63,846 nt of DNA, from positions 16,107,682-16,171,527 of the forward strand of contig CM119268.1 in NCBI GenBank assembly GCA_051294375.1, in the 5' to 3' direction. Below the pieces are notes generated by a model. The model saw nothing but the letters and a program-made list of their open reading frames with translations. It did not search any database and was not told the DNA's origin. The translations under genes and the position numbers were made by a program. Position 1 is the first letter of the stretch; every line of letters starts with the position of its first letter. Shown here one piece after another: positions 1 to 63,846 of this stretch. Origin of the DNA: Paraspadella gotoi (Eukaryota > Animalia > Chaetognatha).

Positions 1-284
1 GGGGGGGGGCAAGGTGAGTAAGTGATGACGGGAGTGAGGAGCGAGATACTCTGCGAAGGATAAAACCGATGAAAGGTCAGAGGTCAACCGACTCTCGAAA
101 AAAAAATTANNNNNNNNNNNNNNNNNNNNNNNNNNNNNNNNNNNNNNNNNNNNNNNNNNNNNNNNNNTCCGTAAGAGTTAACTATAGAATTAAAGTTTTT
201 CTTTTCTTTTTTTCTTTTTCTTTGAAGAGAAAAAGAAAAAGAATGAAGAAGAAAAAAAAACGTCGATAGGTGAATAAATACAAA

Positions 285-4760
<4,476 letters not shown>

Positions 4761-4855
4761 TTTCTTTTCATCTTCATTTTCTTTTTCTTTTATTCTTTTC
4801 TATAATTCTTTCTTTTTTTTCTTTTTATTTCTTTCTTTTTTTTCATTTTCCTTTT

Positions 4856-5650
<795 letters not shown>

Positions 5651-6697
5651 TTTTCTTATCTTTCTTTTATCTTACGATAGTTTGTCTTATTTCTTCAGTC
5701 TTCTTTCTTATCTTTCTCTTTCTTTCTATATCTTTCTTTTCTTTTCCTTTCTTCTTTTCTTTCTTCTTTTCTTTTTCTTTCTTTCTTTCTCTTTCTTTTT
5801 TTTCTTTTCCTTTTTTTCTTTTTTTTTGTATTTCTTTTTTTTCCTTTTCTTTTCTTTTCTCTTTCTTTTTTTCTTTCTTTCTTTTCTTTTCTTTCTTCTT
5901 TCTTTCTTTCTTTTTCTTTATCTTCTTCTTTTTCTTTTCTTTCTCTTTTTTTNNNNNNNNNNNNNNNNNNNNNNNNNAATCTCATGTTCAGAAAGAGATC
6001 CTACTCTCGGGAGGAAGAAACTCTCATCTCTTCACTCTTTCACTTACTCGCTCGATCTTGTGATGAAACGTTTCTTGCGAGAAAAAAAAAAACAAAGGAG
6101 ATTAAATAACTCTCTTTGAGATTCTATTTTTTTTTGTTTGATACGTTTTAACGAATTTGAATTAAGTTAAAACTTGGGTCACATCAATTACGCTGTATAA
6201 GACAAAATTTCTAAGCGACTCTTATCAAAACCATTTATATTCGCCGAAACAAAATTGTTAAATCAAGTTTTCCTTGTAATTTTTTTTATTTAATTTGATT
6301 TTGAAAGGCTCGGAATTTCATGATTTTTTTTAAAACAACTTTTCCCACTAACGCCGTCCGTAAACTGAAAGGTTGTACTTAACGGTGCGCGCACTTGGCT
6401 TCTCGAAAGACGTAACCTTCGATCACCCCACAAATTTCGAGACATGATTCGTCTCGCTCAATGTTTGTTTTCAGGTCTAGACTGGGAAGTGCACTCTCAA
6501 AAACCCAGGACAAACGGATATCTTTTTTTAGACAAAACCAGAAAACGAAAATCTTTATGTTCCGAATAACTGACAGAGATATTATCAAAATTTTTAAATT
6601 CCATTGAGATTTTATGAAATTAGTACAACCAATATAAAACTTATCCATTATACAACAGTTCTTTATCTGAAGCGATATGAAGCGAAAAATAAACAGA

Positions 6698-6891
6698 TGT
6701 GGCGGTATATTCACACCGCCTCACGTCCACCATCGTTCAGCCAATACCATCAACAGTCCTAACGACTTCCTTGAGCGAGATCGTCCTTGGGTAACCGCGC
6801 CAGTGACAGGAGGCGTCACTGAGGATCGGAAGCCCCCAAAGCCAACAGTGAGATGCCCCATCCCAATGGGCATCACAGGCAACCCGGCATA
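6698..6891 (+). mobile_element. Internally deleted solo LTR, family 1 (degenerate twister core 6775-6836)
   Basis: TGTGGCGGTATATTCACACCGCC start, ...GGCATA end, 4-bp TSD CAGA; lacks the 5' strand of P5. Confidence 0.85.
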
Positions 6892-7741
6892 CAGATTGAT
6901 TTGCTATCTGAATTATCGTTTAAAATGCGCGGTAATATATAATTCGTACTTACCTTCAGATTCCCCAATTTTAAGCTTAGTACCCGCGAGACGAGACACT
7001 CTCTCCCTCCGGATGTTGGAATCCCCAAGATTTTGGAATCATCCGGACTTTGGAATTGTGAATAAGGCGCTAATTGGGTTGAATAGTGCTATCGGATAGC
7101 TATCCGCAACTTCTTTAACCCCCTCTAGCAACCATGGCGTGAGGGTTTTTAAGACCCCTAAGGCGGTTTAATAAATGGGAATGAGCTGATGGTATTACTT
7201 AATGAGCCAGCGGCTCACGGCTGAAAACGTTGTGCTTATAGGTGGGGTGACGACTGAAACACCGAATATTTTCAAGCCTTGGATGTCATTGTAATCCCCT
7301 GGCCGTGCAATATTGGGATGTAATAATCCCCCATGATATTAGAACCCCAGAATATTTGAATGCCCCCTGATGAAGGAATTACCCGGATCTCTGAATCACC
7401 CGGATGTTGGAGTTCCTCGACTTTAGCGTGAAAAGAAGCGTTGACTGGAAACCCGGATGTTCGATCATCAGCTGCTTCGGGTGAAAATCGAATCAAGAGG
7501 AAGATTTACGGAAACGAGCAAAAAGTTAAGACTTCGTAGGGGAAAAAATGATGAAAAATACGAGTTAAAATCTGCGGAACGTTGTTAAATAATGTGGTAA
7601 AATGAAAAGAGTCGGACTGTCTCTCTAGCTCTATTTGTCTATGTCACTTTATACAATTCGTACCAAGGTTGGTTGAATAAAAAAAAAAAAGAATCTGAGA
7701 AATTTTTAATCCAAAACCGGTCTTCCATACCGAGATAAACA

Positions 7742-7831
<90 letters not shown>

Positions 7832-8129
7832 TTCCCTTTTCCTATTTTTTCTATCTAAATTTTTTTCCTTTCATTCTTCTACATGATAATCTACAGCAAT
7901 TATTTGTCTAATCACTGTGAATGACAGCTGGAGAGATAATCACACGAGAGAGTCGGGAGAAATAGTCAGATGAAACAGAGAAGCAAAAAAACGGTTAATC
8001 CCAAGGTGTAGCGCCACATGTTTTTTATTGACATGATCATGAATTTATTCTAATTCTTAGAGATGCTCTATTGAGTATTAGATTTAAGTTCTGTTAAAAA
8101 CAAAAGGCGGTCGCCACGTAGTCGCTTAC

Positions 8130-8309
8130 ATTTGATTTTTAACAAATGAGCAACAAACTCGAGGCAGTTTATAAGCATTTTTAACCGAAGCGCAGGTGGG
8201 ACAGACTGATGGACAAAACATACTGATGGACCATATGGACCGACCGATGCTCCGATCCGAAAAGTGACTATAGAGTTGCTCCGCGAGTACTCGCGGCGCA
8301 ACTAAAAAA
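8130..8309 (+). mobile_element. Short Helentron/DINE-like non-autonomous element
   Basis: (GGAC/GACC)-type tetranucleotide region followed by tatag, the palindrome agttgctccgcgagtactcgcggcgcaact and an A-run; reverse copy at 59592-59750, partial at 60688-60770. Confidence 0.6.
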
Positions 8310-8367
8310 GGAAGAGATAAAAAACGAGATAGAGAGAGAGAGAAGAGAGATGAGAGAGAGGAGAGAG

Positions 8368-8426
<59 letters not shown>

Positions 8427-8727
8427 TAAAGCAAGGAACTACTAGCCACATTGCCTTTACTCGCTTTTCTCATTCCACTCGTTTCGTCCCTTGGTGATTC
8501 CAGGCGGAGCTTATTTTCGTCTTTACCCTCAACTCACGGAAGCGGGATAGGGGGCATACCGTGAGTCGAGGCGAGATATTTCTGGCGAGTGGGCGTGCCA
8601 TAACGGCGGACGTGTCTTCAGGCGCGAAGAACGGGAATTCGGCTTTAGCAAGGCCCCTTTCGGTTTGAAGGGAGCCGGATATTAAATATTACAAAATCAC
8701 GTTTTAGAGGTATATTTTTATGTAGTT

Positions 8728-9385
8728 TAATAGCTCATTCTAAAGTAAAATGCCTAACTAAATAGTAAAATATCCTTGCAAAAAATGTTTTCAGTACTCG
8801 GCTTGCCTGAAATACAAGATTCAAACATGGAAGATATAAATGATCAACAAGTGTTTGGAAAAATCAGTTTTGAGAAACGGATGTCTATCGCATTGAAGCT
8901 CAGAATGCGAAGAAAAGGTTAAGTGTAAATATAAAACGTTGATAAGACCAATGGGGGTTATAGGTCACTCGACCCCCCGAATCGGCGAAGATCTTGTAGA
9001 ACAGGTGAAGCGTTGTTGGGGGGGGGCGGCAAGGTGAGTAAGTGATGACAGGGAGTGAGGAGCGAGATAACTCTGCGAAAGGATAAAAACCGATGAAGGT
9101 CAGAGGTCAACCGACTCGTCCGAGAAAAAAAAATTTACTCCATAATTTTTTTATCTTCTTTTTTTTAACCTCGAAAGTTACAAATAAAACCTCCATAAGA
9201 GTTAACTATGAGAATTAAAGTGTTTCTTTTCGTTTCTTTTCTTTTTCTTGAAGAGAAAAAAGAAAAAGAATGAAAAAGAAAAAAAACCGTCGACAACGAC
9301 TTTATTCTTTGAAGGAATTAAATTGTTGAAGGCGTAAACAGGAATCGTTTTTGAAAGAGGGGTATGCGAGGAGAGAGAGAGACGA

Positions 9386-9430
<45 letters not shown>

Positions 9431-10242
9431 AGCAGAGAGGAGAGTTAGAAGAGTATGAGGAGAGAGAGAGAAGAGAACTAAACGTTAACGAGTCTCTTTT
9501 CGTCCTCTATATTGTGAAGCAATGTATGACTCTAGACCAGAGCAGAATACGACAACACGTAACAGACATCACGTCCTCAACCAAAACAACCGCTAAAAAC
9601 AAAACAAAACAGCGTTTGAAAAAGGCAAAAAAGACCGGGAGCACGTTAACCGAGAGAATGACGTGGTCCGTTGTTGTTGTTGTTGTTGTTGTTGCGTAGT
9701 TAATGTAAATATTTGAAGAAGTCTCAAAGTGTCGTTGTAAAGTTTAAAAGTCATCACAGGATTTATTCACCAACCCAGTAGTAGAGAACAATCTAGAAAT
9801 GACCGTAAAAAATTTGAAAATGATTATGGAGTAACTTCATTATGGAGATTATTTGAATTAATAAATCCGTTCAGATAAAAATTTACACTATTTTAATTCA
9901 TGACCATATTTTATCCATTGGACACGATCATCTTCAGGTCAAATCTAATAAATTTATTAACTAAATACGAGTGCGAAGGTAATTTATTATACGATTTAAT
10001 TTTGTATATTTTTCGATTATTGACATATTTTCATTACGTTTAAACTGGCAATTTTTTTACTGTAGAGATTTTGGCCAAAGCAGAAGACCAAGCTGCAGTC
10101 CTTCTCGTACTTTCAAAATCCGTCGCAATTCTTATGTAATACGCTAATCGATTTTGAAAGATCTCCTCTTTTCACGACCATGCTGTTCTTATGCACAATT
10201 AAGACTTCATCACGCGCTTTACAAAACGCCCCTCGCTGGGCA

Positions 10243-10273
<31 letters not shown>

Positions 10274-10375
10274 TTGTCTCTCTCTTTGTCTCTTTGTCGT
10301 TTCGTAGGTTTTGCTGTCAGCCCTGTCTTATCTTTCACGTACTGTCTGTATGTTTTCAGTTGTAATCTCTCTCTC

Positions 10376-10406
<31 letters not shown>

Positions 10407-11395
10407 CCTCTCTTCTCTCTCTCTTCTCTCTCTCTCTCTCCTCTCATCTCCTCTCTCTCATCCTAGGCGTCTCGCCTCATCATGATTTTCAAAGCTGAAG
10501 AATCGATCCGTTTTCTCTCTTCCGTTTCCGGCAGGGGCGCATGATTGGAGAGGACGCGCGCAGTCCATTAAAACGGAAACCATCCAAAGACGATCCGCGA
10601 GACTCGTTATCGGCTTTTTGACGATCACGTGGCTATCGTCGTTCATGTCGTTGTTTTCAGTCGTCGTTGTTGTCGTCGTCCTGCATCGTTGTCGTCGTCG
10701 TTGTTGTTGATATTTCGGCGTCATCCGTTAAATTTTTTGGGGGTAATTTTTTTTGTCATTTGTTAGAGATATAATGCAATCTTGATTTTGTACCAAAATT
10801 GAAAACTTCTTATTTTTTTCCGTTCCAAAATATTTTTGCGATAAGTAACACAAATATTATTATTTTTGGTTTGTTCGAAATTCAGACTCCTATCTATGAA
10901 ATTGGTAAACTCAATATAATTATCCATTCATTTAATAAATAAGACTAATCTTGCCCCTGACATTTGACAGGCTTTGGTGTTTAAGGCCTCCATCACTCTT
11001 ACAAGATAATTACATAGCAGGTCCCTGCAAGCTTTCAATCAGACTCCCAGAGTACCTGGCTTCCCTATCATGAAGTGGAAAATATTTTCAAAGAATGTTT
11101 CAATTGTATGAAAAGACCACTCCTTAAGTATTAGATCGGGGAATACTATTGTACTCCGCACTAGCATCAAATACAAGAAGCTGAATTTTATGAAATTGTA
11201 CAACCAATATAAAAATTATCCATTCATTTAATAAATAGCTATCTTGCCCCTAATCTTTCTGTATTCTTTTCTATAACTTAATGAAATTTCAATGGTCATC
11301 TGAGTTATCAATAACTGACCTCTTCATTGCTTGCGCTCTGTGATTTCGCCGTCTCAATATTCAACGTCACAGATTTGAGAGAAAATTAGTTTACT

Positions 11396-11471
<76 letters not shown>

Positions 11472-12499
11472 CTAACGCCACCAAATGATTGATTGAATCC
11501 CCGCGTTGCTTCTTAGCTGTTAAATTAGTAAGAAAAAGAAAACCCCGACCAGAAAAGTTCGAAAATAACGACGACGACGACGAACGAACGACGACGCTAA
11601 CGGCGAAAACGACTAAGATGAAACGACGACGACAAAATAGACGACGTTGACGAAAATGACGACGAACGATAATAATGACAACTCTCGACAACTTTCGACG
11701 ATAATACGAACGACAAAAAAGACGAAAACAAAATAACGACGATGAAAACGAAATGGCGAAACTGACGACGACGCCGAACGACGACGAACGACGACGACAG
11801 ACGTCGAGATGACGACGACGACAACGACAAGAAGAAGACGATAATGACGACGACGACGACTTTAAAAGAAAAGTCGAGACGTCAACACCGAAGAAAACTC
11901 CTTCGACTGAAGCGACTCAAACGAGGGAGGGCATGTTTAGGGTCAGGGTTCCGCATCGGCTCTTCCAGGGAAAACGAGGCGGCTGCTCAAAGTCAGTCGC
12001 TGATCGTAATCCCTGCCAAAAAACGAGTTGATCTCCGTTTCCTCCTTCGCTTCGCTTCCGGTTTCCGTCGAATCGCCATTTTCTTTTAAAATATTTACTA
12101 TTTCAAAAACTTTACCATTTCTTAATGTTTTTATTTCCTTTTTAATCATTTCTCTCTTTGAGAATTTATTCCATTTAATTTAACTCCATTCTGTACATTT
12201 TTTTCATCGCCTTTTCAATTGGTCACCTTCCCAACCCCTTTTAGAAAATGAAAGAGAATGTTAAAAAAAGAGAATATTGCTCGAAAATGTTAAAAATGTT
12301 AAAAATTAAAAACTCATCTTTTTTTTCTTATTTTCGGGGCCATTTCTTTTCTTTTCCTTCCGTTATCTTTCTTTCCTTTCTTTTCCTTTTCCTCTCCTCC
12401 CACAATCCTTTCCTTTCCTCTATCGTTTCATTTCCTAGCCTTTAATTCATTATAAATGTTTCCTTCCTTCGTCCCCCCTTCATCTCTCTCTACTCTCTC

Positions 12500-12553
<54 letters not shown>

Positions 12554-12790
12554 CTCTCTCTCTCTCTCAGTCTGTCTCCGAATTGACATTGCCTTCGCCT
12601 AAATTGGCGCGTCTTTATTTAAATGGCTTCTCAAAAGTCTGACTTTCGGATCAAGGAAAATAAATTACGAAAATTCAGAAAAGAGGGTTAATTTTTTGTC
12701 GAGTTTTTCACTCGAACAAAATCACGACTCTAACAAGGAAGTATTTTTTTCTTTTCTTTTGCTGTTCTGTTCTGTTCTGTCTGTTCTTTT
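8728..12790. repeat. Segmental duplicate B of about 285-4760
   Basis: Same order of unique blocks, microsatellites and (GAC)n tracts. Confidence 0.9.
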
Positions 12791-12968
12791 CTTTTCCTTT
12801 TTCTTCTTTTCTTTTCTTTTATTCTTTTCTTTTCTTTCTTTTCTTTTCTTTTCTTTTCTTTTTCCTTTTTTTCTTTTTTTTTTTTTTTTTCTTTTTTCTT
12901 TTTCTTTTTTTTTTTTTTTTTTTTTTTTCTTTCTTTCTTTTCTTTCTTTCTTCTTTCTTTCTTTCTTT

Positions 12969-13016
<48 letters not shown>

Positions 13017-15192
13017 TTTCTTTTCTTTGTTTAGTTTTTTTAGGTTTTTTTTATTATTTCTCATGATGAGTTTCAAGGTTTCTAAAACTGGTTTTTATTA
13101 CCAAGTTAGGACAAGACCCTTGAGATCTGTCGGTCTATTTTTTCCTGATTTTATTTTGTTTTATATTTAATTTCGTGAGAATAATCAACACATTTTTATT
13201 CTTTTCTCGCTCCTGGCCCTATTAATATATTCAATTAAATTTTAAAATTCAAATAAATTAAATAATAGAATAAAGCCAACGTTGCCGTTTGTATGTCAAT
13301 GACATTCTAAAATGAATTGTCGTAACGGTTGTCATCCTTGATGCGATATTCATTTTCAAATCGTTACTGGGATCCAGTTTCACACAAAGAGAAAAACGAG
13401 ATCCAGGTTTCCTTCCCGAACCTGAATTCTAGAATCTCCGAAAGTTTGTCATTGTCGCTGTCATCTTTCTTGTCGCTGTCATCCTTTGCTCTTTCCACAT
13501 CACCGTCAAAGTTTTCATAGTCATTGCCTTGTTTTCCTTATGATAAAATTCTTCATCGATCATCATCGTCATCGGTTGTCGCTGTAGTCGTTGTCACTGT
13601 TCCATTCATTGTCATCATTCTCGTCGTCATCATCCCCATTTCCCCAATTTTGTCGCCATCATTCACCTTCATCATCCAAGTCGTTAAATCGCCCTTATCC
13701 TTGTTGATATTTCCCGCCGTTGTCATTTTGTTCTTAAATTTTTTTTTTTCTGAAGATTTAAAGTCGCGATATAAATAGAATCTGATTTACGTCTCGTCGT
13801 CATTGATCACCTTCATCGCCTTCATCGTCGTCATAGTCATCGTCGCCTCTCAGTTCTCCCCGAGGATGTGACCCTCTTCTGGTTTCGGGTCACGTGACCG
13901 ATTGGCGTAGCGAAGGTTTAAAAATGTGTTTCCTGTTTTCATCAATCGAGCTTTTCCAGTTTTACAGGGTGTCTCTCTCTCTCTCTTTCTCTTTCTCTGT
14001 CTCTCTTTCTTTCCTATCAGTTTCATAAAATAATGTTTTTCCTCGACCCTGACGTTTGTGGCGATTTTAATCAAATGTTACGCATTTTCTGTTTAAATAA
14101 TTTTTTTTTAAAATTGTGTCGATTCCGAATGTTCATCGTTTAAACTTTTTAAATGTGTCAAAGCCGAATATTAACCCTAAGGTTGTGAACTCGACGGATT
14201 TTTCTTAAATTTAATTTCACGAGTGACGTTCAACCCGAGCTCTTGACTTAAGTCCAACATCTCATATCTAGAGTCTATTATCTTCAGATCAGACTGGGAA
14301 ATTTTAAACTTTTGTCACGGACTTTGATTCTTTATTTGTCCAAGTTAAACCTGCACTCATCTGAAGAATCTCCGCTCAATGGACTACGAAGCCTCATCTC
14401 TCAGTAGTATATACTGGACATTAGAGTGGAGCACTCAAGAACAAAAAATTTATCTGAATGATTGAACAAATGAGTTATTAGATGTGAGATAGTACGATTA
14501 ACTAGTACAAAAATATTTTTGTTCATATTATCTCGGGAACAGAATAGTAAAATATAAAATATATTTATAGTAAATCCTTATAAAAATAGTAAATTTTTAA
14601 AAATTAAATTTAATAAACACTTTTAATAAAGATTCAGATTTCTTCATAAAAAAGGTGAATCAAAAAATATAAAAAATGTTATCAAAATTCTCATCTTCAA
14701 TGTTTAAATAAGAAAAAAGGTGAAAATATTCCTGACTTTTTTAATTCTCTGTAGTAGAAACTTATATATGTTAAAACGTTTTAGTCATTTTTTGTGATCT
14801 AAAACATTAAATAATCATATAACATATTTTATAAAAGTTTCTTAGTTTTTTACAGCGAATCCAAATCAGTTTTAAAAAAATATTATTTTGAATTTGACGA
14901 TTTTATAAGGATATTACTAACATAAATAATTGAAATTTGGCTATACTGTTCTGCTAAAAAAAATTTTAAAGAGGATTTAAAATTCATTAATTATATGTCC
15001 CATAGGCAGCAAAAAAATAATGTTCAAATTCACTTCAATCTTTCATCATTGACATTCCAGCTGCCCACACCGCTACTGGACCTAATATATCATACTGATA
15101 TCATATATATACTATTATATACTATAATATTATTAATTATATATATACCTGGACAATCTTCTTCTCTCTCCTCCCTCTCTTTCTCTCCTCTT

Positions 15193-15228
<36 letters not shown>

Positions 15229-17908
15229 CTCGTTTCTCTCCCTCTCTCTGCTCTCATCTTTTTCAACTCTTTTGCAAAATTGACTCGTTACTCTGATATT
15301 TTTGACATTTCTTGTTCAGTATCAACTCTCGCTCGAAAATGTCACCCACCATTAGTCCAAACGAGCGAGAGAAGGAGAAGTCTGATCCACTTTTCACGAG
15401 TGAGATTAAAATCGAGAAATTGAAAAGGCCAAAGAAAGAGATCCAATCCAGGATGCTTTTGTCGTTGCTTGGCAACATTACCATGACTTTTTTGTTTTTG
15501 TTTTTGTCTGGGCGATCGAGCGGAGAAAGATTTCGAGGTCGGCTCCCATGTTTATTTTCTGGTCCCAAAAAATGAGAAATAAATTTTAAACAGCTTCATA
15601 TTATCCTTCGCTTATAAATATATTTTCTAGAATAAGAAAAGATAAATTTTATCCTAAAAAATATGGTTCAAAATATTTCTTACCTTTCACCAAGTCTCAA
15701 AATACAAAATTATTTTTGTCACATATCTTTCCCCCTCCCCCCACACACCTCACCAAAGAAAAAGATTGGCATTAAATTTTGATTATGAAGCGACGGAACA
15801 AAAGGTCGAACGAAAAACAAAATGTACAGTGAACTTGAATTGTTGTAAAAAGATTAAACTTGTTAAAGAATCAATTATTCGTCTTTCTCATCGTCCTCAT
15901 GAGATGTTTTTACGAATTTCTCAATCGCATATCTCTCTCTCTCTAAATCTTAGGCTGCTTCAAAACTTCACGCTTGCCCAAGCGGACTCGACCGTACAAA
16001 CCCATTAGCCTGCCCGCCCATTAGCCTCGATCCGCCCCTTCCGAACTTCCACCGTCTCGAGGATCGGGCGATGCGAAGATCAAAACCCGAAAGTCCACGA
16101 TTCGTCCAGGATAATTCTCAATTAATTAATTGATGGAAAGCAACGTCTGATCGATTCTTATTTCCAGCAAACGTCGATAACAATAAAGTAAACCGCCATT
16201 CAAATCTAATGGTATCTTTTTCGTAAANNNNNNNNNNNNNNNNNNNNNNNNNNNNNNNNNNNNNNNNNNNNNNNNNNNNNNNNNNNNNNNNNNNNNNNNN
16301 NNNNNNNNNNNNNNNNNNNNNNNNNNNNNNNNNNNNNNNNNNNNNNNNNNNNNNNNNNNNNNNNNNNNNNNNNNNNNNNNNNNNNNNNNNNNNNNNNNNN
16401 NNNNNNNNNNNNNNNNNNNNNNNNNNNNNNNNNNNNNNNNNNNNNNNNNNNNNNNNNNNNNNNNNNNNNNNNNNNNNNNNNNNNNNNNNNNNNNNNNNNN
16501 NNNNNNNNNNNNNNNNNNNNNNNNNNNNNNNNNNNNNNNNNNNNNNNNNNNNNNNNNNNNNNNNNNNNNNNNNNNNNNNNNNNNNNNNNNNNNNNNNNNN
16601 NNNNNNNNNNNNNNNNNNNNNNNNNNNNNNNNNNNNNNNNNNNNNNNNNNNNNNNNNNNNNNNNNNNNNNNNNNNNNNNNNNNNNNNNNNNNNNNNNNNN
16701 NNNNNNNNNNNNNNNNNNNNNNNNNNNNNNNNNNNNNNNNNNNNNNNNNNNNNNNNNNNNNNNNNNNNNNNNNNNNNNNNNNNNNNNNNNNNNNNNNNNN
16801 NNNNNNNNNNNNNNNNNNNNNNNNNNNNNNNNNNNNNNNNNNNNNNNNNNNNNNNNNNNNNNNCCGGCGAGATCGTAATACTTTATCTTTTAAATCTCGA
16901 GTGATCCAAATAAATGAGATAAATTCGCTTTATTACGTCACCTTGTTTTCTCCGGTTAATCATCACCTAATTATAATTGTTTAAAAAATATTGAAAAAAA
17001 TTCTAAATCAGTGATAACTAGCAAATGTTAAGTTGTAACTATTTTAGAAACGAATTAAATTACTCTTTTTTTTTCTTATCCCGGGTTATCAATCTTTCAC
17101 ATTCCAACTTCGCACAGGAGTGACCCCGTCGATTTTATTTCACTGGATTCCGTTCGCGCGACGATCGAATCGCTCGGGAGAAACTCTGAAAATCGAAGCG
17201 CGTTCGTGAGGCGCGACCAATTTTTTGAAAAGAAAAAAAAATCTGAGGCCTAATAATTTAGAAAAGAAAGAAAGATGGGCCGCAAAAATCACAGGTAATT
17301 TCACGTTTATACTTTAAAATTGAAGACTTTCTTAAACATTTCTTAATTTCATTGAAATTTTTCTTTTTCATTTACAGCCTGAATTGAGGAAAAAAAATGT
17401 AAAGTAAAACATTTTTCCGAGGCCTTAACTTATTTGAAGATAATATTACGATAATCCTAAGTATACATACTTATCAGAAAATATATTTTCAAGTTTTTTT
17501 CCCACCGTTTTGAGCATTACGTCCCCGTTTGCCCACTGGGCCCAGCGTTTCTAAAATTCACCTCTTACCACTTGAAACGCAATATTAGTTTTCTTTGTTT
17601 ACCTTTAAAACTTCAACTAAATTCTAATCTCAACATCTATTACCTATAACACTCGTTATAACCCCACTCACCACCCCGCAACCTCCATACACCCTACCCT
17701 CCCTAGATCCCCCCTTCCGGAGAAACCCCTCCCCCGCTCAGAAGAGTCGGCGTCGTCCAACGTTTCGTCCGCGGATGCTCACTTTCCCTCGCCGAGATCT
17801 GGCGACCTCCTCTTACCGCCTTCCGCCTCCGACGTCTTCGCTTCAGCCTCCGGACCGAATCTCTTCCACCCTTCCTCCTCTTCCTCCTCTCCCACCGCCT
17901 CCATCGTC

Positions 17909-18075
17909 ATGACGCCTCACCTCCGCCGCCTCCAGCGCCTCCACCGCTACTGGATCTTCGCCCTTACTTTCCTCTGCTACGTAGCGTATCACGCGTCGCG
18001 GAAGCCGCTCAGCGTCGTCAAGAACGTTCTGAACCGCAACTGCACAGCGCTGCGGGAAGAGTGGCTGGGAGAGAA
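17909..18075 (+). CDS. SLC37A2: SLC37A1/A2-like sugar phosphate exchanger (MFS, OPA family), coding exon 1
   Basis: Manual translation MTPHLRRLQRLHRYWIFALTFLCYVAYHASRKPLSVVKNVLNRNC...; the YHxSRKPxSxVK motif is typical of SLC37A1/2 TM1. GT donor (gtaagt) at 18076, phase 2. The frame is also open upstream to a possible acceptor at 17741, so the true start may be further 5'. Confidence 0.88.
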
Positions 18076-18371
18076 GTAAGTTGGATAAAGCTTAAAGGGT
18101 ACAAGGGTTAGAGGGCAGAGTGACGGGCAGGGAAGTCGATGGACGAGGAGTGGATTAGGAAGACATTCGTACTTATAGAAATTCTTCTAAAATCGGATAC
18201 GCAGTGCTATTTCTAAAACTATTCGGGTGAAAAGAAATAGAGAAAAAAAGGTGTGAGTAAAGTAAAAGGGGGAAAAAAGGATTAGAAGGTAAGTGACAAA
18301 GAAAGGATAAGATTCTCGAACACAATCTGCGACAAACGAATAAAAGAAAAAAACGCGAGAAAAGTGATGAG

Positions 18372-18626
18372 TGTGGCGGTATATTCACACCGCCTCACGT
18401 CCACCATCCGTCAGCCAAATCCATTGGCTCAGAGGGGGAACACACCATCCCAGGCGTAGTGTTCCATCCACAGTCCTAACGACTTCCCTCTGCGTTGGCA
18501 AAGCGAGACCGTCCTAGGGTAACCGCGCCAGTGACTGGAGGTGTCACTGAGGGTCGGAAGCCCCCAAAGCCAACAGTGAGATGCCCCATCCCAATGGGCA
18601 TCACAGACAACCCGGCTGTTGCCATA
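18372..18626 (+). mobile_element. Solo LTR, family 1, in the SLC37 intron after coding exon 1
   Basis: TGTGGC...GCCATA termini, 4-bp TSD TGAG on both sides, colinear with the LTRs at 37854-38615. Confidence 0.9.
18494..18574 (+). ncRNA. Putative twister ribozyme, type-P5 permutation with minimal P1
   Basis: P5 GUUGGC/GCCAAC; P2' GCGA-GA-T1' CCG; P1 UC(CUAG)GG; U^AA (18520/18521); P2 CCGC; T2 GC; P3 CAGUGAC/GUCACUG; A; P4 GGG/CCC with loop U-CGG-AA-GC. One C-A mismatch in P2. Confidence 0.75.
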
Positions 18627-18709
18627 TGAGGATCTTTTTCGCGCCGACTTTTCAGCGGCGAACACCTAACGCCGTCCTGAAGAACGCGTTGTCATAGAAA
18701 CGCGTCAAT

Positions 18710-18751
<42 letters not shown>

Positions 18752-20435
18752 AGCATCGGGCCGATTCATCTTCCCTTGTCATTCGTTGAGGTCGTCGTCT
18801 CCCATTTGCGAATTTTCTTTTCTCTTCTTTTTTTACTTCTCTTTTTTTCTTTATCCTCTATTTGTTTTCATCCTCTTGCTTCACAATCAAATGTTTTTCT
18901 TTATCATTCTTTTTTTTTTTGATTTTTTAAGTAAATATATTTTTTTAGTGTTATTGTTCTTTGTCATTGTTTACAATTTTTCTTCCTTTTCTATTTCTTC
19001 CTTTATTTTTCATTCCGTCCTCTCACAGTTTAGTTCATCGTCATCTCATCCTCTTCATCTTTTTTTTTTCCTCTACTATCTGTTTCTTCTTCCTCATCTT
19101 TCTCCTTCCTTTCCTCCCTATTTTCTTCTTTCTTTCCTCTCGCCTCGAAAATCTCACTCTTTCACGCTGGCGTCACATTGTGTCACAACATCGTCGACGA
19201 GTGGAGGAGATATATTCGAGACCCGCGGAATAATATTTGTTTCGACGCGGGGTTGGGTGAGGTTTGGGTGAGGTGGAAGCTGAGGCGGATTGGTCTGACT
19301 AAGAGTGAGAAAAGTCTGAGGAGTGACGCAAAGGGCGTCGAAGAATAAAAAACTAAGGACTCCGGGTCTTTTTTTTTTTTAGTCATTTTCTTTATTCGTT
19401 CTCACTTTTTTCTTAGTAGTTTCTTTCCTGCCTTTGTTCGTTTTTTGGCTGGTGAGTTTGGTTGGCCAGGTAAGAATCTTTTCAAAAGTTTGTGAAGGTT
19501 AACTACGAGCGATGACTCGCTCAGTATTTCATGCGCGAAACAGATTTCTAGTTGGCGGACTTTGATCGGCAGACTTCGCTCTATTAGGTAATGAGATTGA
19601 CAATTATAAAGTAAGGCCCCGGTCTGCGTGTCGAGTTCAAACTTCTTATCATTAACCTATGATCCCGAAAATTTTGGTTTTAATGTAGGTTTTAAGGTCT
19701 CGTTATCTTAATTTGAAAAAAAAAATAAAAATAAAATTAATATTTTGAAAAGCGTTCAAAATATATGGGTGAAGAAAATTTGCATCGCACATTTCTTTTC
19801 GCTTCCCGCCCCTCCGCCAAGAAATCGATAACTATTCTTTTTCTCGAGATTGACGTTTTGTCCTCTGCTGACTTCACACTTCTTCACTGAAACCAGAAAG
19901 CCATTTGCAATAATCGTACATTCATTCCTTGTTCATTAGACTAAAAAAGAAAAACGTTGATAGGAAAAGAAATGATGGCTAAGGGAAGCGGTAATTGATG
20001 GGAAAAAAATAGATGCTGTTTTTTTTTTNNNNNNNNNNNNNNNNNNNNNNNNNNNNNNNNNNNNNNNNNNNNNNNNNNNNNNNNNNNNNNNNNNNNNNNN
20101 NNNNNNNNNNNNNNNNNNNNNNNNNNNNNNNNNNNNNNNNNNNNNNNNNNNNNNNNNNNNNNNNNNNNNNNNNNNNNNNNNNNNNNNNNNNNNNNNNNNN
20201 NNNNNNNNNNNNNNNNNNNNNNNNNNNNNNNNNNNNNNNNNNNNNNNNNNNNNNNAAAAAAAAAAGAAAATAAAAAGAATACGAAAGATATTGAAAGAAA
20301 ATGAAAATCGCTCGAGCCAGAAATTAATTTCAAAACGCAAAAAAGGAAAATACCGCGGTTTTTTTAATCTTTTCTTTTTTCCCTCCCCTATCTCTTTCAA
20401 TTTATTTCTTTTCCTCGCTCTCATCCCCGCCAATG

Positions 20436-20521
<86 letters not shown>

Positions 20522-20735
20522 ACTGAGATATTTCTTTCTTCCTTCACGCTTCCATCCATTTTCGTATTTTGTTCTTTAAAATCCTTTTTTCCTTTTTTGT
20601 TTGTTTTTTTTTAAATTTATTTTTCTTTAGCTACATTGGCAGTCAGGAACTGGGAAAACTATAACAACGCATTAGTCTTTAGTAATAAACTATGTGAATT
20701 CTTTCTCCCTCTCTCCTCACCTCCTTCACAACCAG

Positions 20736-20959
20736 CTCCATCAACGCGTCCGCCGACTCGCCCCTCAACGCTTCTTCCTCCAGCTCCTCATTCTCCCTTC
20801 TCGACTCCTCTTCCTCCATCTGCTCCTGGAGTCCCTTCGACGGGGACGACTTCCAGCTGCTCCTCGGATCCCTCGACTACGCCTTCCTCTTCTCCTACTC
20901 GATCGGACTCTTCTTTTCTGGTCACATCGGCGAGAGGCTCAACATTAAATACTTTTTGG
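20736..20959 (+). CDS. SLC37A2: SLC37A1/A2-like, coding exon 2
   Basis: accag| acceptor, phase matches exon 1. Translates ...CSWSPFDGDDFQLLLGSLDYAFLFSYSIGLFFSGHIGERLNIKYFL; donor gtgagt. Confidence 0.92.
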
Positions 20960-23420
20960 GTGAGTGAGGGCGAAGGGGTTTTAGGGTCGATTGTGGCGAC
21001 GACAACAATGACGACAATATCGTTGAAAAGTTTCGGAACAATTGAACAGATTCGGTGTCTTTTGGAGAAAACAGGGTAATGATTGTGTGCTTGAAACGTG
21101 TAATTAGTTGCAGAATTAAGAAAAAGCGAGCGCGTAAAAGTTTGCTAAGGAAGTCAATCGGTTAAAATTCGAAAGATGATTATGGAAGAACAAAAATTGG
21201 CCGATTTTATGTCATTCATTTTAGATTTTTTTTTAAACGAAAATTCGATCCAACAATCCGAATCGGTGATGTATAATTGTATATGNNNNNNNNNNATTTT
21301 AGATTTTTTTTAAACGAAAATTCGATCCAACAATCCAAATCGGTGATGTATAGTTGTATATGTCTTCGAAATTTCCGAATCTTGTTTAGCTTTTATTTAG
21401 TTTTCATCTTTTCTATACATATATAACGGCTTACTATTTCTCTCTTTCTTTTTGAAGCTTCTTCCAATTTCGACTTTTTGCTTTCTCGTTTCATCAAAAT
21501 CTCGTATTGACAGTTATTTGGCTTGTTCTGTTTTATTCTATTCTTAGCGCTCAATCTTTTTTATCCTATTTTTTAATAAATATTCATATTCTAGATATTC
21601 TAGCTCTTCGATTAACGCGGCTTTTTCCCCCCGATTACGGGGAAGAAGGTAGAGGAAGGTGAAGTCCCTTTTGTTTTGTTTTGTTCCGATTGAACGAAAA
21701 AGCCAGGTCGCTCCACCTTTAATCAGGTAAAGAGCAATCGAATGTGACAAAAGTCAAACCGTGGAAAGGCGAGGGAGGGAAAAAAGAAAGAGGAAAAAGG
21801 AGAGAGAAAAGAAAAAAGAGCATCGATCACTGTTGTTCTCGCTTTCGAGTTGGATTTTCTTTCCTTTAAAGTTTCCTCTCCAAAAAGGAGAGCAAAGTTT
21901 GTTTACTTGAAAAGTCAATGGGAGAGAAAATCTGAAGAAGTGGTCGCTTTTTACTTGTATTCCCTTCAGGGAACATATTTTAAACATTTTGACTCCATTT
22001 TCTTTCCAGTAAAAATTAATATTTCTTCAAAGGCATAAATAAAATATAATATATATATTATGAACTAAAACATTTCAACGTGATACAGTACTTTAAACCC
22101 TATATATTATTTTTCTTCCTTTATTCGTTATATACAATTTCTTATTAGAATAATAAAATCAGATGATTAGACTTAAAACCGTTCACAACGCAATTTTGTA
22201 TNNNNNNNNNNNNNNNNNNNNNNNNNNNNNNNNNNNNNNNNNNNNNNNNNNNNNNNNNNNNNNNNNNNNNNNNNNNNNNNNNNNNNNNNNNNNNNNNNNN
22301 NNNNNNNNNNNNNNNNNNNNNNNNNNNNNNNNNNNNNNNNNNNNNNNNNNNNNNNNNNNNNNNNNNNNNNNNNNNNNNNNNNNNNNNNNNNNNNNNNNNN
22401 NNNNNNNNNNNNNNNNNNNNNNNNNNNNNNNNNNNNNNNNNNNNNNNNNNNNNNNNNNNNNNNNNNNNNNNNNNNNNNNNNNNNNNNNNNNNNNNNNNNN
22501 NNNNNNNNNNNNNNNNNNNNNNNNNNNNNNNNNNNNNNNNNNNNNNNNNNNNNNNNNNNNNNNNNNNNNNNNNNNNNNNNNNNNNNNNNNNNNNNNNNNN
22601 NNNNNNNNNNNNNNNNNNNNNNNNNNNNNNNNNNNNNNNNNNNNNNNNNNNNNNNNNNNNNNNNNNNNNNNNNNNNNNNNNNNNNNNNNNNNNNNNNNNN
22701 NNNNNNNNNNNNNNNNNNNNNNNNNNNNNNNNNNNNNNNNNNNNNNNNNNNNNNNNNNNNNNNNNNNNNNNNNNNNNNNNNNNNNNNNNNNNNNNNNNNN
22801 NNNNNNNNNNNNNNNNNNNNNNNNNNNNNNNNNNNNNNNNNNNNNNTTTTTTTCCTTTTTGTTTTCCTTGTTTTTTTCACGGAACAAAGTTTTTTTGTCG
22901 CGCATTTGTTTTTTGTACTGATTTTTTTTTTCTTTGATCCTTTTTTTTTCTGGTGAATTTGATTTTCCCAAGTAAAGGCATCCATTTTCCTGTTTTCCTT
23001 TGCACACATCTTTTTCCCTTTTTTTGAGAATCGAACTTATGAAAATCGCTGTTGAGCCAAAACCTAAAAGTAAATGGAAAAAGAAATTTAAAATCCATTT
23101 GCCGAATTTAAAGAATTTGGAAGGAAGACTTTTAAAAAAAAATGATGTACATTTAACAATGCGACCTTTTTTTAATTTGCTATTTAAAAAAAAATAAAAA
23201 AAAGAAACAATAATAATATATCAGTATTGAATTTCCAAGTTCAACTACTTTTTTTTTATTTAAAAAAAAAATTTTCAATTAATTTTAAAATCAATTTTAA
23301 TCTCATACTATGGATAAGTGAAAAATCAGGGTCCAGCGTTTCTCATATAAAGTTGTCATATTAAACAATAAACATGAATCCCCTCACACCTTCCCCCCCC
23401 CAAATATTTTCTCCAATCAG

Positions 23421-23636
23421 GCGTTGGCATGCTCCTTTGTTCCGCGACCACCTGCGGCTTCGGTCTCGCCTACTTCCTCCAAATTCACTCTCTCCCCTTC
23501 CTCCTCCTCATCCAAATCGTGGGCGGCCTCTTCCAGTCCACGGGGTGGCCCAGCATCATCGCCATCATGGGCAACTGGTTCGGAAAGAGGAGACGGGGCT
23601 TCATTATGGGAGTGTGGAACGCGCACACTTCGATCG
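23421..23636 (+). CDS. SLC37A2: SLC37A1/A2-like, coding exon 3
   Basis: tcag| acceptor; GVGMLL...GLFQSTGWPSIIAIMGNWFGKRRRGFIMGVWNAHTSIG, the GlpT/SLC37 signature region; donor gtgaga. Confidence 0.95.
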
Positions 23637-23638
23637 GT

Positions 23639-23673
<35 letters not shown>

Positions 23674-25265
23674 AGATAGATAATGAGCGATAGCGGTGAG
23701 TACGCGAGAGTCTGTGGGGGGGGGGGATCCTAGTCGGCATTCGGTATTCGACTCTCCTTTTTCACTCTCCATCTCTCAATCTTTCACCATAATAAAATCT
23801 CTTTTCACTATCACTTGTTTCTCTGTGAAAAACGGCGGACGTAAACTCGCATCAATATGCAAATTGATTTTATTGAGACGGATCGCCCGAATCATGAGAA
23901 AATCACGAGAGCGAGATGGAGAAAGATGGAGAGCGTTACATGGGGGGAGAGAGAGAAAGAGAGAGAGAAAGAGAGAAAGAAAGAGAGAGAGAGACTCGGG
24001 GATAGCTTTTCATCGAAGAAACGAAATTTCGGTGACGTTTACAGCGAGCGGAGCGACAGTAAATCCCGTTTTAAGCTGTGAAAGAGAAGATAACGAAGTA
24101 AAGAGCGCTTATTGTAGCAAGAGCCACCCGCATTACATTATCTAACGAAGCTAAGGAAGTAATTCGGCAATTGTATAATAAAGCCAGTAAGGCAGTAACT
24201 AAAAGTTGAAGGAAACAAATAAACACTGCAATTCACTAGGTCGGAAACTTTGGTTTAAGATTTAAGAATGTAAGTATTCGTATGTACCTCAATGCAGATA
24301 TTAAACAAGAAAACTCATCCGAATATTAAAATTATTAACAAAAGAGGAAAGAGGATGAATATCACGTCGAAGTGAAGGAGTCGATTTTTTTTTCAAAAGT
24401 TCGAAACGCAACATCGGAATTCTTCACCGAAAGGCGAATCACAGCTGCTCCTTGTTAAAACCCCAATTTTCTTTTATCCTCGCTCGTTATTTTTTCGAGT
24501 GCGCACCGCGCACTGAGAGCTACATCCTGCACACTCTCCAGTCTCCACGCCTCCCCTAATCTTATTGACGAAAGCTTCGGAATCGAACCAATCAGCAATG
24601 AGACAAGCTACGCAAGCTATGCAAGCTTTGGCTGTGAGGGGATTGGCTTAGATGCCGACCGGTCGCCAACGGCGAGTCAATTCTGCTTTAATAGGAAAAT
24701 CACGGGTGTTATACCGTAATCAGAGTAAAGGCCAAGGTGCAATACAGATCCTAGTTATAAGAACGACTAAAAAATTTTTTTATCGACCTTTTAAACTCGT
24801 ATCCCCGCCTTCTTTGCCTTGTCTCGTTTCTTTTTTCTTCTTTCCTCTTTCGTCTCACCTCAACCTTCATTAATCATCGTCGCTGACGAGTTGTAAACTT
24901 TGGAAATAAACAACAAATGTCGCAAGGGGCGTGGGCCACTGGGTCGTGGGGGAAGCATGAAAGAGTGGGATGAAGGTGGAATGGGGTGAGAAATTGAAAC
25001 TAAAAATATAAAGAGAATACAAAAGATATCTAATGAAAACTAAATAGCACAGGAGTGAAGAAAGGAAAGTTGTGACGATAAACCGCGAGAAAAAAACATG
25101 CAAAAAACTCACCTAAAGTCGAAGAAATAATTTTTAAAAAATTAGAAAAACGTTCAATCAACGATAATCGATAGAGTGAAGTCTGAAGAGAAAATATTTT
25201 CTTTTCTCAGTTATTAAACGAGTCTATCAACGCCTCTTCATGCCGCTTGAGAGAGAGAGAGAGAC

Positions 25266-25326
<61 letters not shown>

Positions 25327-25382
25327 GAGAGAGAGAGATTGAGAGATTCTCCTTACTAATCACCCTTTCCCATCGTCACAAG

Positions 25383-25916
25383 GCAATATCCTCGGTTCCC
25401 TTCTCGCCGCCATCTTTGTCAGCGACGCCTGGACAGTGGCCTCCCCCTCTTTGCCAGAATGGGCCTGGGTGCCGGCCTGGGGCTGGTCCTTTGCCGCCCC
25501 GGGTCTTTTCATCGGCGCCGTGGGTCTGCTGGTGCTGGGCACGCTTGTGGTCCGTCCGGCCGACGTCGGTCTCCCGCCGCCCGTGCACCACGTGGGGCGC
25601 CGCGGTTCCTGCAGCGGCGATGAGAGCGGCGCGGCGGCGGCGGCGGCGGAGGCGGACGACCGCTCCACCGACGAGTCCGTCGACAGCGGTAGGAGCAGCG
25701 GCAGCAGCAGCAGCAGGAGCAGCGTGGACGGGGAAGATGAAGAGGAAGCGGTGAAGGCGAGTTTCTTCGTCGGAGGCGACGAGGAAAAGATGGAGTTGGA
25801 GGGAGAGTTGATGGAGATGGAGGTGGCGACGACTACAGCAGCGACGATGACGGGAGAGACGGAAAGAAAGGAAACTGAGGTTCCCATCGGATTCTGCAAA
25901 GCGCTCATGATACCGG
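25383..25916 (+). CDS. SLC37A2: SLC37A1/A2-like, coding exon 4 (TM5-6 and long acidic/Ser-rich central loop)
   Basis: GNILGSLLAAIFV...WGWSFAAPGLFIGAVG...IGFCKALMIPG continues the SLC37 pattern (GNILGSL; ALxIPG); branch-point-like tactaat upstream; phases consistent. Confidence 0.9.
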
Positions 25917-26389
25917 GTGATTATGATATATTTTTGTAATTTAATATTTTTTAACATTTTTTTTTCAGTCTTTGAACATCGTACTGTCGTTTCTTTCGTC
26001 TTTTATCCGTATTTTTCTTTCTTATCGTTATTTCCCTTTTTTCTTTCTTTGTTTCTTTCTTTTTTTCTTTTTTTCAACCTTTTTTTCCCTTTCAATTGCT
26101 TCTCCTTATTTCTCCATCGTTCATTACAAATTCCGATCATAACGAAATCTCGTTATATTTTCTACGAAATTCCGAATGAGTTTCTGTCGAGTGTTCTTTT
26201 TTTTTCTTCAATCCAACGTTATCAGTCTCGCCATCTCGGCCTCAGTCTATGTTTACTTTTTTTGATACAACCGAATCATTCGGTCTTCGCTTGTCGTTTT
26301 GTTAATTATTTCTTTGATTATATTTCTTTCGTTTTTAGGTTTTTTTTTTCTCGTCACTCGTAAGCATGTTTTTTTCTTAGTTAACTATT

Positions 26390-26421
<32 letters not shown>

Positions 26422-26774
26422 TTTTTTCTTTCCTAATGTTCAATACTTAGATCGTTAGTTCGTTTGATGTTGGTTTTTTATCTCGTTTTTTTTTTCTTTT
26501 TAAAATTGTTCTTCTTTATTCCTTTAAGATTTTAAATATAAGGCGATTGGCCCAACTACTAATTAGTTTGAAGAGAGAGAACATCTTTAACGATCTCTTG
26601 CCATTTCACCAACATTTTATATAAATATTTTTCATCCAAATAATTTTTTTGTTCGAAATAAATGGTCCATATTTATTTGCGTCACGTTCCATAAAAAGGA
26701 AAAAAAAAAAGAGATCAATTTCTCAGTCGACGAAATGAGAAAGGATGGGGCGACATAATTCATAATTTTCAACA

Positions 26775-26807
<33 letters not shown>

Positions 26808-26981
26808 NNNNNNNNNNNNNNNNNNNNNNNNNNNNNNNNNNNNNNNNNNNNNNNNNNNNNNNNNNNNNNNNNNNNNNNNNNNNNNNNNNNNNNNNNNNNN
26901 NNNNNNNNNNNNNNNNNNNNNNNNNNNNNNNNNNNNNNNNNNNNNNNNNNNNNNNNNNNNNNNNNNNNNNNNNNNNNNNNN

Positions 26982-27230
26982 CTCCCCTTCTCTACATGCC
27001 TCTTCTTCGCCAAGCTCGTCTCCTACACATTCCTCTTCTGGTTGCCCAACTACATCAAATACTCGACGTCGCTGGACTCGAGCGAATCCGCGCTCCTCTC
27101 GACCGTCTTCGATTTGGGCGGAATCGCGGGAGGCGTGGTAGCCGGGCTGGCGGCCGACTTGAGCGGACGCAACGAGGTCACCTGCGTGGCGATGCTTTTC
27201 GCGGCAACGCCCACTCTTGTGATGTACCAG
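26982..27230 (+). CDS. SLC37A2: SLC37A1/A2-like, coding exon 5 (5' end lost in N-gap)
   Basis: LPFSTCLFFAKLVSYTFLFWLPNYI...STVFDLGGIAGGVVAGLAAD...LVMYQ; donor cag|gtgggc. Confidence 0.93.
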
Positions 27231-27574
27231 GTGGGCCTCCGCCTGATGTTGATTTCTTCTTCGAAACGGTCGTGGGGTGGAAGGGAGGATGGCAGAGGAT
27301 GGCGGTCGATTTTTAAATAGTACATATAAAATATTTGAAAAATGAAGTTTGTAGTATTTTGATGTTTTTTTTACTTTCTGCTTTATTATTGATTATCAAC
27401 GCTTAAAACTTTACACACTACTCCAAGAAAAATTATAATACGGTAATTAAAAACTAATTAAAATATGTTTAAATAAAACGTTGATTTATAAACTTATTTT
27501 TTTTCCTAACCGTCATCATCTGCCTTTCGTCGCAATAACCATTTTTATTCATTTTCGCTTCGGTCGTCGCGATT

Positions 27575-27970
27575 GGCGGAAAGGGCGGGGACGAGAGGAA
27601 AGGGGGCGAAGAAAGGTTGGGGCGAAGGAAAGGGGCGGGAGGAAAAGGGGGGCGAGGAAGGGGGCAAAGGAAAGGGGCGAGAAAGGGGCGAAGAAAAGGG
27701 GCGAAGAAAGGGGGGCGAAGGAAAGGGGGGCGAGGGAAGGGGGCAAGAAAGGGGGCGAAGGAATGGGGAGAAGGAAAGGGGGGGCGAAGGAAAGGGGGCG
27801 AAGGAAAGGGGGGTGAGGGAAGGGGGGCGAAGGAAACGGGGGCGGGGAAGGGGGCAATGTAAAGGGGGCGAAGGAAAGGGGGCGACGGAAGGGGGCGAGG
27901 GAGAAGGGGGGCGAAGGAAAGGGGGGCAAAGTAAAGGGGGCAAAGTAAAGGGAAGCGAAGGAAAGGGGAA
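27575..27970. repeat. G-rich minisatellite (about 15-bp unit gaaggaaaggggggc) in an SLC37 intron
   Basis: Directly visible degenerate tandem repeat with many G-runs. Confidence 0.9.
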
Positions 27971-28333
27971 CGGACGTGCGTGGAAGGGGTGGACTGTGGA
28001 GTGAAGGACATGGAGGGGTGGCGCGGAAACGAAGACGACGGCCGAGCGATGGAAATTAATCGATATTTTATGCTCGAGATTTTTTTTTTTTGAAACGAAA
28101 AGGAAAGAAAGAGACGCCGTCAATCCATCGCGGTTGAGGACGTTAATTGAAGACGCCGCCCCGATTTCCTTACCCGCGCTTTACCTTTCCTTACCCTTTT
28201 ACCCCCCCCCCCAACGGGCGATTTAAAAGTCATTTTCCCCTTTTTTTCGATTGAAGTTTTTTTGGATTTTATTCGAAATTATTTAAAAGTATGGAATGCC
28301 GTAATAATGCTCAACCTGCTACCCTTCTTTCAG

Positions 28334-28465
28334 TATCTCGGCTGCGGCATCGGTTTGTCAGAGAACATCGTCATCCTCATAATTTGCGGTCTTTTCATCA
28401 ACGGGCCCTACGCGCTCATCACCACGGCCGTCTCGGCCGACTTGGGGACGCACAAGTCTTTGTCG
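28334..28465 (+). CDS. SLC37A2: SLC37A1/A2-like, coding exon 6
   Basis: ttcag| YLGCG...GLFINGPYALITTAVSADLGTHKSLS |gtaatc; highly conserved SLC37A1/2 motif. Confidence 0.95.
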
Positions 28466-28624
28466 GTAATCAACGTTGTATTTTCCTGAAGTCATCCTAA
28501 TTATGTTCATTGTAAAGATTTATTTTTACGACAATATTTCAAGTATGAATACTCTGAAACTCTAAACTCCACTTAATTACATTACATTACATAATATATA
28601 CTTAGATACATTACAATTGATCAG

Positions 28625-28694
28625 GGTAACACGAAGGCGTTGGCGACAGTCTCGGCAATTATCGACGGCGCCGGTTCCATGGGCGCCGCAGTCG
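28625..28694 (+). CDS. SLC37A2: SLC37A1/A2-like, coding exon 7
   Basis: tcag| GNTKALATVSAIIDGAGSMGAAVG |gtaagt. Confidence 0.95.
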
Positions 28695-28837
28695 GTAAGT
28701 TGGTCGCAATGGGTTGGCTGACGAAAAGACGAAAAGAAAAACAAAACAACAAATACAAACCAGTAAACGAGCAAATGATAACATCTGTTGCGGCAGCCGC
28801 CCTTATTATCCCGATTTGCCCTTCGTAAATCCTTCAG

Positions 28838-28971
28838 GCCCGCTCTTAACCGGAGTGTTGACCTCGGCCTTCTCTTGGCACGCCGTCTTCTACATGCTCA
28901 TCGCGGCCAACGTCTTCGCCGTCGCTCCCCTCGTCGTCGTCTTCGTCCGAAGATGTTCTTCATCGTCGTGA
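28838..28971 (+). CDS. SLC37A2: SLC37A1/A2-like, terminal coding exon
   Basis: ttcag| GPLLTGVLTSAFSWHAVFYMLIAANVFAVAPLVVVFVRRCSSSS*; AATAAA at 29219-29224. Confidence 0.92.
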
Positions 28972-30644
28972 TGATCCCGATCTTTGTTCTAAAATTCCCC
29001 ACCTCTTTCGCGGTTATTTGTGGTCTTGGACACAGAAAAGTGTAATCTACTCATCAATATAACGCCTTACAAATATCATTTTTGTTTGTAAATGTCCAAG
29101 TACTTATTGCCAGTTATTGCTTTCCGTGTTTTAGTTTTTTGTTTTGGTTTTTTTTCTTAATGTTAAAACCATGGTCTCTGACAATGGTTAAATTGTTATC
29201 GTTTAAAGCGAAAGCTACAATAAAATTGTATTTAAAAAAAGTTTTATAAATTTTGACACCCGAATGTCAACGCGATTCGGCCGAAATTTCGGCCTCATTT
29301 TAAAATACGTTATCCCGAGCCGATTAGTATACGCATTTCTTTTTTTTTTAAATTTAGTTCTAAATACTAGTTTACCCTCTTTTTCTGTCGAAAAGGAAGG
29401 GAAGCTTGTAAAAAATATTATAAATTTTGTGATATAGTTATATCTTTATATAGTCCGTTATAAGTTGAAAATTTCTTTTGCGGAGTTGATTTATATTTTT
29501 TGTGAAATACAATCCAATCAAAATTATAGAGTTATCAATGAAGTTAATTATAAATCACAGAGCTAGCATTATTTTAACCAACCGCCATACTTGCATCTTT
29601 GATTTGCCATAGTTACGGGGATCAGGGATCGAACCAGAGAATAACTATTAAGATTGTCTTAATTGATTGACATTTAAAAAGTACATTTTAAAATTAATTT
29701 AACAAGTTTAATCAACATTGGACGTTTTGCTAGCCCAACGAATGACGCTAATGTTTCTGAATGGTCGGTGCGACAATTAAAGGCAAAAATGGAAGAAAAG
29801 CCGTGGGAAGCGATCAAACGTATGAAAGTCTAAATCAAAGTATTGCTTGACGCTTATTTAATACTAAATCACAATGATAAAACCTCCATTTTTTTTTTAA
29901 AAAAGGAAAAGATTTATTGGACGAGTGGGTAATTAGGCGGTTCATTATTGAAGCGAAGTCGAAGTCAGATCTCTGATGACGTTCTTATCGAGAAGGAGCA
30001 TTTTTGGTTGAGACGAGGCGGAACCAAAGAGGAATAAAGGTTAGCATCCGAAAGGCTTTTAAGTCGCGGCCGCTGACAACCAGCCACTTTTTTTTTTTAT
30101 ATATTCCATTTAGTCCGTCCTATTTTTTGGTAACGGTAAAAAATTTAAAAAATAACAATAACGCCAAAAAAAGGCAATTTTTGACTATTTATATTACTCA
30201 AAAACGCTTAACTATTTAGTTTGTCCTTTTTTTCCTTTTATTTGAAATTTAGATATAATGTTGCAACAACAACTACTACAATTATAAAAAAAAACACTAA
30301 AATCAAAACTACCACCACAACAACCACTACTACCAGTCTACCATAAACCACCATAAAAACGAAAAAGGACCATTACCTGCATTATCACCAGAATTAAAAC
30401 AACTACCAAATAAAAAAAATATAGATTTTAAAAATTGTTCTTAAATAAAACAAATTCTTAGATTAATCATAACTTATCATTTGATTCGCTAATTCCCCGC
30501 GTTCAGATCCGGCGTTGTTTGCTCAAACTTGTTTAATACACATTTAATCATTAGAATATTTTAAATTCTTTTGCCATTCTAATAGCTTTCATTACTTTCT
30601 TCCAATCGAACTTAAAACAAATTTTGGTTCCCAAATTAGAAGAA

Positions 30645-30698
30645 ATGGATGTCGTTACTATTAACAACGTCAGCGAAATGACGCAGTTCGTGAACGGG
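30645..30698 (+). CDS. SLC39A12: ZIP12/ZIP4-like zinc transporter, first coding exon (from first ATG; may extend to 30558)
   Basis: MDVVTINNVSEMTQFVNG|gtaagt, phase 0 matches the next exon; frame is open upstream to a TAG at 30552. Confidence 0.6.
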
Positions 30699-30769
30699 GT
30701 AAGTTACCGCAGAAACCTTCATGGAGGTGTTTAAGGCTGCTACAATAATTTCAATTTCTTTTCCTCCAG

Positions 30770-31373
30770 GTTTTGCTACCGTTCAGTGTTCTTCCGTACC
30801 CCTGGATGCAGCACGATGCAGGTCAGGCATGTGACTGTCTGAGCTCGTCCGATGTTTTGGCCAAAATCGGAACGAATTCCTTCCCTTTGGGGGAAACACA
30901 ACTCGCCCAAGCCACTTTTGTGCTGCTCCATTTCCTGATTCACTTACCTTGGTCCTGTCTTACTTCGAAGTCCAACGTTACTTACCTTGACGAATTGCAG
31001 AATTTGCGCTCGCGACACGAAAACCGCGACTTCGAACGAAGTCAGTTCGAAGCGATGTTGATAAAATTAAAATCTCACCGCAAACCGAAGGAAGATCATC
31101 GATCGACAAAAGAACAAGGCGACGATCAAGGAATTTGCATCGATGACCTCTGGCCTCACGGAAGAGAAACTATTTCTCTCGAAGAATCGGAAAATCTGTT
31201 TTTCAACATGATTGACGGTCTCAGTTTCGGCGGGTCATTCGATTGCGGAGAACATGGACCAACTGTCAAACCAAATTTCTTCTGGGAGAAAATTTTAAAA
31301 TCTTTGTCAAAATCCGAAAACCTGGACGAATCGTCCGTGGCGACCTTGTTAAAAAAGCTGAAAGGAAAGGAAG
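30770..31373 (+). CDS. SLC39A12: ZIP12/ZIP4-like extracellular domain exon
   Basis: ctccag| acceptor; CDCLSSSDVL...ATFVLLHFLIHLPWSC...YLDELQNLR...PNFFWEKILKSL resembles the long ZIP12/ZIP4 ectodomain (by recall); donor gtaaga. Confidence 0.8.
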
Positions 31374-31701
31374 GTAAGAAAAGAAAGTGAATTTTAAGCG
31401 TCAAACGTCCAAGGATTGAAAAGGGATATAACGAGGATTATTTTGGTAATCCATGGTGCCGAATGCGTGGCGCCTTTCATTGGAGGGGAAGTCGGGGGTT
31501 TTCGCGGAGCAGTTGAAGAAAACGAAGAGTTGAATGAAAAGGCGATGACGTTGGGGCGTTCCGGGCGAGGTAGGGAAGATTTTTTGAACCGGAAAAGTTG
31601 TTTGATAAATTTTTATATAAAATTAACAACAAAGTAACATGATATTTTTTTTCCGAAAGTTAAATAAGATTCATATGCTTTCCAAGTTTCCATGCTTTCA
31701 G

Positions 31702-31897
31702 CGGACGAGCATCGCGACGAAGACGATTCTCACGATCACCATCACGATCACGGTCGCTTTCACAATTATGCACTCAATCACAACCACGATCACGACCACG
31801 GCGACGTGGAATCTCACCCCGGATGTTATTCTGCCAATCGTCTCCTCCGTCTTTTCGACATCCCGACTGACAAGATCCTACAGAGTCAATTCTATCG
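31702..31897 (+). CDS. SLC39A12: ZIP12/ZIP4-like, His-rich ectodomain exon
   Basis: ttcag| ADEHRDEDDSHDHHHDH...CYSANRLLRLFDI...QFYR |gtgaat; phases consistent. Confidence 0.88.
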
Positions 31898-32031
31898 GTG
31901 AATAGAGCTTTTTTGTGAAAAAAACAAATTATATCTATTTAAATAAACTTTTTTTAGCAAGTCAATCCATGTTATTTTGATGTAATTGTCTTAACTTTAC
32001 GCTAACTGCATCCTATCTCCACTCCCCTCAG

Positions 32032-32316
32032 GCTCTGCCCGGCCCTGATTCAGCAGGCGGTCACCGACGCCTGCGCCTCCAACATCACGGCCACGCCCAC
32101 CGAGCGTCCCTCGCTCACCAAGATCTACGGCTACGGATTCTTGGCGACGCTCGCTGTCACTCTAGTCTCCCTCGTAGGCATCGTCGTCGTCCCGCTGTTG
32201 GGCAAGAGATTTTTCGACAGCATGATCTCTTGCCTGATCTGCCTGGCGATCGGGACCATGCTGGGCGACGCGCTCTTGCATCTGATTCCGATCTCGCTGG
32301 GTCTGCACAGTCACGG
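32032..32316 (+). CDS. SLC39A12: ZIP12/ZIP4-like, PAL motif and TM1-2 exon
   Basis: LCPALIQQ (LIV-1 PAL motif)...IYGYGFLATL...LAIGTMLGDALLHLIP; branch point gctaac and cag acceptor. Not in the supplied ORF track. Confidence 0.95.
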
Positions 32317-32613
32317 GTGAGAGGAGGGTATTTGTGAAGTGAAGGGGAAAGAAAAGAGATAGGTAAGAAATGAAGTTTGATTCTATTCTGCACTTGACTT
32401 TTAGTCATTTTCGCGTCATTTAATTTCATAACTAATCTTGTCGAGGCAGAAGTAAATAATAAAATCTAATGATTTAATTTAATGATTTATTGAAATTTAA
32501 TGAAAATAAAACTAAACTAATCTGTTTCCAGGTACGATTAAATTATGAAGGAGTATTTAAAAAAAAACTTTTTGTATAGTATTATGATCCAAAGAAATTG
32601 TTGATTACCCCAG

Positions 32614-32885
32614 CCCACACGAAGACGAACACACACACAATCATGACACCGACTTTGTGTGGAAAATGTTCGTCCTATTCGCCTCCATTTATTCCTTCTT
32701 CCTCATCGAGTCTCTCTTCTCTCTCTTCGCCAACAAGTGGCGCGGGGACAAAGTCGACCAAGGACCAACTCCTCAATCCCACCACTCTCATCACTCTCAT
32801 CACACTCATCACTCTCATAACACTCCTCACTCTCGTCAGATTGTCCCCAAAGACCTGAACTCGAGCAAATCCGAGGACGAAACCG
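32614..32885 (+). CDS. SLC39A12: ZIP12/ZIP4-like, TM3 and His-rich cytosolic loop exon
   Basis: PHEDEHTHNHDTDFVWKMFVLFASIYSFFLIE...SHHSHHSHHTHHSH; phases consistent. Confidence 0.92.
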
Positions 32886-33098
32886 GTATAGTGAAAAAAA
32901 AATTGTTTTCTCAGATTTTACGTTTTGTTAAGTTAAAAAGAGAAATTTTGTGAGAAGAAAAAAAAACAAAACAAAACAAACTGTGAAATAAATAAAGAAA
33001 TAATTTTCTTTAAAACATCTTTTTCCAATGCCCTTCTTGCACAGCCGAGGAGTCCAGGGAATTAAAAATGAAATTAGTATTTTAATCTTTTCTGTTAG

Positions 33099-33199
33099 AA
33101 AAGCGAATCATTCCGCTGGAAAATTTTGGAAAAGCAAAGATGACAGAAGGCCTAACAAACGGAGGTTTTGATGGTCTGGATGAATCGTGTTTGACCCTC
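33099..33199 (+). CDS. SLC39A12: ZIP12/ZIP4-like, variable loop exon (tentative)
   Basis: gttag| KRIIPLENFGKAKMTEGLTNGGFDGLDESCLTL |gtgaga gives the phase 1 to 0 bridge needed to include 33277-33337; no conserved motif. Confidence 0.6.
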
Positions 33200-33276
33200 G
33201 TGAGAAAATATAGATGATTAAAAATAAAGATTTTCTCATTTACTGTAAATTAATTAGTTAAACTTTTTACCTCCAG

Positions 33277-33337
33277 GACGATTCGGAAAGTAATCTTAAA
33301 ACGCACAAATCTTTTCAAGCGTCGGCTACTATATTCG
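33277..33337 (+). CDS. SLC39A12: ZIP12/ZIP4-like, variable loop exon (tentative)
   Basis: ctccag| DDSESNLKTHKSFQASATIFG |gtaaga, strong splice sites, phase 0 to 1. Confidence 0.7.
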
Positions 33338-33424
33338 GTAAGAGTTAAGTAAACTAATTACTATTATTATTTAATAAAAACAACTAAGTTTAATCGCCAC
33401 TTGTTACTGGTTTTGCTTGTCCAG

Positions 33425-33676
33425 GAGTTCCCTCGGTCTCCGCCCTCCTCTTGTTCGGAGACTTCATCCACAACTTTATCGACGGCGTCGCCATCGCCGT
33501 CGCCTTCTCCGCCTCCCTTACCGTCGGGTGGACGACCGCCTTGGCGGTGCTGCTCCACGAGTTGCCCCACGAGTTCGGCGACTTTGCCGTCTTCATCGCA
33601 TCGGGGATGGGGTACAAGAAGGCGTTGCTGCTCAATCTCGTCTCGGCACTGTCTGCCTTGATCGGATTCTTTTTGG
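33425..33676 (+). CDS. SLC39A12: ZIP12/ZIP4-like, TM4-6 metal-site exon
   Basis: GDFIHNFIDG (TM4) and HELPHEFGD (LIV-1 HExPHExGD motif, TM5). Confidence 0.97.
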
Positions 33677-33893
33677 GTAAGGATGAGGATTGGGTGAGGT
33701 GAAGGTAAGTTGAGCAGCTGGGCTAGTTTGAGGCCAGGGGTAAGTACTAGGTAGAAGACAGCGAGACAGGAAAATGAAAACCTTTGTCCTTTGTTTCGTT
33801 CTGCTGTGAGATTGTGTTATGTGAGATTGTATGTGATTTTGTGCTATTGCGAGATCAATCCCTCGTTCAATCTCTCCCATTGCATTGCGACAG

Positions 33894-34111
33894 GCGTCCA
33901 AGTGGCCACGGACGAGTCCGTCCAGAACTGGTTGATGGCGATCACCGCCGGGATGTTCCTTTACGTCTCTCTGGTCAACATGTTGCCCGAAGTCATGCAC
34001 AACAAATCCTCGACGCTTAATGGATTCCTTTTGCAAAATCTGGGAATTTGGACTGGCGTCATTGTTATGTTGATCATAGCCATTTACGAAGATGAACTGC
34101 AGGGACACTGA
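33894..34111 (+). CDS. SLC39A12: ZIP12/ZIP4-like, terminal exon (TM7-8)
   Basis: WLMAITAGMFLYVSLVNMLPE...FLLQNLGIWTG...IAIYED..*; AATAAA at 34263-34268. Confidence 0.95.
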
Positions 34112-34696
34112 TGTGCTGGGCTTCATTTTATCTCTGTTTCTTTTAGTTAAATTTAGTTTAATTTAATTTAATTTAATTTCAATTTATTTTAACGTTAAAT
34201 CTAACGGTTTTCAATTTAAACGAATTTCAGTGTTTTTGTTGTTCGTAATTTTACATGAAAGAAATAAAAATATTACTCTTTACCGATGTTAGTTATAAAA
34301 ATATGGAAAGGGTGAAATTTAAAATAAAATGTCTGACAGGCGCAAGAGAAAATTGTCACTTTTTTCACTTCCGATCTAGTCGGGCGATGACGCAACAACA
34401 GCGCCGCCGTCGACGGCGAAACGGAAAAAAAATAAATAAAAGGGAGAAATGAAAGAAAATAATTAAGTTAATGAAAAAGTTTTTTTAGCGTAAAAATAGG
34501 AGAGAGAGAAAACGTCTTTCACCGCCAGGAGGAGAGGCGCTGCTCACGGCTGCGGAGAGAGAAATGAATAGTTAAAAAGAAAAAGAAGAGAGAAAAATTC
34601 AAAAGAGAAACTTTTCAAAAGCGATTTTCTTTCATTCTTTCTCTCCTTTTTTTATTACTTTCTTTCTCCATGTCTTTCTTTCTTTTTTATTTTTTT

Positions 34697-34788
<92 letters not shown>

Positions 34789-35065
34789 TTCATTTTTTAA
34801 TCTCTCCCTTTCTCAGTTGTTTTCATTTTATTCCTTCTCTTTATATATATTCTTTCTTCTTTTTACCGTCATACCATTTTTCTATCTTTCTTTCTATTTT
34901 TTATTTCTTTCTTTTCTTCTCGCATTACCGTTTCTTATTTACTTAATGACGAAAAGAGAAGAAAGAAAGATAGGGGAAAAAAAGTCCAAGTCGTTCCCGT
35001 TTTCTCTCGTGGTATATAACTCTTCCCTAATTGAATCTGCCATTTCGAGACAAAAAGAAAGGCAA

Positions 35066-35121
<56 letters not shown>

Positions 35122-35380
35122 AGCCTTCGTTTTCACACTACCTTCAACAGCCCATTAAAAGTAAAACCGAAAAGAGAATTCCCCGAAGTTAGGATAAACT
35201 TGTCTTCAATAATTTGAAAAAAAAAAAAAATCAATCAAGGATATGCTACGGGTCACCGCCTTTCAAAAAAAAACACACTTTTATAGTTTATATAGCAAAT
35301 TAAATGGAAGAATATTATTACTACCAAAGTTGTTCCGCGTCATTATTACGTTTTCTTTCAAACTCTTGACTTTATTCCGT

Positions 35381-35510
35381 CGAAAAAGAATGGAATCGAA
35401 AAAGAATGGAATCGAAAAAGAATGGAATCGAAAAAGAATGGAATCGAAAAAGAATGGAATCGAAAAAGAATGGAATCGAAAAAGAATGGAATCGAAAAAG
35501 AATGGAATCG
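35381..35510. repeat. Perfect 16-bp tandem repeat (cgaaaaagaatggaat) x8
   Basis: Directly visible, homogeneous, no spacers. Confidence 0.95.
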
Positions 35511-35630
35511 TCTTTGGGTTCATCTTCTCGAATATTAAAGTTAAGCTCCTTTTCTGACTCCAGAAAAACCATCACTATTCTCTTTCTCTTTTAATGACTG
35601 TTTTTGATAGATGAGTGGACGTGGGAATTG

Positions 35631-35736
<106 letters not shown>

Positions 35737-36628
35737 CCAAAAAAATTGCTCTGGAACTACCGATTAAGCTGCAAAAAAGTTTGTTTGAGCCTTTAAACCG
35801 GAAATGTTACAAGTGTTAACCAGTATACCTCTTATCTGCGCTGCTAGTACTCGTTTTATCTAAAAACGATAATCATATATTTAGATTTTTTCTTTTTCTT
35901 AATTAACAAGTTATAATTTAATTAAAAGCAAAATCGAAACCAAATTTAAAAAAATATGCTAGAGTCGTTGACGCTACAAATTATCTCTCGTGTGACAGGA
36001 AAACGTCACCCAGGAAATTTTATTATTCATTTTTTGTTTCAATATTTTTTTATTATTTTTTCGCATTTTAACTCATTTTTTTCTCCTCTTTCGGTCGGGG
36101 CACAACGATTGCAACATTAGGATAAAAATAAGAAACTTATATTATCACATCCTGTAGAGTATCTCTTCTCTACTGTTATTCACAATTCACAAAACCTCTC
36201 ATCTTAACCTGAAACTTAGACAATAAAAAACCGGAGTCTGTAACCGTCTGAAGGAGTGATGTATCGACGGGTTAAAAAAAAAGCCCACCAGATGGCGAAC
36301 GAAGGAAATGTCGGAAAAACAAATGACTCAGTGAGTTAAAGACAAATATGTCGACGGAAAACCGGTCCCTCATCTCATAAATATTATTGGTTTTGGTTCT
36401 GCTTCAATTATATGTTTAAAGTTACACATATTAAAATGAATATTTTTCAAATAATAATTAAACATAAATATAAAGAAACAAAATAGAAATGTACATCTAA
36501 GTATCAAAAAGAAAAAAAAGAAAAATGAGAGAAAAGTACGAAAAAAAGAGTAGATATTGAGCAGGCGGTCCATAAAAAATGCGAAAGAAACAAAGAAAAA
36601 TAAGCATTAAAAAATTTGATTGAAAAAT

Positions 36629-36719
<91 letters not shown>

Positions 36720-36919
36720 AAAGAAAACAAAGAAATTGGGAAATCTGGGCTGAGAATTTCCCGCTTCTTCTTCGCCTCTCGTCTTCTCTTTTCCGCTCCT
36801 CATTAATATTTGCCGCAAACACAAACCATACGTTGTTAAAGGGAAAAAAAAATAAACGCCGAAAAAAAAATGCATTAAAATTTAGCGAAAAAAAAAGAAG
36901 CATGGCGAAATGGATATGA

Positions 36920-37075
36920 GCGAAAAGGGGAGGAAAAAAATGGGAAAATAGAGGGTAAAAGGGAAGGAAAAAAAGGGAAAATGGCGGGGAAAAGGGGAGG
37001 AAAAAATGGGAAAATAGAGGGTAAAAGGGGAGGAAAAAAATGGGAAAATGGCGGGGAAAAGGGGAGGAAAAAGGA
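36920..37075. repeat. Purine-rich minisatellite of about 33 bp with alternating variants
   Basis: aaaaggggaggaaaaaaatgggaaaat followed alternately by agagggt or ggcgggg. Confidence 0.8.
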
Positions 37076-37281
37076 GGTAAAAAAGTCAACTTTCTTCGTC
37101 ATAATTAGATTCTTGCTCAGGATTCACGACGCAGATGGCGAGAAAAAAGGAAGAAGGAATACATTAAAAAAAAAAGGAAGAAGCAAGCAGAAAAAAGGGG
37201 AAGAAAGGTTTCAATCAACAAAATTCCATTATAAAATGCGATAACTTCCCGTGAAATTCGTTCGCAAATAAAATAATCTAG

Positions 37282-37524
37282 TGTGGCGAATCCTAAATTT
37301 GCCTCCCGTATAGCTCTCTGAAAGAGAGCTCACACCATTGGCTCGGACAGCTAAGTCCTCGTTCGCCAACCGTGATTTCCGGGTTCAATCCCCTTGCGAT
37401 GTCTCCGGTTAAAGTGTGATGGTGTCGGCATAAACACGCCGGTGACATAGGGGTGTCTCGCTCAGGTCTAAAGCCCTGAGCGCCAGCTGTCGGGAGATGC
37501 CCGGGCATCACACATGTCGCCTCA
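37282..37524 (+). mobile_element. Solo LTR-like element, family 2
   Basis: TGTGGCGA...TCGCCTCA (TG...CA with short inverted termini); shares the 5' hairpin, CCATTGGCTC and GAGATGCCC..GGGCATCACA blocks with family 1; no clear TSD. Confidence 0.72.
37411..37482 (+). ncRNA. Putative twister ribozyme (family 2 LTR)
   Basis: AAA-P2' GUGU-GA-T1' UGG; P1 UG(UCGG)CA; U^AA (37431/37432); P2 ACAC; T2 GC; P3 GACAU/GUGUC; P4 CGCUCAGG/CCUGAGCG with loop U-CUA-AA-GC. All twister core nucleotides present. Confidence 0.8.
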
Positions 37525-38221
37525 TATTCATACTATAATTTTTGTTTTCAACGATTAATTGATAACCTTCTTCCCTAGCGTCGTTAGGCAATTAGTTAGA
37601 GAGATAACGAGTTTATTTACTTTTTGTTTTATTATTATTTTTTCGTTATAAACCTCAGATTTAACTAGAGAAAAAACTTTTTAAAAAAGGCGATCGGAAA
37701 TGCAGAGTCACGTTTCTTTCTTTTTTCCCCCCCCGTTTCAAGTTTACTCGCCCCCAATATCTTTTCTTTCTTTTTCTTTAATTCGCTTTGTAATTATTTT
37801 TTCCACTCTATTTTCGCTCGTGTTTGTTAACATGTTATGGGCAAATTGGGCATTATGGCAACAGCCGGGTTGCCTGTGAATGCCTTGGGATGGTGCATCT
37901 CACTGTTTGAGCTTTGGGGGCTTCCCGACCCTCAGTGACGCCTCAGTCAGCTGGCTGGCGGTTACCCTAGGACGTCTCGCTTTGCCAACGGCAGAGGAAG
38001 GTCGTTGAGACCTGGGATGGAACAACTAACGCTTGGATGGGTGTTCCCCCTCTGAGCCGAATGGATTTGGCCTAAGGACGGTGGACGTGATGGCAGTGTG
38101 AATATACCGCCAAGGATTCCCCGGGCCAAGACATCGACTCAGCGTTCCTCAAGCCTGAAGAGTGTGTCTGACAAGACTTGTTAACCATAGTGGGAGAGAG
38201 AGAGGAGCGCTGAGTTTGTGG

Positions 38222-38316
38222 GGCATAGGCGTTTGTCGTAGCGTACCCCAGGGGCATAGGCATTTGTCGTAGCGTTACCGAAGTCGGCAGGGCATAGGCG
38301 TTGTCGTAGCGTACCC
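38222..38316. repeat. Three copies of a 25-27 bp unit inside the miniature LTR element
   Basis: ggcataggc(g/a)tttgtcgtagcgtacc repeated 3 times with short spacers. Confidence 0.9.
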
Positions 38317-38318
38317 TG

Positions 38319-38351
38319 GAAGGTTGCTGTGTTCGATAGTAGGGCTCACCA
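38319..38351 (-). promoter_or_regulatory. Extended primer-binding site complementary to the 3' part of a tRNA-Trp-like tRNA
   Basis: Plus strand reads gaaggttgctgtgttcgatagtagggctcacca, compared with the recalled metazoan tRNA-Trp 3' part gaaggttgcgtgttc...cggggtca-cca; includes the post-transcriptional CCA. Confidence 0.72.
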
Positions 38352-38730
38352 CTGTATGGGCAACAGCCGGTGTTGCCTGTGATGCCATGTGGGATGGGGC
38401 ATCTCACTATTGGCTTTGGGGCTTACGACCCTCAGTTGACGCCTCCAGTCACTGCGCGGTTGTTTACCTAGGACGGTCTCGCTTTGCCAACGCAGAGGGA
38501 AGTCGTGAGGACTGGTGGATGGAACACTTACGCTTGGGATGGTGTGTTCCCCCTCTGAGCCAATGATTTGGCTGAAGGACGGTGGACGTGAGGCAGTGGT
38601 GAATATACCCGCACAGCATAATCTTTATATTATTTCTTAACTTTCGCTCGATGACCTAAATTTACATTGTAAGTACAGTCTTTGAAAAAAAAAATAATTG
38701 TTGTTTCGAGCGCCAACCACATTATTTGAA

Positions 38731-38798
<68 letters not shown>

Positions 38799-38961
38799 TC
38801 TCTCTCTCTCGCTTCGCCACGACGACATCGAGGACGGGAAATTACGATCTGAATCGAGTCGTAATTCTTTCCAACCTTCATTCAACGTCATAAGGAATTT
38901 ATGGTGTTTTTCATCGGGGATCCTCATCATGTACAAGATGGAGATTGTCCGCTAGAGAGAG

Positions 38962-39025
<64 letters not shown>

Positions 39026-40144
39026 AGAGAGTGAGAGAGACTGCCCTCACTTTTATATACTTGATGTAGAAGCTTTGTTCTCAACCTCAATGTCAATTCA
39101 TGATCTTGCGAGAAAATCTGATTACGATCGTTATCTCATTTGCCTTTGGGAGACTTTTTCCTTTCAGGTTTAACGACTTTCCATTCTTATGACATACTTT
39201 ATCAATTAAATTAAATTAAATATCAACGAATTTTAGCCGCGCAACCGAAATAAAAGGTTAAGGTCCGAGATAGAAATGAATTCGTTTTCCCTAACCTCAC
39301 CCTCTATTCTCCTTACCCTCTCGCTCCCCTCTCCCAAGGGGCTCGAGTCATCTCCCCCGCCGCCCCCTGAATTTATCGCCCGTGCGAGGAGGCGATTATG
39401 GGCGAAGAGGCGGAGAGGCGGCGCGAAAACGACGATAACCAAATGAAAGACTCATTGTTGGCCCATTTCCTCGCTGGAAGTAACGTTAAGGAGGGAAAGG
39501 GTATGGGGGGAGGGAATCGCAGCGACGGATGTTTTCTTGAGAAAATGTGGACAGAGAGCGGACCGCCATATCACGGAGAATGAAGTAAGTTGGCCCGTTC
39601 GGGAGTAAAACCATTTCTAAGAAATCACGTGCCGCAACGCCCATTCTGTCGCTTGCAACTATATTAACGTTAGATGTTAAAGAAGGATTGCGAAGATGAC
39701 AAGAAAGAAGAGAGGACTGCTTTGTACCCATCGACCCATGGGGTAAATATATACATGGCAAGGAGGGGGAAAAAACGGAAAAGGTTCCAGGCTTAAAAGG
39801 GAAGCGGAATCGTTGAGCGTGGAACCATTCCGAGTCTCGTAGCGAAGGCGTTGACGGATTAGGTAATGGCTTTTCCATCGACTTCCGCTAAAGACCAGGA
39901 ACATCACCATATCGACCTTTTCCCCCATCACCCCATCAACTCCGTCAACCAATTCCTCTTTCTCTCTATCGGTCTCATCTGGTCTGGTTATTCCCGAGTC
40001 CAGATCCCCGTTTTGCTGTCCAGTGTCCAATGAGGCCTGCTGTTGCTCCTGGTTCTTCCCGCTTTCTCCTTTCCTCTTTCGCTAGTCGCTCAGCTCCCCT
40101 ACCTGAGCGATCCGCTGTTACTCCTGATGGTTCCTGGGAGAATC

Positions 40145-40190
<46 letters not shown>

Positions 40191-41654
40191 TTCTCTCTCT
40201 CCCATTCTTTCGCTTTGTGAGGACACGCGATGCATATTGATGACGGCGACGACGATTTCGACGATTACGACGACGACAGCGACAACAACAACGACGAATG
40301 AGGGTTTACTGTCCTATTTTACATCCGCTTCTTTCCCCTCCTCCACCCATCCTCACCCATCCCCCACCTTTTTCTCCCTCTTACCTTTTTTTTTAAATCT
40401 CATTAACATTCGCAACCATTTTGTTTTCTTTCAAACAAATGAAAGATAATGAGTCTGATTTGTGAAGGGATTAGCTTTCATTAATCTTATTCAGATTCCC
40501 ATCCTCTTTTTTTTTCTATTTACTTATTTCTCTACCATCTTTTTTGAATTTTATCTTTTAATTTGAAAGGTAAAAAGGTTTCGAAAGAGATTTTGATGTT
40601 GTATTACTGATTGTGGCGACTTTTTTCAAACCGCGCGCGTTTTATGACACTGTCTCATTGTCCAGTGTCTACTGTCACGGGTCGAAGAACCCATCGGATT
40701 TCTTTGCTCTGGAACACGAGTGACGCTCATACATACTTTTTATATCGTTTTAAATTTTGATTTACGTCTTCATTTTCTTTTGAATCTCGTTTATATTTCA
40801 TATTTTATAAAATAAAATTAAATGACAAAGACTATGATTCTCTTTTTCCCCCATGTGAACGACTCACAATTCCCAGACAATAGAAGTTGACAGGCGTCAT
40901 TTTCGTCAGACGTCACATTTGTCAGGCAAAATCGTCGAAACGTCAGTGAACGAATCATCTGACGTCGTCTTGTCCTTTAAAGTTTACTCTCTACGGTTTT
41001 AACGGAAGGCAAAGAGAAGGGAAGCTCAAAAAATCAAGAAGAAAAAAAAGGGAAAAGTGGAATTTCGATCCTTTTCTCGAACAACGAAATGTGCCAGGTC
41101 AACACAACCGAATCACCTTCCCACCTTAAAAAAACATTCTGAGCAGGCCTCTCAAGCTTTATTAAGTGAGTCAAGTCAAATCAACTGCTCTGTGCGGCGT
41201 CGGAGGCGGCGGAGGCAGCGGCAGCGGCGACTCCGAACCGATGGTAAACTGATCGATGAAGCAGTGAACGCAGTGAGCGGAAAAAAGCATCACTTGTTAA
41301 CAGAAGAGGGCTGTGCGTTAGAAAGACGAAGCGCGAATTTCGTAAAAGCTAATTATTGATTTTTCGACGTATTAAATGAATTTTTCGCTCTCATATGCTT
41401 TATTCTATCGAGCGTGAGCTTTTAGTCTGGGTATATTTAGTTTTGTTTGTTCCAATCGACAATTTATGTATTAAATTCACACTCCACTGGGAGCAACTCT
41501 CTCCAGCTTGTGCTCCACTAAGAGCTCCTGGAGGATCTCCAACCTTTCATCCCTTCCATTTTTTTTTCCTTAGCAAAATAACAAGTTTTAACGAGACGGC
41601 GGATTTTCCTCCGGCATTTTCACCGATAACCGGCAACGACGAATGGATAAAGAG

Positions 41655-41720
<66 letters not shown>

Positions 41721-41895
41721 AGAGAGGAGAGAGAAGAGAAAATGGAATCCAGCCGCACGGAAAAAACATTAGAGGAAACTCGAATGAACGGGAGATAAAA
41801 AAAAAGAGAACAATTTAACTAAACAGAACTTAGACAAAGAAGTTTTGATGGGAAGGCATTAGCGTTGGCCTAGGAAACCACGATGCGCCGTAATT

Positions 41896-41932
<37 letters not shown>

Positions 41933-41941
41933 TCTCTCTCG

Positions 41942-41975
<34 letters not shown>

Positions 41976-42148
41976 TTGATTCGCTCTGGTTATAATCACC
42001 TATCGGCAAAAAACACTCATTTTCTATCTTCAACTCTCTCTCTTTCTCTCTATCTCTCATTCCCTCTTTTTCTCACACACTTTTGATTTATTATTAAAAT
42101 CTTTTTTTCACTAAAAAAAAACTTCGCAATCCCTTCGCAGGTTTTCTG

Positions 42149-42186
<38 letters not shown>

Positions 42187-42207
42187 CCTCTCTCTCCTCT
42201 CTCCTCT

Positions 42208-42234
<27 letters not shown>

Positions 42235-42240
<6 letters not shown>

Positions 42241-43248
42241 TTTCCCCGCTTCCACAGTTAATCAATTTTTTCGCACCCATTACAACGTAATTTATTACTA
42301 CGTAATTTATTACCTCGCGGCTTTTTTTTCGTAGATTATCTGGGAAAACGGGAGAAGGAAGGAGCGGAGAAGCGCGATACATTTTCATTAGCGCCTTTAA
42401 TAATCACCATCAGCTTCGCAATTCTCTCCCTTTTCTCTTTCCCCGTCTTTTCTTGGAAAAAAAGATTTCGGGAGATGTTTGTCTTATCGGAAAACCGAAA
42501 GTGCACGACTTGATAATAATATTTTTTATTCGTATTCAAAAGTCGCAAGGTTATAATCACATATGTCATAGATACGCAAAGTTTCTTTAGTTATACATGT
42601 ATCGTATGACCTAATCTTATAATTTTATAATTTGACGCGCCAAAAAAAAAAAGCCACTATTGCACTTCGTGTCACACGCATTGCCATTTTCGTGCCCATT
42701 TTTTCTTGCCGTCCCTTCTCCAGCATTTTCCTCTAGTTCCAAAACTCTTTCGCCTCCTTGAATTTTTGATGGGGACTTTCAAACTTCATTAAGCGTCGTC
42801 GTCTTCGCTGGAAGAGGCATTCGTCCTGCGAGGATTACTTCTTCTTCGTCGTCGTTTTCGTCGTCGTCGTCGACGTCGTCTGCCTCGTCGTCGTCTGCCC
42901 ACGGCAACGTGCTCTTTCTCCTCCATTCGATTTCATTCGTTATCGTCATTGTCAAGGATCATCGCTTTTCATTCGATATTCATTAGGCCCTTTTGTAATT
43001 ATCATCATTATTGTTTGAATTAATGATTGGTTGTTTTTTTTTATCTTTTTGTTAGTCCAAAATTCGTTTTAACTATTTTCATTAATGACACATCTAATTT
43101 CTGTTGTTTTTTTACTTTTTTTACTTTCTTTCTTTTGGCCTTACCTGCCAAATTAGTCATTAAAAATTATTTTAACTTCACAAAAAATATCCCTGCCGTC
43201 GTATATTTTTTTTTGTTGTCGTTATCACCCGCGATGTCTTCGTCGTCG

Positions 43249-43279
<31 letters not shown>

Positions 43280-44859
43280 TTGTTCATCGTCGTGTCGGGC
43301 TCTACGGTTAACTCTTTATCGCCAGCATTCGTTTTCTCTTTTGACACATCAGACGATGAGAGAGCTTTCTTGCTGTCAGCATTACTGAGTTTTTTGGCTC
43401 ATTTTAGACCTAAATAAAGAGATTTCATTTTTTGTCGGTTATTCTTTCACTTTTTAACTCGCAACAGAAATTCGTTCTGGCGACAAAGTATCTTGTATGG
43501 AAATGGTGCAACCATTATAAAAATTAGTCTGGCCTCGCTTCCGTATCAAGGAACAGATATTATTTTTTAACAGTTAATTAGATTGAAGTATGAGCTCTGC
43601 AGGACCTACTATGTCATTATCTTGTAAGAATGAGGGAGGCTTTAACCCACCAACGCCTGTCCAAAGTCAGGGGCAAGATAGCTTATTTATTAATTGAATG
43701 GATAATTTTTATATTGTAAATTCATACAAAAATAAATAAAAAGAGCCGACGGTGATGAAATTGATACTTCATGATTTTCGGCATCAAAATGCAGACTTTT
43801 TTTAACCGAAGCTCAAAACCCGTGAGTATTTTTCCCATCCACCGATCACACTCGGCTTTTGTCCGCCATCTAGCGTTAATCGTCGTTTTTGTCGCCCGAG
43901 TCGTCGTCTGTCGTCGTCGTCGCGATGGTCGTCGTTCCTCTCGCCGTTATGGTTTTTATGGCTCAATTTCTTGAAAAATGGTCAGTCCTCGGGCAACATT
44001 TCACGCATTGCGCGACAACGCTCTCGCCCGGGGAAAGGTGTGGCGCTCGCAGGAGTGGAAGCCCATATTTTTCTTTCTCCCGCTTATATTTTTTCACGCG
44101 GGAAGAGGAGGAGGAAGAGGAGGAGGAAGAGGAGATTAAAGGAAGAGAAGAAACAAGGAAACGGTTTTCATCTTTCGCGTCGGAAAAGCGACGGTTCCTG
44201 GCGGCAATTTCGAATTACGACGCTTTCAAAGGTTGCTAGGAAACGAGATAAGAAGTTGGATGGAGGCCTTAAACCACCAAAGCCTGTCCAAAGTCGGCAA
44301 GATAGCTTATCTATTGAATGAATGGTTTATTTTTTATATTGGTTTTACCAATTTCATGTAATATCGAATAGTACAACGTTAGTAGAGCCACTATGAAAAA
44401 TATCCATTCGTTCAATATAAGTACAAGCTATCTCGCCTCTTAACTTTGGACATGCTATACGGATCAGATATTCCAAAAACTCCTGAATCATTCAATCAGA
44501 ATTTCTAACAATTTGGTAATTTATTTATCTATATTTATTTATTAGTTTTCACTCTTAATTCTAAAAATAGCGACTCCTTCGATCGTCATAATATGCGGAA
44601 TCGTTGAACTGACTGTTTTATATTAAAAAAAACCCAATGAATAAAAGTAAAATATTCAACAATGAAATTCAAAGATAAAAAGAGCATCTTCGTAATTGAG
44701 CATCTGTGTTGTCGCTCATCTCTTCCATTTCGCTTCGCCTTCACCTTCATCCTCGATTTCCCTCATTGACTCCTCCGTTCACTTTTCCCCTTCTCACCTA
44801 ATTCACCGACGTTATCAAGCGATAAAAAATTTATGGAGGAAAATCCACTCTCCGTTTCC

Positions 44860-44937
<78 letters not shown>

Positions 44938-45690
44938 ATACCCTCTTGTCCTACTTTCGCCTGACCTTTTCCTCGCCCGGCTTTCCCTCTAATCACCTGC
45001 CCAATTCATAATCCGTCGCGACCATAAATATTCACCACCATCACCGATTCAAAGCTTCGACCGCAAGGAAGACCGGGGATGGGGAATTGAGGATCGGGAA
45101 GGGGATTTTGGGAAGGGGTTTGGGGAAATGGGAATTGGGACTGGAGATTTGGGAAGTGGATTTGGGAATGAGGACATGGGGGGAATATATCATAAGGGGA
45201 TTTGGAGAAGGAATTGAGGAGGGGATTTGGGGAAAGAGATTGGGGAATTGATGGGGAAAGATTGGAGAGCGTATTGGGTAGGTGATTGGGGATTGGATTT
45301 GTAAAAGGGAATTTGTGGAAGGGGATTTTTTAGGGAAGGGTATCTTGGGAAGGGGATTTGAGGATGGAGATTTGGGAAGAGATTGGGGAAGAAATTGGGA
45401 AGGTGATTGGAGAGGGCATTTTGGGCGGGAATTTCATGAAGGGGATTCGGGAGTGGCCTGAGGAAAGGGGATTTGGGGAAGGGGAACAAAGAATGGAGGA
45501 AAGGCTGTGGTCTTTGTGGTCGGTCGGTCGCCCTTCGCGGAATCGGGTCAGATGAAGGAGGAATTGGAGTGGAGAGAGAAAAGGCGGTCGAAGTCGAAAT
45601 CCTTTGAAGGCGAAGACGAAGACGAAATGTGGAAAGTGAGGAGTTTAATTGAAGGCCACTTGCGCAATGAGGAAAGAAAGAAAGAAAGAA

Positions 45691-45730
<40 letters not shown>

Positions 45731-46350
45731 AGAGAAAGAAAAGAAAAGAAAGAAAGAAAAAAGAAAGAAAGAAGGAAAGACAGGGTCGACGGAGAAGTGG
45801 TTGTTGCTTTCTTCTTTCTCTTCTTTCTTCTTTCTTTCTTCTTTCTTTCTTTCTTTCGTCTTTCTTTCTTTCTTCTTTCTTTTTCTTTCTTTTCTTTCTC
45901 CCCTCTTTCTCTTCCGGAGGGTGGAGTCCAAATCCGAATCAAAGGTTCACGTCTCATTTGCTTCGAAATTGAATGCGAGCGAATTAGCGTCGACGTCGTC
46001 GACCGCATCGGAAAGCGAAGAAATAAGTAAGAAAGGGGAGAAAAGAAGGAATTTAAAAAGGGGAAAGAGAAGAAAGAAAGAACGAAAGAAGAAAAGAAGA
46101 GAGAAAGAAGAAAAAAAGAAATAAAATAAAAAGAAAGAGAAGTAAGAAAATAAAGAAAGAAGAAAGAAAGGAAGAAAGAAATTTTAAGAGTAAAAGATAG
46201 TAGGAAAAATAGAGACATAATAAAAGTAATACAAATCATTATCATCGTGATTTTTCACTCACAATATACTTTTTATGGAAACGGTTGTTGTAAACTACTG
46301 TGAAGCGCAAGTTGACGATGTCAACTGATGTTTACAATAAGTGTATTGTA
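42235..46350. repeat. Segmental duplicate (direct copy at about 52610-56685)
   Basis: Colinear near-identity with small indels and SNPs. Confidence 0.92.
45075..45485. repeat. G-rich degenerate (gggatttgggaa)-like array; duplicate at 55430-55845
   Basis: Directly visible. Confidence 0.8.
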
Positions 46351-46807
46351 AAACAATTTGAGCAAACAATGTTCGGATCTGCCTACGATAATTTTAAATA
46401 ATTAATTAATTAATTAATTAATCGATTAATTAATTAATTATTAATTTTAATATGTATAATAATTAATTTTAAATTCTATATTCAATTATCATTTCATCGA
46501 TGGGTCCTTAAAATTGGGTTTAGGACAGTTATTAAAAATATTATTTTGTTTTTACATTTTATCAAACCAAACAAATATCCTTCTATTTTTATTTTATGTC
46601 TCCTTCATCTCTCCTCTCTCTCACATCACTCTCTCTCGATCTCTCTTCCTCCTCTCTCTCTTTTTCTGCAATTGCGGAACGAATCTTTATATGCTTTTCA
46701 GATTTTTTTTTAACTTGCATCAATTTTTTTCCACATTAATTAATTAATTAATATCATTAATTAATTAAAGACATTTATTAGTAATCATTAATATTAAAGA
46801 TTAATGT

Positions 46808-49401
46808 AAATGTGACTTATGTTTTTTCCATCTAAACTCATTTCCCCTGGCACAATTTCCGTCAATACTTTATATATTATTATATATTAATAATATTTTT
46901 AAAAGCTCAGTGCACAACCCAATGAACTAAATTCAAAAAGTTATATTGAAAAATCGATTTAGAGTAAAAGAAAAAAAAAAATTTAAAGAGAACTAGAAGT
47001 TATACAAAAACGTGTTTTCAATTTTGGCCCGCCTTACTAGATATTAGGCCTTACTAGATATATTGGCATGTGAATTAAAACAATGTTATCGAAATAATAT
47101 TTATCAATTTTAATGTATTGTAAGTATTTATTAAGTATTTTTATTCAGTGAGGTAAAATAACAACTTTTTTTATTCGCTAATTTTTATCTCGGCACTCTC
47201 TTCTCTTTCTTATCTTTCTCCCTCTCCTCTCTCTCCTCTCTCTTCCGTCTCTCCTCTTCTCTCATCTCTCTCTCTCTCTCCTCTCTTTGAAAATTGCGAA
47301 ACGATCCTTATGCTCATTTTAAAATACTGCTCTCTCAGCACGTCGTCTCTCTCTCTCTCTCGTCTTTCTTGCTCTCTCTCCTCTCTCCTGACTCTCTCTC
47401 TCTTCTCTCTTTGCAATTTGCGACGATCCTTATGCTTTTAGGATTTTTTAACTTGTATCATTTTTTCTGCTTTCAAGTAATGTGACTTATTTTTTTTTTT
47501 TCATTTAAACCATTTCCAACACTGGCACAATTCCGTCAAACTTTATATCTAGCTTTTTCAAAAACACTTTCCTAACCCGCTCAACAAAATTTCATCTCAA
47601 TCTATTATGGGTTAAAATAAGTAAAGATTCAAGTAAATGTGACTCATATTTTTTTCAATTTAAACTCATTTCCACTCGTACGTTTCCACCGAAACTTTAT
47701 ATCAAAGCATCGATACAAACAATTTTTTACCACCCCACATCAAAAAATTTGAAAACTCAATCTATCCATTCCCAATTAGTTAATTAGAGACTTTTGGTTA
47801 AAATAAGTAAAAATGATTTTAGTAAATGCGACTTAGTTTTTTTCCACTTAAACTCATTCCAACTCACTACGATTCCGTCGAAACTTTATACTCCAGCTTA
47901 TCACACACTTTCGCTACCTACACACAAAATCATCATTTCAATCCAACCAGCCAATCACGAAGTTTATTGGAGGCTTTTTGCTAAGGTGGGACGGATGGAG
48001 GATTGATGACTGATTTAATTAATTATTGATTAATTAATTGAACTAATTGATTAATTAACTGATTAATTATTTGACTATTAATACATCTTGCCTATACATT
48101 TAAATATAAAAGGAAAGAAAGCATAATCATTAGTGAACAGGTTTTTGTTTTTCATTTAAATCATTTTCCACTCAAAAGATTCATCGAAAACTTGGTTTCC
48201 TGTTCAAATCACAAACACTTTCTACTCACATACAAAATTTCGGTTTCCAATCGATAATTAAGTGGTAATAAGCTATCTTGGTCAACATTTGCATAATTTA
48301 ATCAACTTTGCATAATTTGGTCACATGACATAATTTGGTTAACTGACATAATTTGGTCTACTGACATAATTTGGTCAACTGACATAATTTGGGTCAAACT
48401 GACATAATTTGATAATTAAGATAATTTGGTCAAAACGGCATAAATTTGGTTAACTGGCATAAATTTTATCCAACTAGCCTAATTTGTCAACAGGCATATT
48501 TGGTCAAACTTGCAAAACTTGATTAACTTGCAGAATTTGTCAACTGGCATACTTTGTCAATTAGCATAATTTGGTCAATCAATCAATCAATCAATCAATC
48601 AAATAATCAGAGAGAGAGAGAGAGAAACTTTTAAAAAATTCAATAAATGTGTCTTTTGGTTTTCCTAATTTGGAACTCTTTCCACCTCATACGATTCCAA
48701 TAGAAAAAATTTTTATCGCCAGCTTTATCACATACTTTCCTACACACACACAAAATTCAATTTTCGATTTATCTATCCATTTTTATAAACAAATAAATTA
48801 TGAGTAAATTTAAGTAAAATCTTAAGTAAATACTGACTTTTGTTTTCCATTTTAACTCATTTCCACTCGCCACGATTCCAATCGAAACTTTATATCCGGC
48901 TCAATCACACACTTTCATACCATCATACAAATTTCAATCAACTTGCACCTATCCACTCTGAAGCAATTGGCGTTCTAAATGTGAAATATATTTTTTTTGT
49001 TTTTTCAAATTTAACTAATTTCCACTCGCGACGATTCCCTCGAAAACTTCATATCCATCTCAATCACACAGTTTCCCTACCCACACACAAATTTTCATAC
49101 GCAATCCATTCATAGCCAATGCACGGGTAATTGGAGTTTTTTGCTAAGGTTGGGACGGACGGACGGACGGAACGGACGGACGGACGGGAGACGGAACGGA
49201 CTGGACGGACGGACGGACGGACGGAACAGACAGACGGACGGGACGGACATCATTTTTTTTTTGCATAATTTATCATAATTGATGTTCTGACATGAATAAG
49301 TGTGTGCCCCGACAATTATTGAGGGGGCGGGGGACGCGACGACCGAAAAAGTAGTTATAGAGTCGGGATCTGCTGATAAGCAGATCCCGACTAAAAAAAA
49401 A
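46808..49401 (+). mobile_element. Larger Helentron/DINE-like composite with internal tandem subrepeats
   Basis: Repeated blocks of about 150-190 bp (aatgtgactt...aaactcatttccactc...aaactttatat), an about 20-bp tandem array at 48280-48580 (gcataatttggtcaact), (GGAC)n at 49152-49248, and a perfect 14-bp-arm hairpin at 49361-49392 before an A-run. The 5' boundary is uncertain. Confidence 0.5.
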
Positions 49402-50927
49402 AATGTTTAACATACGCTAAGAAAAATTGACGACAGGACAACGACGACGACGAAGCGAAGATGTAAGAACGACCAAACGACAACAACATAGAGAGAACGA
49501 AAGGCGACTTGATTAACGTGAAGACGACTACGATCAAGAATAACGACGACAACGACAACGACGACGACAACGGCAAACGACGGACAACGTCGAATGATAA
49601 CGACGACACGACGACGACGACCAAAGAACGACATAAATTATCAAAATTGGCCATTATGCAGAATAAATTGTGAGGTAAAAAGATGACGGGCTCAAATTGG
49701 CAACCTGAGGGGGGGGGATTTGGAGTGCGCACGTTTACGCAGAATTAAATTTGGAGTCGTTTTTCTATTTAGAGGACGATGATGATGACGCACGCTGGAC
49801 GACGACCACGAACGTAATAAATCCTTATATCCAAAGGTTGTTAAAAATTAATAACAAAAAAAAGAAAAGAGCTGATTTAAAAAAAAAAAACCTAAAAGTA
49901 GAACTAGCCAATTCAGACTTTTTAAAACATGTCGTATGATACCACCAACGTGCGAGGAGGAACGACTACGTTTCCGAATCGACAATCAGGGCAAACAATA
50001 CAAACAACGAAAATCGCTTAATTAAAGGACTTCTGGAAAGTAAAGAAGCAAAAGAAGAAAGAGAATTCAGGAAATTCTAAACTAATTGCCAACGTCCGCG
50101 ACGTTTTCGCTTTTAACTAAACATCGAGATAAAAACAACAACAAATTATACATTAAATAATAAAGATTCGTGTTTATCATCCAATTAATCCTATCTAAAC
50201 TCACCATCGTGCGACGAGCTTGGGCCGACGTCCCCCGTCCTCAGCTGATGGGCGTGGCAATCCGTGTCGGCCGGCGACTTCGGGCGGGCACGTATTGCCC
50301 ACAACTGGCAATTCGAAAGGAAGAAGGGTTGGGCGGTGAAGGGCAAGGCGCCGGGCACGAGCATCAGCCGGGCTGAGGGGCGGCCCGAGGATGGAGGCGG
50401 GGCCGAGGAGGAAAGTTGAGCGGTCGCTGGAAGAAGGAAAAAAAGGCGAAGTGTGTTCGGGTTAAGAGTCTAAATTTTAACGTTTAATTTTTTTAAATAT
50501 TTTTTAGAAATTTTAGTTCTAGTTAGGGTTTCAAATAACAGTTAATTTTTGAAATTTAGCTTAACCGTTAAAACATAATATTTTTTAACGGTTAACCGCG
50601 TTAAAATCGGTTAATTTTAATAATTTACTTTAAATTTAAATATTAATTATTTAAAATCAAACTAAAGTATTTAATGGTATGTTTATCTTAAACCTCTTGC
50701 TCCTGTATCTTTTTTAATCTTCTATTTCAAGATAGAATAGTAACATATTTTAGTTAGTAAAAATTAAAATTNNNNNNNNNNNNNNNNNNNNNNNNNAAAA
50801 AAAAGAGAACAATTTAACTAAACAGAACTTAGACAAAGAAGTTTTGATGGGAAGGCATTAGCGTTGGCCTAGGAAACCACGATGCGCCGTAATTTCTCNN
50901 NNNNNNNNNNNNNNNNNNNNNNNAGAG

Positions 50928-50994
<67 letters not shown>

Positions 50995-50997
<3 letters not shown>

Positions 50998-51177
50998 AGA
51001 ACAAACCTGCGAAGGGATTGCGGAAGTTTTTTTTTAGTGAAAAAAAGATTTTAATAATAAATCAAAAGTGTGTGAGAAAAAGAGGGAATGAGAGATAGAG
51101 AGAAAGAGAGAGAGTTGAAGATAGAAAAGAGAAAAGATAAGGTGTTTTTGCCGATAGGTGATTATAACCAGAGGAAT

Positions 51178-51252
<75 letters not shown>

Positions 51253-51421
51253 TACGGCGCATCGTGGTTTCCTAGGCAACGCTAATGCCTTCCCATCAAA
51301 ACTTCTTTGTCTAAGTTCTGTTTAGTTAAATTGTTCTCTTTTTTTTTATTCTCCCGTTCATTCGAGTTCCTCTAATGTTTTTTCCGTGCGGCTGGATTCC
51401 ATTTCTCTCTTTCCTCTCTCT

Positions 51422-51502
<81 letters not shown>

Positions 51503-52605
51503 ATCCATTCGTCGTTGCCGGTTATCGGTGAAAATGCCGGAGGAAAATCCGCCGTCTCGTTAAAACTTGTTATTTTGCTAAGAAAAAAAAAATGGAAGGG
51601 ATGAAAGGTTGGAGATCCTCCAGGAGCTGTTAGTGGAGCACAAGCTGGAGAGAGTTGCTCCCAGTGGAGTGTGAATTTAATAAAAATTGTCGATTGGAAC
51701 AAACGAAACTAAATATACCCAGACTAAAAACTCACGCTCGATTATAAAGCATATGAGAGCGAAAAATTCATTTAATACGTCGAAAAATCAATAATTAGCT
51801 TTTGCGAAATTCGCGCTTCGTCTTTCTAACGCACAGCCTCTCGTTAACAGTGATGCTTTTTTCTCCGCTCACTGCGTTCACTGCTTCATCGATCAGTTTA
51901 CCCATCCGTCGGAGTCGCCGCTGCCGCTGCCTCCGCCGCCTCCGACGCCGCACAGAGCAGTTGATTTGACTTGACTCACTTAATAAAGCTTGAGAGGCTG
52001 CCGTCAGAATGTTTTTTTAAGGTGGGAAAGGTGATTCGGTTGTGTTGACCTGGCACATTTCGTTGTTCGAGAAAAGGATGAAATTCCACTTTTCCATTTT
52101 TTTTCTTCTTGATTTTTTGAGCTTCCCTTCTCTTTTCCCTTCCGTTAAAAACCGTAGAGACGAGAGTAAACTTTAAAGGACAAGACGACGTCAGATGATT
52201 CGTTCACGACGCTTCGACGATTTTGCCGACAAATAGTGACGTCTGACGAAAATGACGCCTGTCAACTTCTATTGTCTGGGAATTGTGAGTCGTTCACATG
52301 GGGGAAAGAGAATCATAGTCTTTGTCATTTAATTTTATTTTATAAAATATGAAATATAAACGAGATTCAAAAGAAAATGAAGACGTAAATCAAAATTTAA
52401 ACGATATAAAAGTATGATATGAGCGTCACTCGTGTTCCAGAGCAAAGAAATCCGATGGGTGCTTCGACCCGTGACAGTAGACACTAGACACACTGAGACA
52501 GTGTCATAAAACGCGCGCGGTTTGAAAAAAGTCGCCACAATCAGTAATACAACATCAAAATCTCTTTCGAAACCTTTTTACCTTTCAAATTAAAAAGATA
52601 AAATT
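50995..52605 (-). repeat. Inverted copy of about 40555-42160
   Basis: Reverse-complement match, e.g. 41470-41570 vs 51590-51690 and 40620-40740 vs 52420-52540. Confidence 0.9.
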
Positions 52606-55190
52606 ACTCTCTCTCTCTTTTCCCCGCTTCCACAGTTAATCAATTTTTTCGCACCCATTACAACGTAATTTATTACTACGTAATTTATTACCTCGCGGCT
52701 TTTTTTTCGTGATTATCTGGGAAAACGGGAGAAGGAAGGAGCGGGAGAAGCGCGATACATTTTCATTAGCGCCTTTAATAATCACCATCAGCTTCGCAAT
52801 TCTCTCCCTTTTCTCTTTCCCCGTCTTTTCTTGGAAAAAAAGATTTCGGGAGATGTTTGTCTTATCGGAAAACCGAAAGTGCACGACTTGATAATAATAT
52901 TTTTTATTCGTATTCAAAAGTCGCAAGGTTATAATCACAATATCATAGATACGCAAAGTTTCTTTAGTTATACATGTATCGTATGACTAATCTTATAATT
53001 TTATAATTGACGCGCCAAAAAAAAAAGCCACTATTGCACTTCGTGTCACACGCATTGCCATTTTCGTGCCATTTTTTCTTGCCGTCCCTTCTCCAACATT
53101 TTCCTCTAGTTCCAAAACTCTTTCGCCTCCTTGAATTTTTGATGGGGACTTTCAAACTTCATTAAGCGTCGTCGTCTTCGCTGGAAAGGCATTCGTCCTG
53201 CGAGGGATTACTTCTTCTTCGTCGTCGTTTTCGTCGTCGTCGTCGACGTCGTCTGCCTCGTCGTCGTCTGCCCACGGCAACGTGCTCTTCATCTTTTCCT
53301 CCATTCGATTTCATTCGTTATCGTCATTGTCAAGGATCATCGCTTTTCATTCGATATTCATTAGGCCCTTTTGTAATTATCCTCATTATTGTTTGAATTA
53401 ATGATTGGTTTTGTTTTTTTTTATCTTTTTGTTACTCCAAAATTCGTTTTACTATTTTCATTATTGACACATCTAATTTCTGTTGTTTCTGTTGCCAAAT
53501 TTAGTCATTAAAAATTATTTTAACTTCACAAAAAAATATCCCTTGCCGTCGTTATATTTTTTTGTTGTTGTCGTTATCACCCGCGATGTCTTCGTCGTCG
53601 TCGTCATCGTCGTCGTCGTTGTGTTCATCGTCGTCGTCGGGCTCTACGGTTAACTCTTTATCGCCAGCATTCGTTTTCTCTTTTGACACATCAGACGATG
53701 AGAGAGCTTTCTTGCTGTCAGCATTACTTAGTTTTTTGGCTCATTTTAGACCTAAATAAAGAGATTTCATTTTTTGTCGGTTATTCTTTCACTTTTTAAC
53801 TCGCAACAGAAATTCGTTCTGGCGACAAAGTATCTTGTATGGAAATGGTGCAACCATTATAAAAATTAGTCTGGCCTCGCTTCCCTATCAAGGAACAGAT
53901 ATTATTTTTTAACAGTTTTAATTAGATTGAAGTAATGAAAGCTTGCAGGGACCTACTATGTCATTATCTTGTAAGAATGAGGGAGGCTTTAACCCACCAA
54001 CGCCTGTCCAAAGTCAGGGGCAAGATAGCTTATTTATTAATTGAATGGATAATTTTTATATTGTACCAATTTCATACAAAAATAAATAAAAAGAGCCGAC
54101 GGTGATGAAATTGATACTTCATGATTTTCGGCATCAAAATGCAGACTTTTTTTAACGAAGCTCGAAACCCGTGAGTATTTTTCCCATCCACCGATCACAC
54201 TCGGCTTTTGTCCGCCATCGAGCGTTAATCGTCGTTTTTGTCGCCCGTAGTCGTCGTCTTCGTCGCGATGGTCGTCGTTCCTCTCGCCGTTATGGTTTTT
54301 ATGGCTTAATTTCTTGAAAAATGGTCAGTCCTCGGGCAACATTTCACGCATTGCGCGACAACGCTCTTCGCCCGGGGAAAGGTGTGGCGCTCGCAGGAGT
54401 GGAAGCCCATATTTTCTTTCTCCCGCTTATATTTTTTCACGCGGGAAGAGGAGGAGGAAGAGGAGGAGGAAGAGGAGATTAAAGGAAGAGAAGAAACAAG
54501 GAAACGGTTTTCATCTTTCGCGTCGGAAAAGCGACGGTTCCTGGCGGCAATTTCGAATTACGACGCTTTCAAAGGTTGCTAGGAAACGAGATAAGAAGTT
54601 GGATGGAGGCCTTAAACCACCAAAGCCTGTCCAAAGTCGGCAAGATAGCTTATCTATTGAATGAATGGTTTATTTTTATATTGGTTTTACCAATTTCATG
54701 TAATATCGAATAGTACAACGTTAGTAGAGCCACTATGAAAAATATCCATTCGTACAAGCTTTCTCGCCTCTTAACTTTGGACATGCTATACGGATCAGAT
54801 ATTCCAAAAACTCCTGAATCATTCAATCAAGAATTTCTAACAATTTGGTAATTTATCTATCTATATTTATTTATTAGTTTTCACTCTTAATTCTAAAAAT
54901 AGCGACTCCTTCGATCGTCATAATATGCGGAATCGTTGAACTGACTGTTTTATATTAAAAAAAACCCAATGAATAAAAGTAAAATATTCAACAATGAAAT
55001 TCAAAGATAAAAGAGCATCTTCGTAATTGAGCATCTGTGTTGTCGCTCATCTCTTCCATTTCGCTTCGCCTTCACCTTCATCCTCGATTTCCCTCATTGA
55101 CTCCTCCGTTCACTTTTCCCCTTCTCACCTAATTCACCGACGTTATCAAGCGATAAAAAATTTATGGAGGAAAATTCCACTCTCGTTTCC

Positions 55191-55287
<97 letters not shown>

Positions 55288-56030
55288 ATAACCCTCTTGT
55301 CCTACCTTCGCCTGACCTTTTCCTCGCCCGGCTTTCCCTCTAATCACCTGCCCAATTCATAATCCGTCGCGACCATAAATATTCACCACCATCACCGATT
55401 CAAAGCTTCGACCGCAAGGAAGACCGGGGATGGGGAATTGAGGATCGGGAAGGGGATTTTGGGAAGGGGATTTGGGGAAATGGGAATTGGGGACTGGAGA
55501 TTTGGGAAGTGGATTTGGAAATGAGGACATGGGGGGGAATATATCATAAGGGGATTTGGAGAAGGAAATTGAGGAGGGGATTTGGGGAAAGAGATTGGGG
55601 AATTGATGGGGGAAAGATTGGAGAGCGTATTGGGTAGGTGATTGGGGATTGGATTTGTAAAAGGGAATTTGTGGAAGGGGATTTTTTAAGGGAAGGGTAT
55701 CTTGGGAAGGGGATTTGAGGATGGAGATTTGGGAAGAGATTGGGGAAGAAATTGGGAAGGTGATTGGAGAGGGCATTTTGGGCGGGAATTTCATGAAGGG
55801 GATTCGGGAGTGGCCCTGAGGAAAGGGGATTTGGGGAAGGGGAACAAAGAATGGAGGAAAGGCTGTGGTCTTTGTGGTCGGTCGGTCGCCCTCTCGGAAT
55901 CGGGTCAGATGAAGGAGGAATTGGAGTGGAGAGAGAAAAGGCGGTCGAAGTCGAAATCCTTTGAAGGCGAAGACGAAGACGAAATGTGGAAAGTGAGGAG
56001 TTTAATTGAAGGCCACTTGCGCAATGAGGA

Positions 56031-56106
<76 letters not shown>

Positions 56107-57445
56107 AGGAAAGACAGGGTCGACGGAGAAGTGGTTGGTTTGTTTTCTTTCTTTCTTTCTTTCTTTCTGTCTTTCTTTCTTTCTGTCTTTCTTTCTTTCT
56201 GTCTTTCTTTTTTCCTTTCTTTCCCCTCTTTCTCTCTCGGAGGGTGGAGTTCCAAAATCCGAATCAAAGGTTCACGTCTCATTTGCTTCGAATTGAATGC
56301 GAGCGAATTAGCGTCGACGTCGTCGACCGCATCGGAAAGCGAAGAAATAAGTAAAGAAATGGGGAGAAAAGAAGGAATTTAAAAGGGGAAACGAGAGACA
56401 GAAAGAAAGAACGAAAGAAGAAAAGAAAGAGAGAAAGAAAGAAAAAAAGAAATAAAATAAAAAGAAAGAAAGAAGTAAGAAAATAAAGAAAGAAGAAAGA
56501 AAGGAAGAAAGAAATTTAAGAGTAAAAGATAGTAGGAAAAATAGAGACAATTAATAAAAAGTAATACAAATCATTATCATCGTGATTTTTCACTCACAAT
56601 ATACTTTTTTATGGAACGGTTGTTGTAACTACTGTGAAGCGCAAGTTGACGATGTCAACTGATGTTTACAATAAGTGTATTGTAAAAAAAAATGTTACAT
56701 ACGGCTAAGAGAAAATTGACGACGACGACGACGACGACGAAGATGTAAGAACGACAACGACAACAACATAGAGAGAACGAAGGCGACTTGATTAACGGTG
56801 AAGACGACTACGATCAAGAACACGACGACAACGACAACGACGACGACAACGCAAACGACGACAACGTCGATGATAACGACGACAACGACGACGACGACCA
56901 AGACGACTAAATTATCAAATTGGCCATTATGCAGAATAAATTGTGAGGTAAAAAAGATGACGGCTCAAATTAGGCAACCTGAGGGGGGGGGGATTTGAGT
57001 GCGCTTCGTTTACGCAGATTAAATTTGGAGTCGTTTTCTATTTCAGAGGACGATGATGATGACGACGCTGGCGACGACCACGACGTAATAAAATCCGTTA
57101 TATCCAAGGTTGTTAAAATTAATACAAAAAGGTAAGAGCTGATAAAAAAAAAAAAACCTAAAAGTAGAACTAAGCCAATTCAGACGTTTTAAACAACGTG
57201 CGAGGAGGACGACTACGATTTCCGAAATCACAATCAGGGCAACAATACAACAACGAAATCGCTAATTAAAAGGACTTCTGGAAAGTAAGAAGCAAAGAAG
57301 AAAGAGAATCAGGAAATTCTAAACTAACTGCCAACGTCGCGACGTTTTCGCTTTTAAACTAAACATCGAGATAAAAACAACAACAATAAATACATAAATA
57401 AATAAAGATTCGTGTTATCATCCAAATTAATCCTAATCTACTCAC

Positions 57446-57650
57446 GGCGACGAGCTTGGCGACGTCCCCGTCCTCGCTGATGGGCGTGGCATCCGTGTCG
57501 GCGGCGACTTCGGGCGGCACGTATTGCCACAACTGGCAATTCGAAGGAAGAAGGGTGGCGGTGGAAGGGCAGGCGCCGGGCACGAGCATCAGGCCGGGCT
57601 GAGGGGCGGCCCGAGGATGGAGGCGGGCCGAGGAGGAAAGTTGAGCGTCG
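57446..57650 (-). CDS. Orphan exon-like segment of an unidentified gene (3 copies: about 50205-50427, 57446-57650, about 63588-63797)
   Basis: Polypyrimidine tract + ctccag acceptor and gtgagt donor on the minus strand; GC-rich open frame ...CQLWQYVPPEVAADTDATPISEDGDVAKLVA; family not recognised. Confidence 0.55.
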
Positions 57651-58018
57651 CTGGAGAAGGAAAAAAAAGCGGAAGTGTGTTCGGGTTAAGAGTCTAATTT
57701 TAACTTTAATTTTTTTTTATTTTTTAGAATTTTAGTTCTAGTTAAAGTATACTGTGTCAAATTTAAACTTCTTTTTTTTTTCCTTGCGATATTTTTCTGA
57801 TCTCCGTTTCTCAGTCGACTTCTCAGACTCATTTAAGCCACAGGTTTTTTAGGAGGCGTTTAGGAAACAGAGAGGATGCTCTCTCTCTGTTTCTCTCTCT
57901 CTTTCTTTCTCTTTCTCTCTCTATCTCTCTCTCTCTCTCTTTTTCCCTAATTGTTGCAGATTTGAGTAAAAACAAAGGAGCAACTGTTCGCCGTTGGGGA
58001 GGTCGGAAGAAAAATGGT

Positions 58019-58085
<67 letters not shown>

Positions 58086-59164
58086 CGCGCGCCAGAGGAC
58101 ATATTATATGCAAAGAAGGTTGGGATTCTATGCAAACAAGAAGAAGCAGCACCTGCTTCGCGGTAGTTTGGGTAAAAAACTAAATTGTTTATTTTCCTTT
58201 CTGCATAAGAGGGGAGGGGGGTAAAAAAAGTATTTTTCGATTCTAATCAGTAAAAACAATGATTTAAATTCTGTATTTTCATTCGAAAGAGAATAAGAAA
58301 CGAAATCACATTCCAGGAGCCACAACACGATTTGCTTAGCGGTTTTCATTCGCTTAGAAGGTACAAAAATCACAACTCATAAGCTCCAAAAAAAAAAAGA
58401 AGATGCAAAAAGCTGAGAAAAAAAATTTATAAAGCGCGATGTCTATTTTCTAAATTTGAAATGACGTCAAAAAATCATTTTAGAAGAGGTATATTTATAA
58501 ATTTGAGTTACTAAGTGTAAAAAGCCCAAATTTGACACAACCAAAAAGATATTATCATATTAGGAGAGAAAATACGTTTAAAAAGCCGTGGGAAAAATGG
58601 GGAGGAAAAAAGAAAAAAGAAAAAAAGAAAGAAGAAAATAACAAAGAAACGCGCGAGAGAATAATTGACCGAAGAAAAGAGGGAATTGCGACGGTTTTCC
58701 TCCCAAAAATAAGTTAGTGCATTCGTGAGCTGAATTTCAAATCGGCTTTCAAGTTAAGCGGGGTTTTTTAAGGTTCGCCATTAACCGAACCCCGAACCGC
58801 CGAAAATCCTATCTTAATACAAAACGAACGGTTCAGCCGCTCACGTTTTAATCGCCTCGAACGCTTTTAACCGATTCCTCTTTTCAAATGGTTCATTTCG
58901 CTGTTTTAAAACTCGGTGTTTCTTTTCGACATACCGCTCCTCTCTGCCACTCCATGTGTTCAGCCAAAATACCATCAACTGCCTCTCCTTTAACCCTCGG
59001 TCCCAGTTCATTCCACTCTAACATTGTTGCATTGCCACCCTGCCACTCTTGCTACTCTTTTCACCCCATCGCGCTATCCACCAGCTCCTCAGTCACGTCC
59101 GTTGCTTTAAGCTATTTCGTCATTATCTTCATTCCTTCCATTAAACCTGATCCCTCGCCTTTCT

Positions 59165-59267
<103 letters not shown>

Positions 59268-59591
59268 ACTTCTTTTCAACATACTGTTATGTTGGCTGTT
59301 GCACATCTGTCGTCAAGCTTTCAACCAGTTTTCGACGGTAGCCCCAAACAGTAAATCATCCTTAGAAAAAGACGTCATGTCTAATACAAAGTGTATTTTA
59401 TTTCATTTTATTGTATTTTATTCCCTTCAGATTTTTTCAGTATTCTCCGATTCGAAAAAACCTTCCTTGGCTTCTTTTTTTCTTAGTTAATTAATTAATT
59501 AATGAATAATTCTATTTATCTTATAAAACGAGTTATTTCAACACTCGGCTCTCTCATTCCATTTTCGTTTTTTTTTATTTTTTTACTTCTG

Positions 59592-59750
59592 TTTTTAGTT
59601 GCGCCGCGAGTACTCGCGGAGAAACTCTATAAGTCACTTTTTGGTCGGTCGGTCCGTCGGACCGTCAGTATGTCTGTTCGTCGGTCTGTCCCACTTACAT
59701 TAAAAACGTGCCTATAGTTTGTTGCTCATTTGTTGAAAATCAAATCTAAG
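59592..59750 (-). mobile_element. Short Helentron/DINE-like element, reverse copy of 8130-8309
   Basis: tttttagttgcgccgcgagtactcgcggagaaactctata then ggtcggtcggtccgtc..., reverse complement of the 8130-8309 architecture. Confidence 0.6.
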
Positions 59751-61029
59751 CNNNNNNNNNNGCGACGACGGCGGATGAGACCGCGAAAAAAAAATGGCGA
59801 CGACGAAAAGCGACACGGAAGTTCCGTGTCGAAACGACGACGACGGAGACGAATCGATGACGACAAACAACGGAAAAAGAAAAAAAAGAAAAAAGAAATT
59901 AATGTTAGGGGAGCCTAACTCGGGGTAAGGTGGTAAAGAAATTTGAATCAAGCTCCTGCTCAAACCAAAATTTAAACATTTTTTAAAAAAATTTAAATAG
60001 ACAAAAAAATTTAATATTACTCCATACCCCATATATTAATTTTTTAATATTTATTTATGAATAGGAAAGGCCCAAAATTTTTTAGAATTTTTTTTATTTT
60101 TAAGATAAGATTCAGGTTGCTTGCAAAAAGTTGTCTACACAAGGTATAATTCTTTTTTCGAATTTTTTGATCATAAGTGGGTGAAAAATATGAAAAACTA
60201 TTTGATAGACATTGTATTTAGACTTTCTCTTTTGTTGTTATTTGACTCTTGAGTCGAAACATGTCCGATTTTTATTTGTAAAAAATAAAAACGAATTGTT
60301 GTTAAAAAAAAAGCAACAATAAAAGCATTAAAATCGAGCTTTTTTTTTTAAACCCCCGCCCCTATTGAATTTAATTTCAATAGTAGATTTCTATTAATGT
60401 TAAAAAATGGATGACGTTGACGTCCAAAGAAGACGACGAAGACGAAGCAAATTGTAAGCGAACAAGAACGGTAATTACAATGTGTTGCCCCACAGTGACT
60501 TTATTTTCCCGTTTATTTCCCTTTGATCACATGATATGACATGACATGACATGACTATAAAACTTTTTTTGCTCGTGTATTGAAGACATGCGCTGCAGCA
60601 AAATACCATTTTTAATTCTTTATAGTTTTAGGAATTCCTGAAAGCGGCGCTAGCAGTCCCTTAGTTTTGAGGTTTTTTTCTGAATTAACAAATGAGCAAC
60701 GTAAGTGGGACGGACCGACGGACAGACATACCGACGGACCGAGAGACAGTTTGCATTAGTTCGTGACTAATTCAAACTATGGGTGGCGCCATAATTAAAA
60801 CGAAGATAATGACGATAAATGTTGCAAGATAAAACAATGACAATGATAACATCGACAAGGGATGACATGGAAAAATAGTTGGAGATAACGACNNNNNNNN
60901 NNNNNNNNNNNNNNNNNNNNNNNNNNNNNNNNNNNNNNNNNNNNNNNNNNNNNNNNNNNNNNNNNNNNNNNNNNNNNNNNNNNNNNNNNNNNNNNNNNNN
61001 NNNNNNNNNNNNNNNNNNNNNNNNNNNNN

Positions 61030-61060
<31 letters not shown>

Positions 61061-61469
61061 CTTAAGTAGATGAGGGCGTTGATAACAACGGAAGAGGTTC
61101 ACCGTGATCATTTTTTTGTCAATCATAATGTTCATAATGATGAAGGTCGATTAATAGATTGCTGCTAAAGAATTAGAGACTGATATATGGATAGATTGAT
61201 ATAAAGATGGATGGTAAGAAAAATGGATAAAAAATATAAATAGAGCGAAAAGCAAAAACTCTAGAATTTTAAATTTGACAGAGGATTTTAACCCCTGAGT
61301 AATAAAATTAAATCTAATGAAACTGACTGAAAAGATGAGGATTACTGTATTTAATGGCCTCATTTAGACTTTCTGGCGTCACCAAATAAAACGAGACCAA
61401 CATCAAAACTTTTAGAATCATCTTCGTTTTCATTTTATTTCTCATGCTCAATTTAGAAAGAGGGAGAGA

Positions 61470-61718
61470 TGTAAAAAAAAAAAAAAGTACAAGATAAAAA
61501 AAAAAAAAAAAAACACAACAAACAAAAAACAAATCAAAAAAAAAAAAAAAAAAAACAACAAAACAAAAAAAAAACACCACAGAAAACCAAAAACAAAAAT
61601 AAAAATAAAAAAATATAAATAAAAAAAAAAAAAAAAAAAAAAAACAAAAAAAAAAAAAAAAAAAAAAAAACATTGAAAAACATGAAAAAAAAAACAATAA
61701 AAAAACAAAAAAAAACAA

Positions 61719-61750
<32 letters not shown>

Positions 61751-63390
61751 GAAAATAACAAAAACGTATAACAGCAAAAAATAAAAAAAAATAATAAAAA
61801 ACAAAAAGAAAAAATAAAAAAAAAAAAAAAAAAAAAAGAAAGAGAAGAAAAAAAAACGTAAACAAAATAAAAACAAAAAAAGAAAAAAACAAAAAAAACA
61901 AAACAAAAAAAAAAAAAGAAAATAAAAACAAAAAAAAAAAAAATATAACCAATAAAATACACAAAAAAAAATAATAACACATTAAAAAAAAAAAAGCAAT
62001 AAAAAACAAAACAAAAAACGATAAAAAATAAAAAAAAAACCAAAAAAAAAAATAAAAACGAAAAAAAACGAAAGAAAATAAAAAAAAAAACAAAAGAAAA
62101 AAAACAAACAAAAAAAGAACACAAAAAAAAAACCAAAAAAAGAAAAAAACCAAAAAAAAAACAAACAAACAGAAAAAAAAAAAAAACTGAAAAAAAGACG
62201 AAGAAAACAAAAAAAAATAAAAATAAAAAAAAAAAAGGAACAAAAAACACAAAAAAAAAATAAAATATGAAAAACAATTAAACAACGAAAAACACAAAAA
62301 AAAAAAACAGAAAAACAAAACAAAAAAAAACTAAAGAAAAAAAACAACAAAAAAAAAACAAAAAACACACAACAACAAAAAAAAAAGAAAACTAGAAACA
62401 AAACAACAACAAAAAAAAAGAAAACAAACGAAAAAAAAAATAAAACAACAAAAAACACTAACAAAAAAAAAAAACAAACCTAAAAAATAAAAAAAAAAAA
62501 AAAATAAAAAATACGGTTACAAAAAAAATAAAGAAAAAATGACAAAGATAAACAAAGAAAAAAAAATAAACAAAAAAAAAAAAAACAAAAAAAAAAAAGG
62601 CAATAAAAAAAGAAAATGCGAACATAAAAAAAAAAAAAAAATAAAAAAACAAAAAAAAACAAAAAAAAAACAACAAAAACAAAAAAAACAAAAAAAAAAT
62701 ACATAAAAAAAAAAAACAACAAAACAAAAAAAAAACAACAAGAAAACAAAAATTAAAAGATAAAAAAAAAAAAAATAAAAACAAAAAAAAAACAAACACC
62801 AAAAAAAAAAAAAACAACTAAAACACACAAACAGAAACAAAAACAGAAATGCGGTTGGAAAAAAACAAAAACAAAACGAAAAAAAAAAAAAAAAAAAACA
62901 ACAAAATAAAAGACGAAACAAAAAAAAAAAAAGAAAAAAAAAAAATAAAAAAAAAAACCCCAAAAAAAAACCAAAAATAAAACAAAAAACCAACAAAAAA
63001 CAACAAAAACCTGTATAAAAACGCAAAAAAAACAACAACAAACGCAAAATAATTCAACAAACCACAGCAAAAAAGAAGACTGCACTCAAAAAAAACTAAA
63101 AGAAAACAAAAAAACGAAGCAAACACCACAAGCGCAAAAAAAATATGAAAACTAAATAAAAAAGCAAAACAAACCAAACAAAAAGGAACAGAAAAACATA
63201 TTACTTTAAAAAAAAAAAAAACAAATAAAAACAAAAAATAAAAAACCACAAAAAGAACAAAAAGAAAAACAAATACAAATAGAACTATAAAAAAAAACAA
63301 CAAATAAAAAACAAATAAACACATAAAAAAAAACAAAAAAAGAAAAAAAAAAAAAAAAAAACAAAATACAAAAACAAAATAAAAAAAACA
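61470..63390. other. A-rich low-complexity tract, probable low-quality read sequence
   Basis: About 1.9 kb of A with scattered C, grading into a third copy of the 49400-50520 block. Confidence 0.8.
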
Positions 63391-63846
63391 ATACACAACG
63401 AAATTGCTAATTAAAAGGAGTTCTGGAAACGTACAGAAGTAAGCAAGAAGCGAAATCAGGTTAATAAACAACTGCACAACGTCGCGACGTTTCGCTTTAA
63501 ACTAAACAATCGAGATAAAAACACAACAACTAAATACAAAATAAATAAAGATTCGTTATCATCCCAAATTAATCCTAATTAACTCACGAATGGCGACGAG
63601 CTTGGCGACGTCCCCGGCCTGCCCTGGGATGGCGTGCATCGTTGTCGGCCGGCGACTTCGCGGCACGTATGCCAACAACTGGCAATTCGAAGGAAGAAGG
63701 GTGGCGTTGGAAGGGAGGCGCGGCCACGAGCATCAGGCCGGCTGAAGGGGCGGCCCGAGGATGGAGGCGGGCCGAGGAGGAAAGTTGAGCGTCGCATGGA
63801 AAGGAAAAAAAGGCGGAAGTGTGTTTGGTTAAGAGTCTAATTTAAC

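Follow-up and report, generated by a model that had tools for sequence, protein, structure and literature searches.

An abundant second family of LTRs with a predicted twister ribozyme fold in a genomic stretch of Paraspadella gotoi

To our knowledge, the biological roles of twister ribozymes are mostly unknown. The P1 and P5 permutation types of the fold are defined in PMC5408937, and the catalytic G of its GA and catalytic A of its UAA in PMC5408937 and PMC8501958. The published retroelement context of twisters, according to the sections of PMC8501958 used here, is the RTE/Perere LINEs; crustaceans and other invertebrates are named as twister hosts in the portions of PMC11662667 at hand, where the context is not given. 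A different ribozyme, the type III hammerhead, resides in the plant LTR retrozymes, and in one of these the order of promoter, then ribozyme, within the LTR gives a unit-length RNA (PMC9695139). In the pages available, a 2026 preprint still treats LTR retrozymes as mainly plant elements that carry type III hammerheads, and a review hints at unpublished insect elements with type III hammerheads. The third close system, the Helenus TRIMs/TRIMp3 (Kojima 2024, PMC10886601, in part), comprises elements of <1 kb with two LTRs, a TGG-type primer-binding site (PBS), and an A box (TRGCY..GG) and a B box (GGTTC) in the LTR.

The window analyzed here, a 63,846-nt stretch of P. gotoi DNA, holds LTRs that resemble all three systems. 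It is AT rich and microsatellite rich, with N gaps and near-duplicated blocks. The multi-kb blocks (40.8-46.4 kb versus 51.5-56.7 kb and 0.4-4.7 kb versus 8.8-12.7 kb) show many 1-nt indels and kb-long runs of T or A, and they likely reflect noisy long-read assembly or haplotype duplication. Another interspersed repeat of ∼300 to 370 bp is present in several copies and both orientations (2256-3229, 10893-11251, 43593-43716, and 53936-54080).

The LTRs fall into two families, and a search of the window with nhmmer and both families recovered only the five known copies. Family 2 is represented by a solo LTR of 243 bases on the forward strand (37282..37524), which begins with TG and ends with CA as present here. 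We set its 5′ end at 37282 because 54 contigs of run X1 exit there into unlike flanks (agreement 0.42). Its 3′ end differs from those of other family-2 copies, which terminate like family 1; X1 contig 7 matches 37498-37620 with no differences, so the odd end is genomic. No 4-bp duplication surrounds this insert (CTAG on the left; TATT or TTCA on the right). It lies 330 bp from a two-LTR element of family 1, tail to tail (37282-38615).

To gauge the wider family, contigs of four runs (X1, X5, X7, and X8) were aligned to 37200-37620. X1 is possibly from the window's own sample, and two other studies supplied X5 and X8. That X8 is RNA is only a guess, and its cover pattern (repeat covered, flank not) is that of the DNA runs X5 and X6. 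The family-2 LTR was matched by 1148 contigs in X1, 34 in X5, 4 in X7, and 107 in X8; X7 was left out of the comparisons, as its contigs differ by C>T/G>A changes only. Summed depth in X1 was 817 to 227283 across the LTR versus ∼80 on the 3′ flank, and the 5′ flank had no contig cover in any run. Summed depth is not copy number, as the tool itself warns, and these values fit a high-copy family, being compatible with hundreds to thousands of copies. Family 1 is even more abundant, with 2816 contigs in X1, a peak summed depth of 979200 versus 38 to 105 on the flank, and cover of its internal region in all four runs. The original prediction had raised single-copy status as a possibility for family 2; the number of matching X1 contigs answers that it is not single copy, and we rejected a single-copy relic as an account of 37282-37524.

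Within the family-2 LTR, a predicted twister fold occupies 37404..37487 on the forward strand, as a type-P5 permutation with a tetraloop-closed P1 and a P3 hairpin. From 5′ to 3′, AAA (37411-13) is followed by the 3′ strand of P2 (GUGU, 37414-17, pairing with ACAC at 37434-37), GA, the 3′ strand of pseudoknot T1 (UGG, 37420-22, pairing with CUA at 37468-70), P1 with its tetraloop (UG-UCGG-CA, 37423-30), UAA (37431-33), the 5′ strand of P2, and GC (37438-39), which forms pseudoknot T2 with GC at 37473-74. P3 comes next, then P4 (CAGG, 37463-66, pairing with CCUG at 37475-78), U, the 5′ strand of T1, AA, GC, the 3′ strand of P4, and the closing P5. Every segment is where the original prediction had placed it, all 15 core pairs (stems P1, P2, and P4 plus pseudoknots T1 and T2) are formed, and both the catalytic G and the catalytic A are present; the cut is predicted between U37431 and A37432. 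The pair probability of P2 and P4 is 0.93 to 1.0. The outer parts are poorer: in the family-1 register, this copy forms 4 of 7 pairs in P3 and 4 of 6 in P5.

The order P2′-GA-T1′-P1-UAA-P2-GC...P4-U-T1-AAGC-P4′, with a P5 end, is that of the type-P5 twister (RF02684). The present fold departs from RF02684 in having a 7-bp P3 hairpin, as in the twister-P1 model, in place of a 5-nt linker, in its P1 of 2 bp plus tetraloop, and in a score under the gathering threshold. The original prediction had considered a background-level score as a possible outcome, which did not come about: Twister-P5 ranked first among 4227 Rfam models for a 98-nt family-2 core, although weakly, at 16.4 bits (E = 0.13) versus a gathering score of 37.6, with P3 scored as an insertion. 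For the family-1 motif, the top model was twister-P1, which does include P3 (16.5 bits, E = 0.22, gathering score 67.2). The low scores are likely explained by the absence from both models of a P5 permutation joined to P3. At gathering thresholds, Rfam gave no match and no hammerhead in the whole window, and by E-value on 1.6 kb, it gave a single chance miRNA match, neither twister nor hammerhead.

Folding statistics point in two directions. The whole LTR folds with a z score of −3.2, and none of 200 shuffles was as good, whereas the twister core by itself (z = −0.99) folds no better than shuffles, and pseudoknot-blind nearest-neighbour folding favours other structures by 13 kcal/mol in family 2 and 9 kcal/mol in family 1. 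A descriptor scan of both window strands found three skeletons; those at 18500 and 37411 also form P2, T1, and P4. When the window was simulated 400 times with an order-3 Markov model, 142 skeletons arose and none was fully paired; the descriptor was fixed after sight of the sequence, yet it accords with the Rfam twister consensus lines. A chance match was therefore rejected for the twister fold.

The paired skeleton at 18500 belongs to family 1, whose counterpart twister (18494-18574) forms 13 of the 15 core pairs. Half of the paired core letters (15/30) differ between the families, and the unpaired conserved letters are the same at 11 of 11 positions. Five core pairs (P1-2, P2-3, T1-2, T1-3, and P4-2) changed on both sides and still pair; a sixth two-sided change lies in P5, outside the 15-pair core. 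Under simple substitution nulls, the probability that all eight changed core pairs would still pair is 0.001 to 0.011, a figure from one comparison of two lineages and not a phylogenetic one. The compensatory changes in the core helices that the original prediction had described are thus borne out, and together with the simulations they uphold its claim that selection on the RNA structure, rather than chance, maintains the fold. Its description of the two LTRs as largely unalignable is true only for blastn, in which a family-2 query found no family-1 copy. A global alignment has 155 identical columns out of 270 (57%) and scores 147 versus 56 ± 9.5 (maximum, 81) in 300 shuffles, and the cut site falls at LTR position 149 in family 1 and 150 in family 2. 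On this alignment, the two families are colinear sisters. Pairs were counted by coordinates because a MAFFT alignment of five sequences was out of register for family 2 at T1 and P4.

Most family-2 copies differ from 37282-37524 at ∼40 places among those listed. Most aligned contigs have C at 37469 (84671 of 86496 summed depth in X1, 89 contigs), so T1 is all Watson-Crick in most copies; the T1 pairing CUA/UGG given in the original prediction is real in the window copy but is not the family norm, CUA being peculiar to that copy. A at 37441, together with loose-end rows, gives most copies a P3 of 7 bp, as in family 1, and their letters at 37404 and 37406 give a full P5. Because most copies restore P3, P5, a Watson-Crick T1, and a family-1-like end, the solo LTR at 37282-37524 is either worn or a member of a minor subfamily; its core is intact, and no target duplication flanks it. 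Its segment 37398-37409 is unlike that of most copies and pairs with 37488-37500 as a substitute outer stem, possibly a product of inverted-repeat templating. Two further contigs, high in depth and 676 nt (X5) and 1998 nt (X8) long, match only the twister core at 38395-38501, with 14 other letters, among them a linked pair of changes (38439 and 38449) by which an A-U pair of P3 becomes G-C; these are a third variant, perhaps in a longer element.

Likeness to a twister is not cleavage, and the helices could be kept for a non-catalytic role, such as a packaging or dimerisation signal, or be a decayed relic. The sub-threshold Rfam scores, the 2-bp P1, and the damaged P3 and P5 of the window copy are what such a reading would lead one to expect. 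We nevertheless think it very improbable, as the fold retains both pseudoknots and every unpaired letter of the active site. Moreover, according to the part of PMC11662667 consulted, which concerns type-P1 twisters only, ∼94% of assayed natural twisters cleaved, and flaws in P1, P3, and P5 and G·U pairs in the pseudoknots were the best tolerated. Since natural type-P1 twisters tolerate such flaws, even the 37282-37524 copy may still cut.

Upstream of the twister, the LTRs of both families contain motifs resembling a Pol III promoter, with A and B boxes ∼40 nt apart. In family 2, the A-box-like motif (TGGCT..GG type) is at 37339..37350 and the B-box-like motif (GGTTC type) at 37382..37391, 43 nt past the start of the A box, both on the forward strand; the B box is weaker in family 1. 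The motif definitions are those of section 3.5 of PMC10886601, and the pattern was fitted after the fact. There was no ARAGORN tRNA call in the LTRs and no cloverleaf, and the resemblance lies in the boxes and their spacing. Neither this promoter nor a link of the two families to Helenus TRIMs figured in the original prediction.

Element structure is visible in family 1; no two-LTR copy, PBS, or polypurine tract of family 2 was seen in the window. A miniature element of 762 bp on the reverse strand (37854..38615) has LTRs at ∼38355-38615 and 37854-38113, flanked by the duplication ATGC. A PBS-like site starting with TGG lies 3 nt after the 5′ LTR (38342..38351, reverse strand), and the internal region (38114..38354, reverse strand) is ∼240 nt long and noncoding, with a short stretch of purines ahead of the 3′ LTR. 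Three tandem ∼30-nt repeats at 38220-38320 in this region are very deep in all four runs. The twister motif occupies the same place in both LTRs, 501 nt apart. Many 1-nt indels of this element are absent from the contigs, which show an intact motif where the window's copy is noisy. We rejected the 16% difference between its LTRs as a measure of age because the contigs are without most of the window's extra bases. Two solo LTRs complete the family in the window, both on the forward strand: one at 18372..18626 with an intact twister (A box at 18425, weaker B box at 18461, duplication TGAG) and one at 6698..6891 with an internal deletion, a damaged twister, and the 4-bp duplication CAGA. Duplications of 4 bp thus flank all three family-1 insertions, the length seen in plant LTR retrozymes and in animal Helenus (PMC10886601, in part). 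No helper element was detected in the window, where 15 open reading frames gave one weak low-complexity match.

The reading that we somewhat favor, weighing all of these observations, takes 37282-37524 as a worn solo LTR from a high-copy family of noncoding miniature elements with a predicted Pol III promoter and a likely self-cleaving twister; their unit RNA would probably become a circle that a helper copies. Pol III would start near LTR position +50, and twister cleavage at +150 of both LTRs would free, from a two-LTR copy, an RNA of unit length (501 nt for the noisy family-1 copy in the window). This cut-to-cut RNA would be without a terminal repeat, and ordinary strand transfer therefore cannot work; a circle would solve the problem. 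The unit RNA would probably be circularised, as proposed for plant retrozymes in the relevant part of PMC4918200, and the circle would be copied by a helper retrotransposon, likely of Gypsy type, as suggested by the 4-bp duplication and the TGG-type PBS. Solo LTRs like 37282-37524 would stem from LTR-LTR recombination or short cDNAs. Against this reading, we count the nested folds that are 9 to 13 kcal/mol lower, the weak family-1 B box, the short purine tract, the lack of a two-LTR family-2 copy, and the weak fold of the family-1 circle (z = −1.69, with 1 of 60 shuffles as good), which falls below the strong self-pairing reported for retrozyme circles.

Some of these points would also fit an active twister that cuts mainly in the 3′ LTR as a terminator. 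The product would be a linear Pol III transcript that starts at about LTR +50, ends at the second cut, and bears a terminal repeat (R) of ∼100 nt; it could follow the ordinary LTR route with no circle. Besides the weak circle fold, competing folds exist, the upstream context differs between the two LTRs, and the element lacks a T4 run, whereas most of the published Helenus LTRs inspected by eye show a run of T shortly past box B. The absence of a T4 terminator from the family-1 element and from either LTR also speaks for the favored reading, though weakly, as chance alone predicts about one such run. The motif is present in full in both LTRs and is complete ∼55 nt past the cut, so a 3′-biased terminator needs the 5′ copy to be suppressed by some switch; in the part of PMC9695139 concerned, moreover, the LTR ribozyme of a plant retrozyme fully processed the primary transcript. 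We therefore give this alternative perhaps a modest chance, well below that of the circular unit RNA.

A true twister could also serve another role, with mobilisation independent of it: cutting host transcripts that pass through thousands of solo LTRs, freeing a short RNA made by Pol III, or self-damping. The window has three solo LTRs and one two-LTR element, and RTE 5′ ends are trimmed by twisters without circles, according to the portion of PMC8501958 used. Compensatory changes in two amplifying families point instead to selection on the element's own spread, and we judge such a role improbable.

Taken as circularising, helper-copied elements, these LTRs are best read as both an LTR retrozyme of an animal and a TRIM of the Helenus-like type, with a twister replacing the hammerhead. 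As far as the parts used of PMC4918200, PMC9695139, and PMC7761336 go, plant LTR retrozymes and these elements are alike in being noncoding, in carrying an LTR ribozyme downstream of a promoter, and in their PBS, 4-bp target duplication, and solo LTRs; a cut-to-cut RNA without a terminal repeat is a property of the former and is predicted for the latter. They differ in the ribozyme, in the tRNA-type A and B boxes and shorter length (∼760 bp) of these elements, and in a host that is animal-like. With Helenus, as portrayed in the available parts of PMC10886601, both families share the boxes, and family 1 also the size, two-LTR structure, PBS type, and 4-bp duplication (0/1 in family 2, whose 3′ end is altered), but they differ in the twister-bearing stretch of ∼135 nt that follows box B and in the lack of a cloverleaf or tRNA call. 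The Perere-3/RTE variants, as described in part of PMC8501958, also tie a twister to an animal retroelement; there, an autonomous LINE has a single P1-type copy at its 5′ end, and here P5-type copies lie inside the LTRs of a noncoding element.

Relatives were sought more widely. No twister skeleton was seen by eye in the Helenus consensus set of PMC10886601 (supplement parts 1 and 5-9 of 11), and none of the 14 AAGCCC places in the set, including a search of fungal parts 2-4, had one. Skeleton pattern scans gave 0 and 24 loci in metagenomes, 7 and 0 in viral contigs, and 5 in prokaryote genomes; none of these 36 passed a pairing test, and none is a related element. One sludge metagenome contig (L031, 1004-1045) has a compact Twister-P5-like motif without P3 (27.3 bits; 15 of the 24 loci were scanned with Rfam), and a Cloacimonadota genome (L035) has the same core letters. 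Two gall wasp sequences of the Helenus set (Helenus-2_SyJa-LTR and Helenus-2_SyUm-LTR; PMC10886601 DataS1) have, by eye, a type III hammerhead behind box B, with the core letters, three pairing stems, long loop-loop complementarity, and no T4 run. The main text of PMC10886601, in the part covered, is silent on this hammerhead and uses the word "ribozyme" once, in a reference. These two would be insect LTR retrozymes.

Our search, confined to open-access PMC and bioRxiv, turned up no paper that describes a twister in LTRs. Judged from its sequence, the second LTR family described here is high in copy number, has a genuine twister fold under selection, and joins retrozymes to Pol III TRIMs, and covariation turns what would be a lone twister-like LTR motif into a selected structure. 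That the P5-plus-P3 form is missed by Rfam thresholds even at very high copy number bears on how such twisters are found. A broader picture, plausible but leaning slightly to the doubtful side, is a genome-wide radiation of Pol III-TRIM LTR retrozymes, in which multiple families and thousands of copies would use circular RNA intermediates, as a repeatedly evolved replacement of the R region. Its slot behind a tRNA-type promoter would take either ribozyme: a twister here and a hammerhead in gall wasp Helenus-2. If the favored reading is true, LTR retrozymes would reach beyond plants and beyond hammerheads and be tied to Pol III TRIMs, and twisters would gain a concrete, testable job.

What the first reader, a model, noticed from the sequence alone, without database searches (positions are those of the whole stretch)
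37854..38615. Candidate twister-ribozyme LTR 'retrozyme': miniature non-coding LTR retroelement whose LTRs each carry a twister fold
Seen in the sequence: a 762-bp element with two LTRs of about 260 bp, a 4-bp TSD (GCAT), a tRNA-type PBS and no ORF. Each LTR contains, in element-sense orientation, the twister motif that is clean in the solo copy at 18494-18574. Established: plant LTR retrozymes have this layout (4-bp TSD, PBS, ribozyme in each LTR) but use hammerheads, and twisters are known next to non-LTR retrotransposons. I do not recall an LTR/TRIM element using twister. Inference: cleavage in both LTRs (about 38466 and 37964) would release a monomer of about 500 nt with 5'-OH and 2',3'-cyclic phosphate ends that could be circularised and reverse transcribed by a Gypsy-type partner. 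Both cores in this copy carry indels (decay or read error).
Basis: partly seen in the sequence, partly recalled or inferred. Interest (0 to 1): 0.92.

Follow-up and report, generated by a model that had tools for sequence, protein, structure and literature searches.

The report
Twister ribozyme in miniature LTR retrotransposon
A 762-base non-coding LTR retrotransposon from a highly repeated family in a probably animal genome carries a twister self-cleaving RNA motif in each LTR (damaged in this copy, intact in solo LTRs nearby), which would likely cut out a roughly 500-base RNA that could circularise, as hammerhead 'retrozymes' do in plants.

Summary
37854-38615 is a miniature LTR element on the minus strand. 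It has two ~260-bp LTRs, GCAT target-site duplications, a TGG-type primer-binding-like site and no recognisable ORF. Solo LTRs with their own 4-bp duplications lie at 18372-18626 and 6698-6891.

The LTR motif is very probably a real type-P5 twister:
- It fits a published twister parse segment for segment.
- A descriptor built from that parse hits the 64-kb window twice, against 0 of 300 shuffled windows.
- The second hit is a new, diverged solo LTR (family B, 37282-37532). Its P1, P2, P4 and T2 pseudoknot differ from family A by compensatory changes, while the unpaired core is invariant.
- Rfam Twister-P5 aligns end to end to family B, but below threshold (19.3 vs 37.6 bits).

Both twisters of the 762-bp copy carry private indels. 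Most family contigs in public DNA runs lack three of the indels of the window-left LTR.

Self-cleavage, circular RNA and a Gypsy-type partner are untested. Literature searches found twister linked only to non-LTR elements. A 306-bp tandem array with Twister-P5 hits (2256-3210) lies in the same window.

Verdict: a new twister-for-hammerhead variant of the retrozyme kind.

The parts
37850..37853 (.). Target-site duplication GCAT (left in window)
   Evidence: Same 4 bases at 38616-38619
37854..38112 (-). LTR (3' LTR in element sense), family A
   Evidence: 84% identical over 263 columns to 38357-38609; aligned
37898..37989 (-). Twister-like motif of the sense-3' LTR, damaged: 1-nt deletion in the T2 partner, insertions in P3, L4 and P5. 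Predicted U^A at 37964/37963.
   Evidence: Model R1 40.1 bits with the indels shown. Most family contigs in DNA runs lack three of these indels (37924, 37950/37956, 37973; table 4)
38113..38354 (-). Non-coding interior. Holds a short GGGGAA purine run (38122->38117), a 31-37-nt tandem repeat (38222-38316) and the PBS-like site.
   Evidence: no Pfam family in overlapping frames
38339..38351 (-). PBS-like site TGGTGAGCCCTAC, 3 nt after the sense-5' LTR
   Evidence: Read. The same junction with variants is seen in other family contigs (table 5c). The tRNA is not identified (no tRNA gene in the window)
38355..38615 (-). LTR (5' LTR in element sense), family A
38402..38491 (-). Twister-like motif of the sense-5' LTR, damaged: extra bases after UAA, L2 GC shortened, L4 G->U. 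Predicted U^A at 38466/38465.
   Evidence: Model R1 54.3 bits; alignment
38616..38619 (.). Target-site duplication GCAT (right in window)
18372..18626 (+). Solo LTR of family A, flanked by TGAG (18368-18371 and 18627-18630)
18494..18574 (+). Intact type-P5 twister motif of family A. Parse: P5 GUUGGC/GCCAAC, AAA, P2' GCGA, L1 GACCG, P1 UC[CUAG]GG, U^AA (18520/18521), P2 CCGC, L2 GC, P3 hairpin, P4 AGG-G/C-CCC, L4 GUCGGAAGC.
   Evidence: Full descriptor match; partial Rfam twister-P1 match 18526-18569, 15.8 bits; pair counts
6698..6891 (+). Solo LTR of family A with internal deletions, flanked by CAGA (6694-6697 and 6892-6895). Its twister lacks the P5 5' strand and the AAA.
   Evidence: R1 59.8 bits at 6770-6853
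37282..37532 (+). Solo LTR of a diverged family B: same TGTGGCG start, CCATTGGCTC block, twister and tail hairpin. Flanks are CTAG / CTAT.
   Evidence: not found by blastn with family A
37405..37494 (+). Intact type-P5 twister motif of family B. Parse: AAA, P2' GUGU, L1 GAUGG, P1 UG[UCGG]CA, U^AA (37431/37432), P2 ACAC, L2 GC, P3, P4 CUCAG-G/C-CUGAG, L4 GUCUAAAGC.
   Evidence: Full descriptor match; Rfam Twister-P5 RF02684, model 1-58 of 58, 37414-37478, 19.3 bits, E 0.031 in a 131-nt search

Best explanation
This is a decayed copy of a highly repeated, non-coding miniature LTR retrotransposon whose LTR carries a type-P5 twister motif on the sense strand. In intact copies that motif would likely self-cleave at U^AA in both LTRs and release a ~502-nt RNA (one LTR equivalent plus the PBS-bearing interior). 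That RNA is predicted to be circularised and copied by the reverse transcriptase of an autonomous LTR element, as proposed for plant hammerhead retrozymes. Shown: the LTR architecture, the 4-bp duplications, the fixed LTR termini, the repeat family, the twister sequence and structure signature with compensatory changes in two LTR families, and the damage in this copy. Inferred: catalytic activity, transcription through both LTRs, ligation to a circle, priming at the PBS-like site, and mobilisation in trans.
For: (1) LTR element: two 84%-identical ~260-bp direct repeats with GCAT/GCAT. There are two solo LTRs with their own 4-bp duplications, TGAG and CAGA. In public DNA runs the constant LTR ends adjoin variable flanks in many contigs (table 7: 43 records at 38372, 37 at 38598). 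3,471 (X1) and 997 (X5) contigs match the stretch at 80% or more, while the unique flanks have only low depth.
(2) Twister parse: using the segment table of published twisters (PMC8501958 Table 1), family A and family B each supply AAA, a 4-nt P2', GA+3 nt (L1), an 8-nt mini P1, UAA, a 4-nt P2, GC, P3, P4 and a 9-nt L4 G-U-NNN-AAGC. The order is that of a permutation opened at P5.
(3) Chance: the descriptor finds exactly these two sites on both strands of the window. In 300 dinucleotide shuffles, 0 had the full motif, and the 3' half alone occurred 0.07 times per shuffle.
(4) Covariation: A and B share only 49 of 90 columns, yet the unpaired core is invariant. P2, P1, P4, P3 and pseudoknot T2 change on both sides. 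T2 reads CGG/CCG in A and CUA/UGG in B, against CCC/GGG in the published rows. On the 5-copy alignment 83.4% of cells pair against 32-45% when partners are slid. Eight pairs change on both sides against 0-1 when slid, and 0 of 500 shuffles reach any of the five measures.
(5) Rfam Twister-P5 aligns end to end to family B with the same assignment of P2', L1, P1, UAA, P2, GC and P4.
(6) The indels that break the twister in the window-left LTR are private. Most family contig depth lacks them: 242,928 of 260,301 at 37924; 11,831 of 13,810 at 37950; 10,048 of 13,727 at 37956; 122,018 of 138,460 at 37973 (X1, table 4).
(7) Retrozyme-like traits: a ribozyme in each LTR in sense, a 4-bp TSD, a non-coding interior, and GC of 56% in a 38% window. 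These compare with the traits listed for plant LTR retrozymes in PMC7229834 (passages).
Against: No Rfam twister model reaches its gathering score. The whole window gives 0 hits at gathering. Family A gets only a partial twister-P1 match of 15.8 bits against 67.2. Family B gets 19.3 bits against 37.6.
P1 is only 2 bp plus a tetraloop, and family A has a C.A mismatch in P2 and an A.C mismatch in P4.
Covariation rests on two families, plus three decayed copies of one of them. The structure was drawn from these same sequences, and family B was first found by a descriptor that demands pairing. However, the 3'-half descriptor, which demands only 3 bp of P4, finds the same two sites.
Both twisters of the 762-bp element are broken as assembled.
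There is no expression evidence, no autonomous partner in the window and no tRNA match for the PBS-like site. The polypurine run is short and not adjacent to the LTR.
The predicted monomer and the motif fold no better than shuffles (z -1.32 and -1.62).
Confidence: 0.55

Rival explanations
1. The twister is real and active, but it serves only linear RNA processing. For example, it might trim read-through or host-initiated transcripts, or define an RNA end, as twister variants and HDV-like ribozymes do at the 5' end of non-LTR elements. No circular intermediate or retrozyme cycle would be involved.
For: The only published retroelement role for twister found here is 5' processing of Perere-3/RTE elements (PMC8501958 abstract and passages; PMC7761336 passage). 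No circle or RNA evidence was obtained. The predicted monomer is not unusually structured.
Against: With one ribozyme per LTR, any transcript that spans the element is cut twice, giving a unit-length RNA with ligatable ends. That geometry is the retrozyme one. A cut 149 nt into the LTR would remove the 5' LTR part from a conventional genomic RNA.
Confidence: 0.2
2. The repeats are not integrase-type LTRs but pseudo-LTRs of a Penelope-like or other non-LTR element, or a 1.5-unit tandem of a 502-bp retrozyme. Mobilisation would be by target-primed reverse transcription, with twister taking the place of the hammerhead.
For: Animal retrozymes and Penelope pseudo-LTRs carry ribozymes (PMC7229834 passages; PMC6765202 passages; abstract of 10.64898/2026.07.22.740005). 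The same window holds a 306-bp tandem array with Twister-P5 hits. The LTR ends TG...ATA rather than TG...CA, and the PPT is weak.
Against: Three family A insertions and the family B LTR share the same start. The two ends are fixed in many contigs (table 7). Duplications are 4 bp in 3 of 3 family A insertions and 3 of 4 bases in B. Solo units have exactly the LTR boundaries, as expected from LTR-LTR recombination. A TGG site follows the 5' LTR. GC is 56%, not the low GC given for animal non-LTR retrozymes. No GIY-YIG or RT domain lies nearby.
Confidence: 0.12
3. The motif is a chance or relic resemblance with no catalytic activity. On this view the conserved blocks of the LTR serve other roles, such as promoter or integrase sites.
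For: Every Rfam score is below gathering. P1 is minimal. Mismatches occur in P2 and P4 of family A. Copies of a young repeat are alike by descent, so conservation within family A says little.
Against: None of 300 shuffles gave the motif. Compensatory changes in P1, P2, P4 and T2 with an invariant core separate two LTR families that share only 54% of columns. Twister variants with up to four P1 mismatches are reported active (PMC8501958 passages).
Confidence: 0.08

Closest known systems
Plant LTR retrozymes (Cervera, Urbina and de la Pena 2016, PMC4918200: search listing and abstract seen; features taken from passages of PMC7229834 and PMC6765202)
   Same: A small non-coding element with two LTRs, one self-cleaving ribozyme per LTR on the sense strand, a 4-bp TSD, a PBS next to the 5' LTR, GC above 55%, many copies, and a predicted unit-length RNA between the two cleavage sites.
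   Different: The ribozyme is a type-P5 twister, not a type III hammerhead. The host looks like an animal (ZIP4/12-type gene in the window). The LTRs are ~255 bp and the inter-ribozyme distance is ~500 nt rather than ~700. The tRNA is unidentified and the PPT is weak. No circular RNA has been shown.
Type-P5 twister ribozymes (Rfam RF02684, clan CL00120)
   Same: The order P2'-L1-P1-UAA-P2-GC-P4/L4 and the conserved unpaired bases match. Family B aligns to all 58 model positions.
   Different: Scores are below gathering. A P3 hairpin is inserted where the model has a short linker. P1 is reduced to 2 bp plus 4 nt. The T2 pairs are flipped or changed (CGG/CCG and CUA/UGG).
[quoted passage not shown]
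   Same: A twister with a degenerate P1 embedded in a high-copy retroelement. The published segment table fits this motif.
   Different: Those are type-P1 twisters, present once per element at the 5' end of an autonomous non-LTR element, and used for 5' processing and translation. Here a permuted twister lies inside each LTR of a non-coding LTR element.
Animal non-LTR retrozymes and Penelope-like pseudo-LTR hammerheads (PMC7229834; PMC6765202; 10.64898/2026.07.22.740005, abstract only)
   Same: Ribozyme-bearing non-autonomous repeats in animal genomes. A short palindromic helix closes the ribozyme: CCUAGG in family A here, against the palindromic stem III loop of Penelope hammerheads.
   Different: Those are tandem, low-GC units without LTR, PBS or short fixed TSDs, and they carry hammerheads. 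The element here has LTR hallmarks. The neighbouring 306-bp array at 2256-3210 is the one that resembles them.
Terminal-repeat retrotransposons in miniature (TRIMs; recalled, no paper read here)
   Same: An element under 1 kb with short LTRs, a PBS, no coding capacity, many solo LTRs and high copy number.
   Different: To my recollection, TRIMs have not been reported to carry a ribozyme in the LTR.

Membership tests
Twister ribozyme (Rfam clan CL00120; type P5 RF02684) | Score at or above the Rfam gathering threshold | tested here: not met
   Whole window at gathering: 0 hits. Family A: partial twister-P1, 15.8 vs 67.2 bits. Family B: Twister-P5, 19.3 vs 37.6 bits.
Twister ribozyme (Rfam clan CL00120; type P5 RF02684) | Conserved unpaired nucleotides: UAA at the cleavage site, GC in L2, G-U...AAGC in L4, AAA before P2', GA at the start of L1 | tested here: met
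   All are present in 18494-18574 and 37405-37494 when compared with the published rows in PMC8501958 Table 1 and the Rfam consensus lines. They are not all present in the two LTRs of the 762-bp copy.
Twister ribozyme (Rfam clan CL00120; type P5 RF02684) | Helices P2 and P4 and pseudoknot T2 kept by compensatory change | tested here: met
   8 pairs change on both sides (0-1 in slid controls); 83.4% of cells pair (32-45% slid). Only two independent families are available.
Twister ribozyme (Rfam clan CL00120; type P5 RF02684) | P1 helix of at least two base pairs next to the scissile U | tested here: inconclusive
   Eight nt lie between L1 and UAA: UC[CUAG]GG in A and UG[UCGG]CA in B, each able to form 2 bp. 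Family A's is also a CCUAGG palindrome.
Twister ribozyme (Rfam clan CL00120; type P5 RF02684) | Site-specific self-cleavage giving 5'-OH and 2',3'-cyclic phosphate ends | not testable with these tools
   Needs in vitro transcription or end-specific RNA sequencing.
LTR retrotransposon, non-autonomous miniature type (TRIM-like) | Two direct LTRs with fixed termini, and solo LTRs with the same boundaries | tested here: met
   constant ends against variable flanks in other copies (table 7).
LTR retrotransposon, non-autonomous miniature type (TRIM-like) | Short target-site duplication of fixed length (4-6 bp) | tested here: met
   GCAT, TGAG and CAGA are exact. Family B has CTAG/CTAT. A 5-bp reading fits the two solo LTRs but not the full element.
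LTR retrotransposon, non-autonomous miniature type (TRIM-like) | PBS complementary to a tRNA 3' end, and a polypurine tract abutting the 3' LTR | tested here: inconclusive
   TGGTGAGCCCTAC lies 3 nt after the 5' LTR. There is no tRNA gene in the window and no genome is held. Only a GGGGAA run lies 5 nt from the 3' LTR.
LTR retrotransposon, non-autonomous miniature type (TRIM-like) | No coding capacity | tested here: met
   0 Pfam families in the frames overlapping the element.
Plant-type LTR retrozyme | Hammerhead ribozyme (type III) in each LTR | tested here: not met
   No hammerhead match at E up to 10 in 37800-38700 or 18250-18750. The ribozyme motif is a twister.
Plant-type LTR retrozyme | Accumulation of unit-length circular RNA | not testable with these tools
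   No listed run is on record as RNA.
Animal non-LTR retrozyme / Penelope pseudo-LTR element | Tandem units without LTR/PBS, low GC, longer or variable duplications | tested here: not met
   GC is 56%, duplications are 4 bp, termini are fixed and a PBS-like site is present. Features were taken from PMC7229834 passages.

The most novel reading that the evidence does not exclude
This animal genome runs a twister-based circular-RNA retroelement system in two architectures: LTR retrozymes (families A and B) and 306-nt tandem retrozymes (2256-3210). The palindromic P1 segments (CCUAGG in family A, AGGCCU in the tandem units) make the twister cut only as a domain-swapped dimer of two copies. As a result, only transcripts that hold two LTRs or two tandem units would be processed. 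This would be the twister counterpart of the dimer-only hammerheads of Penelope-like elements.
Probability: 0.2. Interest if true: 0.9.

Novelty: new variant of a known kind. Interest (0 to 1): 0.8.

Why it matters
In the papers found here, retrozymes (non-coding retroelements that spread through ribozyme-cut circular RNAs) come in two forms: hammerheads in plant LTR elements, and hammerheads in animal tandem repeats. Twister, whose biological role is still largely open, is linked there only to 5' processing of non-LTR elements. A twister kept by selection inside the LTRs of two diverged miniature LTR families would show three things. The retrozyme strategy arose again with a different ribozyme class. 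LTR-type retrozymes exist outside plants. Twister has a second, testable natural function. The family is highly repeated and the cleavage site is predictable, so cleavage, circles and the partner element can all be tested directly.

Tried and rejected
Rfam:
- Gathering on the whole window gave nothing.
- E up to 10 on 37800-38700 gave no twister.
- The 5' half alone (18488-18531) gave nothing.

A tRNA-derived promoter in the LTR, an idea from box-like blocks that I recalled:
- ARAGORN found 0 tRNAs.
- There was no tRNA-like Rfam match in 18250-18750 or 37282-37412.
- The idea was dropped.

Thermodynamics:
- Motif MFE z -1.62.
- 502-nt monomer z -1.32.
- Neither gives support. Pseudoknots are not modelled, and the monomer comes from the damaged copy.

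Outside copies:
- An exact 21-mer of the LTR and a degenerate A/B core pattern found 0 loci in metagenome contigs and genome contigs. The 21-mer also found 0 in viral contigs.
- The window's own genome is not held.
- Earlier-findings look-ups by place and by sequence were empty.

Expression:
- No RNA holder is listed.
- Two runs are only guessed to be RNA, so nothing is claimed from them.
Per-position variation across family copies in the intact motif therefore remains unseen.

Partner search:
- Of 250 stop-to-stop frames of 75 aa or more, I dropped 90 as low-complexity (top three residues at 50% or more).
- The other 160 went to Pfam, 149 and 11. They gave only MFS and ZIP host exons plus weak low-complexity matches.
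- 15 ORFs of 150 aa or more likewise gave nothing.

The 2906-2972 weak R1 hit (8.1 bits):
- It has no overall homology to LTR A or B, so I rejected it as a third LTR copy.
- It turned out to belong to a separate tandem array with Rfam Twister-P5 hits.

A 5-bp TSD with the LTR ending one base earlier fits the two solo LTRs but not the full element, so I kept 4 bp.
Full report
**1. The observation**

The stretch 37854-38615 holds two direct repeats of about 260 bp (37854-38112 and 38355-38615). They align over 263 columns at 84% identity and differ mostly by single-base indels. GCAT stands on both sides, at 37850-37853 and 38616-38619.

Read on the minus strand, the repeat begins TGTGGCGG and ends GTTGCCATA. 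Three bases after the sense-5' repeat comes TGGTGAGCCCTAC (38351->38339), which has the form of a tRNA primer-binding site.

The 244-bp interior holds a 31-37-nt tandem repeat and a short GGGGAA run near the sense-3' repeat. The three stop-to-stop frames that overlap the element have no Pfam family.

The window holds two more copies of the repeat on the + strand, each with its own 4-bp duplication:
- 18372-18626, flanked by TGAG/TGAG.
- 6698-6891, flanked by CAGA/CAGA. This copy has internal deletions.

**2. The family**

No genome is held for this window. Public DNA runs of one coded organism hold the element many times over. At 80% likeness, 3,471 contigs of run X1 and 997 of X5 lie on 37700-38800. 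The unique flanks have only low depth, and both the LTR and the interior are hugely over-represented.

The LTR ends are constant against variable, AT-rich flanks in many contigs: 43 loose ends at 38372 and 37 at 38598 in X1 (table 7). This is what discrete integrase-type termini predict.

The same call shows that the indels that disfigure this copy are private. Most family depth leaves out the extra bases at 37924, 37950 and 37956 and puts a G in behind 37973 (table 4). These four rows correspond to three defects in the twister of the window-left LTR: the extra base in L4, the P3 insertions and the deleted base in the T2 partner (alignment). Whether the private indels are mutations or assembly errors cannot be told.

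**3. Is the motif a twister?**

*Rfam alone says no.* Nothing in the window reaches a gathering score. The clean solo copy gets only a partial twister-P1 match covering GCC, P3, P4/L4 and AAA (18526-18569, 15.8 bits against 67.2).

*The published parse fits.* A table of published twisters split into segments (PMC8501958, Table 1, read) gives this order:

P1 | UAA | P2 (4 nt) | GC | P3 | P4 | L4 GUCCCAAGC | P4' | GUAAA | P2' (4 nt) | L1 GAGGG | P1'.

The solo LTR supplies every segment with the same spacings, but circularly permuted and opened next to the AAA:

GUUGGC (P5) - AAA - GCGA (P2') - GACCG (L1) - UC[CUAG]GG (P1) - U^AA - CCGC (P2) - GC - P3 hairpin - AGG - GUCGGAAGC (L4) - CCCC - AAA - GCCAAC (P5').

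The two positions of L4 that differ from the published rows (CC to GG) are matched by the two positions of L1 that differ (GG to CC). The T2 pseudoknot is therefore kept.

*Chance is excluded.* I turned this parse into a descriptor and ran it on both strands of the window. It matched twice. In 300 dinucleotide-preserving shuffles of the window, none had the full motif. The 3' half alone appeared 0.07 times per shuffle, against 2 observed.

**4. A second family gives covariation**

The second match (37405-37494, + strand) was not in the finding. It lies in a 251-bp solo LTR (37282-37532, flanks CTAG/CTAT) that blastn had not linked to family A. MAFFT aligns it to family A through four shared blocks: the TGTGGCG start, a CCATTGGCTC block, the twister, and a tail hairpin GAUGCCC...GGGCAUC.

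Within the twister the two families share 49 of 90 columns. The unpaired core (AAA, GA, UAA, GC, G-U, AAGC) is identical, while the helices differ by paired changes:

| Element | Family A | Family B |
|---|---|---|
| P2 | CCGC/GCGA | ACAC/GUGU |
| T2 | CGG/CCG | CUA/UGG |
| P1 | UC..GG | UG..CA |
| P4 | AGGG/CCCC | CUCAGG/CCUGAG |

On the five-copy alignment:
- 83.4% of cells form standard pairs, against 32-45% when the 3' partners are slid by 1-3 columns.
- Eight pairs change on both sides, against 0-1 in the slid versions.
- None of 500 shuffles reaches any of the five measures.

One of the eight (the T1 pair, columns 52/89) comes from a misaligned decayed row. The others are A-versus-B changes.

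Caveats: there are only two independent families, the structure was drawn from these sequences, and the full descriptor demands pairing. The 3'-half descriptor, which demands only three P4 pairs, finds the same two sites.

Rfam's Twister-P5 model then aligns to family B over all 58 positions with the same assignment of P2', L1, P1, UAA, P2, GC and P4 (37414-37478, 19.3 bits against 37.6, E 0.031 in a 131-nt search). The score loss sits in the inserted P3, the 4-nt P1 loop and the changed T2 bases.

A covariance model built from A and B finds five copies in the window and no other at E below 1.

I conclude that the motif is a genuine, selected twister fold of the P5 permutation. Catalysis is inferred. 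PMC8501958 (passages) reports twister variants with up to four P1 mismatches as active, and says that cleavage without P1 is inefficient but possible.

**5. What kind of element carries it?**

The LTR reading is supported by:
- the same start in four insertions;
- fixed ends in many contigs;
- 4-bp duplications in 3 of 3 family A insertions;
- solo units with exactly the LTR boundaries;
- a TGG site after the 5' LTR.

Weak points:
- The LTR ends ...CATA, not ...CA.
- The tRNA is unidentified (no tRNA gene in the window).
- The purine run is short.
- No RT, integrase or GIY-YIG domain is in the window. Of 250 stop-to-stop frames of 75 aa or more, 90 were dropped as low-complexity and the other 160 were scanned.

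An earlier unchecked note of this scan (e1-9935298) reports a P5-type twister in the pseudo-LTR of a Penelope-like element in another genome. This makes a pseudo-LTR origin the main structural rival. The fixed termini, short uniform duplications, PBS-like site and 56% GC speak against it here, but only a genome census can settle it.

The host genes in the window are exons of an MFS transporter and of a ZIP4/12-type zinc transporter. The transporter's best named relatives are deuterostome proteins at about 50% identity. This points to an animal genome. That is an inference, not a determination.

**6. Mechanism**

With one sense-strand twister per LTR, any transcript that crosses the element would be cut 149 nt into the 5' LTR and at the same place in the 3' LTR. 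The 502-nt product would hold one LTR equivalent, the PBS-like site and the interior, with 5'-OH and 2',3'-cyclic phosphate ends.

Joining those ends would recreate a complete LTR on a circle. A reverse transcriptase that starts at the PBS and goes round more than once would give LTR-interior-LTR DNA without strand transfers. This is the plant retrozyme model (passages of PMC7229834 and PMC6765202) with twister in place of the hammerhead. Everything after 'would be cut' is inference.

**7. Novelty**

Five full-text searches were run: twister with retrozyme; twister with LTR retrotransposon; twister with retrozymes, metazoan and LTR; twister with Penelope-like; and hammerhead dimers. They gave 13, 9, 7, 17 and 10 papers. 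By title, abstract and the passages I read, none places a twister in an LTR element or a retrozyme.

- A 2020 review mentions truncated twisters at the 5' end of RTE elements (PMC7761336).
- A November 2026 paper still cites only the Schistosoma non-LTR case for twister (PMC13725137, passages).
- The original twister paper (Roth et al. 2014) is not held, and its supplements may list such loci without noting the context.

**8. Seen beside it**

A tandem array at 2256-3210 (period 306, 3.2 units, minus strand) carries a Twister-P5 match in two of its units: 27.8 and 25.3 bits, E 0.0016 and 0.0071 in a 1,051-nt search.

- Its L1 (GAUGG) is that of family B.
- Its T2 is CCA/UGG.
- Its P1 segment is the palindrome AGGCCU.

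Family A's P1 segment holds the palindrome CCUAGG. Penelope hammerheads have a palindromic stem III loop and act as dimers (PMC6765202 passage). A dimer-only twister is therefore the boldest reading left open.

Noticed in passing
window 2256-3210 (minus strand): A tandem array of 3.2 units of 306 bp. Two units give end-to-end Rfam Twister-P5 matches below gathering: 2319-2361 at 27.8 bits and 2920-2963 at 25.3 bits, against 37.6. L1 is GAUGG as in LTR family B, T2 is CCA/UGG, and the P1 segment is the palindrome AGGCCU. L2 lacks its G and L4 ends GU. It looks like a twister counterpart of animal tandem (non-LTR) retrozymes.
   Followed up: partly
window 18580-18603 and 37496-37509: A hairpin directly 3' of the twister is kept in both LTR families: GAUGCCC...GGGCAUC in A, and the 14-nt palindrome GAUGCCCGGGCAUC in B. 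Its function is unknown.
   Followed up: no
window 18421-18430 and 37335-37344: The block CCATTGGCTC is conserved between LTR families A and B upstream of the twister. I suspected a tRNA-like promoter box, but ARAGORN and Rfam give no tRNA-like match. It remains unexplained.
   Followed up: partly
window 38222-38316: The interior of the element holds 2.7 copies of a 31-37-nt unit. In the public DNA runs this stretch has some of the highest summed depth of the element (404,119 in X1 for 38218-38254), so the unit may also occur outside the element.
   Followed up: no
window 23378-23680, 28699-28968 and 32006-34108 (+ strand): Host genes: exons with MFS_1 matches, and four exons of a ZIP zinc transporter of the ZIP4/12 type. 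The twister-bearing LTRs at 37282-38615 lie about 3 kb downstream of the ZIP gene.
   Followed up: partly
window 38733-38812 and 38936-39000: Long (CT)n and (AG)n microsatellites form an inverted pair just beside the element.
   Followed up: no
window, 12 runs of N (e.g. 16228-16863, 22202-22846): The window is a gapped scaffold with 1,997 N in total. The dense single-base indels between the two LTRs of the 762-bp copy could be assembly noise rather than mutation.
   Followed up: no
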